Shown: positions 1-59,931, counted from the first letter of the stretch. The stretch: 59,931 nucleotides of DNA from Candidatus Pacearchaeota archaeon (GCA_027021195.1 JALUUW010000018.1:1-59931), one strand, 5' to 3'. Notes: generated by a model from the letters alone, not told the origin. Numbers and translations are program-made.

Positions 1-743
1 GATTTCAGGAAATGACCGGAAGCGTTGTTGTAAGCTCTTTTTGGGCATTTGACTCTTTGTTTACTCCCCAGGACCATCCTGCAAGGGAAATGCATGATAC
101 CTTCTTCCTATCTAAAGTCGAATCAAAGCTTCCTGATAAAAAAATAGTGAATGCTGTTAAAACTTCTCATGAAAAAGGTATTGGGGGGAGCAAAGGATGG
201 AATTATAAGTGGGATGAAAAGGAGGCAAAAAAGACTGTTTTAAGGACCCATACAACCTGCCTTTCAGCACATACACTCTCAAATTTAAACTTAAAAGATC
301 TTCCTCAAAAGTTTTTTGCAATTGGGAAGGTCTTTAGAAATGAAACAGTTGACTGGAGCCATGGATTTGAGTTTTATCAGACAGAAGGAATTGTTGTGGA
401 TAAAAATGCAGATTTCAGGCACCTGCTCGGTTATTTAAATCAATTTTACAAAAAAATGGGATTTGAAAAAGTAAGATTTCGGCCTTCGTATTTTCCATAT
501 ACTGAACCTTCAGTAGAAATAGAGGCATTTCATCCAGTAAAAAAAGTCTGGCTGGAGTTAGGGGGAGCAGGAATATTCAGGCCCGAAATAACAATCCCTC
601 TTCTTGAAGAACCTGTTCCAGTTCTTGCATGGGGGCAGGGATTTGACAGAATAATTATTGACTATTATAAAATTAATGACTTAAGGGAGCTTTACAAAAA
701 TGATGTCAATCATTTAAGAAAAATCAGGTTTTGGATGAAATAA
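1..743 (+). CDS. pheS: Phenylalanyl-tRNA synthetase alpha subunit, C-terminal part (5' end lies outside the window)
   Basis: The ORF is open to the window edge. It has a class II aaRS core with FRNETVDWSHGFEFYQTEG and is directly followed by pheT. Confidence 0.9.
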   Translation, partial: FQEMTGSVVVSSFWAFDSLFTPQDHPAREMHDTFFLSKVESKLPDKKIVNAVKTSHEKGIGGSKGWNYKWDEKEAKKTVLRTHTTCLSAHTLSNLNLKDLPQKFFAIGKVFRNETVDWSHGFEFYQTEGIVVDKNADFRHLLGYLNQFYKKMGFEKVRFRPSYFPYTEPSVEIEAFHPVKKVWLELGGAGIFRPEITIPLLEEPVPVLAWGQGFDRIIIDYYKINDLRELYKNDVNHLRKIRFWMK

Positions 744-744
744 A

Positions 745-2424
745 ATGGCAGTTGTAAATTTTAATAAACAGGCTTTTGAAAAAGAGATTGGAAAGCTTGA
801 TGAGAAGATGCTGGAGAAAATTGCAATGTTTGGAACTCCTGTAGAAGAAATTAATGATGAGGAGATTCAAATAGAAGTGTTTCCAAACCGCCCTGATTTG
901 CTTTCTTATCATGGATTCAAGAGGTCTTTTTCTGCTTTTTTAGGGAAGCCTGGAAAAACAGGGATGAAAAAATACATATTAAATAAGCCTGAAAAAAACT
1001 GCAATGTTGTAATAGAATCTTCTGTAAGAAGCATCAGGCCGCATACTGCGTGTGCAATTGTTAAAAACCTCAAACTGAATGATGAAAAAATCAGGGAAAT
1101 CATAGAGATTCAGGAAAAGCTGCATATGACTCTCGGCCGCAGGAGAAAAAAACTTGCAATCGGAATTTACCCTCTTGAAAAAATAAAACTGCCTATAACA
1201 TATAAGGCCCTTGAGCCAGACAAAATAAAATTTATTCCTCTTGACTTTGAGAGGGAGATGTCAGGACTGGAGATTCTGCAGAAACATCCTGCTGGCCGCG
1301 AATATGCGCATCTTCTTGCAGGAAAGATAAAGTTTCCTATCTTCATTGATGCAAATAAAAATATTCTAAGCATGCCTCCGATAATAAACTCGCAGCTAAC
1401 AGGAAAAGTTACTGAGGATACTCAAAGCGTATTTGTCGAATGCTCTGGCTTTGACCCTGACACATTAAAAAAATGCCTTAACATAATCATAACTTCTTTT
1501 GCAGATATGGGAGGGAAAATCTACCAGATGAAAATTACTTATTCTCATGGAAAAAATAAGAAGGAGATTACTCCAGACCTGACTCCTGAAAAAAGGGAAA
1601 TTTCCCTTGAAAATGCAAATAAACTTTTAGGGCTTAATCTTTCTGAAAAAGAATTAAAAAAACTTTTAGAAAAAATGGGGCACTCATACAAAAAAGGAGT
1701 TGTTGAGATACCTGCATGGAGAACAGACATCCTTCATGAAGTTGACCTAATAGAAGATATTGCAATTGCATACGGATATGAAAATTTTGCTCCGGAAATT
1801 CCGGAAATTTCTACAATAGGGGGGGAAGATTCGCGAGAAGCATTCAAAAGAAAGATATCAGGGATTTTAACAGGGCTTGGGATGCTGGAGGTTTCAAACT
1901 ACTTCTTAACAAAGAAGCAGGACCAGTTTAGTAAAATGGGAATTGCCGAAAAGAGCCTGAAATCAGGCAGGGATTTCATAGAAGTTGAAGAATCAAAAAC
2001 AGACTATAAAATTTTAAGGAAAAACCTTTCACATTATTTGCTGAAAGTTTTTTCAGAAAACAGCGATGCCGAATATCCTCAGAAGATTTTTGAAACAGGA
2101 AAGGTCTTCGAGATTGGAAAGCAGCAGAATCTGATAAAAGAGCCCGAAAGGCTTGCAGCTGCAATGTCTCCAGGCAATTTTACAGAGTTGAAACAGATTT
2201 TGGAGTATTTTTTCAGGATGGCTGGCATAAAGGCTGAATTATCAGAGCCGGATTCAAAAGAATCCCCTATTCACTTTATCGACGGAAGAACTGCAAGGAT
2301 AGATATTGAGGGAAAGCCAGTCGGGTTTATTGGGGAAATCCATCCAAGAATTCTGAAAAACTGGAAAATAAAAATGCCTGTTGCACTGTTTGAGATTGAT
2401 ATAGATGAGTTTATGAAAGACTAA
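745..2424 (+). CDS. pheT: Phenylalanyl-tRNA synthetase beta subunit (archaeal type)
   Basis: 559 aa, starting 1 nt after the pheS stop. The FPNRPDLLS motif and overall layout are typical of archaeal PheT. Confidence 0.9.
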   Translation: MAVVNFNKQAFEKEIGKLDEKMLEKIAMFGTPVEEINDEEIQIEVFPNRPDLLSYHGFKRSFSAFLGKPGKTGMKKYILNKPEKNCNVVIESSVRSIRPHTACAIVKNLKLNDEKIREIIEIQEKLHMTLGRRRKKLAIGIYPLEKIKLPITYKALEPDKIKFIPLDFEREMSGLEILQKHPAGREYAHLLAGKIKFPIFIDANKNILSMPPIINSQLTGKVTEDTQSVFVECSGFDPDTLKKCLNIIITSFADMGGKIYQMKITYSHGKNKKEITPDLTPEKREISLENANKLLGLNLSEKELKKLLEKMGHSYKKGVVEIPAWRTDILHEVDLIEDIAIAYGYENFAPEIPEISTIGGEDSREAFKRKISGILTGLGMLEVSNYFLTKKQDQFSKMGIAEKSLKSGRDFIEVEESKTDYKILRKNLSHYLLKVFSENSDAEYPQKIFETGKVFEIGKQQNLIKEPERLAAAMSPGNFTELKQILEYFFRMAGIKAELSEPDSKESPIHFIDGRTARIDIEGKPVGFIGEIHPRILKNWKIKMPVALFEIDIDEFMKD

Positions 2425-2451
2425 TATTGCAGCTGGAGCACCAAGCACTTT

Positions 2452-2940
2452 TTATCCGAAATAGCCTTTTCCGTTTGTTTCGAATTTATTGTCCCAATTC
2501 CTTTTTACAGCCTCGGTGACGCTCAGTATGTCTTTCTTTATCTCCTTCCAAAGCTCATAATTCTCCTTTATAAAATCAGCCTCTCCCTTTTCTGAGAAAT
2601 CAGTATCAAGCTCAATAAGCCTTATCTCTGTTTTTGCAAGCTTTTTATATATCTTTATAAGCTTATTCTTTTCGTCCATGCTTATTGATTTTATAAACGA
2701 AAAAACAAACATTGGGGCATTTACAGGGTTTAAAATAACCTCGACAAACCTTAGGTAATTTGAAAACTTATCCGCCATAAATTTTCTTATCTCTCTGATC
2801 AGATGCTCTGTTTCAACTTCAGCAACTTTCTCTATCTGGAAATCCTCGTTGAGTTTTGAGAACTCCGGAAGCCCGTGTTTTTTTTGAAGCTTTTTATATT
2901 CTTTCTTCAAATCTTCCAGACAGGAATTTTTTTTGCCCAT
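2452..2940 (-). CDS. Hypothetical protein (162 aa, helical, charged)
   Basis: Clean ATG-initiated ORF that fills the gap between pheT and tRNA-Thr. I recognise no motif. Confidence 0.5.
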   Translation of the reverse strand: MGKKNSCLEDLKKEYKKLQKKHGLPEFSKLNEDFQIEKVAEVETEHLIREIRKFMADKFSNYLRFVEVILNPVNAPMFVFSFIKSISMDEKNKLIKIYKKLAKTEIRLIELDTDFSEKGEADFIKENYELWKEIKKDILSVTEAVKRNWDNKFETNGKGYFG

Positions 2941-3027
2941 CCCTTAAAATAGGGACTATGTTTTATAAAAGTTTGTAATACTGATGGGCAAAGCCGAGGC
3001 TTTTTGAAGAATCCGTATTGGCTTAAA

Positions 3028-3103
3028 AGCCTCAGCTGAGATTTGAACTCAGGACCTTTACCTTACCAAGGTAACGCTCTAACCAAAACTGAGCTACTGA
3101 GGC
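3028..3103 (-). tRNA. tRNA-Thr (anticodon GGU)
   Basis: Hand-folded cloverleaf: acceptor GCCTCAG/CTGAGGC, D stem GCTC/GAGC, anticodon stem TTACC/GGTAA with loop TTGGTAA, T arm CTGAG-TTCAAAT-CTCAG. Confidence 0.85.
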
Positions 3104-3149
3104 ATGATAAATAAATCAAAGAAGCATATAAAAAATTATTTGTGAAGAG

Positions 3150-3479
3150 CTATCTTTTCATCAGCTTTATAAAAACAAGAATAAGCAGGGCTATTAAAAA
3201 TGCTATAGCCACAAATCCTGTTAAAAAAGAGGCTATCCAAAATAGATTGCCGAGAAATCCTGTCAGGGTTACATTATACAGGACAAGTGACAAAACAAAC
3301 AAGATTATTGACAAAATAAGATTCCTCACAACTGACTGGAACTTTTTGGAAGAATACTTTCTCTCATCTTTTGAAACCGCTTTTTCGACAGCTTTTTTTT
3401 CTGCTCTGGTAGTCGCTTTTTTCACTTTCTTAGCGGCTTTTTTTGCTGTTTTCTTTTTTGCTGTTTTCTTTCTTGCCAT
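3150..3479 (-). CDS. Small membrane protein with a lysine-rich N-terminal tail (109 aa)
   Basis: N-terminus MARKKTAKKKTAKKAAKK followed by two hydrophobic helices. Preferred over the mirror plus-strand ORF 3142-3495. Confidence 0.5.
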   Translation of the reverse strand: MARKKTAKKKTAKKAAKKVKKATTRAEKKAVEKAVSKDERKYSSKKFQSVVRNLILSIILFVLSLVLYNVTLTGFLGNLFWIASFLTGFVAIAFLIALLILVFIKLMKR

Positions 3480-3509
3480 ATTAACTTCTATATAAGTAAT
3501 TATGTATTT

Positions 3510-3746
3510 TTAAAGATTGCTCTTGTTTTTTTCATGCGCAAAATCCTCTTCGTTTAAAAGCCACTCTAATTTGACTGCTTCTCCTGTTAAGAACTGGGCA
3601 TTTTTGTAAATCTGATTAAGCCAGGCAGTGTAAAGCCTTGAGAATTCTGCAAAGTCTCTTTTCTCGTACATCTGAAGATTATTGTTTTCAATTATAAATA
3701 AAGCTCCAATTGCAAAGAACATTATAATAAGCATTAATGCCTTCAT
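3510..3746 (-). CDS. Small membrane/secreted protein (start moved to the internal MKALM)
   Basis: The hydrophobic N-terminus begins at the ATG at 3746. This leaves a 1-nt gap to the upstream gene's stop codon (3748-3750), consistent with an operon arrangement. Confidence 0.4.
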   Translation of the reverse strand: MKALMLIIMFFAIGALFIIENNNLQMYEKRDFAEFSRLYTAWLNQIYKNAQFLTGEAVKLEWLLNEEDFAHEKNKSNL

Positions 3747-3747
3747 T

Positions 3748-4092
3748 TTATTTGTAAGACAAATTAAATAACAGAGGGCCTTCTTCAGCTCCTTCTTCAG
3801 GCTTCCAGTCCATCTGTATTGCATTAGCCGTTATGTCTTTTATATTGCTGAAAACAGTGCCAAGCCATGAAAAATAAAGCTTGGTTGCTTTCATAAGTCC
3901 TGGAACTGTTTTAATATCAATATCTCTTCCTTTTAAAGTCACGCTAAAACTGAGGTAAGTAAAAATTATTAGGGCTATCAGAAATATTGCAAATAATTTG
4001 TGCTTCAGCCTTTTTATTTCTATTAGTATCCATATTGCTATTACTAAAACAGAAATAATTATGAGAGTAATGCCAATCGCCATTTCTTTCAA
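3748..4092 (-). CDS. Membrane protein (114 aa, 2 TM)
   Basis: Two clear hydrophobic helices. Abuts the downstream small ORF. Confidence 0.45.
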   Translation of the reverse strand: MKEMAIGITLIIISVLVIAIWILIEIKRLKHKLFAIFLIALIIFTYLSFSVTLKGRDIDIKTVPGLMKATKLYFSWLGTVFSNIKDITANAIQMDWKPEEGAEEGPLLFNLSYK

Positions 4093-4135
4093 AAGAAGGA
4101 GAAATATAAAAATGTTTCGGGGAACAATTGAGGAA

Positions 4136-4208
4136 TAGCCCTGCCAGGATTCGAACCTGGGTCACGAGATCCAGAGTCTCGCATACTTGACCGCTGTACT
4201 ACAGGGCT
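4136..4208 (-). tRNA. tRNA-Gln (anticodon CUG)
   Basis: Acceptor AGCCCTG/CAGGGCT with the A1-U72 pair typical of archaeal tRNA-Gln. Anticodon stem CGAGA/TCTCG, loop CTCTGGA, T arm CCAGG-TTCGAAT-CCTGG. Confidence 0.85.
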
Positions 4209-4339
4209 ATAATATCTCCTATTAAAAAGGGTATTAAAATCTTACTGAATTTTATTAATTATAAAATGAAGGATTTTAGATGAATTGATAACCGAGGCTC
4301 ATAAAAATTTATAAACTTCTTTCCTGACCTTTAATAGAT

Positions 4340-4492
4340 GCCCCGATAGTCTAGAGGCCAAGGATTCCACCCTCTCAAATTAAGAAAGAAAGAGGGGTGA
4401 TTTAATCTCGAAGAGAGAAAAGGTCTATGCATCTCAATGCAACCGCTCTTTGGAGAACGGTGGCGACCCGGGTTCGAATCCCGGTCGGGGCG
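4340..4492 (+). tRNA. tRNA-Glu (anticodon CUC) with an ~80-nt intron after position 37/38 (about 4378-4457)
   Basis: Acceptor GCCCCGA/TCGGGGC, D stem GTCT/GGAT, anticodon stem CCACC (4367-4371) / GGTGG (4459-4463), loop CTCTCAA, T arm CCGGG-TTCGAAT-CCCGG. TATA-like TTTATAAA lies about 28 nt upstream. Confidence 0.8.
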
Positions 4493-4495
4493 TAA

Positions 4496-4514
4496 ATGGG
4501 GCTTACAGCCCCAT
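4496..4514 (+). other. Perfect 8-bp hairpin (ATGGGGCT-TAC-AGCCCCAT) 4 nt after the tRNA-Glu 3' end
   Basis: Read directly. It is a GC-rich stem in AT-rich surroundings, possibly a 3' trailer processing or termination element. Confidence 0.3.
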
Positions 4515-4769
4515 ATTCTCCTTTGGATTTGAACAAATCATTTTAAAAAGATATTCAAGCAGGAAAGTGCGCGGTAAAATTTAGGCAGGGCCATCTCTGA
4601 TATTCCCCATCTTCCAACATAACTCTTATCAACCATCAAATATCTTCTCCTCAATAAAAAATAAAAAACTTCTTAAAACTTAAATAGCAAATTTCTTTAT
4701 TATTAAGAAAGCATTTTATAATGTTATTCTCTTTTTGCCTCATTATTAAATATCCAAAATGTGAAAATA

Positions 4770-5474
4770 ATGGCACTGGAAGAATCTTTAACAAAGATAA
4801 GAGAATTTTTATTGGAAAGATACAAAGGCAACCTTGCAGGAATTTTATTATTTGGAACTGCAAATACTGGAGAGTTTAAGGAGGGGATGTCAGATATTGA
4901 TACAATGATTTTCCTAAAGGAACAGGGAGGATTAAATATAGATGGGGAAATTAAATTTTTGTGCAATGCATTAAAATCAGAGAGATTTTCTATACAATAT
5001 TTATTTAGTTTAAGAAGCGTTATTTATTATATCGAGGAAAGAGGAAGTTTTTCAACATACATTACAATAGTCTCCAAAGATGGTTCTAGAACCCTGTATT
5101 CAACTCCTGAATTTGAAAAAGTAAGAGAGCAATTAAGAAAAACCCCTCCTTCTAAGAAGGATATTAAGAGATTTATAGAAAAAAAAGATGAATTTGAATT
5201 AAAGGGGTATTTTAAAGAAATAAGCAATTTTGAACTGACAAAAGCGTTATTTTCCCATATCAGAAGAAAGCTGCAGATTATGAATTATTTCAAAAATAAC
5301 GAGCTTATATTTGATTACAAAAAATGCATAAACAATCTTAAACTTCCTGCTGATAAAATAAGAGAAATAGAGCATCTTTATGAAAAATACTCTGGAAGGA
5401 AATCTCTGACAGAATCAGAAACCGAAAAATACTACAGGCTGGCAAAAGAATTTACAGGTAAAATAATAGATTAG
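4770..5474 (+). CDS. Nucleotidyltransferase-domain protein (Pol-beta/MNT-like NTase with a helical C-terminal domain)
   Basis: GILLFGTANTGEFKEGMSDIDTMIFL matches the G[ST]...DxD minimal NTase signature. The first ATG is at 4770; the track ORF starts at a GTG at 4761. Confidence 0.6.
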   Translation: MALEESLTKIREFLLERYKGNLAGILLFGTANTGEFKEGMSDIDTMIFLKEQGGLNIDGEIKFLCNALKSERFSIQYLFSLRSVIYYIEERGSFSTYITIVSKDGSRTLYSTPEFEKVREQLRKTPPSKKDIKRFIEKKDEFELKGYFKEISNFELTKALFSHIRRKLQIMNYFKNNELIFDYKKCINNLKLPADKIREIEHLYEKYSGRKSLTESETEKYYRLAKEFTGKIID

Positions 5475-5625
5475 TTTTTTAACCCAATACTTTAAAAACC
5501 CAGATTATCATCAGATTACATAGTAAATCAATAAAACTAAGAAAATCGGATTATCGGTAAGTCCTTGAGCGCGTCTCTAAAGGGCTTGTGGCTCAAGATT
5601 GGTTTCTTGAATATCTATTATTAAA

Positions 5626-6885
5626 ATGAAAAACTTTGAAAAGCTCGGATTGGGCAAAGATATATTGAATGTGCTGGATGAGATGGGTTTTAGAGAGCCG
5701 ACAGAAATTCAGGAGAGAACAATTCCCCTGGCTTTGGCTGGAAAAGACATTATTGGAGGATCTGCTACCGGGAGCGGAAAAACTTTAGCATTTTCATCAG
5801 GCATTATTGAGAATCTAAAGCCCAACGGGAAAGTTCAGGCATTAATTCTTACACCAACAAGAGAGCTTGCAGAACAGGTTGCAAAATCAATCACTCATTT
5901 TTCGAGGAGCAAGAATTTCAATGCTTTGGCAGTTTACGGAGGGGTTGATATTCATCCGCAAATAAGAAGAATCTCATCTGCAGACATTGTTGTCGGGACT
6001 CCAGGGAGAATCTTAGACCATTTAAACAGAAGAACATTGGAGCTTAATTATGTTAAATTTCTTGTGCTTGATGAAGTTGACAGAATGTTTGACATGGGCT
6101 TTTACAGAGATGTTGAGAAAATAATTCAAAACTGCCCTGAAAACAGGCAGACAATGCTTTTCTCTGCTACCCTCTCTGCAGATGTAGAGCACTTAGCTAA
6201 GAAATACACTAAAAATGCAGAAAGGATTTCAGTCAAGTCTTATATTGACCATTCAAAACTAAAACAGGTATATTATAATGTTCCTGCAAACCTGAAATTC
6301 TCACTGCTTGCTCACTTATTGAGAAAAGAAAAATCTAATTTAGTAATGGTATTTTGCAGCACAAGAAAAAATGTTGATTTTGTTACAGGTAACTTCAGAA
6401 AATTGGGAATTAATGCAAAAGCAATCCATGGAGGAATGGTCCAGAGTAAGAGGCTTAAGGTACTAAAAGAATTTCACGGAAAAGGAGTCAATGTATTAGT
6501 CTGTACAGATGTTGCGGCAAGAGGGCTGGACATTAAGAATGTAACCCACGTGTATAACTATGACCTCCCTGGAGACAGTGAAAGCTATATTCACAGAATT
6601 GGAAGAACAGCCAGAGCAGGAGAGGAAGGAATAGCCATTAATATTTTAGCTGAAGGGGATTACAATAACTTCAGCAATGTTCTGAAAAATGAATCTATAA
6701 AAATAGAGCAAAAAGACCTTCCTAAAATTGAGAGGGTTTTTATCCAAAGAAACAAGAGAGTTTTTAAGAAAAAAGGGCAAACAGGAAAATTCTCTACAGG
6801 CACAAATAACAGATACAGAAAGAAGAGGCATTCTTTTTCTGGAAGAAGAAATAAAAATTATGGAATAATGGCAATAGCGCGTTAA
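5626..6885 (+). CDS. DEAD-box ATP-dependent RNA helicase with a basic C-terminal tail
   Basis: Motifs ATGSGKT, PTRELA, SAT and HRIGRTARAG are present. Motif II reads DEVD instead of DEAD. Confidence 0.9.
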   Translation: MKNFEKLGLGKDILNVLDEMGFREPTEIQERTIPLALAGKDIIGGSATGSGKTLAFSSGIIENLKPNGKVQALILTPTRELAEQVAKSITHFSRSKNFNALAVYGGVDIHPQIRRISSADIVVGTPGRILDHLNRRTLELNYVKFLVLDEVDRMFDMGFYRDVEKIIQNCPENRQTMLFSATLSADVEHLAKKYTKNAERISVKSYIDHSKLKQVYYNVPANLKFSLLAHLLRKEKSNLVMVFCSTRKNVDFVTGNFRKLGINAKAIHGGMVQSKRLKVLKEFHGKGVNVLVCTDVAARGLDIKNVTHVYNYDLPGDSESYIHRIGRTARAGEEGIAINILAEGDYNNFSNVLKNESIKIEQKDLPKIERVFIQRNKRVFKKKGQTGKFSTGTNNRYRKKRHSFSGRRNKNYGIMAIAR

Positions 6886-6969
6886 AGCCAGTCCACCTGA
6901 TAATCAGATAGTTATGGCTGCAAAACCGGCAACATTAAATTTAAATAACGGCAATGTTCTTCTCTTGCT

Positions 6970-7536
6970 ATGGAAAACAAAATAGCAGTATTTATAGTAA
7001 TATTATTGCTGTTTGTTGGAATTGGAGTGTATAAAATGACGGGAGATGCTGTTAAATCAGAGGATTCAGAAAATGCAAAAGTCCTTCTTAAAACAAACCT
7101 TGGAGACATAACTCTTGAATTATACACCAAAGATATGCCAATTACAGCAGGAAATTTTGAGAAACTTGTCAAAGAAGGATTTTATGACGGAGTCATATTT
7201 CACAGAGTCATTGATGGTTTTATGATTCAGGGAGGAGATCCGACAGGAACAGGAAGAGGAGGGCCTGGCTATACCATAAAAGATGAATTTACAAATTCTG
7301 AACTGGACAAAAACAGCAGAGGGACAATAGCAATGGCAAATGCAGGCCCTGATACAGGTGGAAGCCAGTTTTTCATTAATCTTGCAGATAACAGCTACCT
7401 TGACGGCAGGCATCCTGTTTTTGGCAGAGTCATAGATGGAATGGATGTTGTTGATAAGATAGGAAAAGTTAAAACAGACGGGAGTGACAGGCCTTTAGAA
7501 GAAATAAAGATTATCAAAGCTGAAGTTATTCAGTAA
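6970..7536 (+). CDS. Cyclophilin-type peptidyl-prolyl cis-trans isomerase with an N-terminal membrane anchor/signal
   Basis: FHRVIDGFMIQGGDP and GSQFFI cyclophilin motifs, with a hydrophobic N-terminus. Confidence 0.9.
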   Translation: MENKIAVFIVILLLFVGIGVYKMTGDAVKSEDSENAKVLLKTNLGDITLELYTKDMPITAGNFEKLVKEGFYDGVIFHRVIDGFMIQGGDPTGTGRGGPGYTIKDEFTNSELDKNSRGTIAMANAGPDTGGSQFFINLADNSYLDGRHPVFGRVIDGMDVVDKIGKVKTDGSDRPLEEIKIIKAEVIQ

Positions 7537-7629
7537 AGCTACACCTAAATCCCTGCCAATCTTTAATCTATTGGCAATGAGCAGACCACATTATAGCTAA
7601 AAAATGGAACCTTAAAGAGATTTGCTAAG

Positions 7630-8433
7630 TCAAATAACAACGAAATCTACGCGAATTCTTATTTTATACGGGGCTATCTCTCCTGCCTTTTTCATCCTAA
7701 GAATCTTTATTCTCCTCCCTGAATTTTTAGCCTCCTGCTTTATCTTTTCAACAATCAAATCCTCTTCTCCGATTCTGCAGAAATCATAATAATAGATTCT
7801 TGTTCCGTTCTTTCCCCCTTTTGAAAGGGCAAATGCCTCTTTAAGGAAAGTATCTTTTAATTGAGGGCGCGGCATTACAATCACATCCATCTTAATTTTT
7901 TCCTCTGAAAGTCTTTTTGCAATTCTCTTAATATCCCCTGGAATAAGAGCAACTTTGCCTTCAAGGTTATTAATCTCAATGTTCAGCTTTGCATATTTGT
8001 TTGCCTCTCTGTTTATTTCGTTTGAGAAGACTTTTTTTGCTTTGGAATTCTTTGCAATAACAATTGAGAATGGGGCAACTCCGGCAAACATAACCAAAAC
8101 TATGTCATCCCTTTTTATCATTGAAGCAATCTCCTTTCTTTCATTGCTCAGCCTTGGAGAGAAATAGGTTGTATCCACATTAAATCTGAAAATGCAGTTA
8201 TTCTCCCTGTACAAAACCTCTTTTGTCCTTTCTCCAGCAATATGCATTGTGGAAATTTTTCTAAGCCTTCCTTTAATCTTTCCTTTTTTCTCAAGCACGG
8301 TCTTTATCTGCTTTTGCTCTTTCATAAGTTTTTCAGCGAACTTTTTTTTGTCTTTTTGCTTAAACCCTTCAGGGAAATTAACAATTGCTATGCTCCCTAA
8401 AACATCAAATGCCCTTGGATTTCTCTTTTCCAT
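7630..8433 (-). CDS. Trm5/TYW2-family tRNA methyltransferase (SAM-dependent)
   Basis: FSPRLSNER and VMFAGVAPFS motifs are typical of the Trm5 family. At 267 aa it is shorter than canonical archaeal Trm5. Confidence 0.7.
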   Translation of the reverse strand: MEKRNPRAFDVLGSIAIVNFPEGFKQKDKKKFAEKLMKEQKQIKTVLEKKGKIKGRLRKISTMHIAGERTKEVLYRENNCIFRFNVDTTYFSPRLSNERKEIASMIKRDDIVLVMFAGVAPFSIVIAKNSKAKKVFSNEINREANKYAKLNIEINNLEGKVALIPGDIKRIAKRLSEEKIKMDVIVMPRPQLKDTFLKEAFALSKGGKNGTRIYYYDFCRIGEEDLIVEKIKQEAKNSGRRIKILRMKKAGEIAPYKIRIRVDFVVI

Positions 8434-8484
8434 TAAAAGAAGAGATCGGGGGAATTATTAAAAGTTGTGGAAGCATTAGGAAGA

Positions 8485-8494
8485 TTTATAAAAA
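8485..8494 (+). promoter_or_regulatory. TATA-box-like element (TTTATAAAAA) 20 nt upstream of the ATG at 8514
   Basis: The spacing fits an archaeal promoter driving a leaderless mRNA. Confidence 0.35.
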
Positions 8495-8513
8495 TCCAAT
8501 CCATAAAAAGAGC

Positions 8514-9098
8514 ATGCAAAAGAGAAAGATGATGTCTGCGTTTTTCTTTGGATTATTTTTTGTTAATCTTGTAAGCGCCTCTTATTATGGAAGCTTCTCA
8601 TTAAGCTCTTTTCTGGACAGCATTGACCAATCAACAATGATTTTAGGGGCAATATTCCTAATCTCCTTTGCCTTCATCAACTTTTCTGCATCAAAATATT
8701 TCAAAGACAACAAGCCTGTCTCTGCAGTTGTATCATTTGTCTTCTCATTGCTTATAACTTACTGGGTAAACAAAAATGGCTTTGATATTGAAGGCTTTGT
8801 TTATGAGCTCGGATTTTCTGGAGACTTTTTATATTCACTATTGCCAATCATTCTTCTTATTGGAGCAGGATACTTAATCTGGAAAATAGGTTTTTCAAAT
8901 TTTCTTCTGGTAGCAGGAGTATTAATTGGAAGTGCAGGGTTTCTTGAAATAGTCTATGCATCATGGACAGCAATTTTTATTGGAGCCTTTCTTGTTATTG
9001 CAGGTATTCTCTGGAAATGGGAAGCCAGAGAAATTAATATGAAATGGGGTGAGAAAAAAGACAGGCTGGAATATAGGAGAATGAAAAAAAGAAAATAG
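8514..9098 (+). CDS. Multi-pass membrane protein (start moved to the MQKRK ATG)
   Basis: Signal-like N-terminus and several TM helices. The upstream part of the track ORF overlaps the Trm5 gene and promoter region. Confidence 0.5.
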   Translation: MQKRKMMSAFFFGLFFVNLVSASYYGSFSLSSFLDSIDQSTMILGAIFLISFAFINFSASKYFKDNKPVSAVVSFVFSLLITYWVNKNGFDIEGFVYELGFSGDFLYSLLPIILLIGAGYLIWKIGFSNFLLVAGVLIGSAGFLEIVYASWTAIFIGAFLVIAGILWKWEAREINMKWGEKKDRLEYRRMKKRK

Positions 9099-9125
9099 TT
9101 GGTAGGTTATAATTCTGAAAATTAG

Positions 9126-10166
9126 TCAAAACCAGGCATCCAGGCCTTTTTGTTTTGCTTTTTCCTGAATCTCTCTTAATTTTTCAAGCTGTTTTTCAAC
9201 TCTCTCTTTAGAAAAGTCATGCTCCTCAACAAGAATTCTTTTTATTTTTTCCTCATTAATTTTTTCAAACTTAATCTCAGCATCCTCAACTTTCGGCTTG
9301 TGAAACATCTCAAAAATCTCTCTCCAGTCAAACCTGTCCTGCTCAGAAAGACTCATAAGCTTCTCTTCAACGCTTTTGAAGATTAGCACAGGCTGTTTGT
9401 AGCGCCTCACTATTTCAAGGGCTTTTTTCTGTCCAATTCCTGGAATTCCTTTAGGATTGTAATCTGTCCCTACAAGGATTCCGAGGCAAATCAACTGGTC
9501 AAGGCCTATTTCCAAAACATCCAGAACCCTCTCAAGATCTATAAGCTCTGGCTTTATTTCAACCCATCCTGAAAAAGTCTTTCTTCTTCTTGCTAAAGTA
9601 AGGTTTTGTATAAGCCTTGGGGCTCCAAAAAGCAGGCTGTCATAATCCTGGCTTGCGCTTGCATAAATGCTTTCATTATGCCTGCAAAGATATGCTGCCT
9701 CTGCCTCTCCTTCGCTTGGAGCCTGAATAACAGCAATCCCCATTGCCATTAAAAGCTCCATGCTTTCCTGAATCATCTCACTGTCAAGCTTTGCAAGCTG
9801 GCTGCTGTATCTCCTCATTGCCTCTAAATCAGACTCCTGTCTTGCTTTTTTATATCTTTCTTCTGCAAGCTCCTTTATTCCTGCCCTTTTTTCATGAGTT
9901 TTCCACTTCAGTTCAGGAGGCTCGCCATCAAAAACATAAACAAGCTTTATCCCCTCTGCAAGAAGATTTATATTTCTGTAGAAAATCCCTGAGAGGTGGC
10001 TTGTTACTCTTTTCCTGCTGTCCATTAAAGGCGTTCCGTCAGGCTGCCTTATAGTGGAAAGAAACTGATAAAGAGTATTAAATGCATCAACACAAATTGT
10101 TTTTCCTTTCAGGTCTGAAAGCTCTATTTCCTTTCTGGGAATAATATCCCTTATGTTTAATCCCAT
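9126..10166 (-). CDS. fen: Flap endonuclease 1 (FEN1)
   Basis: 346 aa with XPG-N/XPG-I architecture, the H3TH motif GIPGIGQKKA and a C-terminal PIP-like tail GLDAWF. Confidence 0.9.
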   Translation of the reverse strand: MGLNIRDIIPRKEIELSDLKGKTICVDAFNTLYQFLSTIRQPDGTPLMDSRKRVTSHLSGIFYRNINLLAEGIKLVYVFDGEPPELKWKTHEKRAGIKELAEERYKKARQESDLEAMRRYSSQLAKLDSEMIQESMELLMAMGIAVIQAPSEGEAEAAYLCRHNESIYASASQDYDSLLFGAPRLIQNLTLARRRKTFSGWVEIKPELIDLERVLDVLEIGLDQLICLGILVGTDYNPKGIPGIGQKKALEIVRRYKQPVLIFKSVEEKLMSLSEQDRFDWREIFEMFHKPKVEDAEIKFEKINEEKIKRILVEEHDFSKERVEKQLEKLREIQEKAKQKGLDAWF

Positions 10167-10196
10167 GAATAATAATGTAAAGAGAAATATAAAAAA

Positions 10197-10544
10197 TTAT
10201 TCTTTATATGAATTGACTATTTTCTTTGCTTCAAGGACTTTTTTTGTAAAATCTCCCTTAGTGTCTGAAAATCCTCCATAAGTTTCTAACAATCTCTTTT
10301 TGTCTTCTGGAGTTAAGTTTCCTTTTTTAACATAATTCCCTATTTCTCTTAAAAAAAGTCCTGCAGTATGGTATCTTGCTAATTCCTTCTGCTCAATCAT
10401 CCACTTAGCATCCCCAATTATCTGAGATATGTCGCTTCTGTCCATATTTTTCAAAGCTCTTCTGGCAGCAGCCCTCTCTTCCGGTGTTGCCAGTTTCCAT
10501 TCTCGGCCTATGCCATCTCTCCCGTCATCATACTCTCTGTCCAT
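10197..10544 (-). CDS. Hypothetical protein (115 aa)
   Basis: Clean ORF with its own TATA-like box about 30 nt upstream. No motif recognised. Confidence 0.5.
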   Translation of the reverse strand: MDREYDDGRDGIGREWKLATPEERAAARRALKNMDRSDISQIIGDAKWMIEQKELARYHTAGLFLREIGNYVKKGNLTPEDKKRLLETYGGFSDTKGDFTKKVLEAKKIVNSYKE

Positions 10545-10630
10545 AATGTAACCACTAATAAAGAGTATATAAATCTTGCTATTCCAGGCCCTTATGGAAT
10601 ATTTATAAAATCAGGTTAGCCTTAAAGTGC

Positions 10631-10738
10631 ATGAAACAAGAAAACAGATTAGAAAAAGAAATTAAGAGATTTGACTGGAAAGAGTGGACGCCTTTTATCG
10701 GAATATACTTTGCTCTAAGAAATATTTCAAAAGGATAA
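10631..10738 (+). CDS. Possible small protein (35 aa, MKQENRLEKEIKRFDWKEWTPFIGIYFALRNISKG)
   Basis: ATG ORF in an otherwise empty 206-nt gap, with ATTTATAAAA about 30 nt upstream. Below the ORF-track cutoff. Confidence 0.25.
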   Translation: MKQENRLEKEIKRFDWKEWTPFIGIYFALRNISKG

Positions 10739-10750
10739 GAATCCTCTTTT

Positions 10751-11080
10751 TCATAAGTTATCAGAGGCGCTGGCTGTTGCTTCCCTAATTATCTCTGGCG
10801 GAATTCCTTTTTCCCTTAAAGTCTTCTCTGCGCTTTGTATACACCTTTCCAGATATGCTCCGCAAATCCTGACCAATTCATATCCGCTTGCCTTGCAATA
10901 GAATTCTTCCCAGCTTGAATCATCTGCAAAAGATGTTTCAATAATCTCAGTGCAACTCCTCTTTATACCTGAGATATTATCAAGAATTCCTGTCAGATAC
11001 TCTCTCCTATGTTCAGAAATGTTTTTCTGCAATTCAGCTTCTATAGAATCTGCATCAATTATTGCTGTTAATACTTTCAT
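10751..11080 (-). CDS. Hypothetical Cys-containing protein (109 aa)
   Basis: Starts 12 nt downstream of the 79-aa ORF, in the HerA-like operon. No motif recognised. Confidence 0.45.
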   Translation of the reverse strand: MKVLTAIIDADSIEAELQKNISEHRREYLTGILDNISGIKRSCTEIIETSFADDSSWEEFYCKASGYELVRICGAYLERCIQSAEKTLREKGIPPEIIREATASASDNL

Positions 11081-11092
11081 TGTAAAATGTTT

Positions 11093-11332
11093 TTATTTAG
11101 GACAAAAAACATCAATTTCTCTTCTTAATTCTTCTAAATTTTTTAACTGTTCCTGATTCCTCTTAAGCCCTCCTGATAAACAGAGAGTTGCTTCATCACC
11201 TTCCCATTCGATTTCCTTTTGATTTCCATACCCGCATTCTTCTGCATAGCATCTGAGAATCTTCTTATCGCCATACACTTCTCTTCGTACCTTCTTTCCA
11301 TCTCTAAACACTTCGCAATATTCTTCCACCAT
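11093..11332 (-). CDS. Hypothetical Cys-containing protein (79 aa)
   Basis: Starts 34 nt downstream of the HerA-like ATPase on the same strand. Confidence 0.45.
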   Translation of the reverse strand: MVEEYCEVFRDGKKVRREVYGDKKILRCYAEECGYGNQKEIEWEGDEATLCLSGGLKRNQEQLKNLEELRREIDVFCPK

Positions 11333-11366
11333 ATTGCCACTACATAGTTACAGTATTTAAACTTTT

Positions 11367-12677
11367 CTAAAGCCTTTTTTCTCCCTTTACAGCTGTAGGA
11401 GCCTCTCCGCCATGCCAGGTAAATCTCGGCCTTACCCTCATAGGATAGATTCTTTCTGAATTATCATCAAGAATTATTGCCGACCCCTTCAGCGCAGGAA
11501 GGTCATCCATATATTTTTTAATGCTTTCAAGGAGATAGCTCTGCATAATGTAATTCAAAGCTTCAAGATCCGGCTGGCTGGTAACTCTGTGCGCCATGAC
11601 AATATCTGACTGAGTCATTACATCTCTATGAATCTGTCCTGGCTGCTGCGTGGCAAGAACAAGCGAGATTCCTGGTTGCCTTCCTTCTCTGAGCAACTGG
11701 ACAAGCGCATCTGTTGCAATTGTTTTTCCATTCAAAGGAAGAAATTCGTGAGCCTCATCTATGAACATCCAGACAAGAGGGTTCTCCTTTTTTTCATTCA
11801 GAGATAGAAAATCAAGGTTTTTTGATACAGATTCAATTTCTTCTTTCTTTCTTGCATCCATTCTCTGATTAAAAATCTTTTTTGACACTAAGCTTATAAC
11901 AAGGGCCCTTACATTAAATGCTCCTACAGAATTATAAACACTCAAATCCAGGACTGATGTTTTTCCTGCATTAACAAGATCATTTACTCTTGTTGCATCT
12001 TCACTGCCTCTTGCAAATATTCCCCATGAATCAGCAGCCTCAAACATTCCTATTGCGGCATTTTTAACATCTCTTGAAGTTTTGTCATCACTCTCAATCA
12101 TATTTATTATATCTTTAATCCCAAAGCTGCTTTTTTTCTTTAGTTCGCTGATCGTCCTTTCAATAATAATTGATACAGGATTTATCATATCAAGTCCGAA
12201 GGTGATAATCCAGTCCTCAGGATTGAGTTCTGCAACATCCAGTGCGAATTTCTCGTCAGCAGGAATTCCTTTTTCAAGATATTCTTCATAATGTCCGAAC
12301 GGAACAAAAACTTTCACAGGAAGATTTTTTGAATTTAGCTTCCATTCCCGAAGAAGCTCTTTATCTTTTTCATTGGAGAATTTCATTGTCCAGTAAATCC
12401 CCATTGTATCAAAAATAATTGATGCAATATTCTGGCTTATGTCTTTTGGAAGATTTGAAAGTTCTTCTGCTATCACTCCAAGCGTATAGCTTTTTCCAGA
12501 CCCTCTTTTTCCAGCCACCAGAATAACATGGCTCTTTGCAACATCCATAAAAATATTGTTGCTTAAAGAAGTATAATGCCCCATCCTCACATACCCTTTC
12601 CCTACAAAAACAAGGCCATTTTTTCCAAGTGCTTTTTTGTCAGATTCATCTCTCCCGATTATTATGTCATAAGGCAT
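11367..12677 (-). CDS. HerA/FtsK-like P-loop ATPase (DUF87-type)
   Basis: Walker A GKRGSGKSYT, Walker B FIDEAHEF, and an ATQQPG...MAHRVTS block typical of HerA-family ATPases. 436 aa. Confidence 0.75.
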   Translation of the reverse strand: MPYDIIIGRDESDKKALGKNGLVFVGKGYVRMGHYTSLSNNIFMDVAKSHVILVAGKRGSGKSYTLGVIAEELSNLPKDISQNIASIIFDTMGIYWTMKFSNEKDKELLREWKLNSKNLPVKVFVPFGHYEEYLEKGIPADEKFALDVAELNPEDWIITFGLDMINPVSIIIERTISELKKKSSFGIKDIINMIESDDKTSRDVKNAAIGMFEAADSWGIFARGSEDATRVNDLVNAGKTSVLDLSVYNSVGAFNVRALVISLVSKKIFNQRMDARKKEEIESVSKNLDFLSLNEKKENPLVWMFIDEAHEFLPLNGKTIATDALVQLLREGRQPGISLVLATQQPGQIHRDVMTQSDIVMAHRVTSQPDLEALNYIMQSYLLESIKKYMDDLPALKGSAIILDDNSERIYPMRVRPRFTWHGGEAPTAVKGEKRL

Positions 12678-13009
12678 GATTAAAAAGAGGCAAAGATGTT
12701 TTTAATTGTTTTGCAATTTAAGGGAATTTATATTTAAATCATCTCAAAATAAGGATAAATGCCATGAAATTTGATAATCTCATCGACCATGGAAAAATAA
12801 CTTAAGAGATAGATGGCATATTAAAGACTATCCTGCAACAGAGATGAGAGAAACACCCTTCTTTCCACCTTCTTCATTAATTGAATGCATTTAAGCATAG
12901 CACAGCCTTTCTCTTCCTTCAAAAAGGTAATTAAAGAGATGGCTAAGTCTTATTTAAAGCAGTCTTTTGAGAAAAGTAATCTTTTAAAACTCAAATTCTT
13001 TTTAAGAAC

Positions 13010-14446
13010 ATGGATAAAAGCAAAAAAGCCTTTTCACCAGTAATTACCACTCTCATAATAATTTCTGTCTCTCTTCTCTCAATAGGGTTCGTATGGATTG
13101 TGGTAAAAAATATTGTGCAGGATGGAGCAGAGAATGTTTCCCTGAACAAACTTGTTCTTAGTGCAAAAATAGAGAAAATAAGCCTCAACGGCACTTCAAA
13201 TGAGGTGAAAATGACTCTAAAGAGGAATTCAGGAAGAGGGGATGTGAAAGGAGTAAAGTTCATTTTCAGCGATGGAATGAATACAGAGGTTATAGAAATG
13301 GATGCGGGCTTAAAAGAGCTTGAGAGAAAGGATTTTGAAATTCGGCTTGAAGAGCTGAATGTTTCTGGTTTGGAAGTTGTTTCAGTTGCACTTGTCTCGG
13401 AATCAGATTCAGGAGAAGAGATTGTCGGGGAAGTGGAATTTGTGGAGGTGAATAAAAATAAGAGCCCTGAAAATGCAGAGACAAATGGGGAAGGAGCCTC
13501 TCTTTACGAGCTTGGACCTGGAGATTATAATTTCTCCTTGCTTCATGAGGGGAGAATAAGGAGATACAAAGTCCATGTTCCAGAGTCTTATGACATGAAT
13601 AAGGAGACTCCTTTAATAATAGCCTTTCATGGCGGAGGTGGAAATGCAGATTCTGCTGTCGATTATTTTGAATTAAACAGCAAGTCTGACGAGGAGGGAT
13701 TCATAATAGCCTATCCTGAGGGAACAGGAAACAGCTTTGGAGGAAAGCTCTTTGCATCTTGGAATCCAGGAGAGTGCTGCGGAACCGATGGAGTTAATGA
13801 TACAGGATTTATTTCAGAGATGCTTGAAAAATTGCAGGAAAAATTCAATATAGACGAAAATAGGATTTTCTTAACAGGCGCTTCTAATGGAGCACAGATG
13901 GCCTATCGCGTCGCATGCGACATGCCTGATAAAATTGCTGCAATTGCTCCAGCACTCTCTCTTTTGCCTCTGGAAGAATGCAATGCTTCAAAGCCTTTTC
14001 CAGTAATGCACTTTGAGGGGACAGAAGATAATTGCAGCCCTTATGAAGGCGGAGAGGTTTGCGGAGTATGCCTTCAGAAATTCTTCCGAAGTATAGGGAT
14101 TAGAATAAAGTCTTATGCGTGGAAATGTCCTGCTGTTCTGGATTTTATTGAGGACCTTAGAAAGATGAACGGATGCTCAAATCAGACAGAGATAACCTAC
14201 AGCAACGGAAATGCCATATGCATAACTTATAAGGAATGCCTTGATAATGCAGATGTAACTTTATGCACTATAAACGGGCTTGGGCACTCATGGCCTGGAA
14301 AAAAGACTTATGAGATAGATGCCTGCAGAACCAGGCCAAATGGCTATGTATGCAGAAGATGGAAAGAGGCCATAGGGCCTTTAGACAGCGATATAATTGC
14401 AAATGACGCTATCTGGGAGTTTTTTAAGAAACATCCTTTGAATTAG
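13010..14446 (+). CDS. Secreted esterase of the PHB-depolymerase (LpqC-like) family fused to an archaeal class III (type IV pilin-like) signal peptide and Ig-like linker
   Basis: The N-terminus KKAFSPVITTLIIISVSLL resembles the archaeal pilin N-terminal domain. The C-terminal half carries FHGGGGN and the nucleophile elbow GASNGA, plus many Cys. Confidence 0.7.
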   Translation: MDKSKKAFSPVITTLIIISVSLLSIGFVWIVVKNIVQDGAENVSLNKLVLSAKIEKISLNGTSNEVKMTLKRNSGRGDVKGVKFIFSDGMNTEVIEMDAGLKELERKDFEIRLEELNVSGLEVVSVALVSESDSGEEIVGEVEFVEVNKNKSPENAETNGEGASLYELGPGDYNFSLLHEGRIRRYKVHVPESYDMNKETPLIIAFHGGGGNADSAVDYFELNSKSDEEGFIIAYPEGTGNSFGGKLFASWNPGECCGTDGVNDTGFISEMLEKLQEKFNIDENRIFLTGASNGAQMAYRVACDMPDKIAAIAPALSLLPLEECNASKPFPVMHFEGTEDNCSPYEGGEVCGVCLQKFFRSIGIRIKSYAWKCPAVLDFIEDLRKMNGCSNQTEITYSNGNAICITYKECLDNADVTLCTINGLGHSWPGKKTYEIDACRTRPNGYVCRRWKEAIGPLDSDIIANDAIWEFFKKHPLN

Positions 14447-14451
14447 TTTCA

Positions 14452-15642
14452 TTAATGCTTTTTCAAATAAGCAATCTCTTCTTCATCAAGCTTTAGCTCT
14501 TTTTGTATCTTCTGATTGCTTTTTATTATCTGCCTTATTATTGGAAATTCAGCCATTGCTCGCTTTTCCCCAATATGAACATATTTGGCGTATTTCATGG
14601 CTATTGATTTTTTCTTTGCTGTTCTCTGGTTATTGAGCCATATCTTCAGAATTCTTGACGGCTTTCTGTAGCTTGTAAAATTCCCTCTTGAGATTATAGA
14701 AGGATTTTTTGAAGCTGAAATTCCGTAACTCAATAAGATGTTTTCATAAACCAGAAATCTCCAGTATTGTTGCTTGTAAATTCTTCCTTTGAAAATATCT
14801 ACTCTGCTCAGTAAATCATAGGCTTTTGCAAGCTCTTCTCCCTTGTACTCGAGAGGAATGTTTTCCTCTATCCATAAGATTATCTCGTCTATCGGCATGT
14901 TTACTGAATCAAAAACTCTTAAAGTATCATTCACAGGATTTCCTTTAAAAACTGCTCTTAGTGCATTGAATATGTCTATTTCCTTGTTTCTTTCATCAAA
15001 AGAGATTTTGCTAATCTCAGATTTCTCTATCCCGGCAGCTGTCTGCAGGTCATTTACTGCTGCTCTCAAATCCCCTTTCGCATTAATTGCAATTCTTGTT
15101 AGAACATCATTTTCAATGAATTTGTTTTCTTTTTTTAATATACCAATAAGAATGCTCTTTATTGTCTTGTAGTCAATCTCCTTCAATTGAACAAGCTCTG
15201 ACTTCTTTCTTAGTGGAGCGAGTTTTTTCTGCCAGACATCATTTGCAGTTATAATTATAGGGTAGTTTGACAGCTCTATCAGCCTCAGTAATTCAGAAAT
15301 CCCTCCCCTGTCCTCAAATCCAGAGATTCCGTCAGCCTCATCAACAAGAATTATTTTTCCTTTTTTAACCAATGGCTGCTGCTCAAGCGCAGGCTTTAGA
15401 ACTTCATCAAGCTTGTTTTTTCCCCTAAAATCAGAAGCATTCAGCTCAAATATTTCTGCTCCTGATTCATTTGCAGCAACATGTGCAAGAGTTGTTTTTC
15501 CTGTTCCAGGAGGGCCGTGAAGAATTATTGCTTTTTTTCTGGAAGGGAAGTTTCTCAAAAATTCCATAACTTTCCCAACTGCGGGACTCTGGCCTTTAAC
15601 TTCATCAAAAATTTTAGGCCTGTGTTTTTCAGTCCATGGCAT
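14452..15642 (-). CDS. rfcL: Replication factor C large subunit
   Basis: MPWTEKHRP N-terminus, LHGPPGTGKTT, VDEADG. Directly downstream of rfcS. Confidence 0.8.
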   Translation of the reverse strand: MPWTEKHRPKIFDEVKGQSPAVGKVMEFLRNFPSRKKAIILHGPPGTGKTTLAHVAANESGAEIFELNASDFRGKNKLDEVLKPALEQQPLVKKGKIILVDEADGISGFEDRGGISELLRLIELSNYPIIITANDVWQKKLAPLRKKSELVQLKEIDYKTIKSILIGILKKENKFIENDVLTRIAINAKGDLRAAVNDLQTAAGIEKSEISKISFDERNKEIDIFNALRAVFKGNPVNDTLRVFDSVNMPIDEIILWIEENIPLEYKGEELAKAYDLLSRVDIFKGRIYKQQYWRFLVYENILLSYGISASKNPSIISRGNFTSYRKPSRILKIWLNNQRTAKKKSIAMKYAKYVHIGEKRAMAEFPIIRQIIKSNQKIQKELKLDEEEIAYLKKH

Positions 15643-15694
15643 TTTAATAATGAGTTGCTTTATTTATCAGGCAAAACGTCTTGAATAAACAGAT

Positions 15695-16654
15695 TCATTT
15701 CCCCAATCCTGCAAGCACAAATCCTGCAAGAAGAGATTCAAGCTGTATGAAAGGGTCTGATCCTTCAACAATTCTGAATTCAACCTCTCCTGTTTTTTCT
15801 GTCAGCCTGACTTTTATCTCTGGCTCTACAGGAAGGTTCCAGATTTCCTTCTGGATTGCCTTAATTACATCCTGCCCTGAGATGCTCTCTTTAAGCATAA
15901 TATCAAGAAGTTTTTCCCTTGACTTTTGGAAATCACCTGAAAGTGCATAATCAAGAACAACCCTGATGTCTTTTGGCCTTGTATTTGAGATTATTGTTGA
16001 AACAAGCTCAGAAGTTATTGAAGGAGAGATTGAGGCTGTTGACTGAAGTATGTTGATGCATCTTCTGCAGTCCCCCTCGCTTGCTTCATACAATGTTTCT
16101 ATTGAGTCAGGGGCGATTGTCAGATCTTCATTCTCCGCAATTCTGTAAATCACTCTCTCAATATCTTTTCTTTCAAGAAGCTTAAATCTTAGAATGACAC
16201 ATCTTGATTGAATCGGGTCTATAATCTTGCTCGAGTAGTTGCATGACAGGATAAACCTGCATGTTGATGAATAATTCTCCATGGTCCTTCTTAGCGCCTG
16301 CTGAGCCTCTGGAGTGAGAGCATCAGCTTCATCAAGAAATATGACTTTGAATGGCACGTTTCCAAGTGATTTTGTCCTTGCAAAATTCTTGACTTTTTCC
16401 CTTACAATATTAATCCCTCTTTCATCACTGGCATTTAGTTCAAGATAGTTATCTTTCCAGCTTTTCCCGTACAAACTTTTTACAATTATTAGCGCCAGAG
16501 TGGACTTTCCTGTCCCTGCAGGCCCTGCAAAAAGCAGATGAGGGATGTTCATTGAATTTGTCAGGGATTCAACTCTTTTTACAATGCCGTCTTGCCCTAC
16601 AACTTCAGAGAATTGAGAAGGCCTGAATTTCTCAGTCCAGATTTCGCTTGCCAT
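15695..16654 (-). CDS. rfcS: Replication factor C small subunit (no intein)
   Basis: FAGPAGTGKST, FLDEADALT, and the SRC motif in IQSRCVILRF. 319 aa. Confidence 0.9.
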   Translation of the reverse strand: MASEIWTEKFRPSQFSEVVGQDGIVKRVESLTNSMNIPHLLFAGPAGTGKSTLALIIVKSLYGKSWKDNYLELNASDERGINIVREKVKNFARTKSLGNVPFKVIFLDEADALTPEAQQALRRTMENYSSTCRFILSCNYSSKIIDPIQSRCVILRFKLLERKDIERVIYRIAENEDLTIAPDSIETLYEASEGDCRRCINILQSTASISPSITSELVSTIISNTRPKDIRVVLDYALSGDFQKSREKLLDIMLKESISGQDVIKAIQKEIWNLPVEPEIKVRLTEKTGEVEFRIVEGSDPFIQLESLLAGFVLAGLGK

Positions 16655-16715
16655 ACAATACTAGATTACAAATTGCTTATAAATATTTTGATGCTTGATT
16701 ATGATTGCCGGCATT

Positions 16716-17216
16716 TTAAATCTCAGAATTTGCCTTTAAAATCCCCTTTATTTCATCAATAATGGCTCCCTTTTTCCCTGATATGATTTTCTCTATTTTT
16801 CCTATTTTTGAATCATTTGCCCCCAACAATTCCGCCTTTTTCCTTAATTCCCTGTTTTTATCTCTAAGATTTTTAGAAAAATCAGACAATCTCCCATACT
16901 CTGCTCCTAATTTTTCATACTCGCTTTCCAGCTTCATAACCCTTGCTCTTTCCATTTCTGTTTCCTTCTTTCCCTCTTCTAACTCTTTTTCAAGGGATTT
17001 ATGCTCTTTAGAATAAGAATCAGTTATCCTTTCAACAACACCTATAACCTCATCTCCTGTTAATACAAGCTCTCCCAGATAATGGCCTAAACTGATAAAT
17101 TTTCTGTAGTCCTCAGGAAGCTCCTGCAGCTCTTTCAGGGAAAGTCCCTTAATTTTTGCCGAGAGGCTTATGTATTCATCAAAAATATCTGCAATCTCTT
17201 CCAAATCATAATCCAT
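16716..17216 (-). CDS. Hypothetical coiled-coil protein (166 aa)
   Basis: Charged heptad-like sequence in a clean ORF. Confidence 0.5.
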   Translation of the reverse strand: MDYDLEEIADIFDEYISLSAKIKGLSLKELQELPEDYRKFISLGHYLGELVLTGDEVIGVVERITDSYSKEHKSLEKELEEGKKETEMERARVMKLESEYEKLGAEYGRLSDFSKNLRDKNRELRKKAELLGANDSKIGKIEKIISGKKGAIIDEIKGILKANSEI

Positions 17217-17274
17217 GTTACCTTTATTAAGGGCTTCTTTTTATAGATTGTTATCATAAAAAATATATTTAAAA

Positions 17275-17391
17275 TCACTTGCTTCTGGCTCTTCTTACTT
17301 TCCTCTTGTGCTTTTCTTTTCTTAGCCTTTTACGCTGCCATTTCCAGCGCATCTGCCTTTTTTTCTTCCACCTTCTTGATGAGCGTTTCAT
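17275..17391 (-). CDS. rpl41e: Ribosomal protein eL41 (38 aa, MKRSSRRWKKKRQMRWKWQRKRLRKEKHKRKVRRARSK)
   Basis: Hand-translated ORF below the track cutoff. The extreme K/R/W composition and the RWKKK.QMRWKW pattern match archaeal L41e. Confidence 0.7.
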   Translation of the reverse strand: MKRSSRRWKKKRQMRWKWQRKRLRKEKHKRKVRRARSK

Positions 17392-17497
17392 AGTAAAAAT
17401 TTAGAGAAAATGGTTTTTAAAGGTTGTTGTTTTATGGATTGTCTGACAAAATCAGATTAAAGGGTGATTTTAAATACTTTTATGTTTTGTTTACACT

Positions 17498-18172
17498 ATG
17501 AAAGAAAAAAGCATTCATAAATTTGACAAGCCTTCTGTGAGTGTTGATATAGTCATATTTACTATTCAGGATAATGAGCTTAAAGTCCTTCTTGTTAATA
17601 GAGGCATTGAGCCGTTTAAGGGGAAATGGGCAATTCCGGGAGGGTTTGTAAGGATTGGTGAGTCTCTGGAAGATGCTGCAATGCGCGAGCTGGAGGAAGA
17701 AACAGGAGTTAAGGATGTCTATCTTGGGCAGCTATACACTTTTGGCAATCCAAAGCGTGACCCAAGAGGAAGAGTAATAACTGTAACTTATATGGCTCTT
17801 GTAAACTCTGACAGGATTAAGCTTCATGCAGCAAGCGATGCTTCAGAGGCAGAGTGGTTTTCAGTAAGAAAGCTTCCATCTCTGGCCTTTGACCATAGAA
17901 AAATCCTTGATTATGCCCTTAAGAGGCTTAAATGGAAATTTGAATACACTACTGTCGCATTTTCACTTCTTCCTAAAAAATTTCCAATCAGCCATGTTCA
18001 GAGAATCTATGAGATAGTTTTTAATAAAAAATTTGACAAAAGAAACTTCAAGAAAAAACTGCTCTCTCTGAATATTCTGAAAGAAGAAGGAATAAAAAAA
18101 GATGTTTCTCACAGGCCCCCTATGCTCTATTCATTAAAGAAGAATATAGGGGAAATTGTTGAGATATTGTAG
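17498..18172 (+). CDS. Nudix hydrolase with a C-terminal winged-helix domain (NrtR/ADP-ribose pyrophosphatase-like)
   Basis: Nudix box GGFVRIGESLEDAAMRELEEETGV. The C-terminal FEYTTVAFSLLPKKF...NFKKKL region resembles the NrtR wHTH. Confidence 0.8.
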   Translation: MKEKSIHKFDKPSVSVDIVIFTIQDNELKVLLVNRGIEPFKGKWAIPGGFVRIGESLEDAAMRELEEETGVKDVYLGQLYTFGNPKRDPRGRVITVTYMALVNSDRIKLHAASDASEAEWFSVRKLPSLAFDHRKILDYALKRLKWKFEYTTVAFSLLPKKFPISHVQRIYEIVFNKKFDKRNFKKKLLSLNILKEEGIKKDVSHRPPMLYSLKKNIGEIVEIL

Positions 18173-18829
18173 TCATCTCCTCTTTTCAACATTCCTTTTC
18201 TTGCAGTATTCTTCCACAGGGCATCTGCTGCACCATGGAGAAATCGGGTGGCATATTGTTTGCCCGAACTGGACAAAGATAGCATTGAATTCGTTCCAGT
18301 ATTTTTTTGGAAGTATTTTTTCCAGTTCAGCTTCTGTCTGCTCAGGAGTTTTAGTCTTAATCCATCCCAACCTGTTAGGAATTCTGTGACAGTGGGTGTC
18401 AATAGGAAGAACATTTTTATTAAAAGCAAAAGCCAGGACAATATTCGCTGTTTTCGGGCCAATGCCTTTTATGCTCAAAAGCTCCTCTTTTGTTTCAGGG
18501 ACTTTTCTGTTGAATCTTTCCAAAATTTCCTTTGAAACATGCTTCAAGGTTCTGGCTTTTTTCTTGTAATGCCCAGAAGAAAAAATTAATTTTTCAAGCC
18601 TTTTTACAGGAAGCCTTACAATCTTTTCAGGAGTGTCTGCAACAGCAAAGAGCTTTTTTGAAGCTGTTTCAGTGTTTTTGTCCTGGGTTCTTAAGCTTAG
18701 CAGGCAGGAAATTAAAATCTTAAATGCATCAGGCTTTTTCCTCATACGATTTAGAGTTGTTTTTTCATTTGATGGATACTCTTTAATGAGAATCTTCATG
18801 GTCTTTTCTATGTTTTTTGGTTTTCGCAT
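18173..18829 (-). CDS. nth: Endonuclease III (HhH-GPD DNA glycosylase/AP lyase)
   Basis: HhH IKGIGPKTANIV and the C-terminal 4Fe-4S cluster CHPISPWCSRCPVEEYC. Confidence 0.9.
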   Translation of the reverse strand: MRKPKNIEKTMKILIKEYPSNEKTTLNRMRKKPDAFKILISCLLSLRTQDKNTETASKKLFAVADTPEKIVRLPVKRLEKLIFSSGHYKKKARTLKHVSKEILERFNRKVPETKEELLSIKGIGPKTANIVLAFAFNKNVLPIDTHCHRIPNRLGWIKTKTPEQTEAELEKILPKKYWNEFNAIFVQFGQTICHPISPWCSRCPVEEYCKKRNVEKRR

Positions 18830-18907
18830 ATATTTTGCAGGAGATAAATGCTTATAAATTTTAATTATTCTTGAAATTCATGGCAGAGAATTAATTGCCT
18901 GATTCTT

Positions 18908-20854
18908 TCAATTCCCCCAGACAATCTTTCTTATTTTCTCAACAGATTGAGGGTTGACAAGGGTCATCAGGCCTTTCGGCTCTTCTTTATTGAGAATGTT
19001 TTTTAAAATTCTCCTCATTATTTTTCCTGAACGTGTTTTTGGAAGATCTTCAACAAAATATACTCTTGCAGGCCTTGATGTCGGCCCTAACTTTTTATCA
19101 ACATGCTTTTTGATTTGTTTTTCCAAATCAGCGGCATTGTCTACAGGCTCTTTGGACTTTAACACAACAAAAGCAACAGGAACCTGCCCCCTAATTTTGT
19201 CAGGAATCGGAACAACTGCAGACTCATTTACAATCTTGCTGTCATCTATTGCATTTTCAAGTTCGGCTGTTGCCAGCCGGTGTCCTGCAACCTTCATCAC
19301 ATCATCTGTTCTTCCGGTTATCCTTAAAAGCCCTTTATACCAATAAGCCCCGTCACTCGTATCATAATATTTGTTGTTGAATTTCTTCCAATAGGTTTTT
19401 ACATATTTCTTGTGATTTTTGTAAACTCCATGCAAAAGTCCTGGAGCAAAAGGGCTTTCCTGAACTAAAAATCCTGTTTTTCCTTTTTTCACTGGCTTTC
19501 CAGAATCATCAAGTATTAAGTGGCTTGTTCCTGGAAAACTCCTTCCTGCAACTGTGGGTATGAATGGGCCAATTCCAGGAAGAACATTAATCAAAGTCCC
19601 TCCTGTTTCTGTCTGCCACCAAGTGTCAATTATCGGGCATCTTCCCTTTCCTATATTCTTCAAATACCATTCCCACGCCTCTTCATCTATTGGCTCCCCA
19701 ACACTTCCAAGTATTTTCAGGCTGTTTAATTTATGCTTTTTTACCCACTTTTCTCCTGCTTTCATGAACATCCTTATTGCTGTCGGAGCTGTGTAAAAAA
19801 CACTTACATCGAACTCCTCGATTATTTTCCACCATCTGTCAGGTCTTGGGAAATCAGGAGTTCCTTCGTAGATTAGAGTTGTAGAGCCGTTTAACAAAGG
19901 CCCATAAGTGGCATATGTATGCCCGGTTATCCACCCGATGTCTGCAGTGCACCACATTACATCCTTATCTCTAAGATTAAAATTCCATTTTGTTGTCCAA
20001 TAGGCCTGAGTTGCATATCCTCCAGTATCATGGATTATCCCTTTTGGTTTTCCTGTTGTTCCTGATGTATAAAGGATAAACATTATATCTTCTGAATTTA
20101 CTGTCTGAGGATGGCAGTAATCAGGGGCATCTTTCATGAGTTTCTCAAATGAAAGGAATTTTCCAGAATACTTTCTGTTTTTATTAAGCCTTGAAACCAT
20201 AACAACTTTTTTTACACGGGTTCCTTTTATTGCCTTTTTTGCTTTTTCAAACAGATCTTCTTTCTTGCCGCGCCTGTAATATCCGTCAGCAGATATCAGG
20301 ACTTTTGCCTTCCCGTCTTTTAGTCTTGCTTTAAGGGCATCAGCTGAAAATGCTGAAAAAACAACGCTGTGTATTGCCCCTATCCTCGTGCAGGCAAGCA
20401 TGGCTATTGACGCTTCAGGTATAAGCGGAAGATAAATTCCAACAACATCCCCTTTTTTTACTCCAAGGCTTTTAAGAACATTTGCAAACTTATTGACTTT
20501 TTTGTAGAGCTCCTTATAAGTCAGTTTCACAGGCTTTTCATCCAACGGTTCCGGGACCCATATAACTGCGTCCTTGTCTGCCCTGTCATCCAGATGCCTG
20601 TCAAGGCAGTTTACAGAAAAGTTTAGCTTTCCTCCCTTAAACCACCAGAAATAAGGCCTTTTCTCAACATAAGCATTTTTATCCTCCCACTTCTTTTCCC
20701 ACAATAGCCCTGTTTCAGCAAGATTGGACCAGAATTTCACAGGGTCTTTTGCAGCCTCTTTGTATATCTCTTCTGAATTTACATAGGCAATTTCTTTCAT
20801 AGCCTTAGACGGCCAATAAACTCCGGATTTCTTAACAATATATTTTTCAGGCAT
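18908..20854 (-). CDS. acs: Acetyl-CoA synthetase (AMP-forming)
   Basis: YTSGTTGKPKG and TRSGKIMRR motifs. The start is placed at MPEKY (20854), which abuts the upstream CYTH stop codon; the track start at 20938 would overlap that gene. Confidence 0.9.
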   Translation of the reverse strand: MPEKYIVKKSGVYWPSKAMKEIAYVNSEEIYKEAAKDPVKFWSNLAETGLLWEKKWEDKNAYVEKRPYFWWFKGGKLNFSVNCLDRHLDDRADKDAVIWVPEPLDEKPVKLTYKELYKKVNKFANVLKSLGVKKGDVVGIYLPLIPEASIAMLACTRIGAIHSVVFSAFSADALKARLKDGKAKVLISADGYYRRGKKEDLFEKAKKAIKGTRVKKVVMVSRLNKNRKYSGKFLSFEKLMKDAPDYCHPQTVNSEDIMFILYTSGTTGKPKGIIHDTGGYATQAYWTTKWNFNLRDKDVMWCTADIGWITGHTYATYGPLLNGSTTLIYEGTPDFPRPDRWWKIIEEFDVSVFYTAPTAIRMFMKAGEKWVKKHKLNSLKILGSVGEPIDEEAWEWYLKNIGKGRCPIIDTWWQTETGGTLINVLPGIGPFIPTVAGRSFPGTSHLILDDSGKPVKKGKTGFLVQESPFAPGLLHGVYKNHKKYVKTYWKKFNNKYYDTSDGAYWYKGLLRITGRTDDVMKVAGHRLATAELENAIDDSKIVNESAVVPIPDKIRGQVPVAFVVLKSKEPVDNAADLEKQIKKHVDKKLGPTSRPARVYFVEDLPKTRSGKIMRRILKNILNKEEPKGLMTLVNPQSVEKIRKIVWGN

Positions 20855-20855
20855 T

Positions 20856-21518
20856 TTACTTAAAACCGTTATCAATAAATCTCCTTTTTTCTTTAGTTCC
20901 TTTGTACCACAGCATTTTTGTGTATCCAGTATTGTCAATCTGGTATGGCTGTATGTCCAGAATTTTCAGCACCTCGCGGATTCTTCTTCTTGCTTTTTCC
21001 AGCTCGTGTCTTTTGCAAAGATATTCAATTTCCATAAAATAACCGAGATGTTTTACCTTGTTTATTTCAATAGAAAGCCGTTTGTCTTTTTTGTATTTGT
21101 AGGTTTCATTCTCCTTGATTTTTTTAATCCACTCCTCAAAGCCAAGATCCTCAAATAATGCCAGCAGATCTTTAACTTCTTCAGCCCCTTTCAGCTTAAA
21201 TTCATATTCTTGCTTTACAACAATGTCCTTTGTCCACAGTTTTGTAAGCCATTTTTTGAAGTTAACTTCAAACTCGTCTTTCATAGCCCTGATTCTAAAG
21301 GCCTTTTTTGGATAAGCATTTCTCCTGAATCTTCCTTTAATTGCAAAATAATCATCTTCCTTTTTTCCACTTTTCTCAAATTTTGCTATCTTCTTAATTT
21401 TCTCTCTTAATGCAGGGACTTCAGAATCATCAAGCTTAACTTTTGTTTCAACTTCCAGCCACACCATTTTATCACACTCTTTTTCTTTTTCAGATGTGAT
21501 AGAGGTATATTTTTTCAT
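20856..21518 (-). CDS. CYTH-domain protein (class IV adenylate cyclase / triphosphatase-like)
   Basis: ExExK motif in LEVETKVKL and C-terminal GYFMEIE. The alternative start MVWLEVE at 21467 is possible. Confidence 0.75.
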   Translation of the reverse strand: MKKYTSITSEKEKECDKMVWLEVETKVKLDDSEVPALREKIKKIAKFEKSGKKEDDYFAIKGRFRRNAYPKKAFRIRAMKDEFEVNFKKWLTKLWTKDIVVKQEYEFKLKGAEEVKDLLALFEDLGFEEWIKKIKENETYKYKKDKRLSIEINKVKHLGYFMEIEYLCKRHELEKARRRIREVLKILDIQPYQIDNTGYTKMLWYKGTKEKRRFIDNGFK

Positions 21519-21933
21519 TTAAATAGTTTTTCTATGTAATGTTAAGCCAGCTTCATAATTGTGTATAAGTGCATAGTGCACAGGGGTTTATTGTGCACCG
21601 GCAGAGCCTCTTGTTGCATTATTATTCTAATTATCAGAATTGTCTATAAATACTGTTAACAACAAATCCGCGCTTTGCTTTATAAAATCCATGTCTGCTA
21701 ACATATGCTGTTAAAAGAAGTTTTTGTGTTAGCAAAAAATTGGACAGAGAAACATGCAAGGTTGCGAAGTCTTTTAATGGCTGTTATATTCTCCTGACCA
21801 ACAGGAAGGATTGATTTTTATGCAATGTTCTGTAGCTAAGGGAGGAAAAACCCAAAGTCGTTGGGACTATATTTTTCAAATAAGGGGATGGATTACAATA
21901 ATATTTATAAAATCCTGATTAATACCTATTTAC

Positions 21934-22434
21934 ATGACATTATTATCAGAAGTAAAATATGAAACAAGCATAAGGGAACTGAAAGAGATATCTCCTAATT
22001 CGGTACTTTCGATGTTGAGAGATGTACAAGCTGATATCAGCAGAGTATATCCTTCTTTTGTAGATGCTGACTTAACAAAAGTTTTAGCAGTTATTGAAAC
22101 AGGAAAATATGAAGTTAATGGAAAAGATATTTCAATCTGTATTGATTTATCATCTGCGAAAAGCGTTATTCATGCTTACAGAGAATCTTCTGAAGGGGGA
22201 TGCCAATCCTGTGTAAAACTTGGAAGAGAGACTATTGATGCACAAGATGCAACATCAGGATTGTATTGTCAAGAATCTGACCCAGATTATGATGCTAATA
22301 CAATAGGTGATAGACCTAGAGTCAGATATAAAGGATTTTCTCCAAAAGTAAGAAAGTATTATGATATGCCATGTAATGACTGGAAACCAAGATTTTCTCC
22401 AAAGCTCGAAGAGCTTATTGGTAAGGAACAATAA
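21934..22434 (+). CDS. Hypothetical Cys-containing protein (166 aa)
   Basis: Clean ORF after a 415-nt non-coding gap. No motif recognised. Confidence 0.45.
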   Translation: MTLLSEVKYETSIRELKEISPNSVLSMLRDVQADISRVYPSFVDADLTKVLAVIETGKYEVNGKDISICIDLSSAKSVIHAYRESSEGGCQSCVKLGRETIDAQDATSGLYCQESDPDYDANTIGDRPRVRYKGFSPKVRKYYDMPCNDWKPRFSPKLEELIGKEQ

Positions 22435-22545
22435 GGTGAGCCAGTCCCAAAATATTAATTCTCCAAACGATTGAAACTAACAGGCCTTATCCTGCTAAAA
22501 GGTAAAGCTTTATAATTAAAGATGTTTTATTAAAAATAAAAGAGG

Positions 22546-23724
22546 ATGGCAAACATTTTCCTGTTTTTAGGGATTGCATTTTTACTGACTTTTTTGATAG
22601 GAAGAGTGCTTGAAAAAATAAGAGTTCCATGGATTTTTGCTGCTCTTCTGATAGGCTCTTTTTTGTCAGTATACAACCCATTTGAGCCAGTAACCTCTTC
22701 CCCTGCATTTGAATTTATGGCAACACTCGGAATGTATCTTCTCCTTTTTATTATCGGATTTGAGATAAATCTTAGAGAAATAAAAAAAAGCAGCAGATTT
22801 ATACTCAAGGCAACGTTTTTCATTATTTTTCTTGAGGCGGTATTTGGCTCTTTGCTGATTCGTTTTGTTTTTGAGTATTCCTGGCTTGTTTCTTTTCTGA
22901 TTGCACTATCTTTTGCGACTATTGGAGAGGCTATTCTTGTTCCAATCCTTGATGAATTTAAGATAATAAATACAAAACTTGGACAGAGCATAATCGGAAT
23001 CGGGACTATTGATGATATAATAGAGATAATTCTCCTGATTCTGATAGGAGTCTTAATCGGCACAAAATCTTTTTCCTACTTCAATATTTTCATAACCTTC
23101 AGCATTATAGGAGTGCTGTTTCTTTTAGCAGTAGGATTCAGAAAACTGAAAGAGCATGAAGGAGAGTTTAAATTCCTGCCTATTGAGAATCTGTTCCTTC
23201 TTATTCTTTTTGTTTTGTTTTTGTTCCTCGGAATAGGAGAGTTTGCTCATGTCTCCCCAATAGCAGCCCTTCTTGCGGGAGTTGCCCTTAATACATTTAT
23301 TCCTGACAGCAGGATGGGAAAAGTTAAAACAAGTGTAAAGACTTTTTGCTATGGGTTTTTTGTTCCAATATTCTTCCTGTGGATAGGCTCAGAAATGGAC
23401 CTTAACTATCTTATTAAATCTCCCTTGCTTGTTTTTGCAATTGTGGCTGTTTCAAGCAGCGCCAAGATTCTTGGGAGCTACATTATTGGGAAAAAAGAAC
23501 TTGGATCAAAAAAATCCATTCTTCTTGGAACAGGGCTCTCTGTAAGGTTCAGTACAGGAATAGTTATAATAAAAATACTGTTAGAAAATAATTTAATAAC
23601 TACTGAGATTTATTCTGTTATTCTTGCATCAACAATAATATTTACCTTTCTTGTTCCTTTATTGTTCTCAAATCTCATTGTCAGATGGATGAAGAACCGA
23701 AAAGTATCACAAACCGGCAGATAA
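22546..23724 (+). CDS. Cation:proton antiporter (CPA2/Kef-type membrane domain)
   Basis: 392 aa, about 11-12 TM helices, Na+/H+ exchanger-like sequence pattern. Confidence 0.75.
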   Translation: MANIFLFLGIAFLLTFLIGRVLEKIRVPWIFAALLIGSFLSVYNPFEPVTSSPAFEFMATLGMYLLLFIIGFEINLREIKKSSRFILKATFFIIFLEAVFGSLLIRFVFEYSWLVSFLIALSFATIGEAILVPILDEFKIINTKLGQSIIGIGTIDDIIEIILLILIGVLIGTKSFSYFNIFITFSIIGVLFLLAVGFRKLKEHEGEFKFLPIENLFLLILFVLFLFLGIGEFAHVSPIAALLAGVALNTFIPDSRMGKVKTSVKTFCYGFFVPIFFLWIGSEMDLNYLIKSPLLVFAIVAVSSSAKILGSYIIGKKELGSKKSILLGTGLSVRFSTGIVIIKILLENNLITTEIYSVILASTIIFTFLVPLLFSNLIVRWMKNRKVSQTGR

Positions 23725-23756
23725 AAGATGTCTTGACAGGAGACCATCTTACAAAT

Positions 23757-26354
23757 ATGAAACCTAAAATGGAAAATAAAAAAGGGCTGACAGAAAAAGA
23801 GGCAGAAAGGCGTTTAAAAAAATACGGGAAAAACAAAATAACAAAAACACATAAAATAAATCCATGGAAAATACTCATATCGCAATTTACCTCTCCTTTA
23901 ATAGCTCTCCTGATAGCAGTAGCTATTATTTCATGGGCAATAGGATTTCTTCCGGGAGAGGAATCAAAAATCATTGATACTTTCCTGATTTTATTGATAG
24001 TTTTTATCTCTGGAATCTCTGGATTTTTTCAGGAGTACAAATCCGAAAAAGCAATAGAAGAGCTGCAGAAAATGGCTGTCCCCAAGGCAAGAGTAATAAG
24101 GGAGGGCAAGGATAGAATAATTAATGCCGAGGATATAGTTGAGGGTGATTTAATAGTTCTTGAAGAAGGAGAGATGATTCCTGCAGATGCAAAAGTTATT
24201 AAAAGCTTTGGTTTGATGGTTGACGAGTCAGCTCTAACAGGAGAATCAAAACCTGTTAGAAAAGACACATCAGACTACGTGTTTATGAATACTTTTGTAA
24301 ATACAGGAAGCGCAAGGGCTTTTGTTACAAAAACAGGGATGCAAACAAAAATAGGCAATATAGCGGGAAAGCTTCAATCAATAAAAGAGGAAAAAACACC
24401 TTTTCAAAAAGAACTCTCAATATTAAGCAAAAAGGTCTTCTGGACAATACTTGCAGTGGCTTTCCTCTTATTCTTCATTGGCCTTTCTAAATACGGCATG
24501 TATCACTCCCTGCTTCTGTCTGTATCTCTTGCTGTTGCGGCAATTCCAGAAGGCCTTCCAGCAGTAATAGCACTAACCCTGTCAATAGGGGCAAAAACAA
24601 TGGCAAGAAAAAACGCCCTTATAAGAAAGCTCTCTGTAACAGAGTCTATAGGAGCAATAGACATCATCTGCACAGATAAGACAGGAACACTGACAAAAAA
24701 CGAAATGAATGTTACAAAACTGTTTCTTAACAACACTGAAATTGATGCAGATGAGCTATGCAAAAATAAAACAAAAGCACCTGAAAAAAATTTTAGAGAA
24801 ATCAGGAGAATGTTCTTATGCGGAGCGCTTTGCAATAATTCAGAAATTGTTTATGATGAAGGCAAAAACAGAAAATATACAGGAGACCCTACTGAAATTG
24901 CAATAAGAAAAATGTCTGAAAAATGCGGAATGGAGAAGGAAAAACTTGAAAAAGAATACAAAAGAATCAGCGAGATTCCATTTACACCAAAAAGAAAAAT
25001 GATGAGTGTAATATGCAAAAGGGAGTCAGAATACTTTATTTTCTCAAAAGGGGCTGCAGAAGTTCTCTTGGAAAAATGCTCTGAAATTTACATAAAAGGG
25101 AAAGCAGTAAAGATTACATCTTCCATAAAAAAACAGATTCTTGAGAAAAACACTGAATTTGCATCAAAAGAGCTGAGGGTTTTGGGATTTGCGTACAGGC
25201 ATCTTAAAAATCCCAAAGAGGTTAGAGAATTAAAAAATATGGAAAAAGATATTGAAAAAAACCTCGTATGGATCGGTCTTGAAGCAATGACAGACCCTCC
25301 AAGAAAAGAAGTTAAAAAAGCCATTAAAGAATGCAGGAATGCAGGAATAAGAGTTATTATGCTTACCGGAGATAATCCTTTAACAGCATCTGCAATTGCC
25401 AGAGAAATAGGTTTGAAAAGCAAAAAAGTCATAACCGGAAAAGAGCTTGATAAAATGGAGGATGGAAAGCTTAAGGAAGAGCTGCATTCAGGAACAAACA
25501 TCTTTGCAAGAATTTCCCCTTTTCATAAGCTTCGCGTTCTTGAAATTTTGCAGAAAAATAACAGGGTTGCAATGACAGGAGATGGAATTAATGATTCTCT
25601 TGCCCTGAAAAAAGCAGATGTAGGAATAGCTATGGGAATCATGGGGACTGAAGTTGCAAAAGAGGCAAGCCATATGATTCTGCTTGACGATAATTTTGAC
25701 ACCATAAGGATTGCTGTTAAAGAAGGGAGAAGAATATTTGACAACATAAGAAAGTTCATCAACTATCTTTTTGTTTCTAATCTCGCTGAAGTGGGTGTTT
25801 TGCTTTTCGCTACTTTGTTTTTAACTCTTAAAGAGCCGGTCCTTCTGCCAATACACCTTTTATGGATAAATCTCCTCACAGACGGATTTCCAGCACTTGC
25901 ACTCGGAGTTGATCCAGCGAAACAAGACATTATGAGAAAGCCTCCGCGAAAAAAGGATGAGCCAATAATAGACAGGAAACTTGGGTGGATGATCTGGCTT
26001 ATAGGAATTAAAAAGATGATAATACTTCTTGCAACTTTTTTTATTGTTTTGCCCCTTGGATTTGAAAAAGCGCGGACAGTGTTATTTACAGGATTTATTC
26101 TTTATGAATTTGTCAGAATAGGAAGCATAAGGCATCAGGAAAAATTAAGCTGGATGTCAAACAAATGGCTTCTCAGCGCACTTCTTTTTTCACTTTTTTT
26201 GCAATTAGCGATTATCTATTCCCCCCTAAATGGATTCTTTCATATAGCTCCATTGGGAATGTATGAGTGGGTTGTGCTTTTTTTTGGAATAGCTGTTGGC
26301 TACAGCACTGCAATTATGATAACTAAGGCTGTTATGAAGTATGTCAAAGATTAA
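23757..26354 (+). CDS. P-type ATPase, P2 (Ca2+/cation-transporting) type
   Basis: CTDKTGTLT phosphorylation site, PEGLPAV in M4, TGDGINDS hinge. The start is placed at the first ATG after the antiporter stop. Confidence 0.9.
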   Translation: MKPKMENKKGLTEKEAERRLKKYGKNKITKTHKINPWKILISQFTSPLIALLIAVAIISWAIGFLPGEESKIIDTFLILLIVFISGISGFFQEYKSEKAIEELQKMAVPKARVIREGKDRIINAEDIVEGDLIVLEEGEMIPADAKVIKSFGLMVDESALTGESKPVRKDTSDYVFMNTFVNTGSARAFVTKTGMQTKIGNIAGKLQSIKEEKTPFQKELSILSKKVFWTILAVAFLLFFIGLSKYGMYHSLLLSVSLAVAAIPEGLPAVIALTLSIGAKTMARKNALIRKLSVTESIGAIDIICTDKTGTLTKNEMNVTKLFLNNTEIDADELCKNKTKAPEKNFREIRRMFLCGALCNNSEIVYDEGKNRKYTGDPTEIAIRKMSEKCGMEKEKLEKEYKRISEIPFTPKRKMMSVICKRESEYFIFSKGAAEVLLEKCSEIYIKGKAVKITSSIKKQILEKNTEFASKELRVLGFAYRHLKNPKEVRELKNMEKDIEKNLVWIGLEAMTDPPRKEVKKAIKECRNAGIRVIMLTGDNPLTASAIAREIGLKSKKVITGKELDKMEDGKLKEELHSGTNIFARISPFHKLRVLEILQKNNRVAMTGDGINDSLALKKADVGIAMGIMGTEVAKEASHMILLDDNFDTIRIAVKEGRRIFDNIRKFINYLFVSNLAEVGVLLFATLFLTLKEPVLLPIHLLWINLLTDGFPALALGVDPAKQDIMRKPPRKKDEPIIDRKLGWMIWLIGIKKMIILLATFFIVLPLGFEKARTVLFTGFILYEFVRIGSIRHQEKLSWMSNKWLLSALLFSLFLQLAIIYSPLNGFFHIAPLGMYEWVVLFFGIAVGYSTAIMITKAVMKYVKD

Positions 26355-26541
26355 AAGCCACGACAGAGAGCTGAATTTGTCTCTTTTCTCTTTAGGCACC
26401 CCAAGACAGGGCATCAAAATCTCTAATGGCCTTCATGAAAGGAGGTATCTTTTGTCTTTTCCCCTGCTTGTATGAATTTGATCTTTATTATTGTTTTGAT
26501 GAGAGGTCGTTGGAGTTTATTTATTTTTTATGTTTTGCTTT

Positions 26542-27357
26542 TTAGTTTTCAAAAGCACTTTTATACTTAACAAGATACTTTCTGACCAAATCTAAATCCA
26601 GTTTATCATTTATTCTTACTCCGCTCTCAATATCAACACTAATTCTATTAGGAAAAAATGAGTTTAAAGTTTTTGTTAATCTTTCAACATTGGCCGGCTT
26701 TATTCCTCCTGCATATACTAATCCAATATTGTCTAAATCTCTTGTTGCTACAATTTCTTTTCCAAATCTTATAGCTAAACTATTTTCACCTAAATCCAAA
26801 TCCAGGTTTGTTCCATGGCTTGGGTCAAACATTATATAGTCAATAAAATCTTTCCTCTCATAAACCTGATTAACCAAAGGCATGGCTTCTCCATTCTTGA
26901 CATCCTGAACATCCTCTCCTTTCCAAACTGCATACCCTCCTTGAGGAGATTGCTTATTCGAAACAGCTACCTTGAATATTACTTTAAATCCCATTTCATT
27001 GACACTCTTTAATACCTCTAGTGAAGGAGGCAGGGTATTGAACTGAAGTAAGGCTGAAGAAGGCTCTACGCCAGCGTCAATAATTCTTTCCAAATCTCCA
27101 ATAATTGTTTTGTTATTTTTAGTATAATAATGAATAGCAGTTATTAGCCCATATTCTCTTGTTTCCCTATCTAACTCTCCTAATTCTGCAAATCTTGGTT
27201 GTCTTGAATTTTGAGTTAATTGATTAATGCTTTTATTTGATACCTGGTATCCTATAACTACTGGAAAATGGAAATTTTCACCTTTACAAATCCTTTTTAT
27301 CCCTGCCAATTGCTTTCTGTCAGAAATTCCGCTTACTGAAACAAAATTTTCCGGCAT
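26542..27357 (-). CDS. TIM-barrel protein resembling phosphoribosylanthranilate isomerase (TrpF-like)
   Basis: The C-terminal LVYAGGIKPANV...ISVDIESGV parallels the PRAI pattern LSGGLNPENV...VDVSSGVE. The N-terminal VSVSGISDRKQ parallels VKICGIT. Confidence 0.5.
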   Translation of the reverse strand: MPENFVSVSGISDRKQLAGIKRICKGENFHFPVVIGYQVSNKSINQLTQNSRQPRFAELGELDRETREYGLITAIHYYTKNNKTIIGDLERIIDAGVEPSSALLQFNTLPPSLEVLKSVNEMGFKVIFKVAVSNKQSPQGGYAVWKGEDVQDVKNGEAMPLVNQVYERKDFIDYIMFDPSHGTNLDLDLGENSLAIRFGKEIVATRDLDNIGLVYAGGIKPANVERLTKTLNSFFPNRISVDIESGVRINDKLDLDLVRKYLVKYKSAFEN

Positions 27358-27498
27358 TAAAGCAAATATATCCTGATATTTATAAGAATTTAGATAATCA
27401 ACAGATTGTTTCCATTTAATTTTTGCTCACACTCTCTCAAGGATATGGTAATTTCTCTTTCAACGCCTCCTGCAGGAAACAGCGTTTTTAAGTATGAA

Positions 27499-27570
27499 CG
27501 CCCCAGCCGGGAGTCGAACCCGGGTTACCTGCGCGACAGGCAAGTGTCATAGCCGTTAGACCACTGAGGC
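27499..27570 (-). tRNA. tRNA-Asp (anticodon GUC)
   Basis: Acceptor GCCTCAG/CTGGGGC, anticodon stem CTTGC/GCAGG with loop CTGTCGC, T arm CCGGG-TTCGACT-CCCGG. Confidence 0.85.
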
Positions 27571-27658
27571 ATCTAATCACAAAAAATTATTGTGAAAATT
27601 CATTTTTAAATTTTGCCATGAAAGCAAAATATCTTAAAAAATAAATAAGGAAATAATG

Positions 27659-27952
27659 CTAAAGCAGCCTGTTGTATATCCAGGCAAACAAAAATGTCAA
27701 TAGAAATCCGTCAATAAAACTGTAAAATGCCCCTAAGACTGCTCCAAAAAAGCTTATCTTGTATCCGACGAATCCATATATGTCAAGAAGTATCTTTGTG
27801 TAGGCAGGAGCGTATCCTCCTGTTGCCGCAAGAGTTGTGAAAAACACGCATAATGCCGCTACGATTCCTCCAGCCATTCCAAACTTCACAGCATTGAGTT
27901 TCGCATACTTTAATCCAACAACCCTTTTTGAAACAGACTTCTTTCCAGCCAT
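27659..27952 (-). CDS. Small membrane protein (97 aa, 3 TM)
   Basis: Basic N-terminus followed by Gly/Ala-rich TM helices. Confidence 0.5.
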   Translation of the reverse strand: MAGKKSVSKRVVGLKYAKLNAVKFGMAGGIVAALCVFFTTLAATGGYAPAYTKILLDIYGFVGYKISFFGAVLGAFYSFIDGFLLTFLFAWIYNRLL

Positions 27953-27994
27953 TTAACCTCCTTTTTCTTTTAAATAATCAAAAAACCATTGTAT

Positions 27995-36317: not shown

Positions 36318-38030
36318 TTAATCGTGCTCTCTTTCTATCTCAGGATGCTCCTTTCCTTTTTCTAACATTTCTATAAGCATACTTATATGCCTCTTTCTTT
36401 CCTCTTTGTATCCCTCTTTGTCAGTTTTAATTGTGCCAATCATCTTTGATACATACTCTCCTCCGAGGAAATGCGGAGTGAGGACATAGGTTGCTCCTTG
36501 CTTATAGAGATCAAGAGCATCTCTTATTTGATGCGCTCTGACAATGATTATCGCATCTTTGTTGACTTTCCTGATTTCTTCAATTAAAAGAATGTTTGTT
36601 TCCACGTCAGGAATGGTTGAAACAGCCAATTCAAGCTTTTCAAGGTCCAGGCTCTCAAGAAACTCTGAATCATAGACATCTCCGTAAACGCATGGGATGT
36701 CAAGCTTAGACAGGTTGTTAACAGTGTCTGGATTGAAATCAACTACTAAGTATTTCTTGTGAATCCTCTTTAAAGCTTTGAGAATCCCAAAGCCTATTCT
36801 GTTATATCCAAAAAGTATTGCTTTGTAATTCTCCTTAACAGAATTTTCATATTTGACATGCTTTCTCTCAAAGATTTGCAGGTATTTTGACAGGTAACTG
36901 TACAAGGTATTGGAGTAGAGCATCATATAAGTAGACCCGGCAATTGTTATAAGCCCTATTGCAGTCACCATTGAGAGTATTTCATTTGTCAGATGCCCCA
37001 TTTTTACTCCAAGGATTATTAAAATAAGTGAAAACTCGCTGATTTGTGCAACAGTCAATCCAGATAAAAAAGCATTTCTTTTTGTATGTCCGAATAATCC
37101 AAGGATTATCATTACAATCAAGGGGTTTCCAATTAAAATAAATAGTGAAAACACAACTATTGGAAGAATGTAGGGAGTTATGTTCATAAATACCATTTGT
37201 GATCCAAGAAGAATAAAGAAAAGCACTATGAAGAAATCCCTAAGCGGCTTCATTTTTGATCCTATTTCATGCCGGTAATTTGTTAAAGAAAGGCTTACTC
37301 CCGCAAGCAATGCTCCCACCTCAATTGAGAGGCCAAAGTAATGGAAGAGGGATGCAAGAGCAAGGCACCATGTAATTGAAAATAGGAGCAATAACTCTTG
37401 AGACTCTGCAATGAATCTTATTGTTTTTGGAATAACATAGATGCTTACTAAAAACAGCATCACCAAAAGCCCTGCTCCTTTAAAGATTGTTCCAAGAGCC
37501 ACGCTGGACAGGCTTGTTCCGTTATCCGGAAGAGAGGATATAATGATCAATATTATAACTGCAACCAAATCCTGGACAATAAGGAATCCGACTGAAATCT
37601 TTCCATACAGGGTGTTTAGGTCTTTTTTATCAGATAAAATCTTCATGATTATAATCGTGCTGCTGAATGTAAGGGCAACTGCTATGTATAGTGAAGCTGT
37701 TGTCGTAAATCCCATGAATTTTGCAATAAGAAATCCTATAACAGATGTGAATATAATTTGCCCCAGTCCTGTTATAATAGATACTTTTCCAACTTCTTTC
37801 AGCACTTTTGGGCTAAGGCTCAGACCAACAATGAAAAGAAGCAAAGCAATTCCTATCTGAGACAGGACACTCAGGGTTTCAACAGAACTTACAATATTCA
37901 GGAAATAAGGACCAAGAGCTATTCCTGCTATGATGTATCCTATAATCATAGGCTGCTTAAATATCCTAAGTATTCCAACAACTAACAAAGTTATTACCAA
38001 AATCAGGCCAATCTCAATAAACAGCTCCAT
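36318..38030 (-). CDS. Kef-type K+/cation:proton antiporter with a C-terminal RCK/TrkA-N domain
   Basis: CPA2 membrane domain plus the Rossmann-like AILFGYNRIGFGILKAL in the soluble C-terminus. Confidence 0.8.
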   Translation of the reverse strand: MELFIEIGLILVITLLVVGILRIFKQPMIIGYIIAGIALGPYFLNIVSSVETLSVLSQIGIALLLFIVGLSLSPKVLKEVGKVSIITGLGQIIFTSVIGFLIAKFMGFTTTASLYIAVALTFSSTIIIMKILSDKKDLNTLYGKISVGFLIVQDLVAVIILIIISSLPDNGTSLSSVALGTIFKGAGLLVMLFLVSIYVIPKTIRFIAESQELLLLFSITWCLALASLFHYFGLSIEVGALLAGVSLSLTNYRHEIGSKMKPLRDFFIVLFFILLGSQMVFMNITPYILPIVVFSLFILIGNPLIVMIILGLFGHTKRNAFLSGLTVAQISEFSLILIILGVKMGHLTNEILSMVTAIGLITIAGSTYMMLYSNTLYSYLSKYLQIFERKHVKYENSVKENYKAILFGYNRIGFGILKALKRIHKKYLVVDFNPDTVNNLSKLDIPCVYGDVYDSEFLESLDLEKLELAVSTIPDVETNILLIEEIRKVNKDAIIIVRAHQIRDALDLYKQGATYVLTPHFLGGEYVSKMIGTIKTDKEGYKEERKRHISMLIEMLEKGKEHPEIEREHD

Positions 38031-38165
38031 TTTATCGCATTTTAGGAGTTAAACGCTTTAGACTCGATTATCCTCTTTTTACATAAATAAAAAAGCTAAT
38101 ATAAAAAGGTTTTTAAACTATTCTTAAATCCTATTTCATATTAAACTATCTAATTTAGATATGAA

Positions 38166-38474
38166 ATGCCAACAGTAAGGGTAAAGCTCAACAGCACAGA
38201 TATAAGCACAATCAATGACATTTGCAATACTATTAAAGAGATAGCATCTAAATCAGGGATAGCCATCAGAGGGCCTGTCCCATTGCCGACAAAAAAACTG
38301 AGAATTACCACAAGAAAGTCTCCCTGCGGAGACGGAACAGCAACTTTTGACAATTTTGAAATGAGAATTCACAAAAGGCTGATTGACATGCCTGCGAATG
38401 AAAAAGTCCTGCATCATATAATGAGGCTTCAGATACCGAAGAATGTCAACATAAAGATTGAAATAAAGGATTGA
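38166..38474 (+). CDS. rps10: Ribosomal protein uS10
   Basis: RVKLNSTD...IRGPVPLPT...FEMRIHKRLID pattern. 102 aa. Confidence 0.9.
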   Translation: MPTVRVKLNSTDISTINDICNTIKEIASKSGIAIRGPVPLPTKKLRITTRKSPCGDGTATFDNFEMRIHKRLIDMPANEKVLHHIMRLQIPKNVNIKIEIKD

Positions 38475-38530
38475 TTGTGGATTGGTTGTTGGTTCTTATA
38501 ATTCTTGAAATATATTTCTTAGGATATATT

Positions 38531-38540
38531 TTTTTATAAA
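38531..38540 (+). promoter_or_regulatory. TATA-box-like element (TTTTTATAAA) 22 nt upstream of the thyX-like ATG
   Basis: Spacing consistent with a leaderless transcript. Confidence 0.35.
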
Positions 38541-38561
38541 GCAGAGTTCTTGTTTTTCTTT

Positions 38562-39692
38562 ATGAAATTTGAATTAATCGGCTCTACAGGAAATATGAAA
38601 ACCCTTGAAGAGATGCTGAAGTTTTCACAAAATTGCGCAAGAGTGTGTTATTCTAAAGAAGATTATGCTGATATTGAAAAAGAGCCATTAAATATGGAAT
38701 TGATTGAGAGAATGATTAAATCGGGCCATCATAGCGTATTTGAACATATTAACTTAACATTCTACATTAAAGGTATTCCGAAAATTCTTGCAATGATTCT
38801 CAATAATGAGAAGCAGTATGCGACTTCTGAAAAATCTGCCAGATATACTCAAATGTCAGACATTAAGCCTGAACAGAAAGAAAAATATGACAAGTGGATG
38901 GAAATACTTATTCCAGAAATAGGCAGAGTATTTCCAAGGCTAAAAGATAGTGAAGAAAGAGAAAAATCAATTAAAAAACTGGCTCAGGAAAATGCAAGAT
39001 ACATGACTTCTGTTTTCACTCCGACAAAAATGGTCCATACAGTTAATTTAAGACAGCTTAATTTTTTAATCTATGAATTTGAGAGATTCCGTGAAAAGAG
39101 CCAGAGAAATTCCTTTAATAATTACTTAAGCTTTTATATGGAAAGATTCTTAGACCAAGTAAACTGGCTAAAAGTGGACGGTCTCGAAAATCAGACAAGA
39201 AGAAAACTTTCCTTCCTGTCAGACAGGATTGTTGAAGAAAAATTCGGAGAGGCATATTCCACTTCTTATTTAATGAGCTTTGCTGGGCTTGCCCAGGCAC
39301 ATAGGCACAGGACAATTAATTATAACATATCTGGAGGAACAGAATTAGAGGCTCCACTTGGATTTTTTATTCCAGACATAATTCCCAGACATTTAAGGGC
39401 CGAATGGATAATGGATTTAAGAGAGATTGCTGAATCAGATTTTCCACAGGCGCAGTTAGTCAGAGTAAATGAGAGAGGCATAAAGGAGGATTTTATATCA
39501 AAAATGACATTAAGGCTGTGCGGTCATGCCCAGTACGAGATAATGGAAAACACTCTGGAAACTGCACTGAATTATGCAGAGCATGACCAAGAGATTAAAG
39601 AGATGTTATCGACAGGAAAACCTCAATGCACTCCAAATGGATGCAGGGGATGCCACTGGGGAAACAGGTATGGAATAAACAGGATTGTTTAA
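38562..39692 (+). CDS. thyX: FAD-dependent thymidylate synthase ThyX-like, double length (376 aa from the first ATG)
   Basis: SGHHSVFEH and SEKSARY lie in the N-terminal half, QAHRHRT and GHAQYEI in the C-terminal half. Adjacent to tmk. Confidence 0.7.
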   Translation: MKFELIGSTGNMKTLEEMLKFSQNCARVCYSKEDYADIEKEPLNMELIERMIKSGHHSVFEHINLTFYIKGIPKILAMILNNEKQYATSEKSARYTQMSDIKPEQKEKYDKWMEILIPEIGRVFPRLKDSEEREKSIKKLAQENARYMTSVFTPTKMVHTVNLRQLNFLIYEFERFREKSQRNSFNNYLSFYMERFLDQVNWLKVDGLENQTRRKLSFLSDRIVEEKFGEAYSTSYLMSFAGLAQAHRHRTINYNISGGTELEAPLGFFIPDIIPRHLRAEWIMDLREIAESDFPQAQLVRVNERGIKEDFISKMTLRLCGHAQYEIMENTLETALNYAEHDQEIKEMLSTGKPQCTPNGCRGCHWGNRYGINRIV

Positions 39693-39701
39693 GCAGATAA
39701 A

Positions 39702-40343
39702 ATGAAAAAAACAAAAAAAGGGCTGTTTATTGTATTTGAAGGAATTGACGGATGCGGAAAAGGGACTCAGCTAAAGCTTGCTCACAATTACTTATGGGGC
39801 TTAAGCAAGGGCATAGACATTTTAACAACAAGAGAGCCGACAAGAGATTTTTCTCAAATAAGGGAGAGAATGAAAAAAGGAAAGAATGTCTTGGATGATA
39901 GGGAGTGGTATGCCAAGATGTTTATTGCAGACAGAACAAGCCACTGCAGGGATTATATTTCTCCTGCACTGGAAAGAGGGACTCATGTGCTTTGCGACAG
40001 GTATAAGCATTCAACTTTAACATATCAGCACACACAGGGAATGGATTTTCAAAAGCTGGTTGAGATGCACTCCAATAAGGAAATCTTAGTTCCTGATCTG
40101 ACGCTGATTTATGACTGTCCTGCAGAAGTTGCTTTTGAGAGAAGAAGAAAAGAGGGAGCGACAGATGTTTTTGAAAGGGATCTTGGATTTCAGGAAAATC
40201 TGAGGGAAAATTACTTGGAACTGCCAGAAAGGCTGCCTGAAGAAAACATAAAAATAATTGATTCAACACCATCTATTGAAGGGGTTTTTGAAGAGACAAA
40301 AAAGCATCTTGATTCTCTCCTGCTTTTCCAAAACAGAAAATAA
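39702..40343 (+). CDS. tmk: Thymidylate kinase
   Basis: P-loop FEGIDGCGKGTQ and a DRY-like CDRY motif. 213 aa. Confidence 0.85.
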   Translation: MKKTKKGLFIVFEGIDGCGKGTQLKLAHNYLWGLSKGIDILTTREPTRDFSQIRERMKKGKNVLDDREWYAKMFIADRTSHCRDYISPALERGTHVLCDRYKHSTLTYQHTQGMDFQKLVEMHSNKEILVPDLTLIYDCPAEVAFERRRKEGATDVFERDLGFQENLRENYLELPERLPEENIKIIDSTPSIEGVFEETKKHLDSLLLFQNRK

Positions 40344-40352
40344 AACCTATAA

Positions 40353-40505
40353 TCATAATCTTATATTATTATCAGGAAGCTTTTTTGAGTGGACATCAAG
40401 TTTTCCCTCTTTTAAGCAGTCCCAGCAGACATGAACACCCCCTTCATTTTCCTTTACTATTCCAGTGCCTCTGCATTTCTGGCATTTAACTACTCCGTGT
40501 TCCAT
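40353..40505 (-). CDS. Small zinc-finger protein (50 aa, MEHGVVKCQKCRGTGIVKENEGGVHVCWDCLKEGKLDVHSKKLPDNNIRL)
   Basis: Hand-translated. CQKCRGTG is a DnaJ-type CxxCxGxG motif, followed by CWDC. Confidence 0.45.
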   Translation of the reverse strand: MEHGVVKCQKCRGTGIVKENEGGVHVCWDCLKEGKLDVHSKKLPDNNIRL

Positions 40506-40586
40506 AAAAGATCATAGTAATAAGCATATTTAAGCTTTAGCATACTTAAGGGACATTTTATAAATAAGATATTTTCTAATATAGAT

Positions 40587-40596
40587 GTGGGATATG
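40587..40596. repeat. 10-nt direct repeat GTGGGATATG, upstream copy (flanks tRNA-Ser)
   Basis: The identical 10-mer is at 40724-40733. Confidence 0.6.
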
Positions 40597-40624
40597 ACTG
40601 TATCTCAGAGGATTCATAAAAACT

Positions 40625-40704
40625 GGCGCCATCGCTTAGTGGTATAGCACACGCTTGGAGAGCGTGGCCCTTTGGGCTCCTGGGTTCGATTCCCAGTGGC
40701 GCCG
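40625..40704 (+). tRNA. tRNA-Ser (anticodon GGA) with a long variable arm
   Basis: Acceptor GGCGCCA/TGGCGCC, anticodon stem CACGC/GCGTG with loop TTGGAGA, variable-arm hairpin GCCC-TTT-GGGC, T arm CTGGG-TTCGATT-CCCAG, discriminator G. Confidence 0.75.
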
Positions 40705-40723
40705 TATAACTTTATTCAGGAAA

Positions 40724-40733
40724 GTGGGATATG
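40724..40733. repeat. 10-nt direct repeat GTGGGATATG, downstream copy
   Basis: See 40587-40596. Confidence 0.6.
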
Positions 40734-40950
40734 GAGGTATTTTCTGGATGGGTTAAAAAACACAACCGAATCACTCAAAATAAGTTCTTTTGATTCTTTT
40801 TTCACCTCTGTAAAAAGGCGTTCTTATTTTATACTTCTGGACTGAATGATTTTCCACATTCATAATTCTTCTTAAAGAAGATATTTTCATGTATAGAAAT
40901 CTTTAAAAACTCATGTCATTTTTATGAAGCAATAAAAACGAGGTTAGACA

Positions 40951-41040
40951 ATGGAGGATGGTTTTAACGAAATCTCTGAAAATGAGATTTTAGATGACGA
41001 AATCGATTCTGAAATTGATTCGTTGGATCTTGATGACTAA
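40951..41040 (+). CDS. Possible acidic peptide (29 aa, MEDGFNEISENEILDDEIDSEIDSLDLDD)
   Basis: ATG ORF preceded by a GAGGT SD-like motif about 6 nt upstream. Below the ORF-track cutoff. Confidence 0.25.
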   Translation: MEDGFNEISENEILDDEIDSEIDSLDLDD

Positions 41041-41079
41041 TCTTTTTCTTCATTTATTCTTTTTTATTTTTTATTTCAA

Positions 41080-42009
41080 TTAAAATGTTTTAGCAGTCTT
41101 TTTTACTTCAAGAATGGCAATGTTATTCTCTTTTTCCAGTTCCTCTGAGGCATAGGCTATTTGGAATTTCAGCCTTTTTACATTCATTTTTGGAATCCAG
41201 ACGTTTGTAAGAAAGATTACTCTTCCATATCCTATCTCCAGAGGAAGCAATCCGATTTCTTTTACGAGCTTATCATCAGCATATATTTTTACAGTAGAAT
41301 TCTTTGATTTTTTAAGTCCGTTATTTCTGATACTCATGTTTACATTTAGATATCTTCCACGCATTATCGCTGAAACATTCTCAAAACCAAGGTCAGGGAG
41401 GCTTGGCACTGAATAAAGTTCGTTTATAAGATTTATTGTATCCTCTCCGATAAGCTGGCTGCATTTGCTGATGCTGTACATGATATTGTCTGGATTGGAA
41501 GAGTGGTCAAACCCTAATGCATGCAGGAGCTCATGCAATGCAACATTTGGTCTCTCGCACTTTGACTCTCTTATAAGAAGAATCTCGCTGTTTAAGATAA
41601 TGTTGAATCTCTCTGTTTTTGTTATATTTACAGGACCTCCTTCTCCTGCAATGAACAATCCTTTCTCAATTCTGTTCTTGCTATCGCATGTTACATATAT
41701 TTCTGCATCAGTGCCTGAAGGATTAAACTCCAGAACTGTCTTATTTGAAATCAGCTCAAATGCCCTCTCCATATTGTATTTTTTTTGCAGGGAGCATTCT
41801 TCGATCTCATAGGAAATGCTCTGTTCCGGATATCTCATTCTCGGATAAAACTGCATCTTGCTTTCTTCATTATTTGAACTGAAATTTGAGTTGTATGATA
41901 ATTGCATGAATTCAGTCATGCTGAAAGGAACAAACCAATAGGAGATTATCAGGGATGCTGCAATCAAGACAAATACAATGCTGAAAAAACCTCTTAATCC
42001 CATTTCCAT
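41080..42009 (-). CDS. Membrane-anchored zinc metalloprotease (metzincin/matrixin-like) with a C-terminal beta-sandwich (CARDB-like) domain
   Basis: HELLHALGFDH zinc site followed by the Met-turn NIMY. N-terminal TM helix. Confidence 0.75.
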   Translation of the reverse strand: MEMGLRGFFSIVFVLIAASLIISYWFVPFSMTEFMQLSYNSNFSSNNEESKMQFYPRMRYPEQSISYEIEECSLQKKYNMERAFELISNKTVLEFNPSGTDAEIYVTCDSKNRIEKGLFIAGEGGPVNITKTERFNIILNSEILLIRESKCERPNVALHELLHALGFDHSSNPDNIMYSISKCSQLIGEDTINLINELYSVPSLPDLGFENVSAIMRGRYLNVNMSIRNNGLKKSKNSTVKIYADDKLVKEIGLLPLEIGYGRVIFLTNVWIPKMNVKRLKFQIAYASEELEKENNIAILEVKKTAKTF

Positions 42010-42064
42010 GAGATGTCACATAATTATATAAATGTGATGCTGCTGATATCTCTCTTCTTTTTGG

Positions 42065-42099
42065 AGATATTGCACGCAGAATTCTAATTTGCAATATCT
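42065..42099. promoter_or_regulatory. Perfect 10-bp inverted repeat AGATATTGCA-N15-TGCAATATCT just upstream of the metalloprotease TATA box
   Basis: Read directly. The spacer contains GAATTC. It could be an operator, or the terminator hairpin of the upstream acidic-protein gene. Confidence 0.3.
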
Positions 42100-42159
42100 T
42101 GCTCAGATATTTCAAGCATTAATAAAAATAAAAAATAAAAAGAAATAGTTTAAGCGTGA

Positions 42160-42357
42160 TTAGTCAGAATCTTCTTCTGAGGATTCTTCCTCAGGAGCGT
42201 CTTCTTCAGAAGCTTCTTCAGATTCTTCGTCCGATTCACTCTCTGATTCCTCTCCTTCAGATGATTCCTCCTCTGATTCAGAGGTTTCATCACTTGGTTC
42301 AGAGGATTCCTCAACAGCTTCAGGCGCTTCTTCTGTTTGGTTTGTTTCTTCTTCCAT
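42160..42357 (-). CDS. Extremely acidic Ser/Glu-rich protein (65 aa from MEEETNQ)
   Basis: Long open frame in an AT-rich genome, composed almost entirely of E/S/D/A. Lies upstream of and co-directional with the metalloprotease. Confidence 0.45.
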   Translation of the reverse strand: MEEETNQTEEAPEAVEESSEPSDETSESEEESSEGEESESESDEESEEASEEDAPEEESSEEDSD

Positions 42358-42573
42358 CTTAAACCTCAAATTTAAGTGTGGATGAAAATTTGTTTTATCT
42401 TTTAAACTTTTTGTCCCACTCTGAAGCGACATTTGTGGCTAAAAACATTGAGTAAATTTTTTAAATTAATGATCCTTTGGGAATTGCCTATGATTCTCTG
42501 TCTTAAACGCTTCGGCTTGCCTTGAAAAAGCATTATTCGTTAGATTATTAAATCCTTCTGCAATGTTGTTTAT

Positions 42574-45246
42574 ATGGGTAATAATGGGGGAAATTACCAT
42601 TCAAAAACAAAAGAGGAGATTTTTGATGAACTTAAAACTTCTGAGAAAGGGCTAACTAACAGGGATGCCGCTGAGAGAATAAGGAGATACGGGCCAAACA
42701 GAATAGTAAAAGAGAAAAGAGCCCCGGAAATAGTAAACTTTCTCAAGCAGCTTAAAAATCCTTTGGTGTATATTCTCTTTGTGGCAATAATTATTTCTTT
42801 TGTTTTTGGGCACCTGATAGATGCTTATGTGATTCTTTCTGTTGTTTTTATTAATGCTGCAGTAGGATTCATTCAAGAGAGAAAGGCTGAGAAGGCCATT
42901 GATGCCCTGAAGAAAATGGTTGTTTCTTATGCAAAAGTCCTGAGGGATGGGCAGGAGATTAAAATTCCTGCAGAAATGCTTGTTCCTGGAGACATTATCT
43001 TTTTGGAGCAGGGAGACAAAATTCCTGCAGATGCGAGGCTCATTGAAGTGAGCGACTTCAGGACACAGGAATCTTCTTTGACTGGAGAGTCTTTTCCTTC
43101 TGAGAAGAATCTTAAGGTTCTTCACGAGTCAACTCCTCTTGCAGACAGGTCAAATATGGTTTTTCATGGCACTTTTGTCGCATCAGGAGAGGCTAAGGCA
43201 GTTGTTGTTGCAACAGCAAAAAATACTGCAATAGGGCAGGTTGCAAAATCAATTCAGCAGATAGTCCAGCCAAAGATGCATTTTAATGAAAAGGTAAATC
43301 TGCTTGCGTTTCAGATGGCGATTTTCGCATCATTAGGAGCCTCTCTCATATTTATAGTGGGATATTTCCTTAACAAAATGGAATTTTTTGAAATATTCTT
43401 ATTCACAATTGCCTCATTAGTGTCTGGAATTCCAGAAGGCCTTCCAGCAGTGCTGATTGTTGTCTTAGCTGTAGGTGCGAGAAGAATGGCAAAGAGAAAT
43501 GCAGTGATCAGGCACCTTCCCGCAGTTGAGACTCTTGGAGTGGCAACAGTCATTGCAACGGACAAAACAGGAACCCTGACAAAAAACTCAATAACTGTTG
43601 AAAAGATAATCACTTTTAATGAGGAGATTGACGTAACTGGAAATGGATGGGAGCCTTTAGGGAGATTTTATAGAAAAGGAAAGCTGATTAATCCAAATAA
43701 AATTCCTTCTCTGAAGAAAGCCCTGATGATTTCCGCACTTTGCAACAAGGGAAACCTGATTAGGAAAAATGGAGAGTATGAGGTTGTTGGAGATCCTACA
43801 GAAGTTGCACTGCTTGTATTGTCAAAAAAAGCAGGAATACACAACAGGGAGATTCAGGAGAAGCTCCTTGAAGATTTTGCCTTTAGCTCTGATTTAAAGT
43901 TCAGGGCAAGTCTTGTACAGGGCAGCAAAAAGCAGCTTTATTCTGTCGGGGCATTTGAGACTATCTTTGAAAAGTCAAAGTATTTTTTGAAAGATGCTAA
44001 AAAGGCGAAGCTTGATGAAAAAGCAAAAAAGGAATTTTTGTCAAAAGCAGAAGGGCTTGCAAAAAAAGGGATGAGAGTTCTTGCTCTTTCATACAGGGAT
44101 TTGCCAAAGCATGTTAATTCTGTTTCTGCAGATCTTGTAAGCAATTTGGTTTTGGTTGGTCTTGTAGGCATGAAAGACCCTCCAAGACATGGAATAAAAA
44201 AAGCCATTGAGAAAGCGAAAAAGGCCGGGATAAGAGTGATTATGAAAACAGGAGACCATAAAGAGACAGCGCTTGCAATTGCAAAAGAAATAGGGCTGGC
44301 TAAGGGAAATGAAAGGGTTCTTACAGAATCAGAGCTTGAGAAAATGTCTTCTCTTGAGTTTAAGGAGGCTGTCAAAGAGGTGAATATCTTTGCAAGAGTA
44401 ACTCCAAAAATGAAGTCAAAGATAATAAAGTATCTGCAGGAACAAGGGGAAATTGTGGCAATGACAGGAGATGGAGTGAATGACGCTCCTGCACTGAAAA
44501 GGGCTGATATAGGAATATCTATGGGAATCATGGGGACAGATGTTGCGAGAGAATCATCTGAGATTGTCCTTGCCGATGATAATTTTTCTTCTATTGTAAA
44601 TGCTATAGAGGAAGGGAGAATTGTTTTCCAAAATATGAGGCAGACAAGTTTCTTCCTGATAACCACAAATGTTGCGGAAGCTGTTACAATTATCTCTTCT
44701 TTGGCAATGGGCTCTCCTCTTCCTATGATCCCTATACAACTGCTTTATCTGAATCTGGTAACAGACACATTCAATGGCGTTGCTTTGGCAATGGAGCCGG
44801 GGCATAATGATGTTTTAAGCCAGCCCCCAAGAGATAGGAAAGAGAAGATACTCAATCAAGAGGTTTTTCTTTTTCTTGTTTTTACTGCAGGGCTGATGGC
44901 TTTAGGGACAATCCCTTTGTTTAACTACTTTCTTCCATATGGAATTGAAAAGGCAAGAACCGCTGCATTTGTTTCAATGTCTATGTTCCAGCTTTTCAAT
45001 GTCCTGAACATGCGCTCTTTAAAAAAATCACTTTTCAAGATCGGATTTTTTTCAAATAAGTGGATAACTATTGGAATTGCCTCTTCGCTTTTAATGATGG
45101 TTGGCGTTATATACCTTCCGTTTACATCCGGAATTTTCCAGTTTGCAAGATTGAGCTTCTGGGAATTTGCAATGATTTGCGTTATAGCATCATCCATTTT
45201 AGTGGTTGGAGAGATATACAAGCTCGTGAGATACAAGGAACTTTAA
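42574..45246 (+). CDS. P-type ATPase, P2 (Ca2+/cation-transporting) type, second paralog
   Basis: ATDKTGTLT, PEGLPAV, TGDGVNDAPALK. Confidence 0.9.
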   Translation: MGNNGGNYHSKTKEEIFDELKTSEKGLTNRDAAERIRRYGPNRIVKEKRAPEIVNFLKQLKNPLVYILFVAIIISFVFGHLIDAYVILSVVFINAAVGFIQERKAEKAIDALKKMVVSYAKVLRDGQEIKIPAEMLVPGDIIFLEQGDKIPADARLIEVSDFRTQESSLTGESFPSEKNLKVLHESTPLADRSNMVFHGTFVASGEAKAVVVATAKNTAIGQVAKSIQQIVQPKMHFNEKVNLLAFQMAIFASLGASLIFIVGYFLNKMEFFEIFLFTIASLVSGIPEGLPAVLIVVLAVGARRMAKRNAVIRHLPAVETLGVATVIATDKTGTLTKNSITVEKIITFNEEIDVTGNGWEPLGRFYRKGKLINPNKIPSLKKALMISALCNKGNLIRKNGEYEVVGDPTEVALLVLSKKAGIHNREIQEKLLEDFAFSSDLKFRASLVQGSKKQLYSVGAFETIFEKSKYFLKDAKKAKLDEKAKKEFLSKAEGLAKKGMRVLALSYRDLPKHVNSVSADLVSNLVLVGLVGMKDPPRHGIKKAIEKAKKAGIRVIMKTGDHKETALAIAKEIGLAKGNERVLTESELEKMSSLEFKEAVKEVNIFARVTPKMKSKIIKYLQEQGEIVAMTGDGVNDAPALKRADIGISMGIMGTDVARESSEIVLADDNFSSIVNAIEEGRIVFQNMRQTSFFLITTNVAEAVTIISSLAMGSPLPMIPIQLLYLNLVTDTFNGVALAMEPGHNDVLSQPPRDRKEKILNQEVFLFLVFTAGLMALGTIPLFNYFLPYGIEKARTAAFVSMSMFQLFNVLNMRSLKKSLFKIGFFSNKWITIGIASSLLMMVGVIYLPFTSGIFQFARLSFWEFAMICVIASSILVVGEIYKLVRYKEL

Positions 45247-45725
45247 GAAAAAGTCTTTACCCTGTTGGCGTTTTCCCTTTTAGAGAGGGAACAATTCTCA
45301 CTTCACTAGATTCTCTGAGAGGTTTTCTTTTTTATGCCTTGATGTTATGGGGGATCTTGTTCCATTTTTCCTCTTTTTTATTTTTTGAGCGTGATGAATT
45401 TCTGAGATTATGGTGAAACAGAGATTTTGCTCAAGGCAGATATGTGTTTCTGCACTGCAAAACCTCTGTTTCTTAAGGGGTCAGATGGTGATTAAAGGTT
45501 TTTATGGAAGAGCATTTGTCTACTCCTCTTTTTTATACCTAATCCAGACAAAACTTCTTTATAAACCGTAAGAAGCAAAGATAAGTACCGGGAATATATA
45601 GAAGTCCTATGTTTTTTAAAGCATTGCTCCTAAGTTTTTTATAGTGCGGCTGAAAAAACAATTACCAAATTCAATATATATTCCCATATATAAAACCTTA
45701 AATAACCAAAAAAAATTGTAGTTTC

Positions 45726-46418
45726 ATGTATTTTCTAACATGGGTCATACAGAATAAGGAATTAGTTAAAGTTGTCTATGCATTAGCAATTGCAATTATT
45801 TGCGCATTTATTGTTATAAAAACAGACAGGCTCTTTAGAATAAGCATGTATAAAGGAATAAGATACTTTAGAAACGCTTTTCTGTTCTACGGCATAGCAA
45901 TAATAATAAGGTATATATTTGGAGCAATCTCTTCTTATAAATTCATAGATATAGGGAATGCAGCAATAAATTTCATGTTCGAATATTTCATGATTATGGG
46001 AGGGTTTTTTCTGCTTTACAGCCTTTTATGGGGAAAGATAGATGACTCTGAAGAAGAACCAGCAAGCTCTCTGTTCAATTCAAAAATCTCCCTATTTTAT
46101 GCAATGGCATTCATAATAGTTCTTTTGGATTACTTATGGAATTCCTATTACTTCCTTTTTTCATCACAGATTATCCTGTTCTTGATTATGTCAATCATAA
46201 GCTTCATGAATTATGTAAAAAAGGGTAAAAACAGCGGATTCCTGAAGCTTTATTTTATTGCAATGCTTTCAGGCTTTACTGCATGGATGCTTAATGCACT
46301 TGCATCTATCTGGCTGAGGTGGAATCAAGGAGTGTTAATAGTTGTTTATATCTTAAATGTGGCAATTTTTTTACTGTTTTTGTATGGAGTTATCAAGGCA
46401 ACAAAAAGAATAAAATAA
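45726..46418 (+). CDS. Multi-pass membrane protein (230 aa)
   Basis: About 7 TM helices. Followed 1 nt later by a wHTH gene. Confidence 0.5.
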   Translation: MYFLTWVIQNKELVKVVYALAIAIICAFIVIKTDRLFRISMYKGIRYFRNAFLFYGIAIIIRYIFGAISSYKFIDIGNAAINFMFEYFMIMGGFFLLYSLLWGKIDDSEEEPASSLFNSKISLFYAMAFIIVLLDYLWNSYYFLFSSQIILFLIMSIISFMNYVKKGKNSGFLKLYFIAMLSGFTAWMLNALASIWLRWNQGVLIVVYILNVAIFLLFLYGVIKATKRIK

Positions 46419-46419
46419 A

Positions 46420-46692
46420 ATGGCGAAGAAAAGGGAAAGGCTGGATGTGATTAGGGATATTCTGAGAGCTGTAAGAGACAATAAGCAGATAAAGCCTACA
46501 AGGCTTTTGTATGCATCCAATCTCTCTCCGCAGATGTTTAAGGATTACATAAATGAACTGATAAGCAAAGGATTCATCAAGCTGGAGGTTGATAAAAAAG
46601 AGAAAAAAGCATTTGTCCTGACGAAAAAAGGCCACGAGTTTCTTCAGGAATACAAAATTATAGAGGATTTTATTGAAAGTTTTGGGCTTTAA
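46420..46692 (+). CDS. Small winged-helix DNA-binding protein (90 aa)
   Basis: ILRAV...KPTRLLYASNLSPQMFKDYINELISKGFI pattern typical of archaeal wHTH proteins. Confidence 0.6.
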   Translation: MAKKRERLDVIRDILRAVRDNKQIKPTRLLYASNLSPQMFKDYINELISKGFIKLEVDKKEKKAFVLTKKGHEFLQEYKIIEDFIESFGL

Positions 46693-46871
46693 ATAAGCCT
46701 GTTGGCATTGCCTTTTTGAATATAGAATTGAATGCACTATTTCCTGCAGAATAAAATAAGCTTTAGTTTCGTTTATCTGGTTTGTGCATAAATATCTTAG
46801 AGTTCTTTTCTTTTTCCATAGCAATCTAGGGAATTAAGCATCTGATTTTCAATACAGAAAAAACAAATCAA

Positions 46872-46896
46872 CAAGCACCAGAAGAAACACACTTAA
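46872..46896. repeat. 23S processing-stem arm (3' flank of the 23S)
   Basis: AAGCACCAGAAGAAACACACTTAAT pairs with 49778-49803 as 8 bp + bulge + 14 bp. Confidence 0.7.
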
Positions 46897-46920
46897 TTTT
46901 TGAGAAGTCCGGAAAATCAA

Positions 46921-49748
<2,828 letters not shown>

Positions 49749-49777
49749 GTTTACGATTTTCTGAATCTTCTAAACAT

Positions 49778-49803
49778 ATTAAGTGGGATTTCTTCTGGTG
49801 CTT
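49778..49803. repeat. 23S processing-stem arm (5' flank of the 23S)
   Basis: ATTAAGTGGGATTTCTTCTGGTGCTT is the inverted partner of 46872-46896. Confidence 0.7.
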
Positions 49804-50004
49804 ATTTCATTGAACATGATGTTCTCAATATGATACAATAAGTTGCTTATTGCACCATCTCTAAATTGAGCATGATTTCTAATGTCAAGGGATTTCTCCT
49901 CTTTGCGGATGATTGAAACTTTGTTTATTGCGATTTTAAGCTTCTTTAAGTTTATTTGGCAAAATATTGTATAATCTCTCTTTTTTGAGAGTTTTTAAAG
50001 GTTT

Positions 50005-50220
50005 TTACCCATATTTTACTTTTATTTCCACCTTGCTTCTTGGATATGCCTGTTTGAATATTTTATCCAATTTGTCTGATAGTACAGGAATATATTCTCT
50101 TTTTCCATCACTGCTCCTTACATATATCCCATCCTCTCCATTTCTCTTTGTGACTTTTATTGCTTTTATTGTCATACCATCCACTATTATCTCTAATCTT
50201 CTTTTTCTGCTTATGACCAT
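50005..50220 (-). CDS. Hypothetical small basic protein (71 aa) inside the 16S-23S spacer
   Basis: ATG ORF with balanced, protein-like composition, on the same strand as the rRNAs. No motif recognised. Confidence 0.4.
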   Translation of the reverse strand: MVISRKRRLEIIVDGMTIKAIKVTKRNGEDGIYVRSSDGKREYIPVLSDKLDKIFKQAYPRSKVEIKVKYG

Positions 50221-50246
50221 CTTCTGTTTCCATTTTGATTTATTTT

Positions 50247-50453
50247 TTATTGGTAATTATTATATTTATTTCCATTATTGTCTTCACTGGAAGTTAAAGC
50301 AAGGGCAGCTCCTGATAAAAAGGATATTCCTGCCCCAATATAAGGAAAGTAATTATTTTTTTCCATTATGCTTTCCATTATTTCACCGATTCCAATGCAG
50401 GCAAACCCTATTATCACTCCTGTAAGTGTAATCTTTTCAAGTGTTGTCGGCAT
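50247..50453 (-). CDS. Hypothetical 2-TM membrane protein (68 aa) inside the 16S-23S spacer
   Basis: Two Gly/Ala/Ile-rich helices. Starts 35 nt downstream of tRNA-Ala and ends 26 nt before the next ORF. Confidence 0.4.
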   Translation of the reverse strand: MPTTLEKITLTGVIIGFACIGIGEIMESIMEKNNYFPYIGAGISFLSGAALALTSSEDNNGNKYNNYQ

Positions 50454-50487
50454 TTTCCAATAAGGTTTTATGGATCCTTTATAGATA

Positions 50488-50611
50488 TGGACCCGCCGCG
50501 AATCGAACGCGGATCTCTTCCGTTCTTGACACGCACCCTTTTTGGAGGTGCGGAACCTTTCTAAGGCTCTGCGTGCAAGGGAAGTATCTTAAGCCATTGG
50601 ACAACGGGCCC
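50488..50611 (-). tRNA. tRNA-Ala (anticodon UGC) with a ~51-nt intron, in the 16S-23S spacer
   Basis: Acceptor GGGCCCG/CGGGTCC with the G3-U70 identity pair, anticodon stem CTTCC/GGAAG with loop CTTGCA-intron, T arm CCGCG-TTCGATT-CGCGG, discriminator A. Confidence 0.8.
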
Positions 50612-50799
50612 TTATGCAGTTGTTTTTCAAAGAGATGTTAAACTTCTCCCTTTTTATCCTCTGTAAATTGAAGATATTTATTTAACCCGTTCCGGCTTTT
50701 TAAATTTTTTCTGTTAATCTTCAATATGTTGCTTGTTAATTTAAGCTGATGTAATATAAGTTTGCTGATTAACAGCAATCTGTTATGCAACTAAAAAGC

Positions 50800-50811
50800 A
50801 TGCAGAAGCAA
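50800..50811. repeat. 16S processing-stem arm (3' flank)
   Basis: ATGCAGAAGCAA is the inverted partner of TTGCTTCTGCAT at 52431-52442. Imperfect pairing extends outward on both sides. Confidence 0.65.
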
Positions 50812-50844
50812 CCTCGCTGATCATCATTCTAATTATAATTTTAT

Positions 50845-52296
50845 AGGAGGTAATCCAACTGCAGGTTCCCCTACAGTTACCTTGTGACGACTTAACCTAC
50901 CTTGTCTAGCCAAGGTTCTCCCCCGAAGGGTTTCACCATAACTAAACTCGGTTGGTTTGACGGGCAGTGTGTGCAAGAGACAGTGACGTATTCACCGTTC
51001 GCTGATGACAAACGATTACTACGGATTCCAGCGTCACGAGGCTGAGTTGCAAACCTCGATCTGGACTGAGATGGACTTTAAGAGATTAGCTTCTCCTTTC
51101 AGAGTCGCGTCCCGTTGTATCCACCATTGACGCGCGCGTGTTGCCCAGGGGATTCGGGCTGTACTCACCTAACGTAGCCCACGCTTTCATCCCTGTTACC
51201 AGGGCAATCTGCATATAGTACGCGTAGTAAATATGCATGTGGGTCTTGCCTGTTACCTGATTTAACAGGTCACCTCACGGCACAGGCTGACGTCGGCCAT
51301 GCAACTCCTCTCAGCGTGTCAGGTAAGCCCTTCAGACTGACCTTCATTCTGCTGTCGCTCCTGGTGAGGTTCACGGTGTAGAATCTAATTGAACCGCACG
51401 CGTCACCCGTTGTAGTGTCTCCCCGCCAATTCCTTTAAGTTTCGGCCTTGCGACTATACTTCCCAGGTAGCACACTCTTCGGCTTCCCTTCAGCACTAAT
51501 ACCTCTCGAGGAGGCACTAATGTTTAGTGTGCAGTGTTTACTGCCAGGACTACACGGGTATCTAATCCGTTTTGCGCCCCTGGCCTTCATCCCTTACTGT
51601 CAGAACTGTCCTCGTAGGATGCCTTCGCTATTGTGAGTCCGTCCAAGATTAAAACATTTTACCGTTACTTTGAACGTACTTCCTACGCCTTCCAGTCTCT
51701 AGCTTTGCAGTACCTCTTGCTCGCCCGACACTTGAGATGCCAGATTTCACAAGAGACTTACAAAGCAAGCTACGGATGTTTTAGACCCAATAAAGATGGC
51801 TGCGACTTGGACCGCTAGTATTACCGCGGCGGCTGGCACTAGTCTTACCCGGTCCTTATTCGCCAAACTTTTTACATTTGGCAAAAGTCCTTCAATTGAA
51901 GGACACTCTGGCTCAATCTGTCACGCTTTCGCGCATTGCAGAATATTCCTAACTGCTGCACCCCGTAGGGCTGGGAATAGTGTCTCAGATTCCCTCTCAG
52001 GGCCTCTCCGCTAAGAGCCCTTACGGATCACAGGCTTGGTAGTCCATTACACCACCAACAACCTAATCCGCCGCAGCCCCATCCTTAGGCGCGAGTTTCA
52101 GAGATAAATCTTTCCAGGGTATATCTCCTATCAGGCATTAGCCTCAGTTTCCCGAGGTTATTCCTGACCTAAGGGTAGGTTAGCTACGTGTTACTGAGCA
52201 GTTCGCCTTCCCCCAATTCCGAAGAACTAAGGAAAAAACTTGCATGTCTAAGCGCAAACCAGATAGCCGCAGCCGCCAGCAGGATCAACTGGATTT
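50845..52296 (-). rRNA. rrs: 16S ribosomal RNA (ends +/- a few nt)
   Basis: The 5' end reads AATCCAGTTGATCCTGCTGGCGG and GTGCCAGCCGCCGCGGTAATAC is internal. The 3' end reads AAGTCGTCACAAGGTA...GAACCTGCAGTTGGATTACCTCCT. Confidence 0.9.
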
Positions 52297-52430
52297 AAAG
52301 AATTTTCATAGATTGTAAGTATCTTTCTCAGACACTCTCAATCTCAATTCCGCATTTTCCTCTATAAGATAAGGAAAACACTTCACACATCTCCTACTAT
52401 TGGCTTATTATTAGAACTACAACTAGATGA

Positions 52431-52442
52431 TTGCTTCTGCAT
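52431..52442. repeat. 16S processing-stem arm (5' flank)
   Basis: See 50800-50811. Confidence 0.65.
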
Positions 52443-52524
52443 ACATCATACTTTAATTTCAATAAAGATATGGTTTACTCTCATTAAAGTACTCATCTTA
52501 GTTAGAAATACAAAAAATGTCCCC

Positions 52525-52534
52525 TTTATAAATA
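52525..52534 (-). promoter_or_regulatory. Candidate rRNA operon TATA box (TTTATAAATA, nearly palindromic)
   Basis: It is the only strong TATA-like element upstream of the 16S leader/processing stem, about 230 nt from the mature 5' end. Confidence 0.35.
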
Positions 52535-52686
52535 TTTCTGTCAATAAAGAGCCATTATTTACTCTTTACCTTTGTGTAATAAATGATTTGAAACATATAA
52601 TCTTTTGCCAGTGTCTTTAGAGATTGAGTGCATTAGCCCTTTCTTTTCTCTATAAGCTTAAATATTATCAATTGCTTGTTCTAATT

Positions 52687-53064
52687 ATGCCAATCTTTGT
52701 CATTCATGAACATCATGCAACTCATTTGCATTGGGACTTAAGGCTTGAGATGCAGGGAGTTTTGAAATCATGGGCCTTGCCAAAAGAGCCTGCAAAATCT
52801 AAAAACATCAAACGCCTGGCAATTCAGACAGAAGACCATGATTTATCCTATAAAGATTTTGAAGGAACAATTCCTGAAGGAATGTATGGTGCAGGAAAAG
52901 TAAAGATTTGGGATAAAGGAACATACATTTTAGATAGCAAAAAATCTGAAAAAATCGTCTTTCATCTTCATGGGAAAAAACTGAAAGGAAAATATGTCTT
53001 GCTGAAAACAAAATTTGGAAAAGAAAGAAATAAATGGAAATATTGGCTGTTTTTCAGGGCGTAA
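52687..53064 (+). CDS. Stand-alone LigD-type 3'-phosphoesterase domain protein (125 aa from the first ATG)
   Basis: FVIHEHHATHLHWDLRLE..GVLKSWALPKEP...EDHDLSYKDFEGTIPEGMYGAGKV closely follows the LigD PE domain pattern. Confidence 0.7.
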   Translation: MPIFVIHEHHATHLHWDLRLEMQGVLKSWALPKEPAKSKNIKRLAIQTEDHDLSYKDFEGTIPEGMYGAGKVKIWDKGTYILDSKKSEKIVFHLHGKKLKGKYVLLKTKFGKERNKWKYWLFFRA

Positions 53065-53082
53065 TTTTTTCACTTTCCTTTT

Positions 53083-53985
53083 TTATTCCCCAATCTCTCC
53101 TGTCCACCATTCAAGGTCAGGAATATTTTCTGTTGGAAGCCCTCTTGCCCTGCAGTATCCTCTTGCCAGAAGATAAAAAATAACTCCAAGACTCTTTGCG
53201 CTTTTATTGTTCCCAATTATAACTTGGTCAGCTCCTTTAGAGAAATTGTTTGTGCAGCATATCATTAAAACTTTTTTATTTACTTTTAAAGTGTCATTTA
53301 ATGCATTTTTATCAAGCCATGCATCAGTTATTATTGTCAGCTCATTTTCAAAGAAATCCGGAAGTTTTGTGTTCGTAAGAATTCCTGCAGGATATTTTTT
53401 TGTGAATGTCCTTATTCCTGTGAGGCGTGAAAACATGTCAGCCACTCTCCATCCTGCCTCTCTTTTGCATACAAGGATAACATCTTCTGGCTTGAATTTT
53501 GACAGAAATTCTATTCCTTCTTTCAGCTTTTCATCAATCAGGTCTGTATTGAATATTGCCAGCCCGTCAGCTCTTCTTCTGTAAACAAAAGGCCTCATGT
53601 CAGGTGTTACTGCCCTTGTTCCAAGATATATTCCTGACTTAACATACTCTTCAAGAGGAATGAGCATGTCTGTTCTCTTTTTTATTTTGACTTCTTTTTT
53701 AAGCTCTTCAGTTGTTGGTTCAGCAGACACCTTCTCCTTAAGCTTTTTTGCTTTTTCTAAAAGCTCTTTCTTTTTCTTTTCCAGCTCTTCTGCTTTTTTT
53801 GCCTTTTCTTCTGCAGCTTTCATCAAATCTTTTTTAGGAACTTTTCCAAGCTCTTTTTCAGATTTCTGAACTTCTGCTTCTGCAGTCTTCTCTAACTTTT
53901 TTTCCTTTTTTTCTTTGGATTCTTTTTTTGAAGCAGCTTTTTTCTCTTTTTCTTCTTCAGAGCTTTTGCTTTTTTCTTTAGTCAT
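53083..53985 (-). CDS. rps2: Ribosomal protein uS2 with a ~105-aa Lys/Glu-rich N-terminal extension
   Basis: The core LIPLEEYVKSGIYLGTRAVTPDMRPFVYRRRADGL matches archaeal uS2. The extension frame is open, and a TATA-like box lies about 25 nt upstream of the ATG at 53985. Confidence 0.85.
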   Translation of the reverse strand: MTKEKSKSSEEEKEKKAASKKESKEKKEKKLEKTAEAEVQKSEKELGKVPKKDLMKAAEEKAKKAEELEKKKKELLEKAKKLKEKVSAEPTTEELKKEVKIKKRTDMLIPLEEYVKSGIYLGTRAVTPDMRPFVYRRRADGLAIFNTDLIDEKLKEGIEFLSKFKPEDVILVCKREAGWRVADMFSRLTGIRTFTKKYPAGILTNTKLPDFFENELTIITDAWLDKNALNDTLKVNKKVLMICCTNNFSKGADQVIIGNNKSAKSLGVIFYLLARGYCRARGLPTENIPDLEWWTGEIGE

Positions 53986-54198
53986 GAGAAATCAGAGAAA
54001 AATATGTTTAAAAAGGTTGCGTAGACTCTTGACTCTCATGCAATCTTATGACACTCTTTAAATAGAAATCTTGTCCATGGCATTTATGGAAAAAGAGGCA
54101 TTAGGCAGGGAGAAATATAAAGAGATAATCCTTGCAATATAGGAATTCACTGACTGTCTTGACGGAATAAGCAAACTGGAAAAAGAATTGTCAGATAA

Positions 54199-55401
54199 TT
54201 AAATTTTCAGACTGCACTCAATTTCAATAAGCCTTCTTAATTTTGCCTCTCTTTCTTTTCCGCTAATTCCGCACTTGAGAAAATCTGCGCCAAATCCGAA
54301 TGCGAGGTCTGCAAGAATGCCTTCTTCTGTTTCTCCGCTTCTGTGGGAAAAGACTATTTTTAAGCTGTTCTCTTTGGCAAGCTTGCAAACCTCTCTGACT
54401 TCCAGAAGAGAGCCGTTCTGGTTTGGCTTTACAATGACTGCATTGACGCTCTTCATTTCAATTGCTTTTTTCAGTCTTTTGTAATTTGTTACAGTTAAAT
54501 CATCTCCGACAATGAGCCTGTCCGGAAATCTTTTTAAAAGCCTTGAAAAGCTTTCAAAGTCTTCCTCATGAAATGGATCTTCTACATAAAGCAGATGGAA
54601 ATTTTTAATAAGGTTTGACAGGTATTCAAGCTGCTCTTCAGTATTTCTGTCAATCATGGGATTTTCATAATGGTATTTTTTTCTTTTAAAAAAGCCAGAA
54701 GCAGCAGCATCAAACCCTTCATCCAAATATAATTTTCTTTCATCCCATATGTTGTCTTTTAAATCTTTCAGAACCTCAAGAACCCTTTTATCATCAAGAC
54801 TTGTTATCCATGCTTTCTCATCATTTTCCTTTCCATTAAAATCCTTGTCAACATTTTCTAAAATAATCTTGGCATTGAGCTTTGCATTCTGATTAACATC
54901 AAAAGCCTGTAACACAGATCTCGTATCAGGAATAAGAAGGAACTCCTGAAAGTCGGGTTTTTTTGCAGAGCTGCTTATCTGAGAATGCTTTCCTCCTCCT
55001 ATGCAGTTTCCAACGAGCTTTGGAAGCTTTTTAGAAGATGGATTAATAAGCTGCCACACTTCTTTTTTCTGCTCTTCTGCCATTGCTTTTAAAACTGCAG
55101 ATTCAAGGGCAAAAAGAGTGTTTGCCCCTATGTGTCCGTCAACTATGTCCTCAATCCTTCTTAAATCATCAAAGTTCTCTATAATCTCTTCTGAAAAATA
55201 ATCACTGAATTTCTTTAGTGTTTTTATGTCATCATCAAGGCTTTTTCTATATGGTTTTGCTTCGTGCTTCCCTCTTGATTTTCCGTTTGGTGCTGATGAA
55301 GAAAAACTTTTTCCGCTGGATGTTTTGATTTTTACAAGAATTGTTTTCTCTTTTCTTGAATCAAGAATGCTTTTTGCTGTGACTCTCTTTATTACAGTCA
55401 T
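54199..55401 (-). CDS. eno: Enolase (short, divergent)
   Basis: SHRSGETE signature near the C-terminus, and the conserved rpoK-eno-uS2 neighbourhood. Confidence 0.85.
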   Translation of the reverse strand: MTVIKRVTAKSILDSRKEKTILVKIKTSSGKSFSSSAPNGKSRGKHEAKPYRKSLDDDIKTLKKFSDYFSEEIIENFDDLRRIEDIVDGHIGANTLFALESAVLKAMAEEQKKEVWQLINPSSKKLPKLVGNCIGGGKHSQISSSAKKPDFQEFLLIPDTRSVLQAFDVNQNAKLNAKIILENVDKDFNGKENDEKAWITSLDDKRVLEVLKDLKDNIWDERKLYLDEGFDAAASGFFKRKKYHYENPMIDRNTEEQLEYLSNLIKNFHLLYVEDPFHEEDFESFSRLLKRFPDRLIVGDDLTVTNYKRLKKAIEMKSVNAVIVKPNQNGSLLEVREVCKLAKENSLKIVFSHRSGETEEGILADLAFGFGADFLKCGISGKEREAKLRRLIEIECSLKI

Positions 55402-55494
55402 AAATCAAGTAGAAATCTCTGATTTAAATAGGTTTGTATATGTGAAATACTATAATCCCTGCCTCAAAGATAATTCAAAAGGAACAGAATAAAT

Positions 55495-55869
55495 TTACAT
55501 TTCTTCAAGCTTTTCCTCGCCAACAACCTCTCCTTCCTGCTCGTCTTCAGGGATTGCAAGCTCCATAATCTCTCCTTCTTTTGCAATGTCCTCTTCTTCT
55601 TCAGCCTCTTTTTCTTCAATTTTTTTATCACTGATCTTCTCTACTGCTCTCTTCAGTTCCTCCTCTTTTCTTTTTGGAAGAGGTCTCTTCACAGATATTG
55701 GAAGAATGTTTGAATTGAACTCAATCTCAGCTATTTTCAAAGCATCGAATTTTATTTTTTCAAGATCTTCCTGGCTTATTTTTATTAGTAATGGTGCATT
55801 CATGGCTATCTGGAGAGCTCTTGCTCCGATAATTCTTGCTATTTCATATTTTGTCAGCTCTTGCTCCAT
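55495..55869 (-). CDS. rpoK: DNA-directed RNA polymerase subunit K (Rpo6) with an acidic C-terminal tail
   Basis: [22 protein letters not shown] core, followed by about 60 aa rich in E/K. Confidence 0.8.
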
Positions 55870-55870
55870 T

Positions 55871-56689
55871 TTACTTTAAATATTTGTTTATTTTTAAAGT
55901 AATCTCTTTTGATACTTTTTCTATAATATTTAATATTTTTTCCATTTCTTCTATACTTAACTCTTTTTCCCCTCCTTTCTGCATTGAGTGTATTGTTCCA
56001 TTTGAGATGCATACAGTAACTCTTGTTTCACTTATGTCCTCCTCTTCCCGTGTAGGATCTACAATCAAGTGGTCACCTATTTTATGAACACTAAGAGAGA
56101 GGGGAATTTCTTTTGACAGGGGAATCTCTTTATCAGACAACTCTCCATACAGGACTTTTTCTTCTTTGTCGTCGTATTTTGGTATTCTCGCGGTCTTTAA
56201 TGCAACTACTGCACCAATTCCAGCAGCATCCATAAGATTTCCATCGTCATTTATTGAATATATGTCTATAAATATGTTCCATACTTTCTCGCCTTCTTTT
56301 ATGCATAACTTGTCAAGCTGAATTAATTTGCTTTCTCTTATGCCTCTGTCAATAACTCTTCCCAACTCAATGGCCTCAAATCTTGGAGGCCCTGCCTCAA
56401 ATCTTGGAGAGCTTAAGGGAAGCAGCTCTGCAGTTACCATGAGGTTTCCTTTGTCAGGAGAGTCTGGGTAAGGCTCGGCAGTATCCATTTTAACGCCTAC
56501 AATAACTTCTGTTTTTCCTATTTTCACTCTTGCAGATCCTTCTGCTTTTTTTGAGATTCCTGTTTCTATTGCTATCTCTCTGAATTCATCTTCTTTTCTT
56601 TGGTCAAACCTTTTCCCGTCTAAGAGATACCTTTTGATTCTCTCTCCTGTAAGATCTGGTGTTGTAAGTACTTTTTCCATTTTATTCAT
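55871..56689 (-). CDS. rrp42: Exosome complex subunit Rrp42
   Basis: RNase PH-like fold pattern ([14 protein letters not shown]...[19 protein letters not shown]). Its start overlaps the rrp41 stop. Confidence 0.8.
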
Positions 56690-57392
56690 TATCCTCTTTC
56701 AGACTCTCTTTTAGTGCCTGTTTTTGAATCTCATAAATCTCTTTTGTTGCTTTTTCTGCGAGCTTTATTGCTTCTTTTAATTGCTCTTTCTTGATTTTTC
56801 CATCTAACTGAATATGAGTTATCTTCCCGTCTTGAGTAAGGCTTATTGGAATATCTGTGGCGCCTTCTCCCTCCTCCCAGTCCTCTTCTTCTTTTGTTAA
56901 GTCAGTAACAAGCTGATTGTCAAGCTTCCCTATTGAGATGCTTGAAACAAGATTTTTCATTGAGATGCCTGCATGCGCCAAAGCAAGAGAAGCGGCATTT
57001 ATTCCAGCGCATCGTGTTGATGCATCTGCCTGAAGAATGTTTATATGCACGTCAACAACCATGTTTGGAAACTTATCCAGCATAACAACAGGGTCAAGAG
57101 CCCACTCTGTTATCTTGCTTATCTCAGTGCTTCTTCTGCTTGGCCCCGGCCTTATTCTGTCTGTGACAGAGAAGCTTATCATGTTGTAGCTGCATCTTAA
57201 TGTTCCTTTCTCAGGGTTCTGCTTGTGTTGAGGATGCATTATTTTTGGTCCGTATACAGCAGCTATTGCAACAGTGTCTCCAAAGGAAAACATAGCGCTT
57301 CCGTCTGCATTTGGAACAACCCCTACTTTTGCGCTCATAGGCCTAAGCTCATCAGCTTTTCTTCCATCTGGTCTTTTAAAGTTTTTTGTCAT
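56682..57392 (-). CDS. rrp41: Exosome complex exonuclease Rrp41 (RNase PH-type)
   Basis: RPDGRKADELRP...ADGSAMFSFGDTVAIAAVYGP pattern. Confidence 0.85.
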   Translation of the reverse strand: MTKNFKRPDGRKADELRPMSAKVGVVPNADGSAMFSFGDTVAIAAVYGPKIMHPQHKQNPEKGTLRCSYNMISFSVTDRIRPGPSRRSTEISKITEWALDPVVMLDKFPNMVVDVHINILQADASTRCAGINAASLALAHAGISMKNLVSSISIGKLDNQLVTDLTKEEEDWEEGEGATDIPISLTQDGKITHIQLDGKIKKEQLKEAIKLAEKATKEIYEIQKQALKESLKEDNE

Positions 57393-57408
57393 TTTCCTAT
57401 CATTAATT

Positions 57409-57588
57409 TTATTTTTTTATTCCTCTTGAATGGTCGTAAGATTTTCCGATTATTCTTATAGAGTAACCTCTCCTGGATAATGCGGCAAAAACACTTCTTT
57501 CTATTTTTTCACTGGTGATTCCCTCTTTTATCCCTATTCTTAGCTTTCCAATTTCCCATCTTCTTCCAGATTCTTTCTCAGCATTCAT
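57409..57588 (-). CDS. Small basic ORF (59 aa) between rrp4 and rrp41
   Basis: Hand-translated as MNAEKESGRRWEIGKLRIGIKEGITSEKIERSVFAALSRRGYSIRIIGKSYDHSRGIKK. Its ATG overlaps the rrp4 stop (ATGA). One residue below the ORF-track cutoff. Confidence 0.35.
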   Translation of the reverse strand: MNAEKESGRRWEIGKLRIGIKEGITSEKIERSVFAALSRRGYSIRIIGKSYDHSRGIKK

Positions 57589-58274
57589 TTTTTCTCCTTT
57601 TCAAACCATTTTTTTATTTCTTCTGTCAGGCCTTTGACAAAAGACCTTTTTGCCACAAATAATATTGCTCTTTTTGCAAACAACTCATTTTCAACTCTGT
57701 CTCCTTTTATCCATATAAGGCCATTCTGCCCGACAGTGATCTTGCAATCTGTTTCATCTTTTATAAGTTTTATCATGCTCCCGTCTTTCCCTATGACTCT
57801 TGGAACTTTGTTTGAGTTTATTCTCAGGATTATTCCTTCATCTATCTTTCCAAGCCCTCTTGACTTTATGCTTAAGTCTATTCCTCTTTTTCCAATGCTC
57901 CATATTTTTGCAACAATCATATCTCCAATATCCATGACTTCTTCCAGCCCATCCTTGTTTACATATCTTGGAACTTCTGCTAAAGACAAAAATGCGCTTT
58001 CAGGAGAGTCAATATCTATAATCCACCCATTCGGAGTGATATTGTCAACTTTCCCTATAACAACATTTCCTCTTCTCGGATGATAGACTCCTGACAAAGG
58101 GATTACTTTTACGAGCCTGTTTTGCTCTTCAGCAAGGCCGTACTTCACTGAAACAATCTCCTCCCCTCTTCTTTCTGTACCCTCTCCTGGAAGATACTCA
58201 TTTCCCTTAACAATAACTTCTCCTGGAATTACTATTTTTCTTTCTCCTTCTTTTGAATTTTTTTCACTCGCCAT
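57585..58274 (-). CDS. rrp4: Exosome complex RNA-binding subunit Rrp4 (S1 + KH)
   Basis: S1-like VIGKVDNITPNGWIIDI and KH-like KVPRVIGKDGSMIKLI. Confidence 0.85.
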   Translation of the reverse strand: MASEKNSKEGERKIVIPGEVIVKGNEYLPGEGTERRGEEIVSVKYGLAEEQNRLVKVIPLSGVYHPRRGNVVIGKVDNITPNGWIIDIDSPESAFLSLAEVPRYVNKDGLEEVMDIGDMIVAKIWSIGKRGIDLSIKSRGLGKIDEGIILRINSNKVPRVIGKDGSMIKLIKDETDCKITVGQNGLIWIKGDRVENELFAKRAILFVAKRSFVKGLTEEIKKWFEKEKK

Positions 58275-58277
58275 TTT

Positions 58278-58958
58278 TTATTCTTCTTTAATCTCTTCAG
58301 TAAGGGCGCTTCCGTGAGTTATTGCATTTAATTTATCATAAAAGTCAATAATCATTCCAGCAGGAACTTTTACAATAACTTCAAGACTCCCGTCAGAAAG
58401 CCAGTTTTCCTCTTCCTTATACTGGCTTATGACTCCATATGCCTTTCCTGTATGTACTGCAGGTATTGTCACCTTTACCTTTTTTGTTTCAATTTTTATC
58501 GGGATTATCTTGCTTATCTCCTGAACAATCTCTTTAATCTGGTTTTCTATTGGAACATTCTTTATATTGACATGCGCCTGCTCTAAGGCGTTTTTTATTC
58601 TCTCAGGAGAGTGAGGGTTTCCTGTTTGAGGGTCAATAGAATTGGTTGCCAGGAAATCAACTATCTGCTTGAATTTCTTTTCTTTTTCTGCATCTCTGTA
58701 TTCCTGAGTTACGAGAATCTCTCCGTTTCTGACAATTTTTTCTGCAATATCAAGAACATCCTCTGTTCCAAAGGCCTCTTTTAAGTCAGAGTGCGGTGCA
58801 GCCATCCCTTTTTTTGAGTCAGTAAATATCCTGTCAATCTCCAGAAAGTCTTCAACACTCACTGGCTCTCCCCTCTTAAATGCCATTGCTTTATCCAAAT
58901 CAACAATAATTTCAAAATGTTTTCCTGACTGCTTTATTCTTGCTGTTGTTTGAACCAT
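58278..58958 (-). CDS. SBDS/Sdo1 family ribosome maturation protein
   Basis: ARIKQSGKHFEIIVDLDKA N-terminal pattern, in the conserved position between psmA and rrp4. Confidence 0.85.
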   Translation of the reverse strand: MVQTTARIKQSGKHFEIIVDLDKAMAFKRGEPVSVEDFLEIDRIFTDSKKGMAAPHSDLKEAFGTEDVLDIAEKIVRNGEILVTQEYRDAEKEKKFKQIVDFLATNSIDPQTGNPHSPERIKNALEQAHVNIKNVPIENQIKEIVQEISKIIPIKIETKKVKVTIPAVHTGKAYGVISQYKEEENWLSDGSLEVIVKVPAGMIIDFYDKLNAITHGSALTEEIKEE

Positions 58959-59683
58959 TATTTAATAAACTCCTTTAATTTTCCGCTTTCAAATCTCTTT
59001 ATTCCTTCAGAATCATTTTTGATATAAGCAAGCTCAAATCTCTCAAGATTGAATTTGTCTTTTTGTATTTCTTTAAATATGTCTAAAGCAAGCCGGACTC
59101 CTTTTTTTATTGTCAGCTCTTTTTTGTATTTTTCCCTAAGTTTTTCTTTTATCTTTTCATCATTCTCACCAATGGCATTTGCATGATAAGAGAAATAATT
59201 TCCAGTTACACTTGTTGTATAAAGCTCTGGTTTTTTATTCCTTACTCCTGCAATCATCAGGGAAACTCCAAAAGGCCTTGCTCCTCCGTACTGGCTGAAT
59301 TGCTGTTTTATATTTGATATTTCTTTAACTATGAGTTCCGGCTCTGCTGGAGAATCATAAGTGACTCTGTGCTGCTGCGCCAAAACCTGAGCTCTCTCAA
59401 CCAAGACCCTTGCATCAGCCACTATTCCCGCCACACTTAGAATTATATGGGAGTCAATTTCATATATCTTGTTTGCAGATTCTTTCACTATAAGGCTGTC
59501 ATCAAGCCTTTTGTCAGCAATTATTAGCACACCGTCGCTGCATACCATTCCAATGCTTGCACTTCCAAGCCTGACTGCTTTTTCAGCATACTCCACCTGC
59601 AGCAAATGGCCTTCTGGAGAGAACATTGTTGCAGTTCTGTCATAGCCCATTGCCTGATGCTGGATATCTGTAGGCATTTCCAT
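58958..59683 (-). CDS. psmA: Proteasome alpha subunit
   Basis: YDRTATMFSPEGHLLQVEYA signature. 241 aa. Confidence 0.92.
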   Translation of the reverse strand: MEMPTDIQHQAMGYDRTATMFSPEGHLLQVEYAEKAVRLGSASIGMVCSDGVLIIADKRLDDSLIVKESANKIYEIDSHIILSVAGIVADARVLVERAQVLAQQHRVTYDSPAEPELIVKEISNIKQQFSQYGGARPFGVSLMIAGVRNKKPELYTTSVTGNYFSYHANAIGENDEKIKEKLREKYKKELTIKKGVRLALDIFKEIQKDKFNLERFELAYIKNDSEGIKRFESGKLKEFIK

Positions 59684-59838
59684 TTTATCTGAATGTTTCT
59701 AAACAAGAAAATACTTGTTTTTTGTTCATTTTTATTTATTGTTTAGAGAAATTTATAATAAATTTAACTTTTTCTTTCTCTGTTCAAAAAATAAATGAAG
59801 TTTTGGTTTAAAAGGTTTTTGGTCGTGTTAAGTCCACT

Positions 59839-59931
59839 TTATAACTTAACATAAAGATTAATTGGGTAATCATTAACCCCTCTGTGATACCTCTTTTCAT
59901 TAAACCATTTCCTCCACTCTTCCAGCTTTCC
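59839..59931 (-). CDS. C-terminal fragment of an rve/integrase-core-like transposase (gene continues beyond the window)
   Basis: The frame is open to the window edge: GKLEEWRKWFNEKRYHRGVNDYPINLYVKL-stop. The W..FN..R.H..L pattern is typical of DDE integrase-core C-termini. Confidence 0.35.
   Translation of the reverse strand, partial: GKLEEWRKWFNEKRYHRGVNDYPINLYVKL

Follow-up and report, generated by a model that had tools for sequence, protein, structure and literature searches.

In the textbook archaeal rRNA operon, the spacer between the 16S and 23S genes carries a tRNA only. Proteins are nevertheless encoded within rRNA genes, as in the LAGLIDADG homing endonucleases of archaeal rRNA introns (I-DmoI, I-PorI) and the S23p ORF in the intervening sequences of bacterial 23S genes (Pfam PF05635). 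In addition, the thrU-tyrU-glyT-thrT-tufB operon of E. coli provides an example of an mRNA linked to tRNA genes. The locus described here belongs to a Candidatus Pacearchaeota archaeon, whose 0.80-Mb genome is assembled in 79 contigs and is about 90% complete; the window is one whole contig of it (C18), with a length of 59,931 nucleotides. Two small ORFs, ORF1 and ORF2, lie there between 16S and 23S, on the rRNA strand and downstream of a tRNA-Ala.

Like the ORFs of introns and intervening sequences, ORF1 and ORF2 would encode small proteins in rRNA units and are variable between relatives. Unlike them, they occupy the spacer, outside the rRNA genes and the processing helices and without intron-like flanks, and neither matches LAGLIDADG, GIY-YIG, HNH, PD-(D/E)XK or PF05635 in Pfam and NCBIfam at E up to 10. 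As in the tufB operon, a putative protein-coding message sits directly downstream of a same-strand tRNA gene; hence, tRNA 3' processing could set the mRNA 5' end. The difference from the tufB operon is that the pair here lies inside an rRNA cluster of an organism with apparently leaderless mRNAs.

Brewer et al. (10.1101/705046) classify rRNA genes as unlinked only when the 16S–23S distance exceeds 1500 nt, and coding spacers are not discussed there. Linkage surveys count any spacer below 1500 nt as an ordinary operon, and the 1094-nt spacer of this genome accordingly counts as linked. The locus resembles unlinked rRNA genes (10.1101/705046) in its apparent protein-coding DNA between 16S and 23S and in the presence of a promoter-like element for each RNA gene. 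It differs from them in that the gene order, the orientation and both processing helices are kept, and in that the inserted candidate genes are tiny and co-directional, one of their families being almost confined to spacers. No description of small genes in archaeal 16S–23S spacers was found in the literature; the present analysis contributes a survey of 67 spacers across the family and defines a protein family located in the spacer. We consider it reasonably probable that ORF1 and ORF2 are both real small accessory genes, residing in a variable slot of a multi-unit rRNA cluster.

Architecture of the rRNA locus

All the features of the locus are on the minus strand unless stated otherwise. The 16S rRNA gene occupies 50845–52295 (Rfam RF01959, 1320 bits) and the 23S rRNA gene 46919–49750 (Rfam RF02540, 2280 bits), and these calls delimit the spacer as 49751–50844. 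A tRNA-Ala gene with the anticodon UGC (TGC) and a 51-nt intron is located at 50488–50611, corresponding to spacer positions 234–357. It is detected by ARAGORN when introns are allowed; plain ARAGORN without the intron option reports no tRNA in the spacer. The G3:U70 pair of this tRNA can be read directly from the sequence. ORF1 (50247–50453) begins with ATG 35 nt after the end of the tRNA and encodes 68 residues, forming an acidic product with two hydrophobic helices. ORF2 (50005–50220) follows, with 26 nt between the ORF1 stop and its own ATG; it encodes 71 residues with a pI of 10.0. ORF1 comes from the ORF listing, and ORF2 is supported by the ORF listing, profile search, genomic context, an AlphaFold2 model and codon usage. 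Two further frames overlap the pair, namely a 41-aa ORF starting from an upstream ATG (50108–50233) and a 152-aa antisense ORF on the plus strand (49967–50425).

Both long processing helices flank the rRNA genes. The 3' arm of the 16S helix (50789–50811, inverted repeat I3) pairs with 52431–52453, and cofolding of the flanks yields −71.8 kcal/mol. The 5' arm of the 23S helix (49755–49806, inverted repeat I5) pairs with 46870–46918, with a cofolding energy of −54.5 kcal/mol; within this arm, 18 nt (49789–49806) are 94% complementary to 46870–46887. ORF1 and ORF2 are both situated between the two helices and outside each of them. The 23S-helix arm is part of a leader block at 49751–49975 that is conserved in a nucleotide alignment of 18 spacers. 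Hence, the locus presents the canonical features of an archaeal rRNA operon in its gene order, orientation, spacer tRNA-Ala and long flanking helices. An independent assembly of the source sample spans 23S, spacer and 16S with zero differences, so the arrangement is not a chimera. An earlier note had placed two ATG ORFs beside a tRNA-Ala in a spacer of about 1.1 kb, with the 5' arm of the 23S stem downstream of both; these positions and distances are confirmed, and its statement that protein genes in an archaeal rRNA spacer would be non-canonical holds.

A palindrome, CTCTC-A6-GAGAG, followed by a weak T-run, is located at 49976–49991, next to the leader block, and is seen in this genome only. 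The terminator scan calls it as terminator-like on the plus strand and makes no terminator call on the minus strand.

Coding signal of the spacer ORFs

A log-odds score of codon usage was trained on 461 long ORFs from this genome, and each null consisted of 300 stop-free random sequences of matched composition. For ORF1, the score is 0.267 and the null lies at −0.007 ± 0.108, with none of its 300 sequences reaching the ORF1 value. For ORF2, the score is 0.402 and the null lies at 0.176 ± 0.096, with 2 of 300 sequences (0.7%) reaching the ORF2 value. For comparison, real 70-codon windows average 0.222 ± 0.128. Both ORFs therefore exceed their stop-free matched nulls. By the same measure, the overlapping frame of 41 aa and the antisense frame of 152 aa do not rise above their nulls; both were dismissed as non-coding and are read as shadows of the sense genes. 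Length is a weaker guide, the longest sense ORF of this spacer (71 aa) exceeding the dinucleotide-shuffle mean of 45 aa at a borderline p of 0.055. Once codon usage and comparative data are added to length, the coding signal of the ORFs is well above chance. The earlier proposal of protein genes in the spacer is thereby strengthened unequally, strongly for ORF2 and moderately for ORF1, by codon usage and the family data.

It is very improbable that neither ORF is coding and that both are merely open by chance in a transcribed, A-rich spacer. The borderline length statistic and the long antisense ORF are compatible with such an origin, but the codon usage opposes it, as does the asymmetry between sense and antisense ORFs over the 67 surveyed spacers. 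For this survey, the region following 16S was taken from about 80 members of the same family, and 67 spacers were fully resolved; spacer lengths range from 186 to 1745 nt. Related records bear the labels Nanoarchaeota, Woesearchaeota or Pacearchaeota archaeon. A tRNA-Ala(TGC) is called in all 67, bar an odd ARAGORN call in one (L070), and an intron is present in a quarter. The longest sense ORF beats shuffled sequences in 30 of 67 spacers at p ≤ 0.05 and in 18 of 67 at p ≤ 0.01, versus 3 and 1 of 67, respectively, for the longest antisense ORF.

ORFs of at least 57 aa exist in 36 of 64 spacers, nearly all of them 3' of the tRNA and most starting 11–91 nt after it. The 28 related spacers (of 64) that have no ORF of this length indicate that the spacer genes are dispensable. 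The spacer ORFs split into several sequence families, and the dN/dS values of their pairs range from 0.26 to 0.9, corresponding to weak-to-moderate purifying selection; these values are high compared with housekeeping genes. In this one large DPANN family, small protein genes in the orientation of the rRNA genes appear to occupy one defined slot in more than half of the linked spacers. Spacer-length variation used for typing these lineages would reflect gene content, and annotation pipelines that mask rRNA operons will miss such spacer genes.

ORF2 and its spacer-located protein family

ORF2 is very probably a real gene. No relative of it is found by word search in 5.8 billion clustered proteins or by tblastn in 40 related genomes, and searches of Pfam and NCBIfam with ORF1 and ORF2 return nothing at E up to 10. 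Among 811 translated segments, ORF2 groups with the spacer ORFs of G014 and G258 (phmmer E 6.9e-4 and 2.7e-6), which belong to other genera; the match to the L010 ORF has a phmmer E of 6.9e-4 in this set, and BLASTP gives 2e-5. A profile of these three sequences, ORF2 and the two spacer ORFs, was searched against 1.84 billion representatives. Apart from the three query members and two large repeat proteins, it retrieved solely three new proteins of 59, 74 and 67 aa, with E values of 3.6e-11, 4.2e-4 and 9.2e-4, respectively. A seven-member HMM adds the L032 ORF, a 90-aa spacer ORF of G089 (E 7e-6), and then converges. The resulting family is unnamed and contains eight members of 59–90 aa. Its members are similar over their full length (alignment A5) and share two motifs, L-E-I-x-V-D-G close to the N terminus and, towards the C terminus, K-Y-x-G-K-x-V-x-L-K-Y. 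The two repeat proteins, which match the A2 profile and contain PA14 and LDL-receptor-B repeats, were discarded as artefacts of summing over repeats.

Wherever the context of a member can be read, its gene is encoded on the rRNA strand, after 16S and tRNA-Ala and ahead of 23S. This applies to ORF2 of this genome and to the ORFs of G014, G258, G089, L090–L092 and L094–L096; the contig of P0008 is too short. A six-frame HMM search of 401 genomes of the archaeal family gives four spacer matches and, outside the spacers, a single weak and partial one in a secreted lipoprotein; hence, as far as searched, the ORF2 family is small, rare and almost spacer-only. Furthermore, the one pair of members that is not saturated has a dN/dS of 0.39. 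The six members for which a pI was computed range from 9.6 to 10.0, but the whole proteome is also basic, with a median pI of 9.1, so that the basic pI is a weak family feature. From these sequence comparisons, one spacer-gene family appears to be retained across several genera.

The start of ORF2 is embedded in a conserved motif, AAAATGGAAAC..GAAGATG (50218–50236), which ends in the ORF2 start codon and holds an upstream ATG at 50231–50233. Eleven loci, corresponding to 10 distinct spacers since L094 and L095 are identical, carry the same motif ahead of an ORF2-like ORF. The upstream ATG is in all cases separated from the ATG of the ORF by 7, 13 or 16 nt and is thus never in its frame. It occurs once in the 0.8-Mb genome. 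A scan of genome contigs with the motif, which has 19 specified bases, returned mostly chance matches in bacteria; the archaeal matches checked are two already-known loci and L167, a chance match outside any spacer.

The AlphaFold2 model of ORF2, built with the family alignment, is fairly confident (pLDDT 79.9) and contains the secondary structure elements in the order β-β-β-β-α-β. Comparisons of this model gave nothing usable against the PDB by Foldseek (no fold match, best E 0.13), with VIA-align wide (best Z 3.9), against BFVD (best E 0.036) or against the Atlas structures (TM at most 0.54). Weak uL24-like matches were rejected as meaningless, with an rmsd of about 14 Å. A second family of spacer ORFs, found in five genera (alignment A3), is predicted to share the element order and spacing of ORF2, with a pLDDT of 67. 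Comparison of the A5 and A3 profiles finds nothing in common beyond the N-terminal L-E-I motif, and this short motif (hhalign E 0.005–0.05) and the predicted secondary structure are the only links among the spacer-ORF families in general. The profile–profile matches cover just 15–27 N-terminal columns, so that sequence does not establish a single spacer-ORF superfamily. A common origin of the A5 and A3 families is plausible.

For ORF2, the idea of a chance frame is largely refuted already by the E values down to 3.6e-11 in the whole-library search, the intact frames in at least six diverged lineages and the confident fold model. Comparison of the reading frames between related spacers favours ORF2, and leaves ORF1 without a demonstrable homologue. 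The profile and HMM searches revealed the spacer-located ORF2 family, and the structure searches with the ORF2 model revealed no convincing known fold. As to its role, we offer a tentative guess: the ORF2 product might be a dispensable, RNA- or ribosome-associated protein, whose dosage tracks rRNA and tRNA transcription.

ORF1 and the two-helix spacer ORFs

ORF1 is likely to be a real gene, as judged by codon usage and analogy rather than by homology. Its two hydrophobic segments, which begin near residues 4 and 38, coincide in position with those of the L015 spacer ORF. Two-TM spacer ORFs also recur in other genera, at least three in number and each time alongside a soluble small ORF, and one pair of them has a dN/dS of 0.26. 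The sequence of ORF1 itself is an orphan, with no relative in 5.8 billion clustered proteins (word search) or in 40 related genomes (tblastn). Against an HMM of the other two-TM spacer ORFs it scores 5.0 bits, a value that is not significant and that 57 of 3000 shuffles reach; the reversed ORF1 sequence scores higher still. The Atlas model of ORF1 is poor (pLDDT 0.62), and its Atlas feature matches, of 0.81 or less, are at chance level.

An alternative is that ORF2 is the sole gene, ORF1 being open and hydrophobic by accident in the interval that separates ORF2 from the tRNA. The orphan status of ORF1, the insignificant similarity to the other two-TM spacer ORFs, the poor model and a weak promoter-like signal all fit this alternative. 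It remains unlikely when set against a codon usage that resembles real genes and lies above all 300 nulls, and against two clean hydrophobic segments placed as in the L015 ORF. The recurrence of two-TM spacer ORFs beside soluble partners in other genera, including the pair under apparent constraint, also argues against chance.

Promoter-like boxes and possible expression of the spacer genes

A promoter profile was built from the upstream regions of 429 long ORFs of this genome. These regions contain A at −32, TTT at −29 to −27 and an A-rich stretch at −26 to −22; the TATA signal extends from −29 to −22 relative to the ATG, about 26 nt before it. Across the same 429 ORFs, there is no G enrichment near −8 and no Shine-Dalgarno signal. 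Judged by these upstream regions, the genes of this genome appear to be essentially leaderless.

In the 6.2-kb locus, four places exceed the 99.9th random percentile of the profile, located before 16S, tRNA-Ala, ORF2 and 23S; a stretch of this length should contain about six above-threshold positions by chance, and the number of boxes therefore means little. The profile is weak, and the boxes of this locus therefore rest mainly on their position and on their conservation in relatives. The BRE/TATA-like box before 16S (52523–52540, 7.01 bits) implies a start at about 52503. The box 64 nt upstream of tRNA-Ala (50695–50712, 7.29 bits) implies a start at about 50675; a corresponding box precedes tRNA-Ala in 53 of 64 spacers of the family, with an implied start 1–6 nt before the tRNA in 37 by our own count. 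A weak TATA-like element, CTATAAAG (50477–50484), abuts the tRNA and is centred about 27 nt before the ORF1 ATG; its profile score is 2.2 bits, which 20% of random sites equal or exceed, and in several relatives a more distinct TATA box adjoins the end of the tRNA. The box within the 3' end of ORF1 (50255–50272, 5.95 bits) implies a start at about 50235. This best box near ORF2 points at the out-of-frame upstream ATG, not at the ORF2 ATG. Finally, the box CCTTTAAAAAC (49990–50007, 7.66 bits, implied start about 49970) heads the 23S leader, overlaps the ORF2 stop codon and is the locus's best match to the own-genome profile.

Among the relatives, the TTTAAAAAC box is conserved in at least seven genera, in spacers with or without ORFs, and heads a leader block of roughly 250 nt that is conserved at the nucleotide level across genera. 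The starts of spacer ORFs outscore other spacer ATGs on the promoter profile (p = 3.7e-4). In complementarity to the anti-Shine-Dalgarno sequence at the 16S 3' end, the spacer ORFs are not enriched relative to other spacer ATGs (p = 0.45), and on this result a TGGAAA motif was dropped as a candidate ribosome-binding site.

The TATA-like sequence that the earlier note had reported behind ORF2 is thus recovered as CCTTTAAAAAC. The same note had offered two alternatives, the release of mRNA from the pre-rRNA or a transcriptional uncoupling of 23S by an insertion. The evidence shifts this choice, as the box and the leader are conserved in relatives with and without ORFs; any uncoupling of 23S is therefore a trait of the family and not the consequence of this insertion. 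Insertion scars are absent. As sequence matches, the boxes before tRNA-Ala and 23S seem to argue against a single primary transcript from one upstream promoter.

By these signals, the '16S-tRNA-Ala-23S operon' of the family may be a row of closely packed transcription units, in which promoter-like boxes head the 16S, tRNA-Ala and 23S units. The slot for the small genes would be bounded by the end of tRNA-Ala on one side and by the conserved 23S leader block on the other, in a post-tRNA stretch that seems to hold short, fast-evolving, lineage-restricted genes repeatedly. Transcription of ORF1 might start from the weak TATA abutting the tRNA end, and that of ORF2 from the box in the 3' end of ORF1, with a contribution of read-through from the tRNA-Ala and 16S promoters. 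The mRNA, or mRNAs, would be leaderless or have a short leader, like almost all genes of this genome, and would end before or at the 23S leader. The predicted products are a two-helix membrane protein from ORF1 and a 71-aa basic β4-α-β protein from ORF2. Expression from own promoters or with short leaders, rather than by carving from pre-rRNA, has in our judgement about an even chance of being correct.

The two genes could instead be real and their mRNA carved from a single 16S-tRNA-ORFs-23S precursor, with the boxes of the spacer unused as promoters. In that case tRNase Z would generate the 5' end by cutting at the 3' end of tRNA-Ala, so that a leader of 34 nt precedes ORF1, and the 3' end would result from cleavage at the 23S helix or from decay. 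The canonical order and the retention of both long processing helices accord with this mechanism, and so do the short distance of 35 nt between tRNA and ORF1, with a similar 11–91 nt for most ORFs of the relatives, the weakness of ORF1's own box and the terminator scan, which found no convincing terminator after 16S or tRNA. The translation of such a leadered message is hard to see, however, where the genes are leaderless, a Shine-Dalgarno signal is absent and anti-Shine-Dalgarno complementarity is not enriched (p = 0.45). Furthermore, the conservation of the tRNA-Ala and 23S promoter-like boxes across genera opposes it. We regard this route as somewhat unlikely.

The variable slot downstream of tRNA-Ala

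Between the tRNA-Ala and the 23S leader, the presence, absence and content of small ORFs differ between close relatives, and one lineage shows a mosaic divergence of neighbouring spacer genes. tRNA genes are classic integration targets, and both the variability of the slot and the mosaic divergence would be in keeping with a pair that is the cargo of a mobile or integrative element beside tRNA-Ala, unrelated to rRNA biology. Such an origin is improbable: around the pair there is neither an att-like direct repeat of the tRNA 3' end nor a terminal inverted repeat, and no integrase-like ORF or match to an integrase, transposase or viral family (Pfam, NCBIfam, PHROGs, PADLOC) was found. When compared with phage and defence-system small proteins (toxin–antitoxin, holin-like) in PHROGs and PADLOC, neither ORF1 nor ORF2 has a match at E up to 0.1, and short orphans can escape such libraries. 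Moreover, the ORF2 family is not found outside rRNA spacers bar one weak partial match, and the motif before ORF2 is conserved in place.

The most economical reading of the sequence data is a partly decoupled rRNA cluster, whose post-tRNA slot would tolerate, express and turn over small genes. A more far-reaching form of it, which we regard as doubtful, is that the stretch from tRNA-Ala to the 23S leader, being A-rich, heavily transcribed and flanked by promoters, acts as a nursery for new short genes. Time and again, short ORFs would originate in this stretch or be brought into it, with immediate expression followed by rapid evolution, and the β4-α-β 'L-E-I' lineage (possibly A5, A3 and further families) would have been retained as a spacer-resident superfamily, perhaps acting on the ribosome or its precursors. 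If expression is confirmed, the locus would offer a natural system for the coexistence of mRNA with archaeal rRNA processing, an intermediate stage toward unlinked rRNA genes and a tractable site for the birth and turnover of small genes.

One relative, in a second vent study, lacks the ORF cassette. A separate vent study contributes a contig of 184 nt that covers 50097–50280, the junction of ORF1 and ORF2, at 94.6% identity, and three of the four listed differences inside ORF2 are synonymous third positions according to our own codon mapping.

Conserved elements of the spacer

The last part of the spacer, directly ahead of the 23S rRNA, is occupied by a conserved leader block (window 49751-50007), which recurs as the final 270 nt of 18 related spacers. 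The block opens with the TTTAAAAAC box, followed by the AAAATCGTAA element and then by a variable hairpin situated between TGGTGC and ATCA..TTGAGAAC; its last element, TCAATGAAATAAGCA, constitutes the beginning of the processing helix.

The ORF2-like ORFs are preceded by a conserved motif, AAAATGGAAAC..GAAGATG, located at 50218-50236 in the window and also present in the spacer-containing stretches L010, L030, L031, L032, L037, L047, L050, L066, and L094 of relatives. The motif occurs only once in the organism's own 0.8-Mb genome. An upstream ATG within it lies 7, 13 or 16 nt from the ATG of the ORF, out of frame in every case, and begins an overlapping frame of 21-41 codons.

A promoter-like BRE/TATA box, defined as a match to the profile derived from upstream regions of the organism's own genes, precedes the spacer tRNA-Ala in 53 of the 64 spacers from genomes of the same archaeal family (L006-L088). 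In 37 spacers, as counted from the spacer table, the start implied by the box falls 1-6 nt ahead of the first base of the tRNA-Ala, a spacing at which the tRNA would be made with almost no 5' leader. The corresponding box of the own genome is situated at 50695-50712, 64 nt upstream of the tRNA-Ala. Some ARAGORN calls in related spacers may be real tRNAs or artefacts of orientation: in L044, L054, and L077 the called tRNA-Ala runs in the reverse direction to the rRNAs, and in L058 an additional intron-bearing tRNA-Gly(CCC) is called ahead of the tRNA-Ala.

Divergence and possible relatives of the spacer genes

Adjacent spacer genes of two lineages (L081:1646-2139 and L097:1155-1648) have diverged to sharply unequal extents. 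The two-TM gene shows a dS of 0.69, versus no synonymous and three non-synonymous changes in the neighboring 80-aa gene, which suggests recombination or recent replacement inside the spacer. Outside any rRNA locus, a predicted lipoprotein of 123 aa (L218:2222-2593, from G243:C21) contains a 40-residue stretch resembling the β-hairpin core of the ORF2 family (HMM E-value 5e-5 per genome); this likeness could be due to chance or be a clue to the origin of the family.

The 16S 3' domain and the region beyond the 23S

In several family members, a 250-nt query from the 16S 3' end was split into two matching pieces 800-950 nt apart (G063:C20:71460-72565, and also in G232, G160, G389, G386, G107, G347, and G395). 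Judged from these matches, the split implies a putative large, intron-like insertion that would always occupy the same position in the 3' domain of the 16S. The search of window positions 44000-54000 yielded no 5S rRNA. Just past the 23S 3' helix, a 22-nt stretch (46774-46795, forward strand) shares 82% identity with the 16S 5' region at 52244-52265, the two lying on opposite strands.
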